A stretch of 64,000 nt of DNA from Chloroflexota bacterium (GTDB lineage: Bacteria > Chloroflexota > UBA11872 > VXOZ01): contig JAJEAH010000046.1 in NCBI GenBank assembly GCA_022824225.1, forward strand, positions 16,910-80,909, in the 5' to 3' direction. This document shows positions 1 to 64,000 of this stretch, piece by piece (position 1 is the first letter of the stretch; each line of letters starts with the position of its first letter). Position numbers and translations under genes: made by a program. Under the pieces are notes generated by a model that saw nothing but the letters and a program-made list of their open reading frames with translations, was not told the DNA's origin and made no database searches.

Positions 1-219
1 AGAGACTGCGCAGCGCCGTCGCATAGTAGAAGGATACCACCCCTTTCTGTAGAGTGCCGCATCCCCCGCCGCGGCGGGACGCTCGCCAGAGTACGAACGT
101 TCGCAAGCCGGAACGTGAGCAGCATCCCAGTACTTGCGTAGGCCGCCGTAGCTGGCCTACCCCGTGCCATCCCATGCGGCTATAATCACACTGTTCCACC
201 TTGCACGAAGGGCAATTTC

Positions 220-2316
220 ATGACACCACGCGTCCGGGCCTCCATCCATCCGACTACAGGCACAGCCGGTGAGTACGGCACGTGGACGGTACGCTGCGCC
301 ATCGAGGAAGGGGTTTTGGGCGCCGGCGACACCATTGCCGTGGCGCTGCCCAACACCTGGCACGCCTGGCTGCGCAATTCCGCCAAGGGCGTGCACAGCA
401 GCGATCCCGCCAGTCCCAACTACGTCTCTGCCCGCGCCTCCCGCGACGGTGTTGACACCCGCTGCGTCGTGGCTGACGGCTCGACCGAAGAATACGAGAA
501 GCGCACCCGCGACGCTCTGGCCGGGCCGCCCAACCGCTGCGCCTACCACACCGAGGTCACGGTCACGGCGGGAACGCTGCGGGCCGGTGACTGGATCGAC
601 GTCACCTATGGCGATACCGGCGGCGGCAGTCCGGGTTTCACCGCGGCGCTGCACCCAAACGGGCCGGAGCCGGTGCGCGTTGCCGTGATTCCTGCCGGCA
701 GCGACGGTGAAAGAGCGCTGCTAGCTGTGGAAGATAGCCCGCTGCTCGTCACCCGGCCGGCCGCGCCGGTGGAAGTTGCGGCATATGCACCCTCCCACGC
801 CCGGATCGGACAGGAAGCCGTCTGTCACGTGGTCGCGCTCGATGCCTGGCAAAACCCGGCTGCTTTCGTCCGGCTCACGTTTGCTGTTTGCGTGGCGGAG
901 GGACACGCGGAACACCCTGATACGGTAGCCCTCGATCCGGAAACCGGCGCGTGCGCAATTCCGTTTACGCCCACGGCGCCGGGGGTGCTGCGGCTGCGGG
1001 TGGTTTCGGTTGGCGAAACGAACGCGCCCTTCGACAAGCTCAGGGCGGACGGAGAGGATGGGCTCCGGGCAAACGGGAGAAACAGAACCAGGGAGAACGG
1101 GGGAGACAAGCTCAGGGGAAACGAGCGAGACAGGCACAGAGAGAACGACGGAGACGGGCCCAGGGCAAGCGGGGGAGACGGACGCGGGGAGGGCGATGGA
1201 TGCACCTTTGAGGCCCAGTCAAATCCCATTCTGTGCGTTGCTCAACTACCGGACGACCAGGTCTTCTGGGGCGATTTGCACTCCCACGCGCGCCGCAGCT
1301 TCGACGCCACCGGGGATCTGCCCTTCCACTACGCCCGCGACGTGGCGCGCCTTGACTTCTACGCTCTCACCGACCACGTGGAGGGACTATCGGACGAAAT
1401 GTGGGAAGAAATGCGGCTGATGACCCACGGCTGGTATGACCCCGGCCGCTTTGCCACCATTCTGGGTTACGAGGCCACCTTCCCCGCGCCGTGGGCGCAC
1501 CACGACGTCTACTTCCGCGACGACGGCGACGTGCGCATCGGCCGCCACAACGGCACAGTGCAAGACCTGTGGCGGCAACTGACGCCCGGGGAGGCTATGA
1601 CGATCCCCCACCACACCGGCGTGCGCTTCTCATCGAAAGCCAGCAACCTGCCCGGCGGCACCGACCCGAACATCGACTGGCAGTACGCCAACGATGACTT
1701 CCGGCGGGTCGTCGAGGTGTATTCCGGTCACGGCTTTTGCGAATACTATGACCCGGACCATCCGCTGGCCTACCAACACTGCGACTTCTCGCTGAATGAT
1801 TCGGCGGACGGCCCCCACTACGCGCAGGACGGCTGGCTGACCGGACAACGCATGGGGACGATTTGCTCATCGGACAACCACCAGGCGCAGCCCGGCAAAC
1901 GGCAGACCGGCCTGGCGGCGGTCTGGGCCCCCGCCCTCACGCGGGGCGACATCTTCGACAGCATCCACAATCGCCAGACGTACGGCACCACCGGCGCGCG
2001 CGTCTTGCTCAAGATGTGGGTAAACGACACCTTCATGGGTCAAGACACCCCCAGCGGCGAGGGCGTGACTGTGCGCGTGTGGGCGGTGGGCACTGATGAG
2101 ATCGCGTGGATCGAAATTCTGCGCGGCGACCTGGACGCCCAGCGCTTCGACGTTGTCTACCGGCGCGAGCCGCAAGCGGCGTTCGCCGATTTCACGTGGG
2201 ACGATTCGCAACCGGTCGCGAACGCCCTCTACTACGTGCGCTTGCGGCAAGTTTCGCCTGTGGCCGGCCGCGTCGTGCAGGCGTGGTCAAGCCCGGTTTG
2301 GGTGGTAGCAGACTGA
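220..2316 (+). CDS. DUF3604-like metal-dependent hydrolase, paralog A (beta-rich N-terminal region plus His/Asp-rich PHP-like C-terminal domain)
   Basis: 698-aa ORF with ATG at 220. Motifs WGDLHSHARRSFDA, YALTDHVEG, TIPHHTG, VEVYSGHG, SSDNH and TYGTTGARVLL. Colinear with the ORF at 13864..15801. Family name is from memory and was not searched. Confidence 0.6.
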   Translation: MTPRVRASIHPTTGTAGEYGTWTVRCAIEEGVLGAGDTIAVALPNTWHAWLRNSAKGVHSSDPASPNYVSARASRDGVDTRCVVADGSTEEYEKRTRDALAGPPNRCAYHTEVTVTAGTLRAGDWIDVTYGDTGGGSPGFTAALHPNGPEPVRVAVIPAGSDGERALLAVEDSPLLVTRPAAPVEVAAYAPSHARIGQEAVCHVVALDAWQNPAAFVRLTFAVCVAEGHAEHPDTVALDPETGACAIPFTPTAPGVLRLRVVSVGETNAPFDKLRADGEDGLRANGRNRTRENGGDKLRGNERDRHRENDGDGPRASGGDGRGEGDGCTFEAQSNPILCVAQLPDDQVFWGDLHSHARRSFDATGDLPFHYARDVARLDFYALTDHVEGLSDEMWEEMRLMTHGWYDPGRFATILGYEATFPAPWAHHDVYFRDDGDVRIGRHNGTVQDLWRQLTPGEAMTIPHHTGVRFSSKASNLPGGTDPNIDWQYANDDFRRVVEVYSGHGFCEYYDPDHPLAYQHCDFSLNDSADGPHYAQDGWLTGQRMGTICSSDNHQAQPGKRQTGLAAVWAPALTRGDIFDSIHNRQTYGTTGARVLLKMWVNDTFMGQDTPSGEGVTVRVWAVGTDEIAWIEILRGDLDAQRFDVVYRREPQAAFADFTWDDSQPVANALYYVRLRQVSPVAGRVVQAWSSPVWVVAD
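1033..1200 (+). repeat. 7 x 24-bp in-frame tandem repeat (8-aa units) inside the DUF3604 paralog A CDS
   Basis: Units read directly: DKLRADGE, DGLRANGR, NRTRENGG, DKLRGNER, DRHRENDG, DGPRASGG, DGRGEGDG. The core GACAAGCTCAG matches the non-coding 'FDKLSANG' hairpin family (17012, 24774). This segment is absent from paralog B. Confidence 0.9.
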
Positions 2317-2474
2317 GCGCCGCACGCCACAGCTAGCGTAGAGTCCGCCGTTCGCCTTGAGCCCGTCGCAAGGTGGGCGGCAGACGCGGCTTGCCGGCTG
2401 TCATAGCGCTCTTTACCCAATTGCTCTTCATAGATTTGCGCCTGCAGCGAGCCGGTTGGCGCAAGAAACCGCTG

Positions 2475-4009
<1,535 letters not shown>

Positions 4010-4010
<1 letters not shown>

Positions 4011-5212
4011 CAGTTCGCCGTCTCCCCGGCAATGCCTGCATAGACATCATCCATCGTGGCGGGTTGATCTTGGAGGATAAAGCGGCTCACACGCCGCACG
4101 GTCTCCTTGGTCGGTTCATCCGTAATGTACTCAACCGGCGACTTGCCGTCGATGCGCGCCAGCATGAGGCAGCCAAGCTGCAGCCGCGTCTCAGCCTCCA
4201 GCTCTGCCCAGTCAGTTCCCTGCATTTCGTCACGATATTCTGCCATGAGCGCCGCGGCCGACTGAAAATACTCTGCCTGAACATGAGCATTGACGATGGA
4301 CTTAATGAGCAGGTGATTAATGCAGAAGGCCAGATCGAACGCCGGGTCGCCCCAATGCACCACCTCGAAATCGAGCAGAAGGATATGATTGGCACAATTT
4401 CCGTCATCCTCACCCGCCAGATTGTCAGGTGGCGCGTCCACTCCGTCATTCCCGCGAACGCGGGAATCCATCTTCATTGCGCCGCCTACACCTAGTCCAG
4501 AGCGGGGGACAAGCCCCCGCGCTACGGTTGAGAAGACGGAGCGGGCATGCTCCTCCTCGCGCAAGACAAACATATTCTTCGGACTATAATCCCCATGCAC
4601 CAGCGCCATTTTGCGCGCCTTCATCTGTGCAATCGCATGAGCAAACTCCGGCCGCAAGGACGGATGCTTCTCTGCCGTCGTGTTGTAATACGGGTCCACC
4701 CGCAACTGCCAAAACACCTCGTCGTCTATGAAGCGTTCCTTTACCGCCGGGTCTTGAATGGCGTGCATCTGCGCCAGCAGCCTACCCGCCGCCGCACCCA
4801 CCTGCACGTCTACGTTTCCGGCGAGTAAGTCCTCTTTCCACAGCGTCGCGGCATCCGGCGCGCACGCCATACCGTAGATGAAGTTCTCTTCATCAATGAA
4901 GAAAACCTCCGGTACCACGCCGTTCGGCAGGTAGTCCGCCACGATACGCAGCGCCTCTGCCTCCCGCAGCGCGCGGTCAATGCGCGACGGCCAATACGCC
5001 TCGACTCGCAATTCAGGGAGCGCCTGCTTGAGCACCAAGCACTGCGTTGGAGTTGTGACCTTGAGCACGATATTCGAGACTCCGCCGCCCAGCGCTGCCA
5101 CCGTGAGCGGCGCACAGTCGGCTATTGCGTTTTGTGTGACGAGATAGCGCCCAATTTCCGCGCTGTCCATCTCATCGAGTGCAAGCATCGTATTGCGCCG
5201 TTCCGAATCCAC
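4010..5212 (-). CDS. Aminoglycoside-phosphotransferase-fold kinase resembling 5-methylthioribose kinase (MtnK-like), carrying an in-frame repeat insertion
   Basis: 400-aa ORF with a GTG start. Motifs [34 protein letters not shown] (MtnK-like), catalytic loop [10 protein letters not shown] and metal-binding motif [15 protein letters not shown]. Confidence 0.6.
4388..4561. repeat. Composite hairpin-repeat insertion, in frame, within the kinase CDS
   Basis: Contains GTCATTCCCGCGAACGCGGGAATCC (4445..4469) and GCGGGGGACAAGCCCCCGC (4502..4520). Both families recur in non-coding DNA (18424..18815, 52471, 3879). The boundaries are approximate. Confidence 0.75.
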
Positions 5213-5249
5213 ATCCAGTTAAGGAAACACCAGTCTGCACTTGCAGTGG

Positions 5250-5519
5250 CTAGGCCTCAATCGCCCCAGAGACTCTGGCGCGTTCCATCTCCCCCATGTC
5301 AACCAGCGGGCCCCCGTGCCGGAGCACGCCGTACAACCGGTCGATTGAGTCCACCTCGAGCATGCGCACAGTGCCCTCATGCATCAGATAGAAGACCCGA
5401 TTGCCGGGTTGCAAAGCAAGGGTTTCGCGCACGACCTTCGGCAACATCGTCTCGCCAATAGCGGAGATCGTGGACCCAAACACGGACGGTTTTCCTCCGC
5501 CATTGCTGTAGGAGTGCAT
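5250..5519 (-). CDS. AbrB/MazE/SpoVT-family DNA-binding protein (antitoxin-like or regulator)
   Basis: The motif STISAIGETMLPKVVRETLALQPGNRVFYLMHEGTVRML fits the looped-hinge-helix pattern. Start taken at ATG 5519 (maximal ORF runs to 5567). Stop lies 37 nt upstream of the kinase start. Confidence 0.55.
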   Translation of the reverse strand: MHSYSNGGGKPSVFGSTISAIGETMLPKVVRETLALQPGNRVFYLMHEGTVRMLEVDSIDRLYGVLRHGGPLVDMGEMERARVSGAIEA

Positions 5520-5671
5520 GCTTGTGCCTATAGCATGCAAAGGGATCAGACATTCTGCAAGTCTCATGGGCTATACGGAAGCGCAAGCGCGCTCATTGCT
5601 CGCTGCGGTGTAAGTGGGTCTTTTGAATCCCCAGTACCTTACGAAAGACCACGCTACCGGAAGGTCTCCGG

Positions 5672-6310
5672 TCAAAGCGGCCGGTACACCCTGTCGTGCC
5701 TGCCAGGACCCCATTCATCGGGGCCAAGCCCCTCTTCGTCGAGCAGCGGATAGCGGTCCGAAAGCCCGAACGTAAACGCAGACAGCCTCAGTTGCAGCCG
5801 CTGCGCGTACACCATGAGATTGAAGAGACTCTCTGGATACTGTCCGATGAGAAGAACGGGGATCCAGGCGACCCAGAACACAAGCAATACCAGGAGACCG
5901 AAGACAAACAGAAAGATAAAGAAGGGCACAAGCACGAGCAGCCGGAAGATACCGCCGAACAACGGAAACGCTAGTAAACGATTCGGCTTCCTGGGCACAG
6001 GTATCTCAACCCTGACCTCATCACTCGATTCGAGAGTAAATCCGGGATAGGTGTCGCTGAGGCCAAGAACGAAGCAGTTAGCTTTGGCAGTGAGCCGCAT
6101 CGAACCCACGGCAAGCGCATAGGCGGGCTCCCAATACTTGCCCGTGAAGAAAACAAAGAATGCGTTGATGAAACTGAGAAGAATGGCGGCAAAGTCTACA
6201 ATTAACAACCACATTGCCACCGGCAAGATTATGATGTACTTGACGGCGCCGCCAACCATGGGAAAGGCCCACAGCCGGTTTGGGTTTTGGATGTGCTCAA
6301 TATAGAGCAT
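5672..6310 (-). CDS. Integral membrane protein with two tandem DUF4389-like repeats
   Basis: 212 aa. A module (NRLxAFPxxGGxxxxxxxxP ... FTGKYWE/IGQYPE ... GLSDxYP) is duplicated internally. Hydrophobic segments throughout. Confidence 0.5.
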   Translation of the reverse strand: MLYIEHIQNPNRLWAFPMVGGAVKYIIILPVAMWLLIVDFAAILLSFINAFFVFFTGKYWEPAYALAVGSMRLTAKANCFVLGLSDTYPGFTLESSDEVRVEIPVPRKPNRLLAFPLFGGIFRLLVLVPFFIFLFVFGLLVLLVFWVAWIPVLLIGQYPESLFNLMVYAQRLQLRLSAFTFGLSDRYPLLDEEGLGPDEWGPGRHDRVYRPL

Positions 6311-6649
6311 CAGCTAGTCCCCTTCCACAGTCAGAGCGCCGACACGCATCGGCAGCCCCTGTACCCTCCCTATCCCACGGATAGGTGAACACTCGCCGCT
6401 GACTCCGGTTCCGCTTGCCATCAACATACACTACGCACTTCAAGACTACAGTAACGGCAGAATGCATGCGGCACAAACGAGAGCGCAATAGCAGCTCCCT
6501 GCTTTCCGCGCGCGCCCAATTCGGTCGAGCGGTGTTATGCCTCACCCCGGCGCGTGGTTCTTCTCCTAGCGCATGACGTACACTGACGTGGTACCGCGTA
6601 TCAGGCGCCTCAAACGACCTACGAAACAACCTACGAGAAGGAGTAACTC

Positions 6650-7789
6650 ATGATCCGGCTTACGAGCGACTTCGAGTGCGGCAACGGCAAGGAGATCGAG
6701 CAACTGGCGGCTACCCGTTTTCGCCTGCAGGTAGACGGCGACAAGCAAAGCGGCTATTGCGGCTATTTCTGCTTTGACATCATCAATGAAGGACCGCCGG
6801 CGGACGTGACCGTGGAGCTCTGGGAAGACGCGAAGTTTGAGAGCCCCACCGGTTTCCGCACGCTCTTCCCCACGACGATCTGGTTCAAGCCGGTTGACTT
6901 CCATCGCTTCCGGCCCCTGCCCGGCACGCCGCCCGCCAGTATCCAGGGGCACATTACATTCACCGTGCCGGTGGAACAAGACCAACGCGTGCGCGTTGCC
7001 ATGACGTACGTGGCGCCCTACAGCGAGGTGGCGGCGCTGCTGGGCGGCCTTGCGGATACCCGCGCCGATCGCTGCGAACCCTTCTCAGTGGGCACGACGG
7101 TCCAGGGGCGGGACATCCCGGGACTGCGTGCCGGCACGCCGGGCAAGCCTAAGCTCTTCTGCGTGGCCGGCCAGCATCCCCACGAGCACGCCGGTGTCTG
7201 GGGCGTCTTCGGTATCGCCGACTTTGTCTCTTCCCTGCTGCCGGCAGCCCAGGCGCTGCGCGAGCACTTGGACATGTACATCGTGCCCACGGTCAATCCC
7301 GATGGCAACGTGCTCGGCCGCAATGCCTTCAACGCTGAGGGGTTCGACATGTACCAGGCGTTTGGCGATACGCCCGACGCCGACCTGCCGGAAGCGCACG
7401 AGAGCAAGCTACTCTGGAATTGGGTGGCAACGGAGCGGCCCGCGCTCTGGATGAACTTCCACTGCTTCACCGGGTGGCGGCTCAACAGCGAACTGCCCTA
7501 CGACGGCTGGTACGAGGTCGAAGACCGCACCCTCTTCAGCGATCCCGACCAACGCCGCCTCTACGCCGCCATCTGCGACACCATGCGTCTGGAGACCGAC
7601 GGGCCTTCAACCCACGAGCGGGCCAGCATCCATGGACCCAACACGCTCTGCTACCAGTTCGCCAAGCGGCTTGGCGTGCCCCACGCCTTCTACGAGATCA
7701 ACAACGCGACGGCGGGCAAGCACCAGGGCGGGCAGCGGGCCATCCACGTCTTCAAGCGGGTGACGAATACGCTACTGCATTACGTGTGA
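6650..7789 (+). CDS. M14-family zinc carboxypeptidase-like protein
   Basis: GAAGGAG RBS before the ATG. Motifs AGQHPHEHAG (HxxE zinc site) and YIVPTVNPDGN. N-terminal beta domain as in cytosolic carboxypeptidase-like M14 members. Confidence 0.65.
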   Translation: MIRLTSDFECGNGKEIEQLAATRFRLQVDGDKQSGYCGYFCFDIINEGPPADVTVELWEDAKFESPTGFRTLFPTTIWFKPVDFHRFRPLPGTPPASIQGHITFTVPVEQDQRVRVAMTYVAPYSEVAALLGGLADTRADRCEPFSVGTTVQGRDIPGLRAGTPGKPKLFCVAGQHPHEHAGVWGVFGIADFVSSLLPAAQALREHLDMYIVPTVNPDGNVLGRNAFNAEGFDMYQAFGDTPDADLPEAHESKLLWNWVATERPALWMNFHCFTGWRLNSELPYDGWYEVEDRTLFSDPDQRRLYAAICDTMRLETDGPSTHERASIHGPNTLCYQFAKRLGVPHAFYEINNATAGKHQGGQRAIHVFKRVTNTLLHYV

Positions 7790-8397
7790 GACCACGCATA
7801 GCCGGCGTAGGCGTCTTTCCGCACATTTTCGGCAAACTCGTCCACCCACAGAATCTCATCGGCTCGGCTTTGCAGTTTGGTGGATACGCCCTCCTGGAAA
7901 ACCACGAGCACGATCCGCTTGCGCCGCTCGGAGAGAAACTCGATTGCTGGCAAGAGGTCACTGTCGCCGGATGACAGTATCAGAGAATCATAGTTGTCCT
8001 GATGGGTCAGGGCGAGCGTTGCCAGCCCGACGTCCACGCCCTTCTGTTGTTCCTTGACTACGTGGTGGTGGCTGCCTTCGGGGCAATTCAGGCGCACTTT
8101 TCTGCCGCAGCCTTCGCAGAAGGCGGAATCCGCCCGGATCTGCTTGAGCTCATAGAGTTGCGTGATGATCTTCGGGCCCTGAGGCGGCGCGGACTCCAGC
8201 CAACGGTGAAAGCTGTTCTGGCCGTCGGAGGAGAAGCCGGGCGTACAGTTCAGGTAGTACGCGCGCCAAAGCCGGTGGGTCTCTTCGATTCTCATGCGGA
8301 GCTTCAAATAGTCAACACTATAGTCCGGAGCAATAGAACGCTGGGCGTTGTAAATGTAGCCTCCGTCGATAAGCCATAGTCCATTCGTGTACTGCAA
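7780..8397 (-). CDS. NYN/LabA-like (PIN-like) domain protein with a Cys/His zinc-ribbon insert
   Basis: Motifs LIDGGYIYN, GVDVGLATLAL and ILSSGDSDLLPAIEFL..RKRIVLVV. Insert is CEGCGRKVRLNCPEGSHHH. The 3' end overlaps the convergent M14 gene by 10 nt. Confidence 0.65.
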   Translation of the reverse strand: MQYTNGLWLIDGGYIYNAQRSIAPDYSVDYLKLRMRIEETHRLWRAYYLNCTPGFSSDGQNSFHRWLESAPPQGPKIITQLYELKQIRADSAFCEGCGRKVRLNCPEGSHHHVVKEQQKGVDVGLATLALTHQDNYDSLILSSGDSDLLPAIEFLSERRKRIVLVVFQEGVSTKLQSRADEILWVDEFAENVRKDAYAGYAWSHT

Positions 8398-8578
8398 CGC
8401 AACCTCCTTCTTGGCGTTCCTCTCTACTCATTCTCGCATCGCTACACAGAATCTGGCGGCGGCCGCAGCCGGTCAAGTGTTTTCCGCAATCCATGGGACG
8501 CGGTGATTCTCTGGGCATAGCCCGCGAACGAACCGGACGCTCCGCGCCTGGCGGCAAATACGACCATGCGCTGGATCG

Positions 8579-11038
8579 CTATGCCGTGGCTCTGATCTGC
8601 CGTTGCTGAGGATGCAGCGCGAGCGCCAGCACCTCGCTAACGTTTTCTACCGGGTAGAAGGCAATATCGTCGCGCACGGCCTCGGGGATGTCCACCAGGT
8701 CTTTCGTGTTCTCCTTGGGCAGGATGATCTTGCGGATGCCGGCGCGGTGCGCGGCCAGCACCTTTTCCTTGAGGCCGCCGATGGGCAGCACCCGGCCCCG
8801 CAGCGTCATCTCGCCGGTCATGGCCACGTCGCGGTGCACGGCGCGGTCGGTGAGCGCGGAAATGAGCGCCGTGGTGAGGGTGATGCCGGCGCTGGGCCCC
8901 TCTTTCGGCACACCGCCCTCAGGCACGTGGATGTGCACGTCCAGCTTGTCCCACGCCGTATCCTGCAGGCCGAAGCGCTGCGCGTGGACGCGGGCGTAGC
9001 TCAAGGCCGCGCGCGCCGACTCCTTCATCACCTCACCCAGCTTGCCGGTCAGGATGAGCTTGCCCTTGCCGGGAACCAAGGTTACTTCCACGGCAATGAT
9101 GTCGCCGCCGAAGGCAGTCCACACCAAGCCGGTTGCCGCTCCCACCTGGTCTTCTTCTTCCGCCATGCCGTAGAAGAACTGGGGCGCGCCCAAGTAGTCA
9201 GTTACATTCCGCACGGTCACCGAAACCGTATTCACGTCGCCTTCCGCATGCTTGCGGGCCACTTTGCGGCAGACTGTCGCCACCTGTCGCTCCAAATCGC
9301 GCACGCCGGCTTCGCGGGTGTATTGGCGCACCATGCGCCGCAACGCGCCGCCCGTGAAGCGCAGGTTGCGCTGCTTCAAGCCGTGCTCGGCCCGCTGCTT
9401 CGGCACGATGTAGCGAGTGGCAATGGGGAGCTTTTCCTCCTCCGTGTAGCCGGGCAGTTCGATTACTTCCATGCGGTCGCGCAGGGCCACCGGCAGCGTA
9501 TCTACCGTATTGCCGGTGGTGATGAAAATGACGTTGGAAAGATCGTAGGGCACTTCCAGATAGTGATCGGAAAAAGCATAATTCTGCTCCGGGTCCAGCA
9601 CCTCCAGCAGCGCCGCCGACGGATCGCCCCGGAAGTCCGCGCCCATCTTCTCAATTTCGTCCAGCATGAAGACCGGGTTCACCGTGCCGACTTGCCGCAT
9701 AGCCTGGAGAATGCGCCCGGGCAGGGCGCCCACGTAGGTGCGCCGGTGGCCGCGAATCTCAGCCTCGTCACGGATACCCCCCAGCGAAATGCGCACGAAT
9801 TTCCGGCCCAACGCCTGGGCGATGGAGAGCCCGAGCGAGGTCTTGCCCACCCCCGGCGGCCCCACGAAGCAGAGAATCGGCGTGCGCATGTCCGGCGCGA
9901 GCTTGCGCACGGCGATGTATTCGAGAATGCGCTCCTTCACCTTGGGCAAACCGTAGTGGTTCTTGTCCAGCACCTTCTTGGCGTGATCGATTTCCAAGTC
10001 GTCGGGGCTGGGGTCTCCCCACGGCAACGCCATCAGCCAATCGAGATACGTCTGGATCACGCTCACTTCCGGGCTGGCCGTGGGCATGGCCTCCAGGCGG
10101 TCGAGTTCCTTATATGCTTTTTCCATCACCTCTGTCGGCAGCGGGGTTTCCTCAATGCGCTCCCGGAGGGCGGCGATGTCGCTGCTCACCTGGTCGGTCT
10201 CGCCGAGTTCCTTGTGGATGAGTTTCAGTTGCTCCCGCAGGAACCGCTCGTGCTCTTCGGCATCGGTCGACGTAGGCGCGGCATCTTCATCGAACTTACG
10301 TTGCAGCGCCAAGATCTCCAGCTCCCGCCGCAAGTGGGCTATCACCTTCTCCGCGCGCCTGGCCGCGTCCAATTCTTCCAGCAACTCCTGCTGCACCGGC
10401 GTCACCAGGTCGATGGTATAGGCGATCAAATCGGCGAGATCACCGGCATCGTGGGTGTTGATGGCGCGCACGTATGCCTCGTCCGGCAAGTCCTTGCTGA
10501 GGTCCACGGCTTCCTTGAAGAGCCCCAGCATGGCCTGGAGCAGCGCATCCGGCTCCGCGTCTGCCGGGGTCTCCGTATCGACGACGATAGCCTGCACCCG
10601 TATGTGTGGGTCCAACTGGAGGAAGTGCGTGATGGAAAGCCGGCGCTTGCCCTCCACCAGGATGCTGACGCTGCCGTCCGGCATCTTGAGGGTGCGCCGG
10701 ATCTTCACTTCCACGCCGACGAAGTAGAAGTCCTCCGGATTGACGTCCTCGATGGTTGGGTCCCGCTGGGTGACCACGAAGAGCCGCCGGTTGCCGTCCA
10801 GCGCGGCGCTTACGGCCTCCAGCGACCGCTCGCGCGCCACGATGAGCGGCACGGTCATGCCGGGAAAGACCACCTCGTCGCGGATGGCCAACACCGGCAG
10901 TTCCACCGGATGGAGCATGGCGTCCATTGGGTCTCGGTCCCGGCCGCCCGCGGGGCGCCGCCGCTTCTTGCGTCCGCCGTCACCGTTTGCGGTCGCCGGC
11001 GAGCGGCCGCTCGATGATTCCTTCGCTCTCTGTGCCAC
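8579..11038 (-). CDS. lon: ATP-dependent Lon protease
   Basis: Motifs [11 protein letters not shown] and [15 protein letters not shown], plus a Lon N-terminal domain. Start chosen at GTG 11038, preceded by AGAAGG and a 7-nt spacer. The maximal ORF runs to 11122 and would overlap the upstream gene. Confidence 0.9.
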
Positions 11039-11078
11039 AGTATTGCCTTCTCTCACCGTCTTAGAATTGCGTCTCAGT

Positions 11079-11741
11079 TCACCTGCCCCAACATTGGCGC
11101 AAGAGCGCCCGGGCATTCTCATTGCGAATTATGTCGATATAGTCACAGTCCAGTCCCGCGCCGGCGATGACGTTATTGGCAACGGAGTCGGTCAGGAGGT
11201 CGCCGGGCGCATGCGCGTCGCTATTCAACACCATTCTGGCGTCCACCTCCCGGCAGATCCTGGCAACCCGTCCGTTGGCGGCGCTGTGGCCGCGGCGGGC
11301 CGTGAGCTCGAACATCAGGCCGCGGTCGCGCCCCATGCGCGCATCCGCCGCCGTCAGCAAGCCCGGATGCGCCAACACGTCAACCGCCGGGCATTCCGCC
11401 GCCGCCGCGTTGGTGCCGGGCGGCACGGGTTCCGTGATCGTCTCGCCGTGCACGGCTACCACTTGCGCTCCCGCTGCCTTGCAGCGCTCCGCCAGTGCGC
11501 CGATAGCGCTGGGGGCGACGTGGGTAATCTCCACCCCGGCCAGGGCCGTGATAGGCATTTCCCGGTTGACGATCTCACATTCCCGCAGCAGGGCCTCGCA
11601 CACGTACTGATAGTTCGCGAACCCCACGTGGTCGGTGATGGCGATGGCCTGATAGCCGGCCGCCACCGCGCGCTGCACGAGTTCGGACGGCGAAAGCTCG
11701 CCGTCGCTGAGAAAGGTGTGGGTATGGAAGTCCAAGATCAT
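11079..11741 (-). CDS. PHP-domain metal-dependent phosphoesterase
   Basis: N-terminus MILDFHTHTFLSDGELSPSELV..AIAITDHV; 220 aa. Confidence 0.75.
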   Translation of the reverse strand: MILDFHTHTFLSDGELSPSELVQRAVAAGYQAIAITDHVGFANYQYVCEALLRECEIVNREMPITALAGVEITHVAPSAIGALAERCKAAGAQVVAVHGETITEPVPPGTNAAAAECPAVDVLAHPGLLTAADARMGRDRGLMFELTARRGHSAANGRVARICREVDARMVLNSDAHAPGDLLTDSVANNVIAGAGLDCDYIDIIRNENARALLRQCWGR

Positions 11742-11837
11742 GGTTGGGTGTCCGTGCGGGTGCGTCCCTGCCGGGACGTTCTTCCCCTTAAGTGTACCTA
11801 ACCGGCCGGAGCGGCTACAAACCGGTCCTGCGGGGGA

Positions 11838-12058
11838 GTCAGTAGCTCTTGACTTGATTACCTTGTTGGGCTAGATCTCATGTCATTCCGAGCGCAGCAT
11901 CGAACAGGGTTCGCTGACTTCGTCAAAGACGCGGAATCTGAACTGCTCCCGACTCTAGATTCTTCGTCGCTGCACTCCTCAGAATGACATTTCGGGGAGC
12001 AGCCGTTCACGTTGACACCCATACCTGTGCAGCCTAAGTCAATACCCACTAATCGCGG
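11838..12058 (+). mobile_element. Composite ~220-bp dispersed repeat, copy 1 of 3
   Basis: Near-identical to the reverse complement of 23551..23770 and to 54093..54417. Both ends carry TTGACTT-containing imperfect inverted termini. The interior is a long GTCATTCCGAGCGCAGC.../...CTCCTCAGAATGACA hairpin. Confidence 0.7.
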
Positions 12059-12071
12059 CCCGCGGCGGCGC

Positions 12072-13796
12072 TCAGCGCACGAAAGCGCCTAACTCTTTGG
12101 CGACTTCGCCGCCGTGTACCACCGTTACCTCACCGGCGTCGGCGAACGGCGTCTCTATGCGCCACCACTGGAAGGCCGCCCGCTGGGCGCGCACCACAAC
12201 CACGTCGCCATAGTCCCGCGCGCTCATGGGCAGACCGTAGCGGTCCAGCCAATTGGGCGTGCCCAGGACAAGAGCCGCGATGGCGGGCGCGTCGTCCATG
12301 ATGGCAATGTGCCGCGCCATCACCTGCCCCCACGTAAGGCCGTCATCCGCCGCGGTGTCGAACGACGGCGGGATCAGGTAGCGGGTCTCCAACAGCGGGT
12401 CGAGACCCCTGGCGCTCAGCAGGTCGAAGACGTTCAGGTACGCAAAGGCCCCGGAGTCCGGCTGCCATTGCAGAATACCCTTTTGGAAGATCTGTGTGGG
12501 TTTGCCCTCGAATGTGATAGCGCGGGTGAGGGGATAGCCCAGCGCGTCCTCGCCTCCCACCCGCCTGTATTCTGCCAGAAAGGGTACGGCGCCATACCAG
12601 GCTGATTCGTCCACCACATCGTAGCAGGGCAAGGTGACCTCCGCTCCCGCCAGCGTGGGCGTTTGGCCCGAAGTCTGGCCGTAGCACGCGTAGTCGTCGG
12701 TGACGTATTCCTCCAGCAGGCGCGGCGTTCCTTCCACGAAGCGGATGTGAATGGTGGTAGGCCGGTAGGCCGAAACGGTGGTAAACGACCACGTGCGGCT
12801 GAAATCGCCCACCGCGCTGCCCACGGCAGTCCCGGCAACACTGACGGTGTACGTCTGCCCCGCGCCCAGCGGCAGGTCGGTCATAAAATAGGCCCAGCTA
12901 TCGTCGTCCACGCGACGGAACGGCAAGACCGCGCCCTGCTCATCCACGATCTGGACTCTGGTGAGGGCCAGGTTCTCGCGCACCCACGGCGCCACGCCGA
13001 TGCTGATAGGACTACCCACGTAGCCCGTGACATCGGGCAGCGGGTTCGGTTGTTCGGTCCGCGGCCTGAAACCAACCGGCACGCCGGTTTGCCCAGCGCC
13101 GGGATAGATGTAGAGCCGGTCGAGGCCCTCGGCATTCTCAAAGCAGCCGCCAAGATCGAACACGCTCCCGCCCGCGCTCTGACCGTAACCGACAAACGTA
13201 AGCGCGGGATGGAGCATGGCGGTACGGTGGTAGACGCTGTTGACGAGGGCGTCCACCGCGGCAATGGGATCGTCCGCCAGCGATAGAGCGGACTCAGCCG
13301 TGCAACGGCCGCTGAAGCCGGCGGCGCGTATGCGATCCGTGGGCGTGGCGCCGGAGAAACCGGCGTTCTCGGGGTCTTGCGTGTGGCCCGTAAACCCGTG
13401 CAGCGCGTAGTATGCGGCGTGGGCCTCGGCGGCGCGCTGCAAGGCGGTATCGGCTTGCACGGGCGGCGATTGCGCGTGGGCCCGCAGTTCGTTCAGGCGG
13501 GCGATGGCGCGCTCCTGCGGCGTGCCGTCCGCCGCCTGCACCGGCGGGGCCGCCAGCGCTGCACAAAGTGCGATTGCCAGCGCCAGACCCGCACCCGCGC
13601 CCAACTGCCTGCAAAACCGCAGGAACCTGGCCGGACCAAATCGCCGTCCGCAAGCATTCGCCTGCCCGCAGGCCCACAGGAAATTGACCGCGCCATTCCA
13701 CAGCCCGCCAGCATCCGTCGGACCGCAGGGCCTCAGGGGCTTTGCCGGGCCGGAATTAGGTTCGCCCGCGGTGTGCCGCTTAACGCAACTGGTCAT
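12072..13796 (-). CDS. Secreted CAP/SCP-domain protein with a large C-terminal extension
   Basis: Signal-like LALAIALCAALAAPPVQA. CAP-like block AHAAYYALHGFTGHTQ..ATPTDRIRAAGF..VDALVNSVYHRTAMLHP. Start set at ATG 13796 because the maximal ORF (to 14138) overlaps the upstream CDS. Confidence 0.55.
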   Translation of the reverse strand: MTSCVKRHTAGEPNSGPAKPLRPCGPTDAGGLWNGAVNFLWACGQANACGRRFGPARFLRFCRQLGAGAGLALAIALCAALAAPPVQAADGTPQERAIARLNELRAHAQSPPVQADTALQRAAEAHAAYYALHGFTGHTQDPENAGFSGATPTDRIRAAGFSGRCTAESALSLADDPIAAVDALVNSVYHRTAMLHPALTFVGYGQSAGGSVFDLGGCFENAEGLDRLYIYPGAGQTGVPVGFRPRTEQPNPLPDVTGYVGSPISIGVAPWVRENLALTRVQIVDEQGAVLPFRRVDDDSWAYFMTDLPLGAGQTYTVSVAGTAVGSAVGDFSRTWSFTTVSAYRPTTIHIRFVEGTPRLLEEYVTDDYACYGQTSGQTPTLAGAEVTLPCYDVVDESAWYGAVPFLAEYRRVGGEDALGYPLTRAITFEGKPTQIFQKGILQWQPDSGAFAYLNVFDLLSARGLDPLLETRYLIPPSFDTAADDGLTWGQVMARHIAIMDDAPAIAALVLGTPNWLDRYGLPMSARDYGDVVVVRAQRAAFQWWRIETPFADAGEVTVVHGGEVAKELGAFVR

Positions 13797-13863
13797 TCTG
13801 GAAATCTCTGCCGTTAGCCAGAAGGCCTCATACTTCCAGAGTAAACCCCAGACGCCTGCCCCG

Positions 13864-15801
13864 TCAGCCCACGGCGCCCGCCAAGCCCAAACGGTCGGTA
13901 AGCCAAATCGGACTCGCCCACGCCATCTGCCGGTTGCCCTGCGTAACCCGCAGGTAGTAGAAGGCGAACTTTCGGTCGTGGGCGAACGTCGGCGCGAGAG
14001 TACACCCCGCCAAGGGCTCGGTATCGGTCCACTCGCCTTCCCAAACGTCACTGCCTGGGTGCGCGGTGAATACCGGCACGTTGTTGCGCAGCAATTCGAC
14101 GCTGTCGATGCGGTAGGTTCCCGCCACGCGCATCGCAAAGTTCCTTTCGCCGTAGCTTGCGGCGTCCACGGCGAGGTCCGTGCCCATTGGGAAGCCGTTC
14201 ATGGTGAAGTCCAGCAAGATGCGGTCGCCGGTGGTGGCGTAACACCGGCGCTCGTTGAGTGCCTGCCAAATGGCGTCACGGGTTTGTTCTTTCGCTATGA
14301 CGCACGCGAGACCGTTGCCGTCGTCCACGAAAAAGCTGCCCTGGTTCGCCAAGCCGTGGTGGGAATCCGTGCCGCCGATGAAGCCGAGCCGGTGCCCCAT
14401 GGCCAACGCCCGCTGTACGCAGTGCGGTCCGCCGGTCTCGGATATGCCCCAGCTCGAGCAAACCTCAACCAGCCGCTGGTGGGTATCGTTGCGGTAGTCC
14501 CAATTCGTGACGTTGCCAAACTTCGTGTGATGCGGAATAGTCAGAACGTCCTGTCCCTCCAGGATTTTCCATAGCTCAGTGGGTGTCATGCCGCCGGGAC
14601 CGAACGAACAGATGAACTCCGCGCTATCGCCACGGTAGTAGATGTTCTTGTGGCCGTTGCGGTTGCCGGTTCCCCACTCGTGGCTGACGAGCGTGACAAA
14701 GCGGTGCGGGTCATTGAAGGCATTGGACGTAGCCACGACCTCTTGCCAGACGTCGTCAACGATCTCGAAGCGCATCTTGTAGTGGTTGGCCGGCGCGCAG
14801 AAGTCGAGACCGGCCACGTCGCGGCCCCACTCGAAGAATTCCGTCGTGGTGCCGGTGCCCTGGCTGTGCCACATCTGGCTGTGCATCTCGCCAAAGTAGA
14901 CGTTGCGATCGGGCAGGAAGCCCGCGCCAATGGGGTTGCTCTTGCCCGCGACGCCGGTGTCCGGATCAACGACGGTAACGCGGTGGACGCCTGCTTGGGT
15001 GGCTTTGGCGGAAAATGTGACGCCGGTTTGCGATTTCGTTTGATCGAGTGTCACACTTTCCGGTACGTCAAGGCCATCGGTTGCTAGCGAGTGCGCCTGC
15101 CCTTGATAGCCGGTCGCCGCATTGTAACTGTAACCATCCACCGGCAGCACGCGAATTGAGAACTTCTCACCAGGCTGGACTATGGCTGGCGCGAATACCT
15201 TGAAGCGCTCGGCGTGCGCGCCCACCACCCGCACCGTCGGGTGGGTCACGGCGCGGCGGTACGTGCCGTCACCTTCTCTATCCACGCCCACCGTGAAGAT
15301 CGCCACTTGCGCGTAGCGTTGCGCCTGCACCAGGTTGCCATCCGGCGGCCCCAAGATAATACGTACGGCATCGCCCGGCCCCAGCTCGCCCTCCTGCACC
15401 ACCACGTCCACGAGGTCCATGTGCCGCCCCCACGAGGCGGCGAGCGCCAGCTTCACGTCCGAACGCGAGCACTCTACGTCCGAATACGCTCCGTATCCCA
15501 CCTGGCGAATCTGGCTCTTGTCGCGACTGCCAACAGTCTTCAGACCGCGGGGATAGGGATTCCCCAGGTGGCACTCCCACGTGCTCGGCACTTCCATGGT
15601 GATGTGGGCGCCGGTGGGCAGCGTTAGGTCCGGCCCCAACGTAAGCGTCGCCACAAACGTATGCCCACTGGCGGCCTCAACCTCACTTGGTGTGATTTCG
15701 CCGTGGAGATCAGCCGGGGGCTCAAACTGCCAGGAGCGGTTGATGGGAAACCAATCGGAGGTGTTGTCAAAGAGACGCGGCGTTGGGAGATTGTCTGACA
15801 T
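13864..15801 (-). CDS. DUF3604-like metal-dependent hydrolase, paralog B
   Basis: 645 aa. Motifs YFGEMHSQ, LTIPHHTKFG, VEVCSSWG, GGTDSHHG and CYATTGDRILL. Same architecture as 220..2316 but without the 24-bp repeat block. Confidence 0.6.
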   Translation of the reverse strand: MSDNLPTPRLFDNTSDWFPINRSWQFEPPADLHGEITPSEVEAASGHTFVATLTLGPDLTLPTGAHITMEVPSTWECHLGNPYPRGLKTVGSRDKSQIRQVGYGAYSDVECSRSDVKLALAASWGRHMDLVDVVVQEGELGPGDAVRIILGPPDGNLVQAQRYAQVAIFTVGVDREGDGTYRRAVTHPTVRVVGAHAERFKVFAPAIVQPGEKFSIRVLPVDGYSYNAATGYQGQAHSLATDGLDVPESVTLDQTKSQTGVTFSAKATQAGVHRVTVVDPDTGVAGKSNPIGAGFLPDRNVYFGEMHSQMWHSQGTGTTTEFFEWGRDVAGLDFCAPANHYKMRFEIVDDVWQEVVATSNAFNDPHRFVTLVSHEWGTGNRNGHKNIYYRGDSAEFICSFGPGGMTPTELWKILEGQDVLTIPHHTKFGNVTNWDYRNDTHQRLVEVCSSWGISETGGPHCVQRALAMGHRLGFIGGTDSHHGLANQGSFFVDDGNGLACVIAKEQTRDAIWQALNERRCYATTGDRILLDFTMNGFPMGTDLAVDAASYGERNFAMRVAGTYRIDSVELLRNNVPVFTAHPGSDVWEGEWTDTEPLAGCTLAPTFAHDRKFAFYYLRVTQGNRQMAWASPIWLTDRLGLAGAVG

Positions 15802-16067
15802 GAAGAAACCCTCGCATCACTTCAAGGAGAGCGCAGCACTAGCTGACTCCTGTGGAGAGTCGCCCTCACCCAAATCCTCTCCCCCAGGAGGAGGCTTTGA
15901 TCATTCTCGCCGATGGGCGTCGTAGCGCGCTCAGAGTCGATGCTCGGCGCGTATCTGCAAGACTGGGGAGGTATTGCGCCAACGCCGTGCGACAGATCCC
16001 AGAATGTTGGCGGTTGTTTATTGGCACCCGGGGCTAGTGGCGCGCAAACGCGCCACCACGCGCATTG

Positions 16068-16847
16068 CTAGAGTTGCGGGATGCAGGGCTTGCCGTTGCG
16101 GGCTACGGGCATGCCGGCGAAGGCGCAGCGGTTGCCCCATTGGTCGACGGCGTTCTTGGATTTGTATTCGTTGATGACCTTGTGGCGCGAGGTGTTGCTG
16201 TAATTATTGCCGGCGGTGTGCAGCACCATCACGTGGATGAAGAGCACGTCGCCGGGCTTGGCCAGCATCGGCACCGGCTCGTAGCCCTCCACTCTCTCGT
16301 CGGCCACCGTATGGCCATGGTCCGTCTCCCACTCGCCCATCAGGTGACTACCGGGCAGCACCGTGGTCGAACCCTGGTCCACGTCGTTGGCGTCCAGGTA
16401 GATGATGGCCGCCGCGAGGTCCGACGTGCTGTGGCGCTCGTAGGGCCAGTCCTGGTGCCAGCCCTGTTCATTCGTGAAGCCCGGCGGATTGTTGCGCACC
16501 TTGCCGTTGTGAAAGTCGATGTCCGGGCCGAAGAGGTCGATGAAGACGTTCACGATGCGGGGATCGGTGACGTTGTTGAACCAGTAATCGCTCGCCAGCG
16601 GCTGGTCCATGATGCCCTGCACGTTCTTGGGATTGTAGGGGTCGATGGGATACCCCTCCGCCTGCTCCATGAAGGTATAGCGCAAGGCTTCGGGTCGGCC
16701 GTCCGTATTGGTGATGAGGTCGTGAAACTCCCGCCGCATCTCCTCCATCTCCGCGGCGTCGTACATGCCCTCCATAACCAGATACCCGTTATCGTCAAAA
16801 AACTGCTTCTGCTCCGGCGCCAAGGTTACCAACTGTGCAGTTGCCAT
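16068..16847 (-). CDS. Phytanoyl-CoA dioxygenase (PhyH) family Fe(II)/2-oxoglutarate oxygenase
   Basis: Motifs FFDDNGYLVMEG, GWHQDWPY, LPGSHL and the distal His region VLFIHVMVLHTAGNN. Confidence 0.75.
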   Translation of the reverse strand: MATAQLVTLAPEQKQFFDDNGYLVMEGMYDAAEMEEMRREFHDLITNTDGRPEALRYTFMEQAEGYPIDPYNPKNVQGIMDQPLASDYWFNNVTDPRIVNVFIDLFGPDIDFHNGKVRNNPPGFTNEQGWHQDWPYERHSTSDLAAAIIYLDANDVDQGSTTVLPGSHLMGEWETDHGHTVADERVEGYEPVPMLAKPGDVLFIHVMVLHTAGNNYSNTSRHKVINEYKSKNAVDQWGNRCAFAGMPVARNGKPCIPQL

Positions 16848-17011
16848 TGGGTCATTCTCCTTCTCGATCCTTGCCAGAAATCACAAACGATTAAGCATTT
16901 CTCCGGTGATTATACTATCTCTTCCAGATTGAAGACGCAGAGCCTGTCGAAAGGTGAACGGCGGGTTAGTTGTGGCGCACTGTAATACCCGTTAATACTT
17001 CGACAGAGCCA

Positions 17012-17039
17012 GTGCTGAGCTTGTCGAAGTGCTCAGCAC
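17012..17039. repeat. Hairpin repeat of the 'FDKLSANG/LSLSKCSARTG' family
   Basis: GTGCTGAGC-ttgtcgaagt-GCTCAGCAC, a 9-bp perfect stem. Confidence 0.8.
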
Positions 17040-17204
17040 GAACGGGTAGTACAGTGCTCATCAGTTTTGGACGACAGCATTGGGGCTTGCCCCCCGCTCT
17101 TTGTTTGACACTATTCTGTTCGCCAAGAGACCGAGGAATTCGCTCCGGCTGTCTTGCTTGAACTCGTCCACTGCGTCTTCCGGCTAGAAATCCCGCGAAA
17201 GACC

Positions 17205-18245
17205 CTACTCTTCTACCAGCACGCGGCCGCCTCCGTGGGAGCTTGCATACACCGCCTCGCCGAACGTCAGCGACTTGTAGCTGTCCCAGAGGTCGGGGCC
17301 GCTGGTTTCCAGGCCCAGGCAGCGGCGGGCGAAGTGGCGCACCTCGCCGGTGTAACCGAAGTTCTTCTGGCTCCACGCGATGCTGTTCCACGCGGGCTCC
17401 ACGGTGTAGTTGTAGCGCCCCAGGTGCGGCTTCTCCTGCGTCCATTCCTCATAGGGCTGGTAGGTGACCTTCAGCATGTCCTCGCAGACCACGTGTTTTT
17501 CCAGGCCGATGAGCTCCAGGTTCTCGATGATGTCGCGGAACGCCACCTTGGAATCCAGCGTATTGATGTCCATCTGGCCGACCATGCCGTTAACGAATTC
17601 CACGTTGATGAGGTATGCGAAGTTCTGGGGGCCGACCTCGTGGTAGAGCGCGTTCACGGCTTTCACGTCGCCGCCGTAGAAGCGCATGAGGTCGAAGATG
17701 TGCACGCACTGTCCGATGAGAAACGCCCGTTTGGCAGAGTCGATGCCCCAAAGCTGCGGGTACTTGCCCTGGCCGAACTTGGTCTTGACCACGTGCAGAT
17801 CGCCGAACTCCGGCCGGGAGACGATTTCCTTGGCGATGAGGTACACGTCGGCGAAGCGCTTCATGAAGCCCACCTGGCCCCAGACCCCTTTGGCTTCCGC
17901 CAGTTCGGCGAGTTCCTTGGCTTCCGCCGAGGTATTGGCCGACGGCTTTTCGGTGTATACCGGCAGGCCGCGCTCGAGCACCACCGGCGCAAGCTCGTAT
18001 TGCTGCGGCGCGGGGCCGATGGTGAACACGCCGTCCAGCTCTTCGGTATCGAGCATCTTGTGCATGTCGGTATAGACGCGGCGCGCGCCGAAGTTGCGGG
18101 CGTTGCGCTGCGCCTTCTCTTCGTCGATGTCGCACACGGCAACGAGATCTATTTCGGGAATGAGCTGAATCTGGGGAAAGATCGAGGCGGTGGCAAAGGC
18201 GCCACACCCGATGAAGGCAAGTCTGGCGCGGCGTTCGGTACCCAT
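17205..18245 (-). CDS. Gfo/Idh/MocA-family oxidoreductase, tandem paralog 1
   Basis: Rossmann N-terminus RLAFIGCGAFATASIFP and the motif EKPSANT. Start at ATG 18245, preceded by AAGGAG. 346 aa. By-eye alignment suggests roughly four-fifths identity to 19116..20156. Confidence 0.8.
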   Translation of the reverse strand: MGTERRARLAFIGCGAFATASIFPQIQLIPEIDLVAVCDIDEEKAQRNARNFGARRVYTDMHKMLDTEELDGVFTIGPAPQQYELAPVVLERGLPVYTEKPSANTSAEAKELAELAEAKGVWGQVGFMKRFADVYLIAKEIVSRPEFGDLHVVKTKFGQGKYPQLWGIDSAKRAFLIGQCVHIFDLMRFYGGDVKAVNALYHEVGPQNFAYLINVEFVNGMVGQMDINTLDSKVAFRDIIENLELIGLEKHVVCEDMLKVTYQPYEEWTQEKPHLGRYNYTVEPAWNSIAWSQKNFGYTGEVRHFARRCLGLETSGPDLWDSYKSLTFGEAVYASSHGGGRVLVEE

Positions 18246-18341
18246 GAGGAAATTCGCTCCTTGCGCTGGGGGCACGATGCAATTGCTCTGCGGTGAAGCA
18301 GTGGCGGGCAGCCCAATCGCACCGTCAAGAGTATTACGGCA

Positions 18342-18370
18342 ATTATATTCCCAGGCTGCATGCGCTACAA
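18342..18370 (-). promoter_or_regulatory. Putative sigma70-type promoter (TTGTAG-17-TATAAT) for paralog 1
   Basis: On the minus strand, TATAAT lies at 18347..18342 and TTGTAG at 18370..18365, with a 17-nt spacer. A similar arrangement is seen upstream of paralog 2. Confidence 0.4.
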
Positions 18371-18423
18371 TGCCGCGTTTACGCAACAAGCATTCCATCC
18401 AAGAGTGAAGAGAATGCTTGAAC

Positions 18424-18705
18424 CGTCATTCCGGCGAAAGCCGGAATCCAGGGCGCGCGCGGCGAAGATGGATTCCCGCGTGCGCGGGAATGACGCGCCC
18501 TACGCGCCACGGACACGGCCAGGCCGGCTGGTTTCCCGCGTGCGCGGGAATGACGGCTGTTGCCGTGTGGAACGTGTAAGTTCGACACTTGGATTCCCGC
18601 GTGCGCGGGCGCGGGCATGGGCGCGTGCGCGGCGGGAATGACCAATACCGGATTCAGGCCCTCTACGTACTCGAAGATGCATTCCCGCGCGCGCGGGTAA
18701 TGACG
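18424..18705. repeat. Array of five GGATTCCCGCG-nn-CGCGGGAATGAC hairpins, three of them phased at 60-61 bp
   Basis: Copies at 18424..18450 (inverted orientation), 18470..18495, 18530..18555, 18591..18642 (carrying a 24-nt internal insertion) and 18679..18705. Confidence 0.85.
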
Positions 18706-18900
18706 GAGCGGCTGCGGTCTATATGCAAAGCAATGACGGGTGGATGTCGCGAGTGACGGGGCAGAGATCGCGGGCATAGCGGAACAAGCGACGCTACCTG
18801 CCGTAGCGCGGGGGCTTGTCCTCAATGATGTCGCACTAACCTCAGCCCTTAGCAAACGCGGCGACTCCGCGTTGCCAAGAGAGCGGCAGTTTGCGGCAAC

Positions 18901-18934
18901 GCTGTAGAGGCACGACATGTCGTGCCTCTACAGC
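18901..18934. repeat. Perfect 34-bp palindrome GCTGTAGAGGCACGACA|TGTCGTGCCTCTACAGC
   Basis: Every position was checked for complementarity. Same family as 35585..35620. Confidence 0.95.
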
Positions 18935-19115
18935 GCGAGATGAACCGCGTGAGGCATCCCAGGAGTAGCCCTCCGCTCCACTGCGGCACTATTGGGGCTT
19001 GCCTCCGCCTCTTGTGGGGCACAAGGCCGCCTTACGCCGTGCGCGGCGACACGTTCCACATTATGGAATGCCGAGCAATTGACTGCACGGAAAATGCTGC
19101 GTCCCGCAATGCCGC

Positions 19116-20156
19116 CTACTGTTCCACCAGCACCCGGCCGCCGCCGTGGGAACTCTTGTACACCGCTTCCCCGAACGTAAGCGCCTTGTAGCTATCCCAG
19201 AGATCGGGGCCGGTATTCACCTGGCCCAGGCACCGGCGGGCGAAGTTCTCCACCTCGCCGGTGTAGCCGAAGTTGCGCTTGCTGATGGACAGGCCGGTCC
19301 ACGAGGGCTCCAGGGAGTAGTTGTACCGACCCAGGCGCGGCGCCTCATCCGACCACGCCTCCTGGGGCTGGTACTTGACCTTCATCATGTCCTCGCAGAC
19401 CACGTGGGTCTCCATGCCGATGAGTTCCAACGTCTCGATGATGTCGCGGGTGCCCACCTTAGAATCGAGCGTATTGATGTCCATGTGGCCGACGGTGCCG
19501 TTGGTGAACTCCAGGTTGATGAGATAGGAGAAGTTCTGCGGGCCGACCTCATAGTAGAGCGCGTTCACGGCGCGCACGTCGCCGCCGAAGAACCGCACCA
19601 GGTCGAAGATGTGCACGCACTGGCCGATGAGAAAGGCGCGCTTGGCGGAGTCGATGCCCCAGATCTGCGGATACTTGCCCTGGCCGAACTTGACCTTGAG
19701 CACGTGCAAACCGCCAAATTCAGGACGGAGTGTAACTTCCTTGGCAATCCGATAGACGTCGGCAAAGCGCTTCATGAAGCCTACCTGGCCCCACGTGCCG
19801 TTGGCTTCGGCTAATTCGGCCAGTTCCCTGGCCTCCGCCGAGGTATTGGCCGACGGCTTTTCCACGTACACCGGCAGGCCGCGCTTGAGCACCACCGGTG
19901 CGAGGCGGTACTGCTGCGGCCCCGGACCAATGGTGAATACCCCGTCCAGATCTTCGGTGTCGAGCATTTTCTCCATATCGGTGTAGACGCGCCGCGCGCC
20001 GAAGTTGCGGGCGTTGCGCTGGGCTTTTTCTTCGTCGAGGTCGCAGACGGCAACGAGGTCGATCTCGGGAATGAGCTGAATTTGCGGGAATATGGAGGCG
20101 GTGGCGAAAGAGCCGCACCCGATGAAGGCTAGCCTGGCCCGACGCTCGGTACTCAT
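19116..20156 (-). CDS. Gfo/Idh/MocA-family oxidoreductase, tandem paralog 2
   Basis: MSTERRARLAFIGCGSFATASIFP... Same 346-aa length as paralog 1. Start at ATG 20156. Confidence 0.8.
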   Translation of the reverse strand: MSTERRARLAFIGCGSFATASIFPQIQLIPEIDLVAVCDLDEEKAQRNARNFGARRVYTDMEKMLDTEDLDGVFTIGPGPQQYRLAPVVLKRGLPVYVEKPSANTSAEARELAELAEANGTWGQVGFMKRFADVYRIAKEVTLRPEFGGLHVLKVKFGQGKYPQIWGIDSAKRAFLIGQCVHIFDLVRFFGGDVRAVNALYYEVGPQNFSYLINLEFTNGTVGHMDINTLDSKVGTRDIIETLELIGMETHVVCEDMMKVKYQPQEAWSDEAPRLGRYNYSLEPSWTGLSISKRNFGYTGEVENFARRCLGQVNTGPDLWDSYKALTFGEAVYKSSHGGGRVLVEQ

Positions 20157-20249
20157 GAAGAAACTCGCTCCTTGGGTTGCAGCGGGTACGGCCGGAAGGA
20201 AGCGTGCGTTCGAGGGGCGCGCACCCACGTCGTGAAGATTATTACGGCA

Positions 20250-20278
20250 ATTATATGCGCACGTCCCAGGGGTAGCAA
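20250..20278 (-). promoter_or_regulatory. Putative sigma70-type promoter (TTGCTA-17-TATAAT) for paralog 2
   Basis: On the minus strand, TATAAT lies at 20255..20250 and TTGCTA at 20278..20273. The block ATATAATTGCCGTAAT is shared with paralog 1. Confidence 0.4.
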
Positions 20279-20369
20279 TGCCGCAAGCACGGGGTATGCG
20301 GCTGCAAGACGGACAGCGCACACTTGTCACCATTGACGTCCGGGGCAGCAGCGGCGCGAGTCAAGCGCT

Positions 20370-20399
20370 TTGACCGTAGATTCCGCCCAATGCTATAGT
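20370..20399 (+). promoter_or_regulatory. Putative rpmH promoter (TTGACC-18-TATAGT)
   Basis: TTGACC at 20370..20375 and TATAGT at 20394..20399. A GAAGGAAG RBS sits about 7 nt before ATG 20433. Confidence 0.55.
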
Positions 20400-20432
20400 A
20401 AGTACAGGTTAGGAATAGAAGGAAGCTCTTGG

Positions 20433-20570
20433 ATGCCGAAGAGAACATATCAGCCCAAAGTGCGGCGCAGAGCGCGCAGACACGGTTTCCGCGCGCGCAT
20501 GTCCACGCGCGCCGGACGACGGATCATCAAGCACCGACGTGAAAAGCAGCGCGAGCGGCTTTCCGTCTAA
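20433..20570 (+). CDS. rpmH: 50S ribosomal protein L34
   Basis: [45 protein letters not shown]. Confidence 0.95.
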
Positions 20571-20625
20571 GCCCGCACGACCTTCTTAGTCCTTTCCGTG
20601 CAGCGCGTGTGTTTTCACACGATCC

Positions 20626-20654
20626 CCTCCGGAAATGCGGAGGTTTTGTTTTTT
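20626..20654 (+). terminator. Intrinsic terminator downstream of rpmH
   Basis: CCTCCG-gaaatg-CGGAGG followed by TTTTGTTTTTT. Confidence 0.75.
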
Positions 20655-20790
20655 CGGGTTCCCGCTCCAGCGCACGGCCTCTCAACGGCGCGGCTTGCTG
20701 GCTGCGCGGCCTGTGGCAGCGGAGCCTCATTGGCGCGAATCCCGGCGCTGGCGCATCCTCGTGGACGCGCAGCCTCTCTAAAGAGGAAGA

Positions 20791-21147
20791 ATCCAAACGG
20801 AGAAGATTAGGAAACAACGGGACTTCGCAGCAGTACTGGCACAGGGCCAAACGTGGTCGGCGCACACCGTCAATCTCGTCGTCAAGCCAAATGACCTCGC
20901 ACTGTGTCGATGCGGCTTCATCGCGTCTAAGCGTCTTGGTAACGCCGTTACCCGCAACCGCGTCCGGCGGCGTCTACGTGAATCGGTGCGAGCGCATCAT
21001 CCCCACGTCCGGGCGGGCATGGATCTCGTATTCATAGCGCGGCGGGGCGCCGCCCGCGCTTCCTTTTGGGAATTGAACGGGCACGTCCGCACGCTGCTGC
21101 GCCGCGCGCACCTGCTGCCACCGGAGTATGACCCGCATGGGCCGTAG
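20791..21147 (+). CDS. rnpA: RNase P protein component. The start codon is non-canonical or uncertain.
   Basis: Frame-1 translation gives ..[75 protein letters not shown]... The frame opens after TAA at 20779..20781. The first ATG, GTG or TTG comes only after the conserved KR..NAVxRNRxKR block. Candidate starts are ATC 20791, ATT 20806 and CTG 20836. Confidence 0.7.
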
Positions 21148-21466
21148 CATGGCAACGAGCACTGACGCGCAACGTCCGGCAACACGGGAAGGGCGCGGGG
21201 TTTCTCCGGGCAGCGCGGTGGCATTGCGCCTCATTCAAGCCTACCGTCTGGCGCTTTCGCCGTTCCTGCCGCCGAGTTGCCGCTATGCGCCGACGTGTTC
21301 GGAGTACTGGTACGACGCGATTCAGACGTATGGGCTGCTGCGGGGCGGCTGGCTGGGCGTCAAGCGCCTTGCGCGGTGCCACCCGTTCCACGCCGGCGGC
21401 GTGGACCCGGTACCCGAACCACCGCTGGCGGGGGAGCCGGCAAGACGCCCCGATCGTCACGCGTAG
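21128..21466 (+). CDS. yidD: Membrane protein insertion efficiency factor YidD
   Basis: Motifs [27 protein letters not shown] and [17 protein letters not shown]. Overlaps the end of rnpA. Confidence 0.85.
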
Positions 21467-21579
21467 CCATGGCACACTTGCCCCCACGGCGGCGGCGCGG
21501 ACGTGCGTGCGTTCACCGGAACCAGCGGGACCCCGGCGCCGCACCGCAGACTAGCGACATTTTGCGATGTACATGAGGA

Positions 21580-22668
21580 TTGAAGGCGGTTCCATCTGTG
21601 GACTTCTTTAGCACGCTCTGGAACGACATACTGGTCGGCGGGCTGCAAAGCGGATTGCTGGCGCTCAACGACCTTACCGGCAGCTTCGGCATTGCCATCA
21701 TCCTCTTCACCCTCATCGTTCGCCTGGTCCTCTTTCCCCTGAGCCTTACGAGCCTGCGTTCGTCGCGCCGCATGCAGTTGCTGGCCCCGCGCATCAAGGA
21801 GTTGCAGAAGCAGCACAAGGGCGACCGCCAAGCCATGGGCCAAGCGCAGATGGAGTTGTATAAGCAACACGGCGTAAACCCGTTGATGGGCTGCTTGCCC
21901 ATGCTGGCGCAACTCCCCGTCCTGTTCGCCCTCTACTGGGCCATCATCAACGTCACGAACAATAGCGCCGAACTGGAGATGGCGTTTCTTTGGATCGCGA
22001 GTCTGGCGGTGCCGGACGTGTGGCTGCCGCCGGGAATCGACCTGCCATTCAAGCTGCCGGGCGTCTTGGCGTTGACCGCGGGCGCTACGCAGTTCGTGGT
22101 GCAACGCATGATGATGAACCGCGCGGTGCAAGACCCGCAACAACAGATGGTCCAGAACGTGATGCAGTTCATGCCCATCATGATCGTCTTCTTTGCCATG
22201 CAGTTTCCGGCTGGTCTTGCTCTATACTGGGTGGTATCCAACATCTTCAGCATCGGACAGCAGTGGGTCATCATGCGGGACAAGAGCCTGAGCGCGCCGG
22301 CCGGCACGGCCGCGGCTGCCGCCAGTCCGGCAAGCGAGACGAGCAAGGCTACCCCCGCGCCAGCCCCGTCGCCGAAGTCCGCAAAACAAGCGCCGACGGC
22401 CGCCAAGAACAAGGATGCGGCAGCAGCGCAAGTACCCGCGCCGCCGCAACAGGAACAAGCAGCGGCCCGAGGCGGAGGTCTGCTCGGCGGCCTCTCACTG
22501 GGGGGCCTAAACCGCTCGAGCATACCGGAGTTGACAGAGACGACTCTACAAGAACTCGGCCTGGATAACGCCGACGACCGGGACAACGGCGCCGCGAAAC
22601 AGGGGTCCAAGAGCGGATCGTCCAGGTCGCGCAAGAGGGAGAAGAAAAAAGGTGGCGGAAAGCGTTGA
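21580..22668 (+). CDS. yidC: Membrane protein insertase YidC (short form) with a basic C-terminal tail
   Basis: Motif LYKQHGVNPLMGCLPMLAQLPVLFALYWAI. Tail RSRKREKKKGGGKR. TTG start at 20580 equivalent is 21580; GTG 21598 is an alternative. Confidence 0.9.
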   Translation: MKAVPSVDFFSTLWNDILVGGLQSGLLALNDLTGSFGIAIILFTLIVRLVLFPLSLTSLRSSRRMQLLAPRIKELQKQHKGDRQAMGQAQMELYKQHGVNPLMGCLPMLAQLPVLFALYWAIINVTNNSAELEMAFLWIASLAVPDVWLPPGIDLPFKLPGVLALTAGATQFVVQRMMMNRAVQDPQQQMVQNVMQFMPIMIVFFAMQFPAGLALYWVVSNIFSIGQQWVIMRDKSLSAPAGTAAAAASPASETSKATPAPAPSPKSAKQAPTAAKNKDAAAAQVPAPPQQEQAAARGGGLLGGLSLGGLNRSSIPELTETTLQELGLDNADDRDNGAAKQGSKSGSSRSRKREKKKGGGKR

Positions 22669-23386
22669 AGCAACTGGCAAAACGGTCGAAGACGCAATTC
22701 AAAATGCGCTCGAAGAACTCGGCGCTCAACGTGACGCCGTAACGGTACGCGTGCTGAGCGCAGGCACCGGCGGCCTCTTTGGCATCGGCGGTGAGGAAAC
22801 ACGGGTCTTGGTTGAGCTAAAGCCGGAAGGCGCTGACGAAGAAGAGACCGGGGAAGAAACACAGGTAGAGGCGGCTGCCCCTGAACCGGCAGCGGAAACC
22901 TCCGACCTGCCGCTCTCGCAAGAGCAGCTTGACGACGCCATGGAGTTGCTGCGGGAATTCTTCCACCATCTCGGCAGCTCTGTCGCGATCGAGGTGACGG
23001 GGACCGAACCCTTGCGGCTCAACGTGACCGGTGACGGCACCGATACGCTCATTGGCAAGCGTGGGGCGACGCTGCGGTCAATCCAGTTTCTCTACAACCT
23101 GATGCTGACGAAGCAACTCGGCCAGCACGACTTGGTGGTGGTGGATATTGCCGGCTACCGCCAGCGGCGTGAGGACTTGCTGATCGGCATGGCGCGCCGC
23201 CTGGCCGACCTGGTGCGCGAGAACGGCAGGCCGATCACGCTGGAGGCCATGCCGCCCCACGAGCGGCGCATCATCCATCTCACCCTGGCGGAAGACGAGG
23301 ACGTGGAAACGCATTCCACCGGAACAGGCGACGAGCGCCGTGTGGTGATCGAGACCAAGCCGGACGCGGCGGGCGAGCAAGAGTAA
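22652..23386 (+). CDS. khpB: Jag/KhpB RNA-binding protein (Jag_N + KH + R3H)
   Basis: N-terminus ATGKTVEDAIQNALEELG. R3H region ERRIIHLTLAEDEDVETHSTGTGDERRVVI. Overlaps the yidC stop by 17 nt. Confidence 0.85.
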   Translation: MAESVEATGKTVEDAIQNALEELGAQRDAVTVRVLSAGTGGLFGIGGEETRVLVELKPEGADEEETGEETQVEAAAPEPAAETSDLPLSQEQLDDAMELLREFFHHLGSSVAIEVTGTEPLRLNVTGDGTDTLIGKRGATLRSIQFLYNLMLTKQLGQHDLVVVDIAGYRQRREDLLIGMARRLADLVRENGRPITLEAMPPHERRIIHLTLAEDEDVETHSTGTGDERRVVIETKPDAAGEQE

Positions 23387-23550
23387 CGCCGGCGCCCGCC
23401 ATAGGACGAATGACTCGCGGCACGCCAAGCCACGGCGCAGACAGAGCGGCTGCCCACGCAAAGCAGCAGCGCGTCGGACTGCCCGCGTGCGCAGCGGGCG
23501 CGGATAGGCTGGCTAAGCCACCTGAGGCAGCACGCGCGGCGAGCCGCAAT

Positions 23551-23770
23551 CCGCGATTGGTAGGTATTGACTTAGGCTGCACAGGTATGGGTGTCAACGT
23601 GAATGGCTGCTCCCCGAATTGTCATTCTGAGGAGTGCAGCGACGAAGAATCTAGTGTCGGGAGCACTTCAGATTCCGCGTCTTTGACGAAGTCAGCGAAC
23701 CCTGTTCGATGCTGCGCTCGGAATGACATGAGATCTAGCCCAACAAGGTGATCAAGTCAAGAGCTACTGA
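23551..23770 (-). mobile_element. Composite ~220-bp dispersed repeat, copy 2 of 3 (inverted relative to copy 1)
   Basis: The reverse complement aligns end to end with 11838..12058 with only a few substitutions. Confidence 0.7.
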
Positions 23771-23822
23771 TTCCCCCGCAATCGCTACTTGCGCATCCCC
23801 GGCACTGGTGTAGCGTCTCCCG

Positions 23823-24626
23823 CTATTCCGCTGGCGCCAGCCGCACGCTGGCCTCGCCTGCCGCGAACCGGCGCACCTCGCCGTCGCCAAGCCGCAGGCA
23901 GAGACAGCCGTCGCGGTCATGGTCCACCACCAAGCCCTGGTACGCCGCACCGCCCACGACCACGCGCACGGTTTCACCCATGAGATACGCACCGGCGCGC
24001 CACGCCCGCCACACGTCATCCGGCGCTGCTTGCCACTGCGCGTACCATTGCTCGAACGATTGCAGGCACGCAACCAGCAGCGCTTCCCTAGCCACCGGAC
24101 CGTTCGCTTCATCCGCCACGGTGGTCAGCGGCTGCTCGACGTCGATTGCGGCAGCGGAGAAATTCACGTTCACGCCTGCGCCGACAACGATACCGCGGCG
24201 TGTGGTTTCGGCCAGCAGACCTCCCACTTTGCGCCCCCGGACCACGAGATCATTGGGCCACTTGATGGCGGTGCACACATCCGCTTCCTGGCGCAGAGCC
24301 GCTTGGAGGGCTACCGCGAGCGGCCAAAGGACGTGGGGCCACTGCGCGGGCGGCAACGCCGGGCGCAAGAGAAGCGAGAAGAGCAGGCACGTACGCGGCG
24401 GCGCCAGCCACACGCGGCCCTGCCTGCCCCGGCCCGCCGTCTGGGCGTCCGCCACGACCACCGTCCCGGCTACGGCCCCGGCCCGCGCGAGAGCGTGGCA
24501 AAAGTCCATCGTGGAATCGACCGTCTCGCGATAGACGACACGGCGGCCGACCCGCTGTCCCCGTAGAGCCTGGGCAATGCGCCACCATTGCAGCGGACGG
24601 AGAGTCTCATCCGCCCCCACGCTCAT
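23823..24626 (-). CDS. birA: Biotin--[acetyl-CoA-carboxylase] ligase (no N-terminal HTH)
   Basis: Motifs QTAGRGRQGRVWLAPP and KWPNDLVV..RKVGGLL; 267 aa. Confidence 0.85.
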   Translation of the reverse strand: MSVGADETLRPLQWWRIAQALRGQRVGRRVVYRETVDSTMDFCHALARAGAVAGTVVVADAQTAGRGRQGRVWLAPPRTCLLFSLLLRPALPPAQWPHVLWPLAVALQAALRQEADVCTAIKWPNDLVVRGRKVGGLLAETTRRGIVVGAGVNVNFSAAAIDVEQPLTTVADEANGPVAREALLVACLQSFEQWYAQWQAAPDDVWRAWRAGAYLMGETVRVVVGGAAYQGLVVDHDRDGCLCLRLGDGEVRRFAAGEASVRLAPAE

Positions 24627-24773
24627 TGACCCCGGCGTCGGTGTCTCTCAACCGCGCCGGGTCTCCGCGCCAGCGCGCGACCTTGCGGCAATTCCCCGGA
24701 CGTAGTCATTGTTCTGCTCCTCCAACTCGCCGCCACAACCCCTGAGAGCCTGATTTCAATCATCTTGTCTGCA

Positions 24774-24898
24774 CGAACACCGTTCGCACTGAGCTTGTCG
24801 AACACCGTTCGCACTGTACTTGGCGAACACCGTTCGCACTGTACTTGGCGAACACCGTTCGCACTGAGCTTGTCGAAGTGCTCAGCACAAACGGTCTT
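24774..24898 (+). repeat. 25-bp tandem repeat (4 units plus the terminal hairpin half) of the 'FDKLSANG' family
   Basis: CGAACACCGTTCGCACTG(AG/TA)CTTG(T/G) starts at 24774, 24799, 24824 and 24849. The array ends in CGAAGTGCTCAGCACAAACGG. Confidence 0.9.
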
Positions 24899-25065
24899 CA
24901 TCAGGCTTGTAAACCACTCTAAGAAGATCGCAAACAGGCTTTAAGCTAGGCGCGGCCGCTGCGCGCGGTACGGGCCACTGCTCCGGTCAGCGCAGCATCG
25001 CAGCCCCACTCACTTGATCGCCCCCGCGCGCCGCGCACCCAAAGACGGACACGCCCCATGCTATA

Positions 25066-26574
25066 GTGAATCCCATGGTAGAACACTGGCGTGCGCATTC
25101 CCACCGGTTTCAGTTGCGGCAACGCGCCGACGCGCGGCGCTGGCGGCTCCTGGCCATCGCAGGCGTCCCCGCGTTGCTGCTTGCGGCGTGGCTACTGCCG
25201 CCGTTGTGGCTATTCCTCGGGATTGGCGGGGTTGCGGTAACGGCGCTGGTTCTCGCCCATCCGGCGTTCGGGGTCGGCATACTGCTCCTCACCGTCCCGT
25301 TCGGCAGCCTCCGCACGATCAGCCTACCGGACAACGTCGACCTCACCGTCAATGAGCCCCTGGTGGCCCTGATCGGTCTATCGTGGCTGGCGGGCATGGT
25401 CTCAGGCCGCTGGCGCGCGCCCGCGCTGCCAGCCCTGGCTATACCTATAGCGCTCGTGCTCGTGCCCATGAGCATGTCTGCCATCGTCGCGGAAAGTCTG
25501 CTGCTCAGCATCAAGGAACTCAGCAAGTGGTCCGAACTCTTGGTAGTCTACCTGGTCACCGCCACCACTGTACGCGACCGCCGCGTGCTGTTCGGGTTGG
25601 TGGGCGTATTGTTGTTGGCGGCGTTGGCCGAGGTCGGCATTGGCTTGCTGCAAGTAGGGCTGCGCCTCGGGCCGCCCCACTTTCTGGCCGGGGGAGTCCT
25701 GATGCGGGCGCACGGCACCTTCGCGCAGCCAAATCCCTACGGCGGCTATCTGGCGCTGGTCCTGCCCGTCGCGCTGGCCGCCGCCCTCGCCGCGCCCCAT
25801 CCTCGCCTGCGTCTGTTGGCCTGGGGTGTGACTATGGCGCTCGCTGTGGGCATTCTGCTCAGCCTCTCCCGTGGGGCGTGGTTGGGCGCGCTGGCAGCGG
25901 TGAGTGTGGTGTGGCTGCTGGAAAGCCAGCGCAGCCGGCTACACGCCATCGCGCTGGCGTACGTTGGGCTCACGGCGACGCTGGCCGCCCTGGTGCTCGG
26001 CATCGTGCCGGAAGCCATCCTGGCGCGGGTGACCGATCTCTTCGTGTTCGGCACGCGCCTGGCGCAGGAGTTGCGCGCCGGCCCCAATGCCGACAATTGG
26101 GCCATTCTGGAGCGCGTTTCCCAGTGGTACGCCGGCTGGCAGATGTTCGCGGATAATCCCATACTGGGTGTGGGTATCGGCAACTATCCCAAAGCCTATG
26201 AGACGTATGCCCTGCCCGGCTGGCCCACCGGCGTCGGCCACGCCCACAACTACTACCTGAATCTGGCGGCAGAAGGCGGCTTGGTGACGTTTGCCGCTTT
26301 CATCCTCTTCCTGTTCCTGGCGTGGCGCTTGGCCGCGGTCACGTGGCGGCGCGCTCAGGACCCGTTGGGCCGCGCGCTCGGGCTCGGGCTCATGGGCAGT
26401 CTGGCGGCCTTCTGCGCTCAGGGGCTGGTGGACAGCCTCTTCGTGCACAGCATCGGCATCCTGTTGGGAATACTCTTTGGGCTGCTCTCGGCATTGGGGC
26501 GGGCCGATTCCAGGGCAGAATCCTCAATCAACCCTCGAGAGGACGCCCACAGCCGCTTGCAGGGGTCGGATTGA
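25066..26574 (+). CDS. O-antigen ligase/polymerase-like (Wzy_C) polytopic membrane protein
   Basis: About 12 hydrophobic segments. Motif LSLSRGAWLGALAAV and the loop HAHNYYLNLAAEGG. Confidence 0.6.
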   Translation: MNPMVEHWRAHSHRFQLRQRADARRWRLLAIAGVPALLLAAWLLPPLWLFLGIGGVAVTALVLAHPAFGVGILLLTVPFGSLRTISLPDNVDLTVNEPLVALIGLSWLAGMVSGRWRAPALPALAIPIALVLVPMSMSAIVAESLLLSIKELSKWSELLVVYLVTATTVRDRRVLFGLVGVLLLAALAEVGIGLLQVGLRLGPPHFLAGGVLMRAHGTFAQPNPYGGYLALVLPVALAAALAAPHPRLRLLAWGVTMALAVGILLSLSRGAWLGALAAVSVVWLLESQRSRLHAIALAYVGLTATLAALVLGIVPEAILARVTDLFVFGTRLAQELRAGPNADNWAILERVSQWYAGWQMFADNPILGVGIGNYPKAYETYALPGWPTGVGHAHNYYLNLAAEGGLVTFAAFILFLFLAWRLAAVTWRRAQDPLGRALGLGLMGSLAAFCAQGLVDSLFVHSIGILLGILFGLLSALGRADSRAESSINPREDAHSRLQGSD

Positions 26575-26780
26575 GCTTGCCGCCGCTGTGCGGCGGCGCG
26601 ACGTTGCCAACGCGCCGGAGTTTTCAGCGCCTGCGTCAGCCAGCGACTGAGCCCGGCGTTCCGTGCAGCCCGCGTCCACCGGCGCCGCAAACGCCCAAGG
26701 CCCGTCCAACACAGCCTTCCGCACATACTCTACATGCGTCTGCATGCGCGATGGCGTAGCTGCGCAGCCGGCCGGAGCGC

Positions 26781-27956
26781 CTAGCCCCGCAGACGGTCCA
26801 ACGCCGTGCGGGCTTGGTCCATCATCTGTTCCGAGGCGGGTATCAAGAGCACGCGCTCGTAGTCGGCAATCGCGCGTTGGGTTTCGCCCTGCCGCTCGTA
26901 GATTTCGCCGCGCTGCAAGAGCGCCTGCCCCAAGCCGGGGTCGATGTCCAGGGCCCTATCCAAGTCACGCAACGCTTGCGTGTCGTTGTCCTGAGCCGCG
27001 AGAATCGCCGCACGGGTCACGAGGAAGCGCGGATCGTCTGGGGCAAGGTCGATGGCCCGGTTCGCGTCGTCCAGCGCCTGGGGAAGCTGCCCCATGTCCA
27101 GATACACGTCGGCGCGGGCCGCATACGGCTCCGGCGTCTGCGGCGATATATTCACCGCCTGTTGCAAGTCTATGAGCGCTTCTTCGTAGCGTTCCAGCTC
27201 CTGGAAGATGCCCGCGCGGGCAACGTAGGGCTCCGGCTGCTCCGGCGCGAGTTCAACGGTCTTATTGAGATCGAGCAATGCGGCGTCCAGGTTACCGGCA
27301 ACTTGCTGCACCAGACCGCGCACGTAGTACGCTTCGGCATACACATCGCTGATCTCGATGGCTCGCGTCAGGTCATCGATAGCACCCTGGTAGTCGTTGC
27401 GGGTCAGGCGCAGGCTCGCCCGGCGGAAATAGAGTTCCGGATTCTCCGGATTCAGGCGTATGGCCGCGCCCACGTCGGCCAGGGCGTCGTCCAGACGATT
27501 CTGCGCATAGTAGATAGACGCCCGCGCCAAATACGCTTCCACGAAGTTTGGGTCGATTTCGATTAACCGGGTGAGGTCGTTCAACGCGCCCTGCAAATTG
27601 CCGGTGTTGAGATAGATGCCGGCGCGGAAGAAAACGTGATTCGGTTCGTTGGGATCTCGCTCGATGGCACGGTCGATGTCCCGCAGCGCACTCTCGATGT
27701 CCCCCAATTGCACGTGCACGATGGCGCGCTGGTGGTAGGGCTGGGACCTATCGGAGTAGTTGTCTATGACCTCATTGTAGATCTCCATGGCCGCATCGAG
27801 ATCGCCCACTTGCAGGGCTTCATCCCCCTGCGCCATGAGTTCCTCATAGCTGGCGCCGCTACCGGAAAAGAACGGCAGGCTCGGCGCGCACGCGCTCAGC
27901 ATGAGCGTCAGCAACACACCGGCCAGAGCGAACCGCAACCACCCCCGTACGCGCAT
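26781..27956 (-). CDS. TPR-repeat lipoprotein
   Basis: Lipobox LMLSAC, followed by about nine 34-aa TPR units (A..Y..RA..Y...G....A..D...AI...P). Confidence 0.75.
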   Translation of the reverse strand: MRVRGWLRFALAGVLLTLMLSACAPSLPFFSGSGASYEELMAQGDEALQVGDLDAAMEIYNEVIDNYSDRSQPYHQRAIVHVQLGDIESALRDIDRAIERDPNEPNHVFFRAGIYLNTGNLQGALNDLTRLIEIDPNFVEAYLARASIYYAQNRLDDALADVGAAIRLNPENPELYFRRASLRLTRNDYQGAIDDLTRAIEISDVYAEAYYVRGLVQQVAGNLDAALLDLNKTVELAPEQPEPYVARAGIFQELERYEEALIDLQQAVNISPQTPEPYAARADVYLDMGQLPQALDDANRAIDLAPDDPRFLVTRAAILAAQDNDTQALRDLDRALDIDPGLGQALLQRGEIYERQGETQRAIADYERVLLIPASEQMMDQARTALDRLRG

Positions 27957-28214
27957 ACGACTTCACGCTCGCTTTCCACTGCCGAGTTGACTTAATCTCC
28001 ATTCTACCACTCACTGCGCGGCAACGGCGCAGCACAGCCGGCTGCGGGCCCGCCGGGCGCGGGGCCAAAGCGCGTCGCCTCAAGCGCGCCGGGCGGCGAA
28101 AAATCGCCATTCCGGCTCGCGGCTAGACGCGCCAAAGGGACTGTTCGGCGGGCCGCCCGGCGCTACCGGGCAACAAGCGACCGCCCGGCGGGAGTGAGCG
28201 CCATGCGCAGAGAC

Positions 28215-28259
28215 GGCCAAGCGCGCGGTTTCATTCGCAAGATAACCGCGCGCTTGGCC
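28215..28259. other. Hairpin with a 16-bp perfect stem between the FAH stop and the TPR-gene start
   Basis: GGCCAAGCGCGCGGTT-tcattcgcaagat-AACCGCGCGCTTGGCC. No U-tract on either strand. Confidence 0.6.
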
Positions 28260-28330
28260 GTTGCACCAATTCTCGCAGCCGTGGACTAGCCGATAGTCGG
28301 CTAGTCGATTACGGGCTGTCCGATCGCGGA

Positions 28331-29272
28331 CTAGCCGACTACGGGATTGCGGAGCGTCCCCAGCCGCTCGATGGTACCTTCAATCAGGTCGCCGTCCTGG
28401 AGGGAAGCCCCGGCGGCTGCGCCGACGCCCGCCGGCGTGCCGGTTGAGATGATGTCCCCGGGCTCCAGCGTAAGGATGCGGGTAACGTACGCGATGAGCT
28501 CGAAGCAGTTGAAGATCATTTGGCCGGTATTGCCCCGCTGCCGCTCGATGCCGTTGACGCTTAGCGACATTGCCAGGTTGTGGGGATCGGGAATTTCATC
28601 CGCCGTGGCGATGTAGGGACCCATGGGGCCGTGGGTATCGAACCACTTGCCGTTCAGCCAGTCGAAGTAGTCGTCCATCTCCCGCTCCTGCCGCTCCCAG
28701 GGCAGGTCGAGATCACGGGACGAAATGTCGTTGAAGATGGTGTAGCCGGCCACGTGCTTGGGCGCGTCTTCGGCGGATATATCGCGGCCGGCCGTGCCGA
28801 TGACGGCGGCCAGTTCCAGTTCCCAGTCCACGTTGGCTGACATGTCCCAGAGCCGCACCGGCTGGTTTTGTCCCACCAGCACCGAGTTGGGCTTCCAGAA
28901 GAAGCGGGGCGTCTGCTGCGACTTCTCCGGCGGTTCATCGCCGCCCTCGCGAATGTGGTCGGCGAAGTTCCCGGCAAGGCAGATGATCTTGCCCGGCTGC
29001 TGGATGGGCGGCAAGAGGCTCACCTCTGTGGCGCTGTGGGCATAGTCCGCGCCGCTGCCGCGCTCCCGGGCAAAGCCCAAGACGCGGCGGGCCTGACCCA
29101 GGCCGACGTCGCCCATTTCCAGCAGCGCTTTCACGTCGTTCGGCAGCTTGGCGCCCACCGCCCCGGCCTGCGCCGTAAAGGCGTCGGCAGCGCCCTGCAC
29201 GTCGTATACGGTGTCGCCGTCGAGCAGTCCCGCGCGCGCGCCGCCGCCGTTCTCATACGTAACTAATCTCAT
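28331..29272 (-). CDS. Fumarylacetoacetate hydrolase (FAH) family protein
   Basis: Motifs KIICLAGNFADH, ELELAAVIG and GDIISTGTPAGVG. AAGGAGAAAG RBS. Confidence 0.85.
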   Translation of the reverse strand: MRLVTYENGGGARAGLLDGDTVYDVQGAADAFTAQAGAVGAKLPNDVKALLEMGDVGLGQARRVLGFARERGSGADYAHSATEVSLLPPIQQPGKIICLAGNFADHIREGGDEPPEKSQQTPRFFWKPNSVLVGQNQPVRLWDMSANVDWELELAAVIGTAGRDISAEDAPKHVAGYTIFNDISSRDLDLPWERQEREMDDYFDWLNGKWFDTHGPMGPYIATADEIPDPHNLAMSLSVNGIERQRGNTGQMIFNCFELIAYVTRILTLEPGDIISTGTPAGVGAAAGASLQDGDLIEGTIERLGTLRNPVVG

Positions 29273-29601
29273 TCTTGCTGCTTTCTCCTTGCCCTGCGCA
29301 ACTTGAGCACATCGATTACTGTGAATCTGCCAGCCTCTGCCGTGCGCGGCAGTCTAAGCCAATACCTACCGCCCGACCCGGCGGCCACGCCACCTAGCGG
29401 GGGCCGCGACTGCCCCCGGATGCCTAGCCGCACCGGTTCCGGATCTGGGCTCGCACTACTGTATACCATACTGCGGCGGACGGCACAGCGCACCAAGGTT
29501 GCCGCCGCGGGCCCCCGCGGCGCTTTGTCTCGCGTCATCCTGCCCAGTATACTGACAGCACACTGCGCAACGTCGTCAATCGCTAGCGAGGTGATGCAAT
29601 C

Positions 29602-30585
29602 GTGACTCCTATCCGCTGCGCCGTTCTAGGCACCGGGCATTCGCACGCGCTCGGCAAGCTCAGTGTGCTGCGCGACTCGCCTGAGTGGGAACTCGTGGGC
29701 GTATGCGAGCCGGACGCCGCCTGGCGTGAGCGTCGGCGGTCCGACGCAGCTTGGCAGGGACTGCGGTGGCTCGACGAGGTCGACGCGCTCGGCGATCCGA
29801 GCATCCGCATGATCGCGGTCGAGAGCGAGGTGCCGCAGTTATTGCCCTTGGGTGAGAAAGCCATTGCCGCCGGCAAGCACATCCACCTGGACAAACCGGC
29901 GGGTACGGACCTGCCCCGGTGGCGGGCGCTGCTGGCGAACGCCGAACGGCAGGACCTCATCATCCAGATGGGCTACATGTTCCGCTACAATCCCGGCTTC
30001 AACCTGGTGCGGCAGGCCGTGCGCGAGGGCTGGCTTGGCGACGTGCACTACGTACGCGGCGGCATCAACTCGGCGAGCGATCCCGCCAACCGCGAGCGGC
30101 TGTCGCACTATCCCGGCGGCATCATGCTGGAATTGGGCTGCCACCTGCTCGACATGGTCACGCTGATCTTGGGCCGGCCGGAGAACGTAACGCCGTTTCT
30201 GCGCGCGGACGGGCAGTTCGACGTCGCCATGCAGGACAACACCGTGGCCGTGCTGGAATTCGCTCAGGCGGTGGGCATCATCGAGAGTTCGTTCCTGGAG
30301 CAAGGCTCGCAGGACCGGCGCCACTTCGCCGTGTGCGGCAGCGAAGGCAGCATTGTCCTGACTCCTCTGGAGCCCCCGGCGGGCCGCCTCTTCCTGAACG
30401 AGCCGCGCGGCGGCTACCAGGCCGGCTGGCAGGATGTTCCCTTCGAGAACATCCCGCGCTACGAGCGCGACTTGGCGGAACTCGCCGCCTGCATCCGCGG
30501 CGAGAAAGCGTTTCTCTACACCAAAGAGCATGACTACATCACGCAGGAAACCGTCCTGCGGGCGTGCGGGCACACCGGCGACTAG
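29602..30585 (+). CDS. Gfo/Idh/MocA-family oxidoreductase
   Basis: Motifs IRCAVLGTGHSHA and HIHLDKPAG; 327 aa. Confidence 0.75.
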   Translation: MTPIRCAVLGTGHSHALGKLSVLRDSPEWELVGVCEPDAAWRERRRSDAAWQGLRWLDEVDALGDPSIRMIAVESEVPQLLPLGEKAIAAGKHIHLDKPAGTDLPRWRALLANAERQDLIIQMGYMFRYNPGFNLVRQAVREGWLGDVHYVRGGINSASDPANRERLSHYPGGIMLELGCHLLDMVTLILGRPENVTPFLRADGQFDVAMQDNTVAVLEFAQAVGIIESSFLEQGSQDRRHFAVCGSEGSIVLTPLEPPAGRLFLNEPRGGYQAGWQDVPFENIPRYERDLAELAACIRGEKAFLYTKEHDYITQETVLRACGHTGD

Positions 30586-30654
30586 GCATAGGTCGCCGGT
30601 GGTGTCCGTGATGCGCATTGGGCACGTCTTGACTACCACCCTGAGAGCAATGCA

Positions 30655-31551
30655 ATGCCCGTTGGCGAACGGCACGTTACGGTGAATGGGACTGCCCTGT
30701 GGACGGCAACGCAGGGCAGCGGTCCGCCGGCTGTGCTCTGTCACGGTGGGCCGGGGGCCTACGACAACCTGGAACCCGTCGCCGCTATGCTCGATGATCT
30801 TGCCACCGTTCACCGGTACGACCAACGCGGGGGCGGCCGCTCGCAGGACCGTGGACCCTACAACGTGGCGACCTTCATTGCCGACCTCGATGCCTTGCGC
30901 GCACACTGGGGTTACGAGACGTGGGCAGTCATAGGCCACTCTTGGGGTGCGGCACTCGCCCTCCTGTACGCTATCGAGCACCCTCGGCGCGTCAGCCGCT
31001 TGGTGTACCTTTCCGGTACGGGGATCGATCCCGCCTGGCACCAAGAGTATCGCAAGAACCGTGAAGCGAAGCTGCCTGCCGACCAACGCGAGCGCTTCCG
31101 CTGCCTCGATGAACGACGGGAATCCGCTTCTGGGACTGAACTAGCGAGAATCAATCAAGAGCGGTCCGCCCTGTTGGCCGCGACTGAATACTATGACGCG
31201 GCCGGGTTCGACGAACTTCCCCGGCATGACCGGTTCCCGTTCAACTACGCGCTGAACGCTGCCCTCAATGACGAGTCGAACCGCATGGAGGAAAGTGGCG
31301 TGCTCGCCGCTCAAGTCCGCAACGTCATGGTTCTCACGCTCATCTTGGACGGCGCGGCAGACCCGCGTCCGCGGTGGGCGCGTGCCCACGTCGCTCGATT
31401 AATTTCGAACAGCCGCCACGTGACCGTGCCCCGGGCCGGACACGAGCCGTGGGTCGAGCAGCCGGAAGCCACGGCACGCGCCCTGCGGGAGTTCATGTTG
31501 GCGGCCAGCGCCCACACCGGCGCCTCGGCGGCGACTACAGACCTCAATTGA
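30655..31551 (+). CDS. Alpha/beta hydrolase (proline-iminopeptidase-like)
   Basis: HGGPG oxyanion motif, nucleophile elbow VIGHSWGAALAL and distal AGHEPW. Confidence 0.75.
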   Translation: MPVGERHVTVNGTALWTATQGSGPPAVLCHGGPGAYDNLEPVAAMLDDLATVHRYDQRGGGRSQDRGPYNVATFIADLDALRAHWGYETWAVIGHSWGAALALLYAIEHPRRVSRLVYLSGTGIDPAWHQEYRKNREAKLPADQRERFRCLDERRESASGTELARINQERSALLAATEYYDAAGFDELPRHDRFPFNYALNAALNDESNRMEESGVLAAQVRNVMVLTLILDGAADPRPRWARAHVARLISNSRHVTVPRAGHEPWVEQPEATARALREFMLAASAHTGASAATTDLN

Positions 31552-31599
31552 GCCTGGCGCATGACCGGCATGCAAATTACACACGGCAGGAGGACTGCG

Positions 31600-32643
31600 G
31601 TGGAAAACCAGCCTGAAATCCGAGTGGACATTGCTCCCTGGAAGTACGACGCCCAGTTCGTCTACTCCATGACCTACGACGAAGGCACCATCGACGCCAT
31701 CGTCAATTCGTTTCCCATTCACGAAGAGCACGGCATTCCGGGGCACGTGTGCGCGGTGAGCGGGCATCTGGGACAGCAGCGCCTGGAACGCGGCACGTCC
31801 ATGCGCGAAGTTTTCTACATGAACCAAGAACAGTTGCGCTTCCTCATAGGCAAAGGCTGGACCGTCAGCAGCCACTCCCACACCCACGTGCCGACGGACC
31901 AGGACGGCATCGACCTGGACCTGGAAGTGCGGCTGAGCAAGTGGGAGCTGGAGAAAGCCACCGGCGCGCCCGTGCGGCTCTTTGCCTACTGGGGCAACCT
32001 GCGCATCGCCGACAGGATTCTTCCTGTAGCGCAAGCAGCGGGCTACCAGGGCATATTGAGCATCGGCTATCCCTTCAACGGGCCCGACTATGACGAGTGG
32101 GCCATCATGCGAGGCACCATCGGCCGGGACCTGGCAGGCTGGCTCCAAGAGCCGTCCGCGTCGCTCTACCACCACACCCGCGACGCTTTTCCGGGCGAAC
32201 TGCGTCGGGAGACGACGCGCGGCATGTGGCTGGTGGATATTTCCCACATCGTGGTCGACCGCTTACCCAAAGCCAACGGCCCCGGCATCTGGAATCGCTG
32301 CATGACGCCGGCCATCCTGGACGCCCGCCTGCGCGAGGTGCGGGCCCTATGGGGCAACGAACTGTGGGCCACGGTGCCGGAAGAGGTGGTAGAATACACG
32401 CTCCTGCGCCGGGCGGCTTCTGTGACAGTCACGGCGCGCGGCTCCGACCGCGCCACGTGCGCCGTACATCTGAACGGCCTGCGCGACGACGTGACCGCCA
32501 GAGAACTGACCTTCCGCGCCGAAACGCCGTGGCGTAATGCGACCGTGAACGGCGGAGCCATCTCATCACAGATGAAGGACGGCGCTCTTACCTGGACCGC
32601 GGCGGTTGAAAACGGCACGGAATTCGTGCTGAACGCGAGTTAG
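31600..32643 (+). CDS. Polysaccharide deacetylase (NodB-homology)-like protein
   Basis: TYDEG (cf. TFDDG) and HSHTH (cf. HxxxH) motifs. GTG 31600 follows AGGAGG plus a 6-nt spacer. The maximal ORF starts at ATG 31561. Confidence 0.55.
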   Translation: MENQPEIRVDIAPWKYDAQFVYSMTYDEGTIDAIVNSFPIHEEHGIPGHVCAVSGHLGQQRLERGTSMREVFYMNQEQLRFLIGKGWTVSSHSHTHVPTDQDGIDLDLEVRLSKWELEKATGAPVRLFAYWGNLRIADRILPVAQAAGYQGILSIGYPFNGPDYDEWAIMRGTIGRDLAGWLQEPSASLYHHTRDAFPGELRRETTRGMWLVDISHIVVDRLPKANGPGIWNRCMTPAILDARLREVRALWGNELWATVPEEVVEYTLLRRAASVTVTARGSDRATCAVHLNGLRDDVTARELTFRAETPWRNATVNGGAISSQMKDGALTWTAAVENGTEFVLNAS

Positions 32644-32760
32644 GCAAAGCGGGCAAGCAAGGCTAGCCGGGCAAGTCGGCCAAGCTGGGCAGGTCAGCCA
32701 AGCTGGGCAAGCTAGCCAAGCCGGGCAAGCTAGGCAAGCCGGGCAAGCTAGGCAAGCCGG
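32644..32760 (+). repeat. 13 x 9-bp microsatellite (GCAAGCCGG/GCAAGCTAG variants) starting directly after the stop codon
   Basis: Units were counted base by base from 32644. A second, more degenerate block lies at about 32977..33089. Confidence 0.9.
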
Positions 32761-33213
32761 GCAACACGAGAGTCCCAATCCGTTCGCCCTGAGCCTAGTC
32801 GAAGGGTGAACGGATTGGGTCGCCCGTCTATCACGACCCACCAGCCCTGCTCCCATCCATGCTTCGACACGCTCAGCACGAACGGGAGCAAGAACAACGC
32901 ACGCAATGCTGAGCGTTCCGGTTCCGAGCAGGGGATGGACAGCCGCAACGCCAGCCAGGCGCGCTAGGCACGAGTTGGGCAAGCCGGACAGGCAAGGCAA
33001 GCTAGGCAAACCGGCCATGTTAAAGGCAAGCCGCTCAGGCCGGGCAAGCTGGGCAAGTCAGCCAAGCCGGGCAAGCTAGGCAAGCCGGGCAACACGAGAG
33101 TCCCAATCCGTTGGCCCTGAGCCTAGTCGAAGGGTGAACGGATTGGGACTCTCGTTCATCACGACCCACCACCTCTGCTCCCATCCATGCTTCGACACGC
33201 TCAGCACGAACGG
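32752..33213 (+). repeat. Two 134-bp direct repeats (32752..32885 and 33080..33213, 328-bp period), each containing a 'PFTLRLGSG' hairpin
   Basis: Copy B has an intact 17-bp stem GAGAGTCCCAATCCGTT/AACGGATTGGGACTCTC (33096..33112 and 33137..33153). The 3' arm of copy A is degraded. Confidence 0.85.
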
Positions 33214-33328
33214 CGTGAGCTGCTGGTGGCCCTGGGCGGCAAGACGGCAGCGGTGGGGATTGCGCGCAATCGAGGACGAGACGGATTCAGTGGCGCAAGA
33301 GGAAGTCACAACCGTGAGATCTGTGCCC

Positions 33329-33475
33329 TAGCGGCGCGCGAGGGGCGCGTCGGTGTTACTACCCTCGCCCACCGGGCCCGCCACGGTTCAAGCCGCGCGC
33401 GAGGGGCGCGTCGGACGTGGGCGAGATTGCCGTCGCCAGGATGAGCGCTCTAGCCGCGCGCGTGGGGCGCGTCGT
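33329..33475 (+). repeat. Three 25-nt repeats at an exact 61-bp period, separated by two unrelated 36-nt spacers
   Basis: TAGCGGCGCGCGAGGGGCGCGTCGG (33329), AAGCCGCGCGCGAGGGGCGCGTCGG (33390) and TAGCCGCGCGCGTGGGGCGCGTCGT (33451). Confidence 0.8.
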
Positions 33476-33576
33476 CTGCATCCCGCGCACAGACTTGTCA
33501 CTCCGCACGCAATTATGCCGTCCCGATCGCAGCCTTTTCATCCCAAACGGCAGCGTAGTTTTACCGTGCATAGTCT

Positions 33577-33740
33577 TGTCATCACGGCCGCAGACTTGTC
33601 ATTCCGGGCGCACACCTGTCACTCCAAGCGCAGACTTGTCATTCCGAGCGGCAGCGAGGAATCTAGTGTCCACGTCTAAACTACTCGAACCGGCGGGCAG
33701 CTTAGATTCCTCTTTCCGCTGCGCTCCACTCGGAATGACA
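33577..33740 (+). repeat. Four TGTCAYYCC units at a 20-bp period, running into a GTCATTCCGAGCG...CGGAATGACA MITE-like hairpin
   Basis: Unit starts at 33577, 33597, 33617 and 33637. The hairpin element spans 33637..33740. Confidence 0.8.
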
Positions 33741-34140
33741 TACGGGCGTTGGCACTCCACTCGAAAGGACTTTCGGACAACAGGACTTCACCCGGATTGA
33801 CACTCGGAAGCAGGGCTCCATTCGGAGTGACATTTGAGCGTTGGGCTCCACTCGGAAGGACTTTCGGATAACAGGACTTCACTCGGATTGACACTCGGAA
33901 ACAGGGCTCCATTCGGAATGACATCTAGGCGTTGGCGCTCCAATCGGAATGACTTTCGGGCAATAGGTCTCCATTTCGTACGACATTCGCGCCACTGGCG
34001 CTCTATGCAGTGTGGCGTCCGCGCAAATGGCGCTCCGTGCCATTGGCGTTCCATTCCGAACGACATTTGGGCATTGGCGCTCCATGCAGTATGACATTCG
34101 CGCGATAGGCGTGCTCTGCGGTACGACGCTCGCGCAATTT
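33724..34140 (+). repeat. Degenerate satellite of about 13 units at a 30-32-bp period (core CTCCAYTCGGAATGACA), with a ~92-bp higher-order repeat
   Basis: Unit starts at 33724, 33755, 33786, 33816, 33846, 33877, 33907, 33938, 33969, 34001, 34033, 34080 and 34114. Confidence 0.8.
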
Positions 34141-34197
34141 GAGGCAACTCCTCTACCAATAGGGCAATTGCCGACAAACTAGCGCGCCCAAGCAAAC

Positions 34198-35445
34198 CTA
34201 CACCGCCTCCGCGGCTCGCTCCCTACTAAGCGCTTTCTGCACCTTTGCTACGGCGTCCACGATCTGCCGCATGTCCGCTTCCTCGGCGAGCAGAGCGTTT
34301 TGGGGCAGCCAGACCCCTTCCGCGTGGGCGATGCGGTCGGTATTGGGCAGGGGGCGGTCCAGCGGGTCGTCGGTACGCCCAAGCTGCCGCAGGATGTCCT
34401 TTACCGAGTTCTTGACGGCGTTCTGCTCGTGGCAGGGCCAATCGTAGCCGTTTGAGCAGGGAATGCCCTCGGCGTTGAGCGCCTCGAGGAACGCGGCGCG
34501 GTCGTTCCCGCCAAACGCCTCCCGGTCATAGCGCAGCATGTACAGGTGGTGGGCGTGGCCGGTAACCTCGGCCGGACGGTGTTGCGGCGCAATGCCGGGG
34601 ATTTCCGCCAGGTGGGTGTCCAGATACGTCGCGTTGGCCTCACGCCGCGCCATCTGTTCGGGCACGCGGGTAAGTTGCGCCCGCAGCAGCGCGCCGTGAA
34701 ACTCGCTGAGGCGGTAGTTCCAGCCCAGGCGCTCGTGCTGGTACCACGCGCCTTCCCGGAGACGTCCCACGTTCATGATCGACCACGTGAGTTCGGCCAA
34801 TTCCTGGTCGTTGGTGCAGATGGCGCCGCCCTCGCCGCAGTTGAGATTCTTGCTCGACTGGAAACTGAAGCTGCCCAGGTCGCCCACACCGCCCACGCCC
34901 TGGCCGCGCCACGCTGCGCCGTGGGCTTGGGCCGCGTCTTCCATCACGCGCAGGCCGTGTTTCCGCGCCACTGCCAGGATGCCGTCCATGTCCGGCGATT
35001 GACCCGCAATGTGCACCGGAAGGATCGCCTTGGTGCGGGGCGTGATGGCGGCCTCCACGTCGGCGGGATCGAGCTCGAACGTGTCCGGGTCGATATCGGC
35101 AAAGACCGGAATCGCCCCCAGGAAGAGCGGCGCGGCGGGGGTGGCGACAAACGTATACGACGGACAGATCACCTCGTCGCCAAACTCCACGTCCAGCACC
35201 CGCAAGCCCAATTCCAATGCGCACGTGCCGTTCACGAGCGCAATACAGTATTTCGTGCCTTGAAAGGCGGCGAATTCTTCCTCGAACTCGACCACCTGGG
35301 AACCGGCGTTGCGGCCCCACACGCCGGTGCGCAGAGTCTCGATGAGGGCCTTTTCGTCCAGGCCGTCCCACACCGGCCAAGCCGGAAACGGCGCTGTCCG
35401 CACCGGCGTTCCACCGTCACGGGCGAGTGTTTCATTCATTTCCAT
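34198..35445 (-). CDS. DegT/DnrJ/EryC1/StrS-family PLP aminotransferase
   Basis: Motifs RDGGTPVR..FPAWPVWD, FSFQSSKNLNCGEGGAI and HAHHLYMLRY. Start is ATG 35445 or 35439, downstream of GGGAG. The maximal ORF runs to 35598. Confidence 0.85.
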   Translation of the reverse strand: MEMNETLARDGGTPVRTAPFPAWPVWDGLDEKALIETLRTGVWGRNAGSQVVEFEEEFAAFQGTKYCIALVNGTCALELGLRVLDVEFGDEVICPSYTFVATPAAPLFLGAIPVFADIDPDTFELDPADVEAAITPRTKAILPVHIAGQSPDMDGILAVARKHGLRVMEDAAQAHGAAWRGQGVGGVGDLGSFSFQSSKNLNCGEGGAICTNDQELAELTWSIMNVGRLREGAWYQHERLGWNYRLSEFHGALLRAQLTRVPEQMARREANATYLDTHLAEIPGIAPQHRPAEVTGHAHHLYMLRYDREAFGGNDRAAFLEALNAEGIPCSNGYDWPCHEQNAVKNSVKDILRQLGRTDDPLDRPLPNTDRIAHAEGVWLPQNALLAEEADMRQIVDAVAKVQKALSRERAAEAV

Positions 35446-35584
35446 ATCACTCCCTGTCATCAAGAGTCTCTGATTCCGGCCGTACCATGGTCTCTCACGG
35501 TCATGCTGCGCGCCTGGCCGTCCTACGTTAGGGGCACGACCCGCGCTTACCGCAGGCTGGAACGCCTGGCGCGGCCAAGCCGTC

Positions 35585-35620
35585 CTACGTAGGGGCACGA
35601 CATGTCGTGCCCCTACGTAG
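35585..35620. repeat. Perfect 36-bp palindrome CTACGTAGGGGCACGACA|TGTCGTGCCCCTACGTAG
   Basis: All 18 pairs were checked. A half-site copy, TCCTACGTTAGGGGCACGAC, lies at 35521..35540. Confidence 0.95.
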
Positions 35621-35725
35621 TGTCGCCAACTTTGCGAGCGATCGCACTGTCCTCGCTAGGTGATACCCCAACGCCATGCCAATTCGCGGCTGCCGCCAAA
35701 GGTGTCACCGTGAATTATACGCTGC

Positions 35726-36415
35726 CTAGCGCACAGCCACAGCCCGAATCGCCAGCGTGAACTCGCCGCGCGGTCGGTTCTGCTCGAAATGAGCGATCAC
35801 TTCGCCAATCGTCCCGCGCAGTATCTCTTCGTGCAGCTTGGTCAACTCCCGCGCCACCACGATTTCCCGGTCTCCCAAACTCGCCAAGCACGTATTCAGG
35901 TCTGATACAAGACGATGGGGCGAGGCGTAGATGACGAGCGTAAACGGCAGGTCTGCCACGGCAGTCAGCAGCCGCCTGCGCCGCGCCGGCCGCCCCGGCA
36001 AGAAGCCGAGAAAGCAGAACATGCTGCCTGGAAAACCGGCGATGGACACGGCAGCCGCGGCCGCCGTTGGTCCCGGTACTGGAACAACCGTGATCCCACT
36101 TTCCACCGCAGCGGCGATGAGCGGCTGGCCGGGATCGGCAATGCCCGGTGTGCCGGCGTCCGTGACCAGGGCTACGCTCTTGCCCTCTTCCAAGGTTTGG
36201 AGAATGCGCTCCAGGCGGGCAGTTCCGCTGTGGGCGTGAAAGCTGGTGAGGGGCGTGTGAATGTCCAGGTGCGCCAGCAGCTTGCGGGTATGGCGGGTGT
36301 CCTCAGCGGCAATTACGTCAACCTCGCCGAGGACCCGCACCGCCCGCAGCGTAATGTCTTCCAGGTTGCCGATGGGTGTGGCTACGACGTAGAGCAGACC
36401 GGGCATTCTCGCCAT
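35726..36415 (-). CDS. rsmI: 16S rRNA (cytidine-2'-O)-methyltransferase RsmI
   Basis: LLYVVATPIGNLEDITLRAVRVLGEVDVIAAEDTRHTRKLL. Confidence 0.85.
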   Translation of the reverse strand: MARMPGLLYVVATPIGNLEDITLRAVRVLGEVDVIAAEDTRHTRKLLAHLDIHTPLTSFHAHSGTARLERILQTLEEGKSVALVTDAGTPGIADPGQPLIAAAVESGITVVPVPGPTAAAAAVSIAGFPGSMFCFLGFLPGRPARRRRLLTAVADLPFTLVIYASPHRLVSDLNTCLASLGDREIVVARELTKLHEEILRGTIGEVIAHFEQNRPRGEFTLAIRAVAVR

Positions 36416-36561
36416 CTACGCCTTTCTCAAATGCGCCAAGCGCTCATGGCAGCGCAAACAGGACAACGGACTCTCTCACCGTAGCTCTCCCTTGAGGGTC
36501 TAGCGAGCCGACGGCACACCCTCAGGATTTGCAAGCCCCACTCCCCATCACGGCAGCGGCC

Positions 36562-37422
36562 CTATCGTCCCCAGTCGCGGGGATAGCGAAAGTCCCGTTC
36601 GATGGTGCGCTGGGAGAGCTTGGCGATGATGGGCGGCCGCCGCTTGTATTGCATCGCCTGCACCATACGCGTTACGTAGCCCACGAACTCCTCGTCGAAT
36701 CCGGCCGCGACCAGCTCTCCGGGAGAATACCGCTCGTCCACCAGCAGGTAGAGCACGTGGTCTACGTCTTCATAGGTAAAGCCCAGTTCGTTCTCGTCCG
36801 ATTGCCCCGGCCAGAGATCGGCGCTCGGCGGTTTTGCCATGATTGGCTCGGGAACCCCCAAATGGCGGGACAGTTGCCGCACCTGGGCCTTGTAGAGATC
36901 GCCGATGGGGTTTACGGCGCTCGCCATGTCGCCGTGCAGTGTGCTGTAGCCGAGCAGGAGTTCCGTCTTGTTGCTCGTGCCCAGCGGCAAGCCGTTGAAT
37001 TCGACGGTGTGGTCGTAGAGGACGATCATGCGGGTGCGGGCGATCACATTGCCGCGCCGCTTCACGTCCATATCGCGAAATTCGGCGAAGTAGGGATCCA
37101 CCAAAGGCGTAATCTCGATGACTTTCGAGGGTATGCCCAACTCCTCGACGACGCCGTAGCCGTCGTTGAGACTGTCGGGGTTTGATTCCCGGTAGGGCAG
37201 CAGCAGCGCCAGCACGTTTTCCGGCCCCAAAGCCCCGGCGGCCAGGAAAGCCGACAGCGCGGAGTCGATGCCGCCGGAGAGGTTCAGCACGACACGGGAG
37301 AAGCCGAACTTCCGCACCTCGTTCTGCAGGAAGCTGTGCAGGATTCGTTCCGTGAGCGGCAGGTTGAGCTGCAGCGCGCTCCGCGCCTTGGCGACGAGGT
37401 CTGCTTTTGGTGGGGTCGTCAT
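36562..37422 (-). CDS. nadE: NAD+ synthetase, synthetase (PP-loop) subunit
   Basis: Motif VLNLSGGIDSALSA. 286 aa with no fused CN-hydrolase domain. The start overlaps the upstream stop as ATGA. Confidence 0.85.
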   Translation of the reverse strand: MTTPPKADLVAKARSALQLNLPLTERILHSFLQNEVRKFGFSRVVLNLSGGIDSALSAFLAAGALGPENVLALLLPYRESNPDSLNDGYGVVEELGIPSKVIEITPLVDPYFAEFRDMDVKRRGNVIARTRMIVLYDHTVEFNGLPLGTSNKTELLLGYSTLHGDMASAVNPIGDLYKAQVRQLSRHLGVPEPIMAKPPSADLWPGQSDENELGFTYEDVDHVLYLLVDERYSPGELVAAGFDEEFVGYVTRMVQAMQYKRRPPIIAKLSQRTIERDFRYPRDWGR

Positions 37423-38303
37423 GCGTAGCGCTCGCGGTAGATGCGGCGGAATTCGCGGTAGGTGAGGTCAAGCCGCTCGTCGCGCAGCAGCGGCAGGAGC
37501 GATCGCTGGCGGCGCAAGGCACCGGCGGAAATCTCCGCCGTGACCAGTGTCTCCTCGAAATACGGAGCGCGCACGAGCACCGCGCCGTCGGGCCCCACCA
37601 CTTCCGAGCCGCCCCAAAAATTCACGCCGTCTTCGTACCCGACCCGGTTGCAGTAGACCACGTAGCTCGTGAACATGCGGGCGTAGAGGTTATTGAGATT
37701 GTGCCAGGTCTCGGCGCTGCGCAGGTCTTGAGACTCGCCGGACACGCCGCGCCCCGGCCCGCTGGAGATGCCCAATATCAAGTCCGCGCCGTCGGCGTGC
37801 ACGATGCTTACGGCGGACGGATGCCAAAAGTCCTCGCAGATCAGCGTGCCTAAGCGGCCAAACCGGGTGTCGTACGCGCGCAGGTGCTCTCCGGCCGCCA
37901 GGTACCGGCCCTCGTCGAACATGCCGTACGTCGCCAGATATACCTTGCGGTGCACGTGGTGGACCCGCCCGCCTTCCGCGTACACCGCGCTATTGTAGAA
38001 GCGCCGGTCGGCGGATTCTTCCACCATGCCGAAGAGCAGGCTGACCTGCCGGCTGGCGGCGTAGAGCGGTTCCAGGCGCGGATCGTCCAGCAGACACGCC
38101 GTCTCTTGCACCAGATCTTCCAGGAAATAGCCGTGGAGCGACAGCTCCGGGAAGAGCAGCAGGTCCACGCCCTGCGCTTCCGCCTGTGCGATTGCATCCA
38201 GGTGTTTCTGGATGTTGCGCGCCACGTCACCCAGGTGCGGGTTGATCTGCGCCAAACCAATGCGCAGTGACTGCAGCGGATTCTTTGTTCGTTCAGGAAG
38301 CAT
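37419..38303 (-). CDS. Carbon-nitrogen hydrolase (nitrilase superfamily), likely the glutaminase partner of NadE
   Basis: Motifs LLLFPELSLHGY (Glu) and LICEDFWHP (Cys). 4-nt ATGA overlap with nadE. Confidence 0.8.
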   Translation of the reverse strand: MLPERTKNPLQSLRIGLAQINPHLGDVARNIQKHLDAIAQAEAQGVDLLLFPELSLHGYFLEDLVQETACLLDDPRLEPLYAASRQVSLLFGMVEESADRRFYNSAVYAEGGRVHHVHRKVYLATYGMFDEGRYLAAGEHLRAYDTRFGRLGTLICEDFWHPSAVSIVHADGADLILGISSGPGRGVSGESQDLRSAETWHNLNNLYARMFTSYVVYCNRVGYEDGVNFWGGSEVVGPDGAVLVRAPYFEETLVTAEISAGALRRQRSLLPLLRDERLDLTYREFRRIYRERYA

Positions 38304-38697
38304 GAGTCATCTGGCGACTATCTGCCCACTGCCAGGTATCCCGGATGGAGAGTGCGTCTGAATAGCAACATCATTGTAGCGGCCTGCTAGTAACTGGGCT
38401 AGTGATGAGGTGAGCTACCGCCAAGTTCGGCAGTGATGGGCGATGACGAGAGAGTCGCAGAGCAGAAGGCTTCTCTTTCCTCCTACAATGTAGAACTTGC
38501 CCAATTGCAGCTAGACGGACAAATACGTAGTTGAATTCTCGCTCTGTGAAGAGCGAAGGTGCGGGAGTGTGTCTGACGGTGGAAGTATCGGGACTCTAAA
38601 TAAGAGTCTGTTGATGAAGCGGGAAAATGGGACTGACTCTAGTCTGTTTCTATACTGTACACTGGTAGTGTAAGTTGAGAATGAAAAGGAATGAGCC

Positions 38698-38949
38698 ATG
38701 GGAGTCCTCGATAGAGAGATAGCTGCCTATGAGAATATGCGCGATTTCCTTGAGCGTGAGCACCCGCAGGAGTGGGTCGTTATTCATGACGAGGAACTCT
38801 CAGGTACCTATGATGATTTCCAAGAGGCCGCTGCTGAAGCGACCCGGCGGTTTGGCCGTGGACCTTTTCTAATTCGGCAAGTAGGTGCTCCTCCTGCGAC
38901 TCTGCCCGCGTCCGTTCTCTATAGGCCTGTAACCCATGCCGACAGCTAG
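38698..38949 (+). CDS. Small protein, DUF5678-like (83 aa)
   Basis: The pattern YENMRDFLEREHPQEWVVIHDEELSGTYDDFQEAAAEA..GRGPFLIRQVG resembles the short 'W-V-A-I..d..vv' family. Low confidence because the assignment is from memory only. Confidence 0.45.
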   Translation: MGVLDREIAAYENMRDFLEREHPQEWVVIHDEELSGTYDDFQEAAAEATRRFGRGPFLIRQVGAPPATLPASVLYRPVTHADS

Positions 38950-39418
38950 AATTGGATTCAACGACACTGATTCTCTGTCTGGTCTAGATCTACTGATTAG
39001 ATTCGGCCCAACTCTATTCGTGCAAATTGGATTCGATCCGGCTTATACTCCCGATGTTTCACCTTGTCCAAGTTTGCCGCAGCTTGAGTTGCCGGCGTTA
39101 GTTGATACCGGCGCAAGTGAGAGTTGCATCGACTCAGCTCTAGCTCAGAAATTAGAGCTACCGGCGGTTGATACGGGCTATATCTCAGGCGTGCAGGGAG
39201 CAAGCGAGACGGTCATTTACTTGGCGCAGATCTACGTACCTAGACTAAACTGGACCATTTACGGCAGGTTTTCTGGCGTTCACCTAGTTTCAGGCGGCCA
39301 GCCTCACAACGCTCTTCTCGGTAGAGATTTCCTGCGACACTTCGTCCTTACCTATGATGGAAGGACGGGGGATGTGATTATTGGGAACGACCTGGACCCA
39401 CTACCTCGCGTTGAGTGA
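38936..39418 (+). CDS. Retropepsin-like (clan AA) aspartic protease
   Basis: Active-site motif ALVDTGASESCID and the distal motif ALLGRDFLRHFVLTYDGRTGDV. Overlaps the upstream ORF by 14 nt. Confidence 0.7.
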   Translation: MPTARIGFNDTDSLSGLDLLIRFGPTLFVQIGFDPAYTPDVSPCPSLPQLELPALVDTGASESCIDSALAQKLELPAVDTGYISGVQGASETVIYLAQIYVPRLNWTIYGRFSGVHLVSGGQPHNALLGRDFLRHFVLTYDGRTGDVIIGNDLDPLPRVE

Positions 39419-39554
39419 GACCACTTTCAGTTGACCTAGACCTCAACCAGTTCTAACTCAACACGGATGTCTTCGCGTTGGCTTGCTACGAACCTGCGGC
39501 TTTGTCAGGGATAGACACTGACGGAATCGAGATCGTGAGGAAGGGAATTCTCCC

Positions 39555-40589
39555 ATGGCAGCCTCATACCGCGTCGGTATCGTAGGCCTCGGACGCGTGG
39601 CCAGCACCATTCAGGATGAAGTCGCCGGCTATGCGGGACGCATGTTGCTGCCCTATTCGCACACCCACGCCTATGCCGCGGTCCCGCAGACTCGGGTCTG
39701 CGCCGTGGCCGACATCGATGCACAGCGCACTACCGCCTACGCGGAGCGTTGGCAGCCGGAATTCGGCGGCATCGCGGCCTATACGTCCTACGAAGAGATG
39801 CTGCAAGCAGAAGACCTGGATATCGTGAGCGTCTGCACCCACGCGCCGCTGCACGCGCCGGTGACGCTGGCCGCGGCCCAGGCCGGTGTCAAGGCAGTCT
39901 TCTGCGAGAAAGCCATCGCGACGAGTCTCGCCGAAGCCGACGCCATGATAGACGCCTGCGATGCGCACAACGTTAAGCTCGTCATCAATCACACACGTCG
40001 TTGGGACCCGTTCTATGAGACCGCGCTCGCCCTCGTACAGGAGGGCAGAATCGGCAACGTGCGCACCGTGGCCGCCCACTTTGCCGGCGCGCTGGTGCAT
40101 ACGGGTATCCACTGGCTTGACGCCATGCTGCTCTTCAGCCGGAGCACACCCGCGTGGGTGGCCGGCAGTCTCGCGCCCGGCGCCGACACGGCCAGAGACG
40201 CCGGCGGCGCGGCCTCCGTGGGCTTCCACAACGGCGTCACCGGCTTCATCGACGGCCAAAGCGGCCCGGTGTTCGAAATCGACGTGATCGGCACAGCCGG
40301 CCGTTTGCGGCTTAGCAACAGCGACGTTGAATTCTTCACGTTTGATTCGGCCACGCGCACGCTGGTCGAACGCCCGTTCCCCCTGGTGGCCTACGCCCAC
40401 AGCGGCATGCAGGGCGCCGTAGCCGAAATCGTGCGGTGCATCGAGGAAGACCGGCCCAGCCGCTCCGACGGCCGCGTGGGGCGCGCCGCGTTAGAAGTCG
40501 CCCTAGCGGTCTACGCCTCCCATGCGTCCAGCGGCGCGCGGGTGGCGCTGCCCCTGGCGGAACGCGACCGCGTGGTGCTCTCTCGCTGA
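39555..40589 (+). CDS. Gfo/Idh/MocA-family oxidoreductase
   Basis: Motifs YRVGIVGLGRVAS and FCEKAIA; 344 aa. Confidence 0.8.
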   Translation: MAASYRVGIVGLGRVASTIQDEVAGYAGRMLLPYSHTHAYAAVPQTRVCAVADIDAQRTTAYAERWQPEFGGIAAYTSYEEMLQAEDLDIVSVCTHAPLHAPVTLAAAQAGVKAVFCEKAIATSLAEADAMIDACDAHNVKLVINHTRRWDPFYETALALVQEGRIGNVRTVAAHFAGALVHTGIHWLDAMLLFSRSTPAWVAGSLAPGADTARDAGGAASVGFHNGVTGFIDGQSGPVFEIDVIGTAGRLRLSNSDVEFFTFDSATRTLVERPFPLVAYAHSGMQGAVAEIVRCIEEDRPSRSDGRVGRAALEVALAVYASHASSGARVALPLAERDRVVLSR

Positions 40590-40730
40590 TGTGCCGATCT
40601 CGGCGGCCCGTGACCCAAACCGCCGCTTCTCGACCTCTTGCATCCCGGTCATGGCGGCTGGGTAGCCGCTTGCCGTTTCCGCTATGATGTTGCTATTGAG
40701 GAGTGACGAATCGCTGAAGAGGAACACGGT

Positions 40731-42068
40731 ATGATACGCAATGAGAAGAGCGCGGCGCTCTTTGCCGAGGCCGAGGCGTACGCCCCCGGCGGCGTGCATA
40801 CGTCAATACGCAGCGTCGAGCCCCGGCTGGTCTTCGACCGCGCCGAGGGCGCCCGCATCTGGGACGTAGACGGCAATGAGTATCTGGACTACCACGCCGC
40901 TTTCGGCCCCTTCATTTTGGGGCACGTGCATCCCATAGTGGTGCAGCGTGTGGAAGACGCGCTGTGGGAGACCGACCTCTACGGGGTGGGCGCCACCACC
41001 CAGGAAATCGAACTGGCGAAGAAAGTCGTCGAGCACGTGCCGTCCATCGAGCAGGTGCTTTTCACCAACGCGGGTTCGGAAGCCACGTTTCACGCGTTGC
41101 GCGTTGCCCGCGCGCATACCGGCCGTGAGAAGATCATCAAGTTTCAGGGCTGCTACCACGGCTGGCATGACGCCGTGCTGCGCAACGTGATCAGCGCCCC
41201 GGACATGGTCGGCCAACGCGACCTGCTCTCGGCGGGCATGATGGCAGAGACTGCCGACGCTACGCTTGTCTGCACGTTCAACGATGCCGACGACGTTGCG
41301 GACACGATTGCGGCGCACCCGGGCGAAATCGCGGCCATCATCGTGGAGCCCATTCCCCACAATATCGGCTGCGTGCGGCCCCAGCCGGGCTTCTTGGAAG
41401 CGCTGCGCGACCTCAGCCACGCCCACGGCATCGTGCTCATCTTCGACGAGGTCATCACCGGCTTTCGCCACGGTCTTGGCGGCTACCAACAGATAGCGGG
41501 CGTTACGCCGGATATTACGACCCTGGGCAAGGCCATAGCCAACGGCTTTCCCATCGCCGCCATCGGCGGCAAACGGGAAATCATGCAGCGCTTCAATACG
41601 AACCCCGGCGGCGATACGTTCTTCGCCGGCACGTACAACGGCCACGCCGTCGGCACGGCTGCCGCGCTGGCTACCATCGAGATCATGGAAAACCAGGACG
41701 TGCACGCGGAGATCTTCCGCCTGGGCGAGCGCATGCGCGCGGGGCTGAGCGACGTCATGGCGGCGGCCGATATACCCGCGAACGTCGAGGGATTTGGGTC
41801 GGTGTTCGTGACCTACTTCATGGACGGCCCGGCCCGCAACTTTACGGACCTGCTGCACAACGATGCCGATTTCTTCATCCGTTACCGCCAGGAGTGCGTG
41901 AAGCGCGGCGTCTTCAAGCTGCCCATGAATATCAAGCGCAACCACATCAGCTTTGCTCATACCGACGCCGACGTGGACCGCACGCTGCAAGTGGCCGAGG
42001 ACGCCATTCAAACGCTGGTGCGCCAAGGCGTGCGCCCGGCGCCAAGCCAGGCAGTCGCGGTTACGTAG
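40731..42068 (+). CDS. Class-III PLP aminotransferase (glutamate-1-semialdehyde aminomutase-like)
   Basis: Motifs GSEATFHALRVARAHTGREKIIKFQGCYHGWHD, IFDEVITGFR and TLGKAIANGFP. Confidence 0.85.
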   Translation: MIRNEKSAALFAEAEAYAPGGVHTSIRSVEPRLVFDRAEGARIWDVDGNEYLDYHAAFGPFILGHVHPIVVQRVEDALWETDLYGVGATTQEIELAKKVVEHVPSIEQVLFTNAGSEATFHALRVARAHTGREKIIKFQGCYHGWHDAVLRNVISAPDMVGQRDLLSAGMMAETADATLVCTFNDADDVADTIAAHPGEIAAIIVEPIPHNIGCVRPQPGFLEALRDLSHAHGIVLIFDEVITGFRHGLGGYQQIAGVTPDITTLGKAIANGFPIAAIGGKREIMQRFNTNPGGDTFFAGTYNGHAVGTAAALATIEIMENQDVHAEIFRLGERMRAGLSDVMAAADIPANVEGFGSVFVTYFMDGPARNFTDLLHNDADFFIRYRQECVKRGVFKLPMNIKRNHISFAHTDADVDRTLQVAEDAIQTLVRQGVRPAPSQAVAVT

Positions 42069-42282
42069 CCTGGCGCGCGTCGTCGCGGCTCGCGGCCAAA
42101 CGTATCGCCCAGTCAGCCATCGTCAGCCGTGGCAGGGCGCTGCGAGGAGCATATAGCCGCCGACATGCCACGCGTGTTCGCGCTATGCGTTCGCGCTGGT
42201 GTTTGCCGGTTGTCCCGGCCGACTCCGGGCCGCGCCGCAACCACATGCTTGGGAAGAATCGACCTGAACGAGGAGAACAATC

Positions 42283-43947
42283 GTGTCGTCCGCATCCGAA
42301 ACCTACCGCCCCAAGCCCATCACCGAGATTGCCGAGGGTCTTGCGCTTGAATCAGACGAGTTTAGCAGTTACGGGCCGCTCATGGGCAAGATACGCACCC
42401 AGGTACTGGAGCGACTGGCGGAAAAGCCCGACGGCAAGCTCATCCTGGTAACGGCCATCTCGCCCACGTCCGCCGGCGAGGGCAAGACCACGGTCACGGT
42501 GGGTCTGGCCCAGACGCTCTTCAGCATGGGTAAGAACGCGCTCTCGTGCACGCGGGAACCCTCGCTTGGCCCCGTGTTTGGCATCAAGGGCGGCGCCACC
42601 GGCGGCGGCAAGGCGACGCTGGCGCCCTCGCTGGAAATCAACCTCCACTTCACCGGCGACTTCCACGCCATCACGGCGGCCCATAACCTGCTGGCCGCGA
42701 TTCTGGACAACCACCTGCACCAGGGGAACAAGCTCGGCATCGATCCCCGGCGCGTGACGTGGCGGCGGACTATCGACATGAACGACCGCGCGCTGCGCAA
42801 TATCGTCATCGGCCTCGGCGGCAGAACGGAAGGCGTGCCGCGGGAGAGCGGGTTCGACATCACGCCCGCCTCGGAAATCATGGCCGTCTTGTGCCTGTCC
42901 AGCGACCTGGCAGACCTCAAGGAACGCTTGGGCCGCATCGTCGTGGGCGAGACGTTCGACCGCACGCCGGTGACGGCGGCGGACCTGAACGCCCACACCG
43001 CCATGACGATTCTGCTGCGCGAGGCTGTCCATCCCAACCTCGTGCAGAACATGGCCGGCGGTCCGGCCATCGTGCACGGCGGGCCCTTCGGCAACATCGC
43101 CCACGGCTGCAATTCGATCATCGCAACACGGGTGGGCCTGAAACTCGCCGACTACGTGGTGACCGAAGCGGGCTTTGGCACAGACCTGGGCGCGGAGAAG
43201 TTCTTCAACATCAAGTGCCGGCGCGCCGGGCTAACGCCCGCGGCCGTCGTGCTGGTAGCCACGGTGCGGGCGCTCAAGCTGCACGGGGGCGTGCGTCCCG
43301 CCGACCTGGAGGTCGAGAATACCGCCGCCCTGGCAGCCGGTCTCGCCAACCTGCAGAAGCACATCGAGAACATCACGAAGTTCGGCCTGGACGTCGTGGT
43401 CGCGCTCAACCGCTTCCCCTCGGACACCGCCGCTGACGTGCGCACGGTTGCCGAATTCTGCCAGGCGGAAGGCGTGCCAATGGCGGAAACGGACGTCTTC
43501 GCCGGCGGCATCGAGGGCGGCCGCGCCCTGGCTAACGCCGTGCTCGGCCTACTTGAGCAGGAACCGGCGCAACCGTTCGCGCTGCTCTATCCCGACGACA
43601 TGCCGCTGCGAGATAAGATCGCTACGGTCGCCAAAGAAATCTACGGCGCGAGGCGGGTCAGCTATGCCCTCGCCGCCAGCCGCACGCTGCGGCAGCTCGA
43701 GCGCAGGGGCTACAAGCACCTGCCCATTTGCATGGCCAAAACCCAATCGTCGTTTTCGGACAACCCGCGCTTGCTGGGACGTCCGGATAACTTCACCATC
43801 ACGGTGCGCGAGGTCAAGCTCTCCGCCGGGGCAGGCTTCATCGTGCCGCTGACCGGCGACATTCTCACGTTGCCCGGTCTGCCCGCCGTGCCCGCCGCGG
43901 ACGGCATGACCATCGACGACGCGGGCAATGTTGGCGGCATGATCTAG
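42283..43947 (+). CDS. fhs: Formate--tetrahydrofolate ligase
   Basis: Motifs ISPTSAGEGKTTVTVGL, VHGGPFGNIAHGCNS and VTEAGFGTDLGAEKF. GTG start. Confidence 0.95.
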   Translation: MSSASETYRPKPITEIAEGLALESDEFSSYGPLMGKIRTQVLERLAEKPDGKLILVTAISPTSAGEGKTTVTVGLAQTLFSMGKNALSCTREPSLGPVFGIKGGATGGGKATLAPSLEINLHFTGDFHAITAAHNLLAAILDNHLHQGNKLGIDPRRVTWRRTIDMNDRALRNIVIGLGGRTEGVPRESGFDITPASEIMAVLCLSSDLADLKERLGRIVVGETFDRTPVTAADLNAHTAMTILLREAVHPNLVQNMAGGPAIVHGGPFGNIAHGCNSIIATRVGLKLADYVVTEAGFGTDLGAEKFFNIKCRRAGLTPAAVVLVATVRALKLHGGVRPADLEVENTAALAAGLANLQKHIENITKFGLDVVVALNRFPSDTAADVRTVAEFCQAEGVPMAETDVFAGGIEGGRALANAVLGLLEQEPAQPFALLYPDDMPLRDKIATVAKEIYGARRVSYALAASRTLRQLERRGYKHLPICMAKTQSSFSDNPRLLGRPDNFTITVREVKLSAGAGFIVPLTGDILTLPGLPAVPAADGMTIDDAGNVGGMI

Positions 43948-44143
43948 GCTTTGTGGGAGGGTCGCCGCCCCTGCGGCGGCGCAGTCTTCTACCAGTGCTG
44001 TCGCATTGAGGTGGATGGCTTCAGTTATCTCCGTTTGAGCTGAGCACTTCCGCCACTCGACTTTGCTCAGGGCAGGCAGGCTCAGCACAGGCTCTGTCGC
44101 AGCGCGGACGGTGCGTAGAAGGCCCAAAACCGACGATCTCGCG

Positions 44144-44203
44144 CCTGAGCCGTTCGCCCTTCGACTTGGCTCAGGGCGAACGGCTCAGGGCGAACGGCTC
44201 AGG
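44144..44203. repeat. Hairpin repeat with a 17-bp stem, plus a 14-bp duplication of the 3' arm
   Basis: CCTGAGCCGTTCGCCCT (44144..44160) pairs with AGGGCGAACGGCTCAGG (44173..44189). GCGAACGGCTCAGG is repeated at 44190..44203. Confidence 0.8.
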
Positions 44204-44427
44204 CGCAAGCTTCAGTGCGACACGAGTGGGGTCTTGTTCCCGCACTGCCAAGCCTGTACGTGCGCAAGGCAAACGTCCCGCACCGCCGGGTGGCTGGGCG
44301 AAGGACTTCGAGCGGCGGTACCAAGATCGCCGGCTGGCCCGCGCCGCCGCGTGGCTGGGCAAAGGTGCGCCGCCAAGCCGTAACCGGGCCGTGACTCTAG
44401 CCGTAGCCGTAGCCCGTTGCGCCCGTG

Positions 44428-46800
44428 CTAGAGCCGCCGCGAACCGCGACGCATGAGGCGCGGGATGAGCAGGGACAGCACCACCAGCCAGCCCACGCCG
44501 CTGGCTACCACGCCGATCTGGAACCAGCGAGGCACGTATTCGAAGACTACTGTGCTCTCCCCGGAGGGCAACAGCACCCCGCGCAAGGCCAGGTCTACAC
44601 GGTAGATCTCTGTGGGATTGCCATCGATTGTGGCCGCCCAACCCGGGTAGAAGGCATCCGCAAGCACCAGCAGCCCCGGCTGCGTTGTGGTCGCTTGGAT
44701 CACGATTCGCCGCGGGCCACTGGCAACAATCGTGGCAGGCGTGGCCTCGCCGGTAGCGCCGACAAGCTCCGGTATCGGTCGCTCCACCAGCGCTTGCCGG
44801 GCTACGTCTATGTCGCGCAGCCGCAGCGGATCATCGTCCACCACGGTCTCGTATACGACGAATGACCGGGGTAGCACTTCAGAATTCTCGAAGAGCAACG
44901 GGCCGCCGGAACGAGTCTGCCCTATCAATTCCCAGCCTTCGCCCGGCATGGTCTGCTTGAGGTCGGCAACCAGGTAGCGTACGTTGAGCAAGCCCCACAG
45001 CGTGGCGTCTACCTCGCCTTCGCCACCAATCACGGAGGACAGAGCGGAATACGGGGGAGTCTGATCGTGGTTGAACAGGGCCGTGCGCAGTTGCGTGTAG
45101 CTCCTGGTTGGCAAGATGCCGCCATCGTAGCCGTCGGCAACAGCCAGCCCCAACGGCAGATTGAGATTGGGTCTGAGTTCTTCACTAAACTTGGCATACT
45201 CGATGGCAAAGTGAGACCAATACTCCGGCATTGTCTCCAAGAGTTCACCCATGCGCCTCTCTTCGTCTTCCAGCGGAAAGTTCTCCGCCGCGATACTGAT
45301 GTAGCGCGCGTCGCGCCAGCGCTCCGCAAGTTGCTCATTGTCAGCGGTCGGCCGGTAAATGCTATCCGGCATGACAATGTTGAACTCCAGCGGCCGCGAT
45401 GCCAAGAAGAGCTCCACAACCACCAACGCGCCCACGAACGAATACGTCAGCGCGTTGGCCAGTCCGTGGTGGAGGACCAATAGAATCGTAACGTATGTGA
45501 TCAGGGCCACTATAGCCCACATCACCACCACCTTGGGCTCGGGCAAGGTCTGATGCGAACGCACGAGGTACATGCGGCCGATGAAGGCCAACAAGAGCAA
45601 CACGCTCGCCACCGTGCTGGATAGAAGAACAAACGATAGATGGCGGCGCTCACCCGGCCGCAGATTGTCCCGCAACTGGTCGGCGCCAAGAGCGGCGAGC
45701 ACCGAGACCCCAAAGCTGAATATGAACAACCAGCGCCCGGCTACACGAAACGAAGAGAAGCCCGGCAATACCCGGTGCAGAAGCTCGAACAGCGGCGAAT
45801 ACGTGCCGAGCGCCAGGATGAACGCGAACAAGGTGAGCGCGATGAAGAACGGCACCCAGCGCTGGCGGGCTATCTGGAGAATCCCAAAGAAGGCTAGCAC
45901 CGCGCCACTAACGCCAATGTAGCCAGCCGTCTCATAATTGGGGGGTGGCCGCCAGTACCTGGGTAGGAGTGAGAGCAGCAACTCATTGCGATTCAGCGCC
46001 CGCGAGGCTGAATCTTCCAGCGAAACGCCGCCCATGCGGTACGACACCGTAACAGCTTCCAACGTGGGCAGAAGTTGGGCCGCGCTCAAGACCGCGCCAA
46101 TCGCCACGAAGAGGACCGGCACGACAAACGGCCACCAGCGCGACGTCAACTCCCCAGGCGATGCGAAGGCGAGATAGAGGCTGAACAATCCCACTGCCAC
46201 AAACGTGTAATAGAACTCCTGGGTGTGTCCTGCCAGAAAACTCAGCGCCGTAATCACGCCCCCCAGGAGAATCCACGTGGTGGACGGCGCGCACGCCCGG
46301 CGTACGCAGAGCAAGATCCACGGCAGCCAAATGGCGGTATGCATCTGGTTGAGGTGTCCGATGTGGGGCAATAAGAACCCGCCCACCCCGAAACACAAAG
46401 CGCCAATACAGGCGGCGAAGATTGACGTCTCCAGACCGTAGCGCAGGAAAAGATACATCCCCGCCAGCCCCAACCACGTGTGCACCACCACGCTCCACGT
46501 GAGGGCCGACGGAAACGGTAGAAGCACGAATAGGGCGTCCAGCGGATAGATCACGCTGGCCTGGATATTCGCCAGCAACGGCGCGCCCAGGAAGAGAAGA
46601 GGGTTCCACAAGGGGATCTCGCCCTGGCTGATCAACTCGCGTATATACGTCTTGTACGGGTAGAACAACGCGACGAGATCGTAGCCGCTGATGACACCCA
46701 GCCCGAGAACCGACTTCCAAAAGAAGACCAGCGCTAAGACGAAGAATCCCGCCAGTACGGCGAGGTCGATGAAGAAGGGCTGACGCTGTTGTAAAGCCAT
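44428..46800 (-). CDS. Large polytopic membrane protein, YfhO-like (putative glycosyl/lipid-linked transferase)
   Basis: 790 aa. The N-terminal ~450 aa has many TM segments. A soluble region and a single C-terminal TM follow. Family call is by architecture only. Confidence 0.45.
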   Translation of the reverse strand: MALQQRQPFFIDLAVLAGFFVLALVFFWKSVLGLGVISGYDLVALFYPYKTYIRELISQGEIPLWNPLLFLGAPLLANIQASVIYPLDALFVLLPFPSALTWSVVVHTWLGLAGMYLFLRYGLETSIFAACIGALCFGVGGFLLPHIGHLNQMHTAIWLPWILLCVRRACAPSTTWILLGGVITALSFLAGHTQEFYYTFVAVGLFSLYLAFASPGELTSRWWPFVVPVLFVAIGAVLSAAQLLPTLEAVTVSYRMGGVSLEDSASRALNRNELLLSLLPRYWRPPPNYETAGYIGVSGAVLAFFGILQIARQRWVPFFIALTLFAFILALGTYSPLFELLHRVLPGFSSFRVAGRWLFIFSFGVSVLAALGADQLRDNLRPGERRHLSFVLLSSTVASVLLLLAFIGRMYLVRSHQTLPEPKVVVMWAIVALITYVTILLVLHHGLANALTYSFVGALVVVELFLASRPLEFNIVMPDSIYRPTADNEQLAERWRDARYISIAAENFPLEDEERRMGELLETMPEYWSHFAIEYAKFSEELRPNLNLPLGLAVADGYDGGILPTRSYTQLRTALFNHDQTPPYSALSSVIGGEGEVDATLWGLLNVRYLVADLKQTMPGEGWELIGQTRSGGPLLFENSEVLPRSFVVYETVVDDDPLRLRDIDVARQALVERPIPELVGATGEATPATIVASGPRRIVIQATTTQPGLLVLADAFYPGWAATIDGNPTEIYRVDLALRGVLLPSGESTVVFEYVPRWFQIGVVASGVGWLVVLSLLIPRLMRRGSRRL

Positions 46801-47035
46801 GAAAGTCGTTCGCCTGAGGATGCCGGTGCGCGACTAGTGAGATTGTAGCCGCTTCACCTGCCCTGTGTACAGTCCCGCCGCCCGCCGAGCCACCACCGGC
46901 CTGCTGCGCTTGCCGCGGGGCGTCCCGGCAACCCGGCGCCCCTACGCGCAGCGCCAATCGACGGCCTGCGCCTTGCTCTTGACCACCCTCGCCCTTCGCG
47001 CAGCCGGTGAGCGCTGTGCCCGGTTGCGTTCGACC

Positions 47036-48181
47036 TCACAGTGCGGCCCGGAATAGCGCCTCGATCTCCGAGACGCCGAACCGGCGGGCGTTGTTATCCA
47101 GTAGCCGGCGAATGCCGTACGCCTCCGCCGCCAACGCAGGCACGTCGCGGGCCGAGATGCCAAAATCGGACAGGCGCGCCGGAGTTTGCAGCGTCGCCAA
47201 GAAGCCGCGCAGACTGTCAAGCAACGCGCCGGACCCGCACGGCGTCTCCAGCGGTGTGCCGTCCTCCTCCAGCAGCCCGGCATAGGCGTCGGGGCTGGCC
47301 GCAACATTGCGTTCCAAGACGTGGGGCAGCAGGATGGCGTTGCCGATGCCGTGGGCGATGCGCACGCGGCCGGCCAAGGGGTAGGCCAAGGCGTGCACCG
47401 CCCCGGCGCCGGCGTTCGCCACCGCAATGCCCGCGTACAACGCCGCCTGCGCCATCTTGCCGCGCGCCCGCATGTCGTCGCCGTTCTCGATTACGCGCGG
47501 CAGAAACGACAGGCAGAGACGAAAGGCCTCGCGAGAATAGAGCCGGCTCATGGGGCTCGCCCGCCGCGCCGCATAGGATTCGATAGCGTGTGTGAGCGCA
47601 TCCAAGCCGCTGGCGAGCGTGACGCCGGCCGGCAAGCTGCGCGTGAACGTAGGATCCACGAGTACGGCAATTGGTTCCGCGTAGCGACCGACGAGGCGAG
47701 ACTTGCGGTTGTCATGGGTCACGATAGCGCCGGCAGTAGCTTCCGCGCCGGATCCGGCCGTTGTTGGCAAGAGGAAGAGCGGGAGTCCGGGGCCGAAACC
47801 GTTGCTTTCCCGGTCCACGAAATCGCCCAGGGGTTGGGCGCACGCCGCAAAACCGCTCACGATCTTCGCGGCATCCAGCACGCTGCCGCCGCCCACACCC
47901 ACCACGGCGGCAACATCTTGGCGGGCGGCAAACGATCGGCACCGCTCCACCTCGTCCAAGTGCGGTTCCGGTGAGATGTGCTCGTAGCGCGCCACCGCGC
48001 ACCCGGCCGCCGCCAACGCTTCCGCCACCTGCGGCGCAATGCCGGCAGCCGCGACGCCGGGGTCCGTTAGGAGCAGGATGCGCCCGGTAGCGCGCGCGCG
48101 AACCAATGCCGGGAGTTGGCGGTAGACGCCGGAGCCAAAGTGGAGTGCCTGCGGAATCCGAAACGAGAAGACCTGCGCCAC
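47036..48181 (-). CDS. Iron-containing (group III) alcohol dehydrogenase
   Basis: Motifs VGVGGGSVLDAAK, LPTTAGSGAE and GAVHALAYPLAG..HG. GTG 48181 follows GAGGGGG plus an 8-nt spacer. The maximal ORF runs to 48250. Confidence 0.8.
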   Translation of the reverse strand: MAQVFSFRIPQALHFGSGVYRQLPALVRARATGRILLLTDPGVAAAGIAPQVAEALAAAGCAVARYEHISPEPHLDEVERCRSFAARQDVAAVVGVGGGSVLDAAKIVSGFAACAQPLGDFVDRESNGFGPGLPLFLLPTTAGSGAEATAGAIVTHDNRKSRLVGRYAEPIAVLVDPTFTRSLPAGVTLASGLDALTHAIESYAARRASPMSRLYSREAFRLCLSFLPRVIENGDDMRARGKMAQAALYAGIAVANAGAGAVHALAYPLAGRVRIAHGIGNAILLPHVLERNVAASPDAYAGLLEEDGTPLETPCGSGALLDSLRGFLATLQTPARLSDFGISARDVPALAAEAYGIRRLLDNNARRFGVSEIEALFRAAL

Positions 48182-48374
48182 ACGTGAATCCCCCTCGCTG
48201 CGCGCCCGGAAACGGGCAGAATGCGCACCACATTGTATCACACCCCACACCTGTCCGCGCCGCGCGTGCCACAGGCGCGTACCTAGTCAGGGGCGGAATC
48301 GCGGGTACGCTCGGCCGCGCGACGCCCGTACTTCAGCCTTACCCGCGCTTGGCATCAATTTGCCCGCGCCGCCG

Positions 48375-49403
48375 TCACCCCAGCAGGCGGATGATGTCCC
48401 GGTAGGTGATGAACACGATAAGGGTGAGCAGAACCATGATGCCCGCGAAGTTGATGGCGGCTTCCCGCCTGGGCGGAATGGGACGCCCGCGCACCATTTC
48501 TATCACCGTAAACACGAAACGCGCGCCGTCCAGACCCGGAAAGGGCAACAAATTGATGATGGCAAGGTTTATGCTCAAGAAGCCCGTAAACGTAAGCAGG
48601 CGGGAGATTCCGGAGCGGGCCACTTCCCCCGTCAACGTGGCAATGCCTACGGGTCCCATGATGTCGGCGTCCTCCGTGCCTTGTACCAGGCTGGCTACCC
48701 CCATGCCGAAGAGCGCGAACACGTGGCCCGTGCGTTGGATGCCGCGCCAGGCCGCTTCCCACGGCCAGTAGCGCACGATGGTCTGCTCCGGCAAGAGCAC
48801 GATGCCAATCGCCGGCCGCTCGACCTCCGGATTGTATTCGGGGGCCACCCGCACGCTCAACTCGCGGCCCTCGCGCACAATGGTGAGCCGCACCGGCGTG
48901 CCGGCCTGCGCGCCGCCGATTTCTGCGCGCACGTCTTCCATGGTCATTATCGGAGTGTCGTTGATAGTGAGGATGTGATCGCCGGGCTGCAGCCCCACCG
49001 CGGCCGCGGGCGTGCCGGCCACCACTTCCTGCACGAATATGCGATCGGTGAACGCCGGTTCGCCCAGCATGAAGGCCGCGGCAAAGAGCACCGGCGCAAT
49101 GAGTATGTTCATGGCGACCCCCGCCAGGATGACCACCGATCGCTCGATGGGACGCTTGCTCATGAAGCTGCCCGGTTCGGCCCCGCCGAATTCGCCGAAC
49201 ATGCGCACGAATCCGCCCAGGGGCAGGGCATTGATGGAGTACAGGGTCTCGCCAATGCGGCGGGAAAAGAGGCGGGGCGGCCAGCCGAGCCCAAATTCCA
49301 CGACGTGGATGCCCACCCGCCGCGCCGCCACGAAGTGACCGATTTCATGGACGAGCACGAGCAAGGAAAGCACGCACACGAATGCCACAATAGTCGTCAA
49401 CAT
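48375..49403 (-). CDS. rseP: RIP metalloprotease RseP (M50 site-2 protease with PDZ)
   Basis: Motifs VHEIGHFVAA and NLLPFPGLDG, with a PDZ segment between them. Confidence 0.85.
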   Translation of the reverse strand: MLTTIVAFVCVLSLLVLVHEIGHFVAARRVGIHVVEFGLGWPPRLFSRRIGETLYSINALPLGGFVRMFGEFGGAEPGSFMSKRPIERSVVILAGVAMNILIAPVLFAAAFMLGEPAFTDRIFVQEVVAGTPAAAVGLQPGDHILTINDTPIMTMEDVRAEIGGAQAGTPVRLTIVREGRELSVRVAPEYNPEVERPAIGIVLLPEQTIVRYWPWEAAWRGIQRTGHVFALFGMGVASLVQGTEDADIMGPVGIATLTGEVARSGISRLLTFTGFLSINLAIINLLPFPGLDGARFVFTVIEMVRGRPIPPRREAAINFAGIMVLLTLIVFITYRDIIRLLG

Positions 49404-49490
49404 CTATCTATCCGCTCTCATTCGGGCAGCGACTTCATCCAGGAGCCCGGCGCGCGGCGCACGGCATCCCAGACCCATGCATCGAACACG

Positions 49491-50726
49491 CTAAAGCGCC
49501 TCTCGAGTACTGTACATGCCCGCCATTAGCCGTTGCCGCGTCTCCGCGGCCACGGCAAGCACATGATCCAGCGACTCTACCGGCACGGCGGCGTGGGCGT
49601 CCAACGCCCGCTCGATCATGCGAGGTATATCCAAGAAGCCGATCTTGCCGCGCAGAAAGAGTTCAACGGCAACCTCGTCGGCGGCGCAGAGCGCCGTGGG
49701 CGCCGTGCCGCCGGTTGCCGCGGCCCGCCGGGCGAGGTCGAGGCAGGAAAAACGCGCGCTGTCCGGCGGGGAAAACTCCAACACCGGCGCGCGGGCAAAG
49801 TCCAGGCCGCCCCAATACGTGGGCAACCGCTCTGGATAGCTCAGGGCATGTTGGATTGGCAAGCGCATATCGGGATGGCTCAACTGCGCTTTCACCGCGC
49901 CGTCGGCGAATTCCACCAGCGCGTGCACGATGCTCTGGGGATGGATGACGACGTCGATCTTGTCGTACGGCAGCGCAAACAGCCAGTGCGCCTCGATTAC
50001 CTCTAGGCCCTTGTTGAGCAGCGTGGCGGAATCTATCGTAATCTTCGCGCCCATGGACCAGGTGGGGTGCCGCAACGCCTGTTCCGGCGTGACCGCCGCC
50101 AGTTCCCGGTCCGACGCCGTGCGGAACGGGCCGCCGGAAGCGGCCAATATCAACCGGCGCACCGCCGCCTGGTCTTCCCCCCGCAGGCATTGCCACACGC
50201 CGCTGTGTTCGCTGTCCGTGGGCAAGACCGCGGCGCCGTTTTCTGCCGCCGCGCGCATGACCAGGTCGCCGGCCATGACGAGGGTCTCCTTGTTCGCCAG
50301 GGCTACGTTCTGCCCGCGTTCCAGCGCCGCCATGGCCGCCTGCGCGCCGACCATCCCCGGCGTACCGACGACGGTCACGTCGGCCTCGACCGATTCCACA
50401 AGCTGCGCCATGCCGTCCGGACCCGAATAGTACCGCGTGGGCGCGTTGACCAGGCGCGACACGCTGCCGTCCGTGCGCGCCGCACTGTTGTCGGCGTGCG
50501 CCGGGCTGCTACCGGTCCCCGCCGGACTGCTTGCGGTGCGGACCGGGCCCCCGGCGCAATACGCCGCCTGCGGCGCGAATTCAGCCACTTGCGCCGCCAG
50601 CGCGCTCACGTCCCGTCCGGCTGCCAGACCCACCACGTCGAATGCACCGGGATTCGCCCGCACGACGTCCAGGGTCTGTCGCCCGATCGAGCCGGTGGAG
50701 CCCAACACGATGACGCGTTTTTTCAT
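49491..50726 (-). CDS. dxr: 1-deoxy-D-xylulose 5-phosphate reductoisomerase
   Basis: Motifs KKRVIVLGSTGSIGRQTLDVV, LANKETLV and DSEHSGVWQCL. Confidence 0.95.
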   Translation of the reverse strand: MKKRVIVLGSTGSIGRQTLDVVRANPGAFDVVGLAAGRDVSALAAQVAEFAPQAAYCAGGPVRTASSPAGTGSSPAHADNSAARTDGSVSRLVNAPTRYYSGPDGMAQLVESVEADVTVVGTPGMVGAQAAMAALERGQNVALANKETLVMAGDLVMRAAAENGAAVLPTDSEHSGVWQCLRGEDQAAVRRLILAASGGPFRTASDRELAAVTPEQALRHPTWSMGAKITIDSATLLNKGLEVIEAHWLFALPYDKIDVVIHPQSIVHALVEFADGAVKAQLSHPDMRLPIQHALSYPERLPTYWGGLDFARAPVLEFSPPDSARFSCLDLARRAAATGGTAPTALCAADEVAVELFLRGKIGFLDIPRMIERALDAHAAVPVESLDHVLAVAAETRQRLMAGMYSTREAL

Positions 50727-51076
50727 GGGCTGTGGTTCCTCAGCAGGTAGTACATGGACCGCTCCTTTCCATTATACGGCAGCCTGGGCCGGTAAAGTCT
50801 TGTCGGTTGCGGGCGGGGCAATCTGCGCAACACCGGCAGACTGCCAGCGCACATCGACAGGTTGCCGACGTAAGCACAAGCTGGAACGCGCACCACAATG
50901 AACCCGCGACAACGGCAGCGCAGCTCTCAGCAGCGGCAAATTGCGCGCCGCCCCGCCTTCGGCCCTTCTGCTTTTCTAATTGACCGCCCACAGGTAGTAT
51001 ATTAATCACACGTGCCGCCGTCGCAAGCGTTTGTCCGTCCTGCGAGGCCGCAGGCAAGCGCAGCGGGAGGACTATT

Positions 51077-52354
51077 ATGTCAGTAGGCTTGCACGCCGCT
51101 TTTACGGCGGTAGACATCACGCCCGATCAGGACCGCGCGGCGGCCAACGGCACAAAGCGCGACCGCGCGTATCCCATCTACGATCCTCTCAAGGCCCGCA
51201 TCCTGCTGCTCCAAGATGGTGAGCACACGGTCGCCATTGTGGCCGTCGACGCCTTCGAACTCGGCATTGGATTCGATGAGAAAGTTGCGGCGGCGCTGCA
51301 CGCCCGCGGCATCGCGCCCATGCCCACGCTCTTTTGCCCGTCTCACATTGGCTCCACGCCCATCTCGAACTACGGCGCGTACATCATGATCTTCGCGCAA
51401 GACCTCATCATCGAGAACTACGAGGATGAGATCAGCGCGCGCATCGCCGACGGCATCCAGGAGGCGATGGGGCTGCTCGCGCCCGCACGGGTCGCGTCCC
51501 GGTCCGGCCACGCGCCGGACGTGTGCTACAACCGCCGCTTCATTCAGCCCGACGGTTCCGTGCACATGGTGTTCAACCGCCAGGAGTCGCCGCCGGACCC
51601 CGCGTGGGTCGAGCAAAGCGTCGACGACGAGGTGAGCGTGCTGCGCTTCGACACTACGGACGGCGAGCCGCTGGGCGCGTTCGTCAACTTTGGCTGCCAC
51701 GCGCTCTGTTCCACCGACAAATACGGCGGCATCTCCGCCGACTATCCGCGCTACGTGGCGGACGTGTTCGGCGAGGTGGCAGGCTTGCCCATCGTCTTTA
51801 CCCAAGGCGGGCTGGGCGACGTCGTGCCCATCGAGCGGGACGGCTGGGCGGCGCGGCGCGTGGGCCGCTCCGTGGGGGCCCAGGCGCTCTACGTCTTCGA
51901 GCAAATCAAGCCCGACACGGCGCCGCGCATGGCGGTTGTGCGGCGCGAGGTTGAGATTCCGGCCCGGGTCATGCCTGAGGAACCGGAAGAACTGCGCTTC
52001 AATTTCACGCGCATGCACGACCGTTACCACCGCCACCTCTACGAGTGGTACCGGCAGAACCCCACCATTCACTATCCCATTCAGGTCGTGACGCTCGGGG
52101 ATACGGCGCTCGTGCACATGCCGGGCGAACTCTTCCATGAGACGGTCGTGGCGATTAAGGCGGCCTCGCCGTTCCGGCATACGGTGGTCATCAGCCGGGC
52201 GACGCGTGAGGTAGCCTACGTGCCGACCCCGGCGGCGTTCACGCAAGGCGGCATGGAGCCCAACCTCGCCGCGATTGCGCCCGCCAGCGAACCGCTGATC
52301 CGCCAGGCGGCTATCGATCTGCTGGCTGAGTTGCGTGCGCCGGTAGCGGTCTAG
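51077..52354 (+). CDS. Hypothetical protein with a neutral-ceramidase-like N-terminal region
   Basis: The N-terminus GLHAAFTAVDITPD...YDPLKARILLLQDGEHTVAIVAVD resembles the N-terminal pattern of that family. Weak call. Confidence 0.4.
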   Translation: MSVGLHAAFTAVDITPDQDRAAANGTKRDRAYPIYDPLKARILLLQDGEHTVAIVAVDAFELGIGFDEKVAAALHARGIAPMPTLFCPSHIGSTPISNYGAYIMIFAQDLIIENYEDEISARIADGIQEAMGLLAPARVASRSGHAPDVCYNRRFIQPDGSVHMVFNRQESPPDPAWVEQSVDDEVSVLRFDTTDGEPLGAFVNFGCHALCSTDKYGGISADYPRYVADVFGEVAGLPIVFTQGGLGDVVPIERDGWAARRVGRSVGAQALYVFEQIKPDTAPRMAVVRREVEIPARVMPEEPEELRFNFTRMHDRYHRHLYEWYRQNPTIHYPIQVVTLGDTALVHMPGELFHETVVAIKAASPFRHTVVISRATREVAYVPTPAAFTQGGMEPNLAAIAPASEPLIRQAAIDLLAELRAPVAV

Positions 52355-52456
52355 GCCGGGCGTTTCTGACTCTCTGAACGCATGGGGTGCGCTAGGCTTC
52401 AACGGCTGGTGCGTTGGGCGCGCCGAGGCCCGGCCTGAGACCGGAAACCCACGGCA

Positions 52457-52732
52457 GGCGCGGAGAAGATGGGCTCCCGCTTTCGCGGGAGTGACGGGGT
52501 CGGGCGCCTTGCTGGTAAAGTGCACTGCTAGGTGCTTTGCTGGCAAAACGCACTGTTGGCAGGTGCTTTGCTGGCAGGGCGGATTGCCGGCAAGACGCCC
52601 CGAGTTGGTTGGCGCGGAGAAGATGGGCTCCCGCTTTCGCGGGAGTGACGGGGTCGGCCGACTTGCTGGCAGGTGCGCTGCTAGCATGGTGTTTTGCTGG
52701 CATGGCGCTTTGCTGGCATGGCGCTTTGCTGA
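52457..52732 (+). repeat. Two 47-bp direct repeats, each with a GGGCTCCCGC..GCGGGAGTGAC hairpin, followed by 3 x 16-bp tandem units
   Basis: The 47-mers lie at 52457..52503 and 52611..52657. CATGG(T/C)G(T/C)TTTGCTG(G/A) units start at 52685, 52701 and 52717. Confidence 0.85.
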
Positions 52733-52781
52733 CAAAATGCCTTGATACCAGGTTATCGATGACTAAAAGGAGCAGGTCCGC

Positions 52782-54080
52782 ATGGGGAACGTGGCGCTGA
52801 CCGGCGGCGCGCCGGTACTCTCGGAACCACTAGGCATGTCTTGGCCGATCTTCGGCGCGCAGGAGCAAGAACTCCTGCAGGGCGTGCTGGAAAGCGGCAT
52901 CTGGTGGCGGGGCGGACACGCCAGCCAGGATGAATCCCAGGTCGGCCGCTTCGAACGCAGCTTTGCCGACTTTCAAGACGCCGCGTACGGCATTGCCGTA
53001 GCCAACGGCACCGTGGCGCTGGAGGCGGCGCTGCGGGGGGTGGGCGTGGAAGCGGGCGATGAGGTGATCGTGCCCGCGGTCACGTTCGTGGCTACGGCGT
53101 CCGCCGTGCTGCAAGCCAATGCCATTCCCATATTCGTGGACTGCGATCCCCGCAACTACACCATCGACCCCCAAGCGGTGGAAGCCGCCATCACGCCGCA
53201 CACGCGGGCCGTGATGCCGGTAGACTACGGCGGCATGCCGTGCGACATGGACGCGCTCCAGGCAATCGCGGACAAGCACGACATCGCCATCGTTTCCGAC
53301 TGCGCACACTCCCACGGGTCACAATGGCGGGGCGTTGGCACGGGGGCAATCGGCGATTGCGGCGGGTTCAGTTTCCAGATGGGCAAGACCCTGACCACCG
53401 GCGAGGGCGGCATGATACTCTCCAACAAGGAGGATGTAGCGCAGCTCACGGCCTCTTTCGCCAATATCGGCCGCTATCCGGGCCGCCCCTTCTACGAGCA
53501 CCACATTCCCTGCACGAACCTGCGCATGACCGAGTGGCAGGGAGCCGTGGGCAACGGGCAACTGGCGCGCCTGGCGGCGCAGACCGCTACCCGTGAGCGC
53601 AACGTCACGTACCTTGGCGAGCAACTCGCGGATATCGACGGCTTTTCCCCCATCTACCGCGACCCCCGCGTCACGCGCTGGGGATTCTACTTCTGGCACT
53701 TCAAGTACGACGGCGCGCAATTCGCCGGCATCCGGCGCGACACGGTCATGCGGGCCCTGAACGCCGAGGGGCTGCGCGTGCACACCGGCCATACCCATCC
53801 GGTCTACCGCAACCCCATCTTCCAGGAGATGAACTTCGGGCGGAAGGGACATCCCTTCACGTGTTCGTTCTACGGCAAGGAAGTGGACTACGGCAGCCTC
53901 TACTTGCCGGAATCCGAGCGCATCTACGCCCAGGAAGCCCTCTGCATGCCCCACGCGTCGTTCCTCGGTCCCCGGAGCGACATGGACCGCACCCTAGACG
54001 TCCTGCACAAGTTGGCACAGAACCAGGACGAACTCCGCGCCTGGGAACGCGAGCAGCAGACCGAGGCTGTGTCCGCCTAG
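52782..54080 (+). CDS. DegT/DnrJ/EryC1/StrS-family PLP aminotransferase (second copy)
   Basis: Motifs FSFQMGKTLTTGEGGMI and AVANGTVALEAAL. Colinear with 34198..35445. Confidence 0.85.
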   Translation: MGNVALTGGAPVLSEPLGMSWPIFGAQEQELLQGVLESGIWWRGGHASQDESQVGRFERSFADFQDAAYGIAVANGTVALEAALRGVGVEAGDEVIVPAVTFVATASAVLQANAIPIFVDCDPRNYTIDPQAVEAAITPHTRAVMPVDYGGMPCDMDALQAIADKHDIAIVSDCAHSHGSQWRGVGTGAIGDCGGFSFQMGKTLTTGEGGMILSNKEDVAQLTASFANIGRYPGRPFYEHHIPCTNLRMTEWQGAVGNGQLARLAAQTATRERNVTYLGEQLADIDGFSPIYRDPRVTRWGFYFWHFKYDGAQFAGIRRDTVMRALNAEGLRVHTGHTHPVYRNPIFQEMNFGRKGHPFTCSFYGKEVDYGSLYLPESERIYAQEALCMPHASFLGPRSDMDRTLDVLHKLAQNQDELRAWEREQQTEAVSA

Positions 54081-54092
54081 GTAGCTTGCCGA

Positions 54093-54417
54093 ATCAGTAG
54101 CTCTTGACTTGATCACTTTGTTGGGCTAGATCTCATGCCATTCCGAGCGCAGCGTCGAACAGAGTTCGCTGACTTCGTCAAAGACGCGGAATCTAGTGTG
54201 CTCCCGACACTAGATTCTTCGTCGCCGCACTCCTCAGAATGACAATCTGACTGCACTCCTCAGATTGTCATGTCAGCCGCACTCCTCAGAATGACATTTT
54301 GGCTGCATTCCTTAGAGTGACAGTTTGGCTGTATTTCTCAGAATGACATTTCGGGGCGCAGCCGTTCGCGTTGACATCCATACCCGTGCAGACTAATTCA
54401 GTACCTACTAATCGCGG
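54093..54417 (+). mobile_element. Composite dispersed repeat, copy 3 of 3, expanded by an internal 26-bp tandem array
   Basis: Same ends as copy 1. The internal unit GCACTCCTCAGAATGACA.. occurs at 54227, 54253, 54279, 54305 and 54331, against a single unit in copies 1 and 2. Confidence 0.75.
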
Positions 54418-54545
54418 TAGCTTGGGGCAATGCTATAGGGTCGGGTAACCGAAACTGACGCTCTTGAGCGGTACGGCGCTTACCAAGGCGTCTTGCCCCA
54501 GCCGGATCGACCGGACAGTCCGGCTACTGATAAAACCCCTGAGCT

Positions 54546-54643
54546 TGTCACTCCGAACGGAGTGAGGAGTCTAGAGTGTTTACTATTGACCCGTGAGATT
54601 GAGGACAAAGGGCCCTGGATTTCTCGCTGCGCTCGAAATGACA
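54546..54643. repeat. MITE-like hairpin of the GTCAYTCCGA...TCGAAATGACA family
   Basis: TGTCACTCCGAACGGAGTGAGGAGTCTAGAG ... CTGGATTTCTCGCTGCGCTCGAAATGACA. Confidence 0.7.
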
Positions 54644-54833
54644 GTGGGTTTGCTGCCAGTGACTGTGGGTTTCTTGCTTCTGAACAATGACAGCATGAGG
54701 TCTACCGGACCCTGCAAGCGGCGTCTATAGCCATAGGCGTACCGCTTGCGTTACTATGCCTAGCGCTGCACTGCGACCGTAGCCGGAGAGGGACTGCGCG
54801 CCGCCGGTCAGCCCGCCAAGGAGAGTTCATTCA

Positions 54834-55529
54834 ATGCCACCGGAACCGATAGCTATCGACATCGAGACGACGGGGCAGCCGTGGGACGGCTTTGTGCCCG
54901 AGATGCAGGAGTATTTGCTCAGCCGGGCGCGGGACGATGAAGAGCGCGCGGCGTTTCCGGGCCAGTTGGCGCTCTATCCGGGCGCCGCCAAGATTGTCGC
55001 CATCGGCATGTGGCGGCCCGGCGAGCAGAGCGGCGGCGTGCTTGTGAACAACAGCGCCGGCGCGCGGGAGTGGCAGGAGTTCCACGACGGCGCTACCGTC
55101 TACCATGGCAGTGAGGAGGAGATCCTGGCCGAGTTCTGGCGTCTCGTCCAAGAATTCAGCACGCTTGTCACCTACAACGGCCGCGGCTTCGACTGCCCCA
55201 TTCTCATGCTGCGCTCCGCGGTCCACCGCATCCGCCCCAGCCGCAATCTCATGCCCTACCGGTATAGCTTTCGCGAGCATTGCGATCTAATGGAAGTGCT
55301 GAGCTTCCACCGCGCAATCCAGCCCTACAGCTTCCAATTCTGGTGCCACCAGTTCGGCATCGACGACCCCAAAGAGGGCCTCACCGGCAGCGCCGTTCCC
55401 AAGGCCTATGCGGCAGGGGACTGGGACGCTATCGCCCGCTACTGCCTCCAAGACGCCCGCGCCACGGCGGAACTCTACGAACGCCTGCTACCCCTCATAG
55501 CGACGCTGGAACCGCAAGGCCGGGGCTAG
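54834..55529 (+). CDS. RNase-H-fold 3'-5' exonuclease related to the PolB exonuclease domain
   Basis: Motifs IAIDIETTG (DxE), YNGRGFDCPILMLRS and YCLQDARATAELYERL. Confidence 0.6.
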   Translation: MPPEPIAIDIETTGQPWDGFVPEMQEYLLSRARDDEERAAFPGQLALYPGAAKIVAIGMWRPGEQSGGVLVNNSAGAREWQEFHDGATVYHGSEEEILAEFWRLVQEFSTLVTYNGRGFDCPILMLRSAVHRIRPSRNLMPYRYSFREHCDLMEVLSFHRAIQPYSFQFWCHQFGIDDPKEGLTGSAVPKAYAAGDWDAIARYCLQDARATAELYERLLPLIATLEPQGRG

Positions 55530-55566
55530 TGGATGACGCGCCTGCAGGGCGGAGCCGACTGACCGG

Positions 55567-55800
55567 CTATCGTTCTACAGCCGTCCCGGCTACTGAACTC
55601 ACGTTTATCAGTTCCACAGCCGGCGACTCACCTTCTCCCAGCACGTGCGACGCGTCGAGAATCTCAATGCCGACGAGCGCCTCTTCAGGGCCGACATCCA
55701 GGGCGACATCATCATTCAGCCGCACCGCGCGGCACTCCTGTCTGCCCGCGATGAGGCGAATTTAGAGCGCGTCTGCCTCGGAGTCATAGCTGGTTTTCAT
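55567..55800 (-). pseudogene. DUF2283-family small gene interrupted by an in-frame TAA at codon 13
   Basis: Minus-strand translation is MKTSYDSEADAL*IRLIAGRQECRAVRLNDDVALDVGPEERLVGIEILDASHVLGEG... The family hallmark is ..EADALYIRL.. The TAA at 55762..55764 sits where Tyr (TAY) is expected. Confidence 0.6.
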
Positions 55801-55832
55801 TGGTTTTACCTGCCCGCCGCATGTTCTCTACT

Positions 55833-57107
55833 CTACACGGACAAAGTGCTCTTCTTCTGCGCGACGACAGACTGCTTTTCCCTCTGCCGAATCGCTACCA
55901 ATTCCGCATCGGCAATCCCTTGTTGCACAAGAGACTCCACGTCCAGCACTGACTCGGCTGCGCGAATGCCTTTGAGGTCGGTGTGGATCGAGGGATTGGC
56001 AGGCACGAACAGGGCGCAGCAGTCCTGGTCGGGCCGGATGGAAATCTCGTAGGTGCCGACCCGCTCAGCTTCATCCGCGATTTCCTGCTTGTCCATGCCG
56101 ATGAGCGGACGGAGCATGAGTTGCGTTGCCACGTCTTCAACGGCGGTCAGGTTCTCTATCGTCTGCGACGCCACTTGTCCCAAGCTATCGCCCGTAACCA
56201 ATGCGCGGCCCCCGTGGCGTGCGCCCAGCGCGGCGGCGATCCGCACCATGAAGCGGCGGTAGAGCACGACCCGGTAGGGCGCGGGGCACGAGACGACGAT
56301 CTGCCGCTGAATGTCTCCTAGCGGCACAAGATAGAGAATGGTAGCGCCCTGGTAGGCGCTGATCACCTCGGCCAGTTCCCGGGCCTTCTCTTGCGACGCG
56401 TTATTCAGGAACGGGAACGAATGGAAGTGCACCAACACGGCGCGGCAGCCGCGCTTCAGCACACGCAGGGCGGCCACAGGCGAATCGATGCCGCCGGAGA
56501 GCAACACGGTGACCGGCGCGCTGGATCCCACCGGCAGGCCGCCGGGGCCGCGCTCTTTATTGAAGAAGAAGAGGGCGAACTGCGGCAGGACCTCAACGTA
56601 GACGGTCATGTCCGGGGCGCTGAGATTCACGCCCGCGCCGCTTGCCGCCTGCACCGCCGCGCCGAGTTTCACTGCGATCTCCCGCGAAGAAAGCGGCAGG
56701 TCCTTGAACGCCCGCCGGGCCCGCACGGCGAAGGTCGCAAACTCGCCGGCCTCCGGCAGCCGCGCCAAGACGCCCTGGATCAGGCCATCGAGCTTGGTGG
56801 GCGCGGCGTAACCCCGGGCGAAGTTCACCACGCCGAAGACCCGCGCGATGCGGTCGCGCAAGGGCTCCCAGGCCGCGTGCGGTTCCAGCCAGAGCAAGAT
56901 GCGCCCGGTGGCGCGTTCGATGCGCGTCACGCCGCAGCCGGCCGTCGCCTGGCGCAGATTGGTCTCCAGCGTGCCCAAGAAGAACGGCCGGTTGCGGCCC
57001 TTCAAGCCCACTTCGTGATAGTGCACAACCACACAGGGACGCATACGCGAGCCATGAGCCTGCATCGTTGCCGCATTCTCCATCTCGTCGGCCGTGCTAG
57101 TTGTCAT
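55833..57107 (-). CDS. thiI: tRNA 4-thiouridine synthase ThiI (THUMP + PP-loop)
   Basis: Motifs HYHEVGLKGRNRPFF and VLLSGGIDSPVAA; 424 aa. Confidence 0.85.
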   Translation of the reverse strand: MTTSTADEMENAATMQAHGSRMRPCVVVHYHEVGLKGRNRPFFLGTLETNLRQATAGCGVTRIERATGRILLWLEPHAAWEPLRDRIARVFGVVNFARGYAAPTKLDGLIQGVLARLPEAGEFATFAVRARRAFKDLPLSSREIAVKLGAAVQAASGAGVNLSAPDMTVYVEVLPQFALFFFNKERGPGGLPVGSSAPVTVLLSGGIDSPVAALRVLKRGCRAVLVHFHSFPFLNNASQEKARELAEVISAYQGATILYLVPLGDIQRQIVVSCPAPYRVVLYRRFMVRIAAALGARHGGRALVTGDSLGQVASQTIENLTAVEDVATQLMLRPLIGMDKQEIADEAERVGTYEISIRPDQDCCALFVPANPSIHTDLKGIRAAESVLDVESLVQQGIADAELVAIRQREKQSVVAQKKSTLSV

Positions 57108-57242
57108 ATTCGCTTGCGCTGCCTCTGTGCCCTTAAGAACGTCATTGCGGCGCGAACGCTGCGCCTTTGCTCAGCGATTTAGTACTGTGTCAACCTAATT
57201 CTGACAGACAGTCAAGCCTTGAATCTGTCCCCTCTCCCTGAG

Positions 57243-57388
57243 CTGACAGGGTATGTACTCTCTGATCGAATTCATATGTCATTCCGAACGGAGCGCAGCG
57301 GAGTGAGGAATCTAGAGTATAGCCCTGCAAAACCAGCATCTTTAGATTCCTCGCTGCGCTCGGAATGACATTTGCATACCCCTGTCAG
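57243..57388. mobile_element. 146-bp MITE with terminal inverted repeats and a flanking 9-bp direct repeat
   Basis: TIRs are CTGACAGGGTATG (57243..57255) and CATACCCCTGTCAG (57375..57388). An inner hairpin spans 57277..57370. CTCCCTGAG occurs at 57234..57242 and again at 57391..57399. Confidence 0.75.
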
Positions 57389-57638
57389 ATCTCCCTGAGG
57401 ATGAGGGTGAAACATCAGGGCAGAATCAAGTTGACTGAGTGTTAGTCTTCAACTTGCAACAGAATCAACATACCATAGCCGTTCTACAGGCCACTGACCT
57501 TGAGGACAGTCTACGTTCGACACTCCGTCCAGCAATCCTCTACTATGAGCGCGTGCCCTGCAACCGCGCGCTTGAGCGCGATGCCCATTTTGCCTCGCAC
57601 CACAGGGCCTGCAATATCAGTCTCAAAATGACTGTGTC

Positions 57639-58514
57639 TTGGAGCGAAACCGCTTGTTGCAAGACCAACCGCTCACGATCTCCGCATTGCTTAGAACATT
57701 CCTGCGCCCGATCAGCCTGACGTGGTTTCTCATGCTCTGCGAGACGGCGCTGACTGCGCTCATTCCCCTGCTGATCGGCTTTGCCATCGACGACCTCCTC
57801 GCCGGCGACACGACCGCGCTCCTCCAACTGTCAGCAGTCCTGGCAGTGCTGATCGCCGTGAGCGTCATCCGGCGCCTCTATGATACGCGGGTCTACGGCA
57901 CGATTGGCGTGGAATTGGGCAAGGCCCTGACGGAGCGCTCGGCCGCCGCGCCGGTGTCGACGGTGAACGCCCGCCTGGAGATGAGCCGCGAACTCGTGGA
58001 GTTTCTGGAAAATCAGGCGCCGGCGGTAATGGCCTCCGTCATCCAGCTCGCCGTCGCGCTGGTCGTGCTCTTTGCCTTTCATCCCTTCTTGTTCGGGGCT
58101 ACCTGCGCGGCAACCGTGCTGATGATCGTGTTCTACGCGCTCTCGCACCGGCGGTTCTTTCGCTTGAACGCCGAGTACAACCAGCAGACGGAGCAGCAAG
58201 TTCGCATTTTAGAAACAGCGCATCCCGAGGGCATTCTGTCCCATTTGAACAAGATTCGCAGAATTGGGATCAGATTGTCGGACACCGAAGCCTATGTCTA
58301 CGGCGCAATCTACACCGCGATGCTTGGCCTCATTCTCTTCAATCTCTGGTTCGCGGCAACGAACATGGAAATCACCGTCGGCAGGATCTTTTCTATCATC
58401 AGCTATTCATGGGAGTTCGTTGAATCCGCATTGGTGCTGCCGGTAACCCTGCAAAGTTGGTCGCGCTTATCGGAAATCATGGAACGGATCAACAAGACAA
58501 GCGACACGGCCTAA
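57639..58514 (+). CDS. Six-TM ABC-transporter-type membrane domain protein without an ATPase domain
   Basis: 291 aa with a TTG start. LMLCETALTALIPLLIGFAIDDLL resembles TM1 of ABC exporters. No Walker motifs. Confidence 0.5.
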   Translation: MERNRLLQDQPLTISALLRTFLRPISLTWFLMLCETALTALIPLLIGFAIDDLLAGDTTALLQLSAVLAVLIAVSVIRRLYDTRVYGTIGVELGKALTERSAAAPVSTVNARLEMSRELVEFLENQAPAVMASVIQLAVALVVLFAFHPFLFGATCAATVLMIVFYALSHRRFFRLNAEYNQQTEQQVRILETAHPEGILSHLNKIRRIGIRLSDTEAYVYGAIYTAMLGLILFNLWFAATNMEITVGRIFSIISYSWEFVESALVLPVTLQSWSRLSEIMERINKTSDTA

Positions 58515-58592
58515 GCTTCACATCGTTCCCCCTTCTTTAGTGCGGCTCTATAAGGGGTGCGCTACGTCCACCGCTAGAAACGCACCAGGTCA

Positions 58593-59594
58593 ATGGCGAA
58601 TAGCCTAAATCGCGGGAGCGTGCACGCTAGCGTTTTCCGGCCTTGTGATACATTGGCCGTGACGAAAGAACGATTGGCCCACTACCAAGGACCCCGGAGG
58701 ATGGACGCACTCTTGGCTGCGGCAGTCCCTGCGAGGCGATACTTTTCAATTGGCTTGCATCTCGTGAGTCGCCGTCGCGGGACCTACGCTCTGCTCACCG
58801 CGCTATACGTGCCACCGGCCTTGCTCGCGGCGCTGCTTTCGGCGCAGCTTGCAGAGCCGAGCGTCTGGCAACAAGCGCTGCTCTATCTCCTGCGCTCCAT
58901 CACCGTCGTGCTCGGCACTCTCGCGATCATGGTGACGGTGTCGTTTCACGCCCACGGGCAAGACATCGGCGTTGCGGGGGCAAGCCGGTTGGGAGTCTTC
59001 TGGGTGTTCCGCTACCTCTGGACGAATGCCCACACCAGTCTCATCTTCTGGCTCCCAACAACGGCGCTAGTCTGGCTGCACGGGCGACAGGCGGAAGTCG
59101 TCCCGCTCGCGGGCGTATTGCAGCCGCTGGCGGACGGCATCTGGTGGCTCGTCATTGGGGGCGCCGCGCTCGCGATCCATACACGCACGATGCTGGCGCC
59201 GTTCTTTGCCGTGCACGGCGATCTGCCGGGCACGGCCGCCACCATCGAATCGTGGCGGCTGAGCGGACGCGTGTTCTGGGTCTGCTGCGGCACGCTCGTG
59301 CTCGCCAGCGCGCCGGTGGCGGTCCCGCTGGGGGTGATTGGCGGCGGGGTGTATCTTGGACTCTCCGCCACGCAGCGAGCGCTGGCGCTGCTTGCCCTGC
59401 CCGACCTGACCTGGGCGGCAATACAGCTCATTCGCCCGCTGCTCATCCCGGCTGTCTACTCCCTCTACAAGGAACTGGGACCGGGCGATCATCGCACGCG
59501 CGAGGCGGATCACATTCAGGACACTATGCCCGTTCTAGCGCGGCCATTGCTGGCGCTGACACGCCCGCTCCCCCATCTGGGACGTTGGCAATAG
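58593..59594 (+). CDS. Hypothetical polytopic membrane protein
   Basis: 333-aa ORF with about 6-7 hydrophobic segments. No recognisable motif. Confidence 0.4.
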   Translation: MANSLNRGSVHASVFRPCDTLAVTKERLAHYQGPRRMDALLAAAVPARRYFSIGLHLVSRRRGTYALLTALYVPPALLAALLSAQLAEPSVWQQALLYLLRSITVVLGTLAIMVTVSFHAHGQDIGVAGASRLGVFWVFRYLWTNAHTSLIFWLPTTALVWLHGRQAEVVPLAGVLQPLADGIWWLVIGGAALAIHTRTMLAPFFAVHGDLPGTAATIESWRLSGRVFWVCCGTLVLASAPVAVPLGVIGGGVYLGLSATQRALALLALPDLTWAAIQLIRPLLIPAVYSLYKELGPGDHRTREADHIQDTMPVLARPLLALTRPLPHLGRWQ

Positions 59595-59627
59595 CCCGCC
59601 GCATACTGCCGTCCACCCGCTGCGGCG

Positions 59628-60569
59628 CTAGTTGCCGATGGGCTCGGTAATGTGCCCGAAGACCGCCCGCAGGCGGGTCAGATCGGCCTCCGGCAGCGTC
59701 GGGTTCTCCAACGCGCGCAAGTTGCTCTCGAAGTGCGCCAGGTTGGCGGTGCCGCTCAGCACCGAGCTTACGGCCGGATGCAGCGCCGTGAACTTGTACG
59801 CAGCGCTGGCGAGGGAATCCACCTCGTCGTGCACCAGCCAGTCGAGCGGCTTGCGGTCCGGCACGGCGTCCCGCTTGATCAGGCCGCGCCGTTTCAGATC
59901 GGCGATCGTCTCCTCCAAACGGTCTTGGCTGGCGAGCACCCGCCGCACGGCGAACATGATGAAGACGCCCACGTTCTGGGCCAGGCACTGCGGGTACACG
60001 AGATCGTCCGCGCTCTGATTGAGCATGTTGTAACCCACCATAGCGGTGGCGAAGTGGTCGTCCGCCAGCGCCAGCCGGAGCGTTTCGTGGGAACCGTCCT
60101 CGCCGTATTGTTCCGTGATGCCGAGCCAGCGGCATTTCCCTTGTTCTCTCAGTTTTAGCGCCGCCGGCAACAGGCGTTCCATGGTGGCGCGGTACCGCTG
60201 CGGGCGCACGCCGTGGAACTGCAAGACCTCCACGGAGTCGGTTTGCAAGCGCGCAAGGCTGCGCTCCACCGAGGCAACCACGTCTTCGGGAGTGGCGATT
60301 TCGCCATCGAGTTCCGGCGTGAATTTCGTCGCCACGTAGTACCGGTCTCGCGGCACGCCTTGCAGGGCCCGCCCCAAGATAGCTTCACTCTCGCGGTAGC
60401 CGGCCGCGGTATCGAAGATATTGACGCCCACGTCCAGGGCACGCCGGACCAGGCGATGGATGTCCGCCTCCGGCACACCCGACCGTTGGCCGAAGTTGCT
60501 CGGCCCGCCGGTGCCAACACCCAGCAACGAGACCCGCAAGCCTGTCCGTCCCAACGTTCGATACAGCAT
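59628..60569 (-). CDS. Aldo/keto reductase
   Basis: Motifs MLYRTLGRTGLRVSLLGVGTG, IFDTAAGY and LQFHG. Confidence 0.9.
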   Translation of the reverse strand: MLYRTLGRTGLRVSLLGVGTGGPSNFGQRSGVPEADIHRLVRRALDVGVNIFDTAAGYRESEAILGRALQGVPRDRYYVATKFTPELDGEIATPEDVVASVERSLARLQTDSVEVLQFHGVRPQRYRATMERLLPAALKLREQGKCRWLGITEQYGEDGSHETLRLALADDHFATAMVGYNMLNQSADDLVYPQCLAQNVGVFIMFAVRRVLASQDRLEETIADLKRRGLIKRDAVPDRKPLDWLVHDEVDSLASAAYKFTALHPAVSSVLSGTANLAHFESNLRALENPTLPEADLTRLRAVFGHITEPIGN

Positions 60570-61075
60570 TAGCGCGCAACTCCTCTCGACATTTAGGGTT
60601 CCCAGCGGATATTATACGAGAGGAAGAATTTCCCCGTTCGCACCCGGCGGGCTTTCCGGTTGCCGCCGCAGCACACGGTGCAGTGCGGAAAGACCGCGAC
60701 TGCCGCCGCAGACCGGCAGCGGCTCGCCGGTAGACCACGCCTGCGCCCGGTGCGCCGACCCGCCAAGATCAGGTTGCGCCTGTTCCGACGCCAAGACTCG
60801 CTCAAGCCGCGGCAAGCCCAGCCCGAATGGAATTCGCGGCGCGGGGACAGCCGGCGGGATATAGCAAGCGAGGCAAGCCGCCTTGCCGCGCCGGCGCAGT
60901 CGAGGCCCCCCACACGGGTGGCGGACCCCATGAGAGTGGGGGATCCCACGCAAGTGGGAACGTCGCGGCGGCCCAGGTGAGCGCAGGGGGCGCTTGCTGC
61001 CGAGCAGACTCCGCGCGGGGGATTTCCGCCACAAACTGCACAGGCCCTCTACGCACATACCGGGAGCTACGATTC

Positions 61076-62650
61076 TTGCGACGGCGCGCCCTCTTTTCCC
61101 AAGCCCTTGGCGGCGTCCTGGCGGCGGCGTTGGCGCCGTCGCTTGCGGCCTGTGGCGACAAACCGTCTGGCGGCGTGGTGCGCGTTCTCGCGCCGCTGCC
61201 GGAGAGGCTCGAACCGGAGTCGCTGCAGACCGACCTGGACGCCCTCTTGGCCGCACATGTGTACAGCGGTCTCGTGACACTGAACCCGGAGGGCGAACCC
61301 ATACCGGACTTGGCGCAACGGTGGTCAATTTCCCAGGACGGCCGCACATACACGTTCCCACTGCGGCCCAACGTCCGCTACCACGACGGCGAGCGGCTCA
61401 TAGCGCCGCACGTCAAAGCAGCCTGGGAGCGCGCGCTTCACCCCCAGACTGAAGCGCCGGCCGCCATGCGGGTACTCGGCAAGATTGCGGGCGTAGCCCG
61501 GTACCGCAATGGGCTCGCCCCGGAGATCAGCGGAGTCCGCGCCCCCGACGACCGTACGTTGGAAGTCGATCTCGCGGAACCCGACGTTTCCTTTCCCGCC
61601 CAACTTGCGCATCCGTTGACGTATGTCGCGCCCCCCGGGGCCGGGTCGGGCCGCCGCATGCCGGTGGGCGCCGGTCCCTTTGCCGCGGTGGCGTGGGTCC
61701 CCGGCGCCTCGCTCTCTCTGGTCCGCAACGAGGAGTTCTACGGGTTCGAGCCCTTGCTGGACGGCATAGAGATCATGGGCGGCGCGGACGCGGATTCGCT
61801 GCAGCAGTACGCCCAGGACGCGGTGGACATCCTGTACATTGGCGCCAACGACATCTTGCTCGCCCTCGACCGGAACAACCCGGTGAACAAGGACCTGCAA
61901 TCCCATGACGGCTTGGACATGACGTACCTTGCCATGAACAACCGCATCCCGCCTTTCGACGACGAAGGCGTGCGCCGGGCCTTTGCCATGGTCATCGACC
62001 GGGCCGCCATCGCGGAAGAGATCTTTGCGCATACCGTGGGCAAGGCCGAGACCCTCCTCTTGCCGTCTCTGGCGCAATCCGGCGAGAGCCCCGCGGCCGA
62101 ATACGACGTCTCCAAAGCGCGCCAGTCGCTGGCGGAATCGCGCTACCGCGACATTGGCAACCTGCCCGAGGTCACGTTTACGGTACCGGGCACGCGCGGC
62201 CCCCCGCCGTCGCACATTCTGGCGCTCACCACCATGGTCCAACAACACCTCGGCGCGCAGATTCGCATCCAGCGCGAACCGTGGGATACGTTCGTGGACA
62301 ACCTTGACAGGCGGCAGAACCCCTACCAACTGTTCTTGTTCACGTGGCACGCCGACTATCCCGATCCACAGGCCGTACTCGACCCGCTATTCCGCTCGAA
62401 TAGCCTGACGAATTATAGCGGCTACGCCGACCAGGAAGTGGACGCGCTGCTGCTGGCGGCCCGGGGCGAACGGGATCGTGAACGGCGCTTGGCGACCATG
62501 GCGTCCATCGAGGAACGCGTGGCAGCCGACGCGCCGGTTACGCCCTTGTGGCACACGAAGTCCTATCTGCTCATCAAGCCGTGGGTGCGCGACGTGCGCC
62601 TTTCCGCCGTGGCCCGCCCGTGGCTGAATCAGGTTTATCTGGACGACTAG
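61076..62650 (+). CDS. ABC transporter substrate-binding protein, family 5 (peptide/nickel type) lipoprotein
   Basis: TTG 61076 follows GGGAG plus a 9-nt spacer. This gives MRRRALFSQALGGVLAAALAPSLAACG, a Tat-like RRR with a lipobox. Body motif LVTLNPEGEPIPDLAQRWSISQDGRTYTFPLR. The maximal ORF starts at 60827. Confidence 0.8.
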   Translation: MRRRALFSQALGGVLAAALAPSLAACGDKPSGGVVRVLAPLPERLEPESLQTDLDALLAAHVYSGLVTLNPEGEPIPDLAQRWSISQDGRTYTFPLRPNVRYHDGERLIAPHVKAAWERALHPQTEAPAAMRVLGKIAGVARYRNGLAPEISGVRAPDDRTLEVDLAEPDVSFPAQLAHPLTYVAPPGAGSGRRMPVGAGPFAAVAWVPGASLSLVRNEEFYGFEPLLDGIEIMGGADADSLQQYAQDAVDILYIGANDILLALDRNNPVNKDLQSHDGLDMTYLAMNNRIPPFDDEGVRRAFAMVIDRAAIAEEIFAHTVGKAETLLLPSLAQSGESPAAEYDVSKARQSLAESRYRDIGNLPEVTFTVPGTRGPPPSHILALTTMVQQHLGAQIRIQREPWDTFVDNLDRRQNPYQLFLFTWHADYPDPQAVLDPLFRSNSLTNYSGYADQEVDALLLAARGERDRERRLATMASIEERVAADAPVTPLWHTKSYLLIKPWVRDVRLSAVARPWLNQVYLDD

Positions 62651-62812
62651 GCCCGCGACGCCGTAGCCGGCTGACCCGCCATTCGCCACGCGGGGGCCGC
62701 GTGCAGAAATCCGTTCCTGCTCTGTGGCGGCGCTTCCTGCTCTGTGGTGGCGCTTAACCATTACGTTCGCGTAAAAAACTGCCGAAAAGCGCCGAATCCC
62801 GCCTTATTTGGG

Positions 62813-62841
62813 TTGCAGTCCAGAACTCTTGGTGGTATATT
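62813..62841 (+). promoter_or_regulatory. Putative sigma70-type promoter (TTGCAG-17-TATATT)
   Basis: TTGCAG at 62813..62818 and TATATT at 62836..62841. The 17-nt spacer was counted base by base. Confidence 0.5.
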
Positions 62842-62854
62842 AACCGCGTAACGA

Positions 62855-62962
62855 AGCGCCAAATCCACAATTGGAGCGGGGGACCCGACTTTGGGGTGAA
62901 CCGCAGTTGCGCGGAGGGTGACTCTTTCCACCCTAACCCGACAGCTAACCTCGCCGGCGATA
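62855..62962 (+). promoter_or_regulatory. c-di-AMP riboswitch aptamer (ydaO/kimA class)
   Basis: CGCCAAAUCC-aca-AUUGGAGCGGGGGACCC ... GGGGUGAACC ... P-stem AGGGUG/CACCCU ... AACCCGACAGCUAACCUCG ... closing GGCG. These strings match the conserved cores I recall from B. subtilis ydaO and the Thermoanaerobacter crystal constructs (..GGGGGACCCA.., ..GGGGUGAAUC.., ..ACCCGACAGCUAAC..). Confidence 0.75.
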
Positions 62963-62965
62963 GAG

Positions 62966-63002
62966 AGAGCTTTTGGCTAACCATGCCAAGAAAGCTCTTT
63001 TT
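62966..63002 (+). terminator. Intrinsic terminator forming the riboswitch expression platform
   Basis: AGAGCTTTTGGC-taaccat-GCCAAGAAAGCTCT followed by TTTT. Confidence 0.7.
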
Positions 63003-63171
63003 GTGATTAATGGTCAGTTTGCGCCAAACTTTCCGCCAACACAGGGCCCAATGCCCCACGTTAGCCCCGTCCGCCTCCGGGACACGATCACCAAAGGCGC
63101 TACTTCTGACTTTCCACTGATAGGAATGTGTATTCTGGTCTCCTCCTGAATGCTCCTCCTGTTCGCACCAC

Positions 63172-63210
63172 CCCACACCGGTCCTTTCCCCCAAGGGCCG
63201 GTGTGGGTTT
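63172..63210 (+). terminator. GC-rich hairpin with a short T-run (candidate second terminator)
   Basis: CCCACACCGG (63172..63181) pairs with CCGGTGTGGG (63198..63207). The stem can be extended by TCCTT/AAGG. Followed only by TTT. Confidence 0.45.
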
Positions 63211-63434
63211 AACGGCCCAGAACCCTGTCTGAGGCCCGCCGTCCGCTCCGCCCCACACGTGCTGCAGCCGCCGAACCGCATTGAGACTTCCCTGCCGCGG
63301 CGGCGCGCCCCGGCCTGGTTACGCAGCTTGCCGGGGAGTCCAGACCGCGAACGCTGTCCGTGGCCGCCTGCGCCGCACGTACCGGTCGCCCGCTACTGCC
63401 CGTGGTCGCGGGCGTTAACGCTACAATACTGCGT

Positions 63435-64000
63435 ATGCCAAAGGTTCTTCACATTGTCACGTCACTTGCGGTTGGCGGTGTTCAGAATCACCTCAAGACC
63501 CTCATTGCCGGCCTGGCAAAACACGGCTGGCACAGCGACGTCGTCTATTTCAAAGACCCGGCTATGTTGGCGGAGCTGGCGCCCTTGGCAGGGAGCGTGC
63601 GCCGCGTCGCGCTGGGCAGGTGGCCAAATCCAAGAGCATTCTGGCAACTCCACCGCCACATTTTGTCCGGTGACTACGACCTGGTCCACACCCATCTCCT
63701 GAAGGCGGATGCCGTGGGCGCTGTGGCCGGCCGGCTGGCGGGCGTGCCCGTGGTAAGCACGAAGCATAATGACGAGCGCGCCCTGCTCAACCCGGCCGTG
63801 GCCGCGGTTCACGGCCTGCTCTGTCGTCTCAACGCCCGCGTCATCGTCATCTCGGCGCACGTGGGAGACTTCATGCGCACCCGGGGTAGGGCCCCGTCCG
63901 AGGCCATGGTCCGCGTGCCGTACGGCCTCGAGTACTCATCCACCGCGCCGGCAAACAGCGCGAGGACCGGCGCAGGCGAGCGCCGCTTCATCAGCGTCGG
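63435..64000 (+). CDS. Family-4 glycosyltransferase, N-terminal part (runs off the window)
   Basis: Own translation gives MPKVLHIVTSLAVGGVQNHLKTLIAGLAKHGWHSDVVYF...YDLVHTHLLKADAVGAVAGRLAGVPVVSTKHN... No stop before 64000. Not in the ORF track because it is partial. Confidence 0.8.
   Translation, partial: MPKVLHIVTSLAVGGVQNHLKTLIAGLAKHGWHSDVVYFKDPAMLAELAPLAGSVRRVALGRWPNPRAFWQLHRHILSGDYDLVHTHLLKADAVGAVAGRLAGVPVVSTKHNDERALLNPAVAAVHGLLCRLNARVIVISAHVGDFMRTRGRAPSEAMVRVPYGLEYSSTAPANSARTGAGERRFISV

Follow-up and report, generated by a model that had tools for sequence, protein, structure and literature searches.

We found that a c-di-AMP riboswitch in a 64-kb stretch of Chloroflexota DNA (the window) is followed by a conserved CU-rich RNA with a hairpin, and that in all relatives found this cargo accompanies the aptamer. 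The analysis establishes the aptamer, its terminator and a strictly linked, very strongly conserved module, together with the lack of a coding region and separate promoter-like elements downstream. We put the probability that the riboswitch gates a stand-alone non-coding RNA, and not a protein-coding gene, at about 0.55. An earlier sequence-only reading of the window had proposed a riboswitch-gated sRNA. The riboswitch, the lack of an ORF and the conserved, linked CU-rich cargo all stood, but the function of the hairpin as a terminator is one that we infer.

C-di-AMP riboswitches are regarded as OFF switches that act in cis only, placed before potassium, osmolyte and cell-wall genes. To our knowledge, almost no sRNAs have been characterised in Chloroflexota. 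A search of the literature found no c-di-AMP riboswitch linked to an sRNA.

A c-di-AMP riboswitch with its own promoter and terminator

The only Rfam match in the 64-kb window was the RF00379 aptamer, which scored 97 bits (gathering score, 38; E, 1e-21) and covered model positions 1-134 of 134 (Table 1). Orthologous aptamers scored 92-101 bits in all 21 other loci described below. The sequence-only reading had called a ydaO/kimA aptamer, an adjoining terminator and a TTGCAG-17-TATATT promoter. All three calls held. The RF00379 search that it had proposed as a check returned a full-length match far above the gathering score, a terminator scan and folding both recovered the T1 stem (62965-62998) and its U tract, and the promoter was present as placed, with its -35 and -10 conserved in relatives.

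Table 1. Features in and around the riboswitch-module unit, in window coordinates
Feature	Position	Strand	Description or basis
Whole unit			In order: promoter, riboswitch, terminator T1, fast-evolving spacer, conserved ~70 nt module
Promoter	62813..62841	+	-35 TTGCAG 62813-62818, 17-nt spacer, extended -10 TGgTATATT 62833-62841; read from sequence
c-di-AMP riboswitch aptamer, RF00379, ydaO/kimA type	62847..62974	+	cmscan
Expression platform with intrinsic terminator T1	62963..63008	+	Terminator scan and MFE fold
Fast-evolving non-coding spacer	63009..63139	+	Low identity to relatives
C/U-rich segment, mostly single-stranded	63140..63171	+	YYCCUGAAUR-CUCCUCC-UGUUCGCACCACCCC; (nearly) invariant in 18 aligned sequences
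G+C hairpin of 12-15 bp, then UUUAA	63172..63212	+	63172-63186/63193-63207, loop UCCCCC; presumed 3' end/terminator T2
Unconserved intergenic DNA, module to next gene	63213..63410	+	24-33% identity
Separate promoter-like element of GT4 gene	63415..63437	+	TTAACGC-TACAAT (63422-63427), 7 nt, ATG 63435; leaderless start predicted
GT4-family glycosyltransferase gene, 5' part, cut by window end	63435..64000	+	Translation; homologs with PF13439/PF13579

The -10 hexamer, TATATT, lies at 62836-62841 with TGg immediately 5' of it. Among 17 loci, the -35 (TTGCAT/G) and the -10 (TGnTAnnnT) were conserved islands in otherwise diverged upstream DNA, and this was the sole strongly conserved promoter 5' of the module. 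A generic consensus promoter scan gave the riboswitch promoter no score.

The T1 stem (62965-62977 paired with 62985-62998) is followed by UUUUUGUG, with UUUUUG directly after the stem. Its 5' arm, UUUUGGC, can alternatively pair with the 5' strand of P1, GCCAAA (~62858-62863), to form a predicted antiterminator. When the transcript was folded without the T1 3' arm, GCCAAA paired with UUUGGC. T1 is thus predicted to overlap the alternative P1 pairing, as in a coupled expression platform of this riboswitch class. The aptamer does not appear to lie in the 5' leader of a K+/osmolyte-transport or cell-wall gene, since no credible ORF follows it.

The region behind the terminator lacks the signature of a small protein

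The sequence-only reading had stated that no ORF preceded by a Shine-Dalgarno (SD) sequence lies behind the riboswitch, and this was borne out. The GTG frame at 63003..63149 exists but has no SD, and we found neither an SD nor a conserved peptide for any frame in the spacer. Codon periodicity was also absent from the spacer, with 68, 82 and 72 substitutions at the three codon positions. The comparison with relatives for codon-like conservation, which that reading had suggested, gave no signature of a translated small ORF.

These results bear on the possibility that the riboswitch controls a micropeptide encoded within 63003-63212, by the 48-codon GTG frame, its internal ATG or a 20-codon frame from ATG 63150. 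In favor of a small protein, about nine of 17 sequences have an open frame between the T1 tail and the conserved TGA of CCUGAAU, and 11 of 18 have the 20-codon frame that ATG 63150 opens. Against this, none of the starts has an SD before it, the substitutions are spread evenly over codon positions, and differences in spacer length between groups are not multiples of three. The peptides are unrelated save for residues forced by conserved nucleotides. The starts themselves are not maintained: seven of 18 sequences have AUA in place of AUG 63150, and a change of 63005 from G to T turns GTG 63003 into GTT in a strain whose SBP is 99% identical. The micropeptide alternative raised by the sequence-only reading is therefore largely refuted, and we regard a small protein as scarcely credible.

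The spacer also gave little sign of a conserved RNA structure. Its 5' end, UUAAnGGACGCA, is semi-conserved, and across relatives the TGA of CCUGAAU lies 145-162 nt behind the T1 tail. Consensus folding with RNAalifold, on all sequences and on subgroups, found no compensatory support for a structure in the spacer, and the MFE folds were heterogeneous.

A nearly invariant C/U-rich module and hairpin

The spacer is followed by a module of ~70 nt (63140-63212) that is nearly invariant. It consists of CCUGAAUR-CUCCUCC-UGUUCGCACCACCCC and a hairpin of 12-15 bp whose loop is UCCCCC and whose tail is UU(U)AA, and conservation ends just past this tail. Two anti-SD-like CTCCTCCT motifs had been noted in the window, and both are present as placed, at 63140-63147 and 63153-63160, but relatives keep just the second one invariant and have no more than a pyrimidine-rich stretch (YYYYCCUGAAU) in place of the first.

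A weak hairpin (helix 1, 63147-63152 with 63160-63165) may display CUCCUCC (63153-63159) in a 7-nt loop. Helix 1 is pairable in 100% of the alignment, with the variable R giving either a G-U or an A-U pair. The mean predicted unpaired probability of CUCCUCC was 0.70, compared with 0.48 for the spacer, and that of the UCCCCC loop was 1.0. In the window and in locus L021, the unpaired probability of CUCCUCC is 0.33-0.36, which predicts partial sequestration. SDs of the GGAG/GAGG type, present 5' of 24 of 35 called genes in the clade, are complementary to the motif.

The GC hairpin claimed from the window alone was recovered with a 15-bp stem (12-15 bp in relatives), and 95% of the hairpin cells in 18 sequences are paired. 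At five variable pairs the changes are one-sided and always leave a G-U pair on the + strand (A.C on the - strand), and L021 adds another; at least five of these changes are independent. Where covariation had been sought in relatives, the changes were one-sided wobbles, all to G-U. No double compensatory changes were seen in the module helices, which are almost invariant, so their support consists of wobble-only changes. As read from the alignment, the wobble pattern points to RNA-level constraint on the hairpin, acting on the + strand. The module is very probably a functional RNA of that strand.

The 3' flank of this hairpin is less typical of a terminator than that of T1. The second hairpin has 2-4 U behind it, whereas T1 has 8-9 U or G-U positions, and with so short a U tail efficient intrinsic termination at the second hairpin is uncertain. 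An Rfam search of 62990-63440 at permissive E values (up to 10) gave only three chance-level matches. With no match beyond chance, the module does not belong to a described family.

Recurrence of the unit in one Chloroflexota clade

The arrangement of riboswitch, T1, spacer and module recurs in 22 syntenic loci, among which ~19 sequences are distinct (17 loci in Chloroflexota genomes or contigs, one pair of strains and two additional contigs). Three loci were reached through the GT4 protein, four through the SBP protein, and one through the hairpin alone. The 20-mer CTCCTCCTGTTCGCACCACC, for which 0.02 matches are expected in a 64-kb window, led to 13 species genomes. In all 13 of these Chloroflexota genomes, the riboswitch lies 178-192 nt upstream of the 20-mer, and the same range of aptamer-to-module distances holds at all loci examined. 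Among the loci found, aptamer and module were never apart.

We compared the window with independently ascertained relatives, region by region. Identity was 89-92% in the module (97% to L021), 84-92% in the aptamer and 80-87% in the T1 region. In the spacer it was 38-40% to L001-L003 and 61% to L021, and in the intergenic stretch 3' of the module it was 24-33%. By these identities, the module appears to be under tighter conservation than the riboswitch itself.

All loci belong to a single clade: SBP identity is at least 63% within it, and the next homolog is at 39%. Part of the linkage between aptamer and module is therefore shared ancestry. We looked for the ancestral state in outgroups and found none there; the nearest SBP homolog outside the clade (39%) has no riboswitch and lies in an unrelated ABC-transporter context. 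The unit is absent from this outgroup locus and from L010, a chance match to the 20-mer. L010 (Terriglobia) was the sole match outside the clade, has neither riboswitch nor hairpin, and was rejected. A repeat or mobile element was also rejected: the module is present once in the window, once per genome, and once at each of the 22 loci.

Glycosyltransferase genes downstream of the unit

Same-strand glycosyltransferase genes lie behind the unit in all 22 loci, which also fits a role in cis. The next genes begin at least 430 nt downstream, and the first of them is GT4 in some loci and GT2 in others. The intergenic DNA 3' of the module varies from ~125 to 620 nt in relatives and contains unrelated insertions. 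In L002 and L003, the GT4 gene opens a polysaccharide-type cluster (GT4, GT4, Bac_transf, GT2, GT4).

The downstream genes have no SD, and -10 elements lie 7-10 nt before their ATG, with a -35 (TTGCCA) in L009 and L017. In all GT4-type loci the sequence TTAACGCTAsAATAC-N5-ATGCC is conserved. The GT4 gene with TACAAT 7 nt before ATG 63435, noted in the earlier reading, was confirmed, and its conserved -10 is placed for a leaderless start. The lack of SDs and the conserved -10 elements close to the ATG suggest separate leaderless transcripts. We treat the GT4 gene as a neighbor that is not shown to be part of the riboswitch-module unit.

A search for targets in the window and neighboring genes

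The earlier reading had suggested predicting targets for the anti-SD-like seeds. We scanned the whole 64-kb window and the start regions of ~38 neighboring genes with RNAduplex, and no site scored higher than the controls with shuffled seeds. For the ribosome-binding site of Bac_transf, which ranked first among the candidates, control fractions were 0.04-0.49 across four loci. The SDs of the clade are complementary to CUCCUCC only generically (24 of 35 genes), and a plain anti-SD heptamer alone lacks specificity.

Other explanations for the unit

The position of the unit before glycosyltransferase genes raises the possibility that transcripts from the riboswitch promoter pass both hairpins into the cluster. 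The module would then be a cis element, for example a signal for processive antitermination, stability or processing, and c-di-AMP would directly control synthesis of envelope polysaccharide. Antitermination elements in leaders are frequent in long polysaccharide operons (EAR, ops/RfaH, LoaP). The same-strand glycosyltransferase genes in 22 of 22 loci and the weak U tail of the second hairpin both agree with such a leader, and c-di-AMP riboswitches are known before cell-wall and envelope genes (PMC3766115, PMC7266159). We nevertheless consider a long leader unlikely. The identity of the first gene (GT4 or GT2), its distance (~125 to 620 nt) and the inserted sequences all vary, and nowhere in the region is conservation lower than in the DNA past the hairpin (24-33%). 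The downstream genes carry conserved -10 elements of their own at 7-10 nt 5' of the ATG, joined in L009 and L017 by a -35, and a read-through RNA would support little translation from an internal AUG that lacks an SD. The 12-15 bp G+C hairpin would itself be an obstacle to read-through.

Two further explanations retain a non-coding RNA and change either its promoter or its partner. The ~70 nt module might be transcribed independently, from an nAnnnT hexamer 9 nt 5' of CCUGAAU, with the riboswitch adding only c-di-AMP-dependent read-through or forming a separate, terminating 'orphan' RNA. The hexamer (A at position 2, T at position 6) occurs at the fixed distance of 9 nt in 18 of 19 sequences, takes the form TAnnnT both in the window, as TATTCT (63125-63130), and in several of the others, and conservation of the module starts directly behind the predicted start. 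However, its first base is G in nine of 18 sequences, the -35 is not conserved (2-4 of six matches), there is no extended -10, and L021 has TATTCC, in which the key T is gone. Independent transcription would also deprive the aptamer and terminator, both strongly conserved, of anything to regulate, despite an aptamer-module spacing of 178-192 nt and two parts that are never separate; we judge it improbable. It seems about equally doubtful that the read-through RNA titrates an RNA-binding protein recognizing the two C-rich loops or stretches, with no pairing to mRNA. The architecture matches that of the B12 riboswitch-gated EutX/Rli55 (PMC13501541), no nearby mRNA target was found, and the extreme invariance of ~30 unpaired nucleotides is more than a 7-nt seed requires. 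But the module lacks the dual hexaloop (A1/G4) of the ANTAR type, its loops being CUCCUCC (7 nt) and UCCCCC, and no candidate binding protein is encoded beside the unit.

A proposed model for control of a non-coding RNA by c-di-AMP

We infer that the switch is of the OFF type, that aptamer and module are transcribed together, that transcription ends at the second hairpin, and that the RNA pairs in trans with targets, as follows. When c-di-AMP is bound, P1 would form and leave UUUUGGC free for T1, and transcription would end at ~63002. When c-di-AMP is low, the P1 5' strand GCCAAA would pair with UUUUGGC and T1 would not form. RNA polymerase could then pass ~140 nt of variable spacer into the ~70 nt conserved module, with its presumably unpaired C/U-rich stretch carrying the anti-Shine-Dalgarno-like CUCCUCC, its stable hairpin, its UCCCCC loop and its short U tail. 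The second hairpin would terminate or stabilize the RNA at ~63210, giving a product of ~360 nt that is perhaps processed to a shorter form.

Such an RNA may act in trans, with its C-rich motifs pairing with G-rich ribosome-binding sites and repressing targets at low c-di-AMP. Base-pairing to ribosome-binding sites specifically is a tentative proposal, to which we give somewhat less than an even chance. Our view that c-di-AMP controls a trans-acting anti-Shine-Dalgarno-like sRNA through the riboswitch is held with the same reserve. Because the RNA under the OFF switch would be a repressor, c-di-AMP would control its targets with the opposite sign, and they would be expressed only at high c-di-AMP.

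If the model is true, a cyclic-dinucleotide second messenger would here, for the first time, be linked to post-transcriptional regulation by an sRNA, and the c-di-AMP regulon would extend to riboswitch-less genes in an uncultured Chloroflexota clade. A non-coding RNA as the sole conserved cargo would give c-di-AMP signaling a trans-acting arm. The short list of ligand classes for riboswitch-gated regulatory RNAs would also grow from two (B12 and SAM) to three. The case further shows that an 'orphan' riboswitch with no gene behind it can be a real unit and not a decaying one. The unit supplies a precisely bounded, highly conserved candidate sRNA of ~70 nt in Chloroflexota.

Comparison with known systems

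The unit resembles other c-di-AMP riboswitches in having a full-length RF00379 aptamer and the usual platform of an OFF-type terminator. It differs in that the cargo is a conserved non-coding module and not a K+/osmolyte transporter or cell-wall gene.

Conserved RNA elements also stand 5' of long glycosyltransferase or polysaccharide clusters in the EAR element and the ops/RfaH and LoaP leaders. Unlike in these leaders, the genes downstream of our unit appear to have their own leaderless promoters, with variable, unconserved DNA between, and the module has no Rfam match to EAR or any other family.

Riboswitch-gated non-coding RNAs have been documented: EutX (Enterococcus faecalis) and Rli55 (Listeria monocytogenes) are gated by B12 riboswitches, and SreA and SreB are derived from SAM riboswitches (PMC13501541). 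In these systems, as in our model, a metabolite aptamer and terminator decide the output of a non-coding RNA that affects other genes (PMC13501541). As with EutX/Rli55, a riboswitch and terminator are followed by a non-coding region, and a conserved module is co-inherited with the aptamer (22 of 22 loci; identity of 89-97% versus 38-61% for the spacer). The ligand, however, is c-di-AMP, a second messenger, and the host belongs to the Chloroflexota and not the Firmicutes. The presumed effector carries C-rich anti-SD-like motifs in place of the ANTAR-binding hairpins of EutX/Rli55. The module has no A1/G4 hexaloop pair, the dual hexaloop by which ANTAR-type RNAs sequester response regulators; with no such hairpins, its mechanism would differ from that of EutX/Rli55. 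In contrast to SreA/B, the effector is a separate module past the terminator and not the aptamer itself.

C-rich anti-SD sRNAs are likewise documented, in the Firmicutes RNAs RoxS/RsaE (PMC5419742, PMC6158497). Like these, the module would be a short RNA with a stable 3' hairpin and several C-rich motifs in putative loops or unpaired stretches (CUCCUCC, CCACCCC and the UCCCCC loop), by which it could pair with ribosome-binding regions rich in G (PMC5419742, PMC6158497). It has no sequence or Rfam similarity to RoxS/RsaE, which are under protein transcription factors at their own promoters and not behind a riboswitch.

The minus strand of the unit

A gene or other element on the minus strand was considered and rejected. 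A 175-aa minus-strand ORF overlaps the aptamer, the short frames behind the SD-like GGAGGAG of that strand are not conserved, and the wobble changes in the hairpin are A.C mismatches there. Public gene calls place a spurious minus-strand ORF of 175-199 aa across the unit, a call that needs correcting.

Riboswitch, terminator and C/U-rich block

A c-di-AMP riboswitch (RF00379) was the sole Rfam match above threshold in the window, and it was matched over the full-length model. This bears out what the sequence-only reading had proposed, including both promoter elements and the terminator immediately 3' of the aptamer (T1), which is of the canonical kind. The two CTCCTCCT motifs and the G+C hairpin that it had described further downstream, as well as the TACAAT preceding the glycosyltransferase gene GT4, were also found. 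Upstream of the C-rich module, no promoter other than that of the riboswitch is strongly conserved.

Features of the riboswitch unit in the window, and identity to the window of the aligned regions in three related loci (L001-L003)
Feature	Position	Strand	Description	Identity
Promoter region			hexamers conserved	39-51% overall
Riboswitch promoter	62813-62818, 62836-62841	+	TTGCAG, 17-nt spacer, TATATT after TGg; from sequence	
RF00379 c-di-AMP riboswitch	62847-62974	+	97 bits vs gathering score 38, E 1e-21, full-length model	84-87% (aptamer)
T1 intrinsic terminator	62965-62977/62985-62998 (stem)	+	canonical, then UUUUUG; directly behind aptamer	80-83%
Spacer			~140 nt	38-40%
Block	63140-63212			89-92%
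CTCCTCCT motifs	63140-63147, 63153-63160	+	two copies	
G+C hairpin	63172-63207	+	15 bp, loop UCCCCC, then UUUAA	
Region behind block			~200 nt	24-33%
GT4 start			TTAACGCTAsAATAC-N5-ATGCC	77-80%
TACAAT	63422-63427	+	7 nt before GT4 ATG 63435	

Recurrence of the unit in relatives

Using the N-terminal 188 aa of GT4 as query, we recovered three homologs (61-69% identity) on contigs L001-L003. These are syntenic, with an aldo-keto reductase gene (-), a solute-binding protein gene (SBP_bac_5, here SBP; +), the intergenic region, GT4 and a polysaccharide-type cluster, and all three have RF00379 at the equivalent site. Alignment of the four intergenic regions gave alternating conserved and diverged islands (see table), and the block is conserved more tightly than the aptamer.

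An invariant 20-mer from the unit, CTCCTCCTGTTCGCACCACC, was used to query GTDB at one genome per species and matched 13 Chloroflexota MAGs, once each, and in all 13 RF00379 lies on the same strand 178-192 nt upstream (one riboswitch is incomplete at the sequence edge). A single match in Terriglobia, with neither riboswitch nor hairpin, was dismissed as chance. With the hairpin alone as query, JGI metagenomes yielded one contig, which also bears the riboswitch and the identical seed. Four further loci came from a search with the SBP protein and are therefore unbiased regarding the RNA; they are a strain pair of one species (99% SBP identity), an 84% relative and a complete 3.27 Mb chromosome, and each contains the unit. 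A covariance model of the block found exactly one copy in each of 22 loci; the rest of the window and the outgroup SBP locus had none. The SBP orthologs form a closed group (at least 63% identity; the next homolog, at 39%, has another gene context), so all of this evidence comes from one clade.

The SBP gene is solitary, with no adjoining permease or ATPase genes. Its long ATG-started ORF overshoots in the window (60827-61081); orthologs begin about 85 codons downstream at GTG/TTG, with GGGAG/GAGGAG before this start and a lipoprotein-type signal (…AACGD) after it. A 20-nt tandem direct repeat, TTCCTGCTCTGTGGCGGCGC (62714-62755; 2.1 copies, 95%), occupies part of the interval from the SBP stop codon to the riboswitch promoter and is absent from the 84% relative, L021. 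The same interval in L002 holds an insertion of about 1.2 kb (8208-9400) with a 73-aa ORF (8893-9114) that is preceded by a GGAGG SD and is hydrophobic in its C-terminal half. The outgroup locus, L023, has a Moco riboswitch (RF01055, 59 bits; 4696-4836, -) before a moa/moe molybdopterin operon, an ordinary arrangement.

The block as a probable non-coding RNA

Pairing in the large hairpin reaches 95% across 18 aligned sequences. The variation is confined to five pairs, each changed on one side only and each to G-U on the + strand; a sixth change of this kind (CCGG to CUGG) is seen in L021. Read on the minus strand, every one is an A.C mismatch. That at least five independent events should all fall in the + direction by chance is unlikely (probability roughly 0.03). 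The helix is so nearly invariant that these 18 sequences show no double compensatory change. RNAalifold also proposed a weak 6-bp hairpin, UGAAUR/UGUUCG, which would place CUCCUCC in a 7-nt loop; its single variable position is G-U or A-U. In partition-function folding of the read-through RNAs, the mean unpaired probability of CUCCUCC was 0.70, vs 0.48 for the spacer, and just 0.33-0.36 in the window and L021. The UCCCCC loop was exposed in all predicted folds. No common structure of the spacer was supported across relatives.

None of the ORFs that lie between T1 and the hairpin is preceded by an SD. These include the GTG frame at 63003..63149, which the sequence-only reading had listed as lacking an RBS and whose GTG is GTT in a near-identical strain. 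The 20-codon frame from ATG 63150 has ATA instead in 7 of 18 sequences. A frame that extends from the tail of T1 as far as the TGA conserved in CCUGAAU is uninterrupted in about half of the sequences; the encoded peptides show no relationship, and between groups the spacer varies in length by numbers not divisible by three. Substitutions in eleven close pairs were spread 68/82/72 over codon positions, hence no periodicity in any frame. A micropeptide is very improbable. Comparative evidence supports well the architecture claimed earlier, in which the conserved sequence that the riboswitch appears to gate is a CU-rich non-coding RNA and not an ORF.

Public assemblies annotate as a gene a minus-strand ORF of 175-199 aa over the riboswitch, spacer and C-rich module (window 62754-63281; 11679-12278 in L019 and 3519-4118 in L020, two related loci; all -). 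This ORF, overlapping the 97-bit aptamer, is almost certainly an artefact of gene calling; we rejected the 175-aa version as a mis-call.

Proposed switch and alternative explanations

When folded without the 3' arm of T1, the P1 5' strand GCCAAA pairs with the T1 5' arm UUUGGC. This pairing excludes both P1 and T1; ligand-stabilised P1 would therefore free T1, giving the usual OFF switch. Low c-di-AMP would then allow read-through into the spacer and C-rich module, and the RNA would end at the second hairpin. This genome shows no enrichment of canonical terminators (17 vs 14.6 expected), so transcripts here may normally end at hairpins whose U tail is short. RoxS/RsaE have C-rich seeds that pair with ribosome-binding regions rich in G (PMC5419742, PMC6158497), and the conserved unpaired CCUGAAUR-CUCCUCC-UGUUCGCACCACCCC and the UCCCCC loop look similar to those seeds; 24 of 35 genes of the clade have GGAG/GAGG-type SDs. 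Action of the putative RNA in trans is plausible. Target scans of the window and of neighbouring genes in relatives were uninformative. Known riboswitch-gated regulatory RNAs respond to B12 (EutX, Rli55) or SAM (SreA/B), the only ones tabulated in a 2026 review (PMC13501541); we found no such case for a c-di-AMP riboswitch in the literature searched.

The RNA could instead be transcribed from its own internal promoter. In 18 of 19 sequences a hexamer, nAnnnT, precedes CCUGAAU by exactly 9 nt; however, it starts with G in half of them, lacks a -35 and an extended -10, and is TATTCC in L021. We consider this origin unlikely and keep it as a caveat, secondary to riboswitch gating. A role as a protein sponge seems just as doubtful. 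Somewhat less unlikely is a cis-acting leader of the glycosyltransferase cluster. The next gene is GT4 in nine loci, where a conserved -10 sits 7 nt ahead of the ATG and an SD is lacking. The remaining loci have GT2 there, an ortholog of a gene further along the cluster in GT4-type loci, starting about 125 to 620 nt behind the hairpin after DNA with unrelated insertions. A GT2 promoter, TTGCCA-18-TAATAT, is conserved 9-10 nt before the ATG in three loci (L009, L017, L022).

Other features of the loci

GT2-type loci share CGGCkTATACTrTAC...TAAG between hairpin and GT2, which may be another promoter or leader RNA. Measured from the 20-mer, it lies at about +150 nt in L008, +375 nt in L012, L013 and L015, and +165 nt in L014; in L018 it is at 1375-1400. 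L014 also has an extra insertion, at about +190 to +480 nt counted from the 20-mer, whose inverted GGGAGAGGG/CCCTCTCCC-type repeats look like MITE or REP elements, so the stretch between RNA module and GT2 tolerates insertions.

Elsewhere in the window, tandem arrays occur at 33723-33973 (31/91-nt units around CGGAATGACA), 32650-32764 (9/18-nt units, CGGGCAAGC) and 24774-24877 (25-nt unit, 4.2 copies, 92% match). An intergenic 26-nt tandem repeat (54227-54348; 4.7 copies) yields a promoter-like match, TGACA-16-nt-CAGAAT/TAGAGT, with each successive copy.
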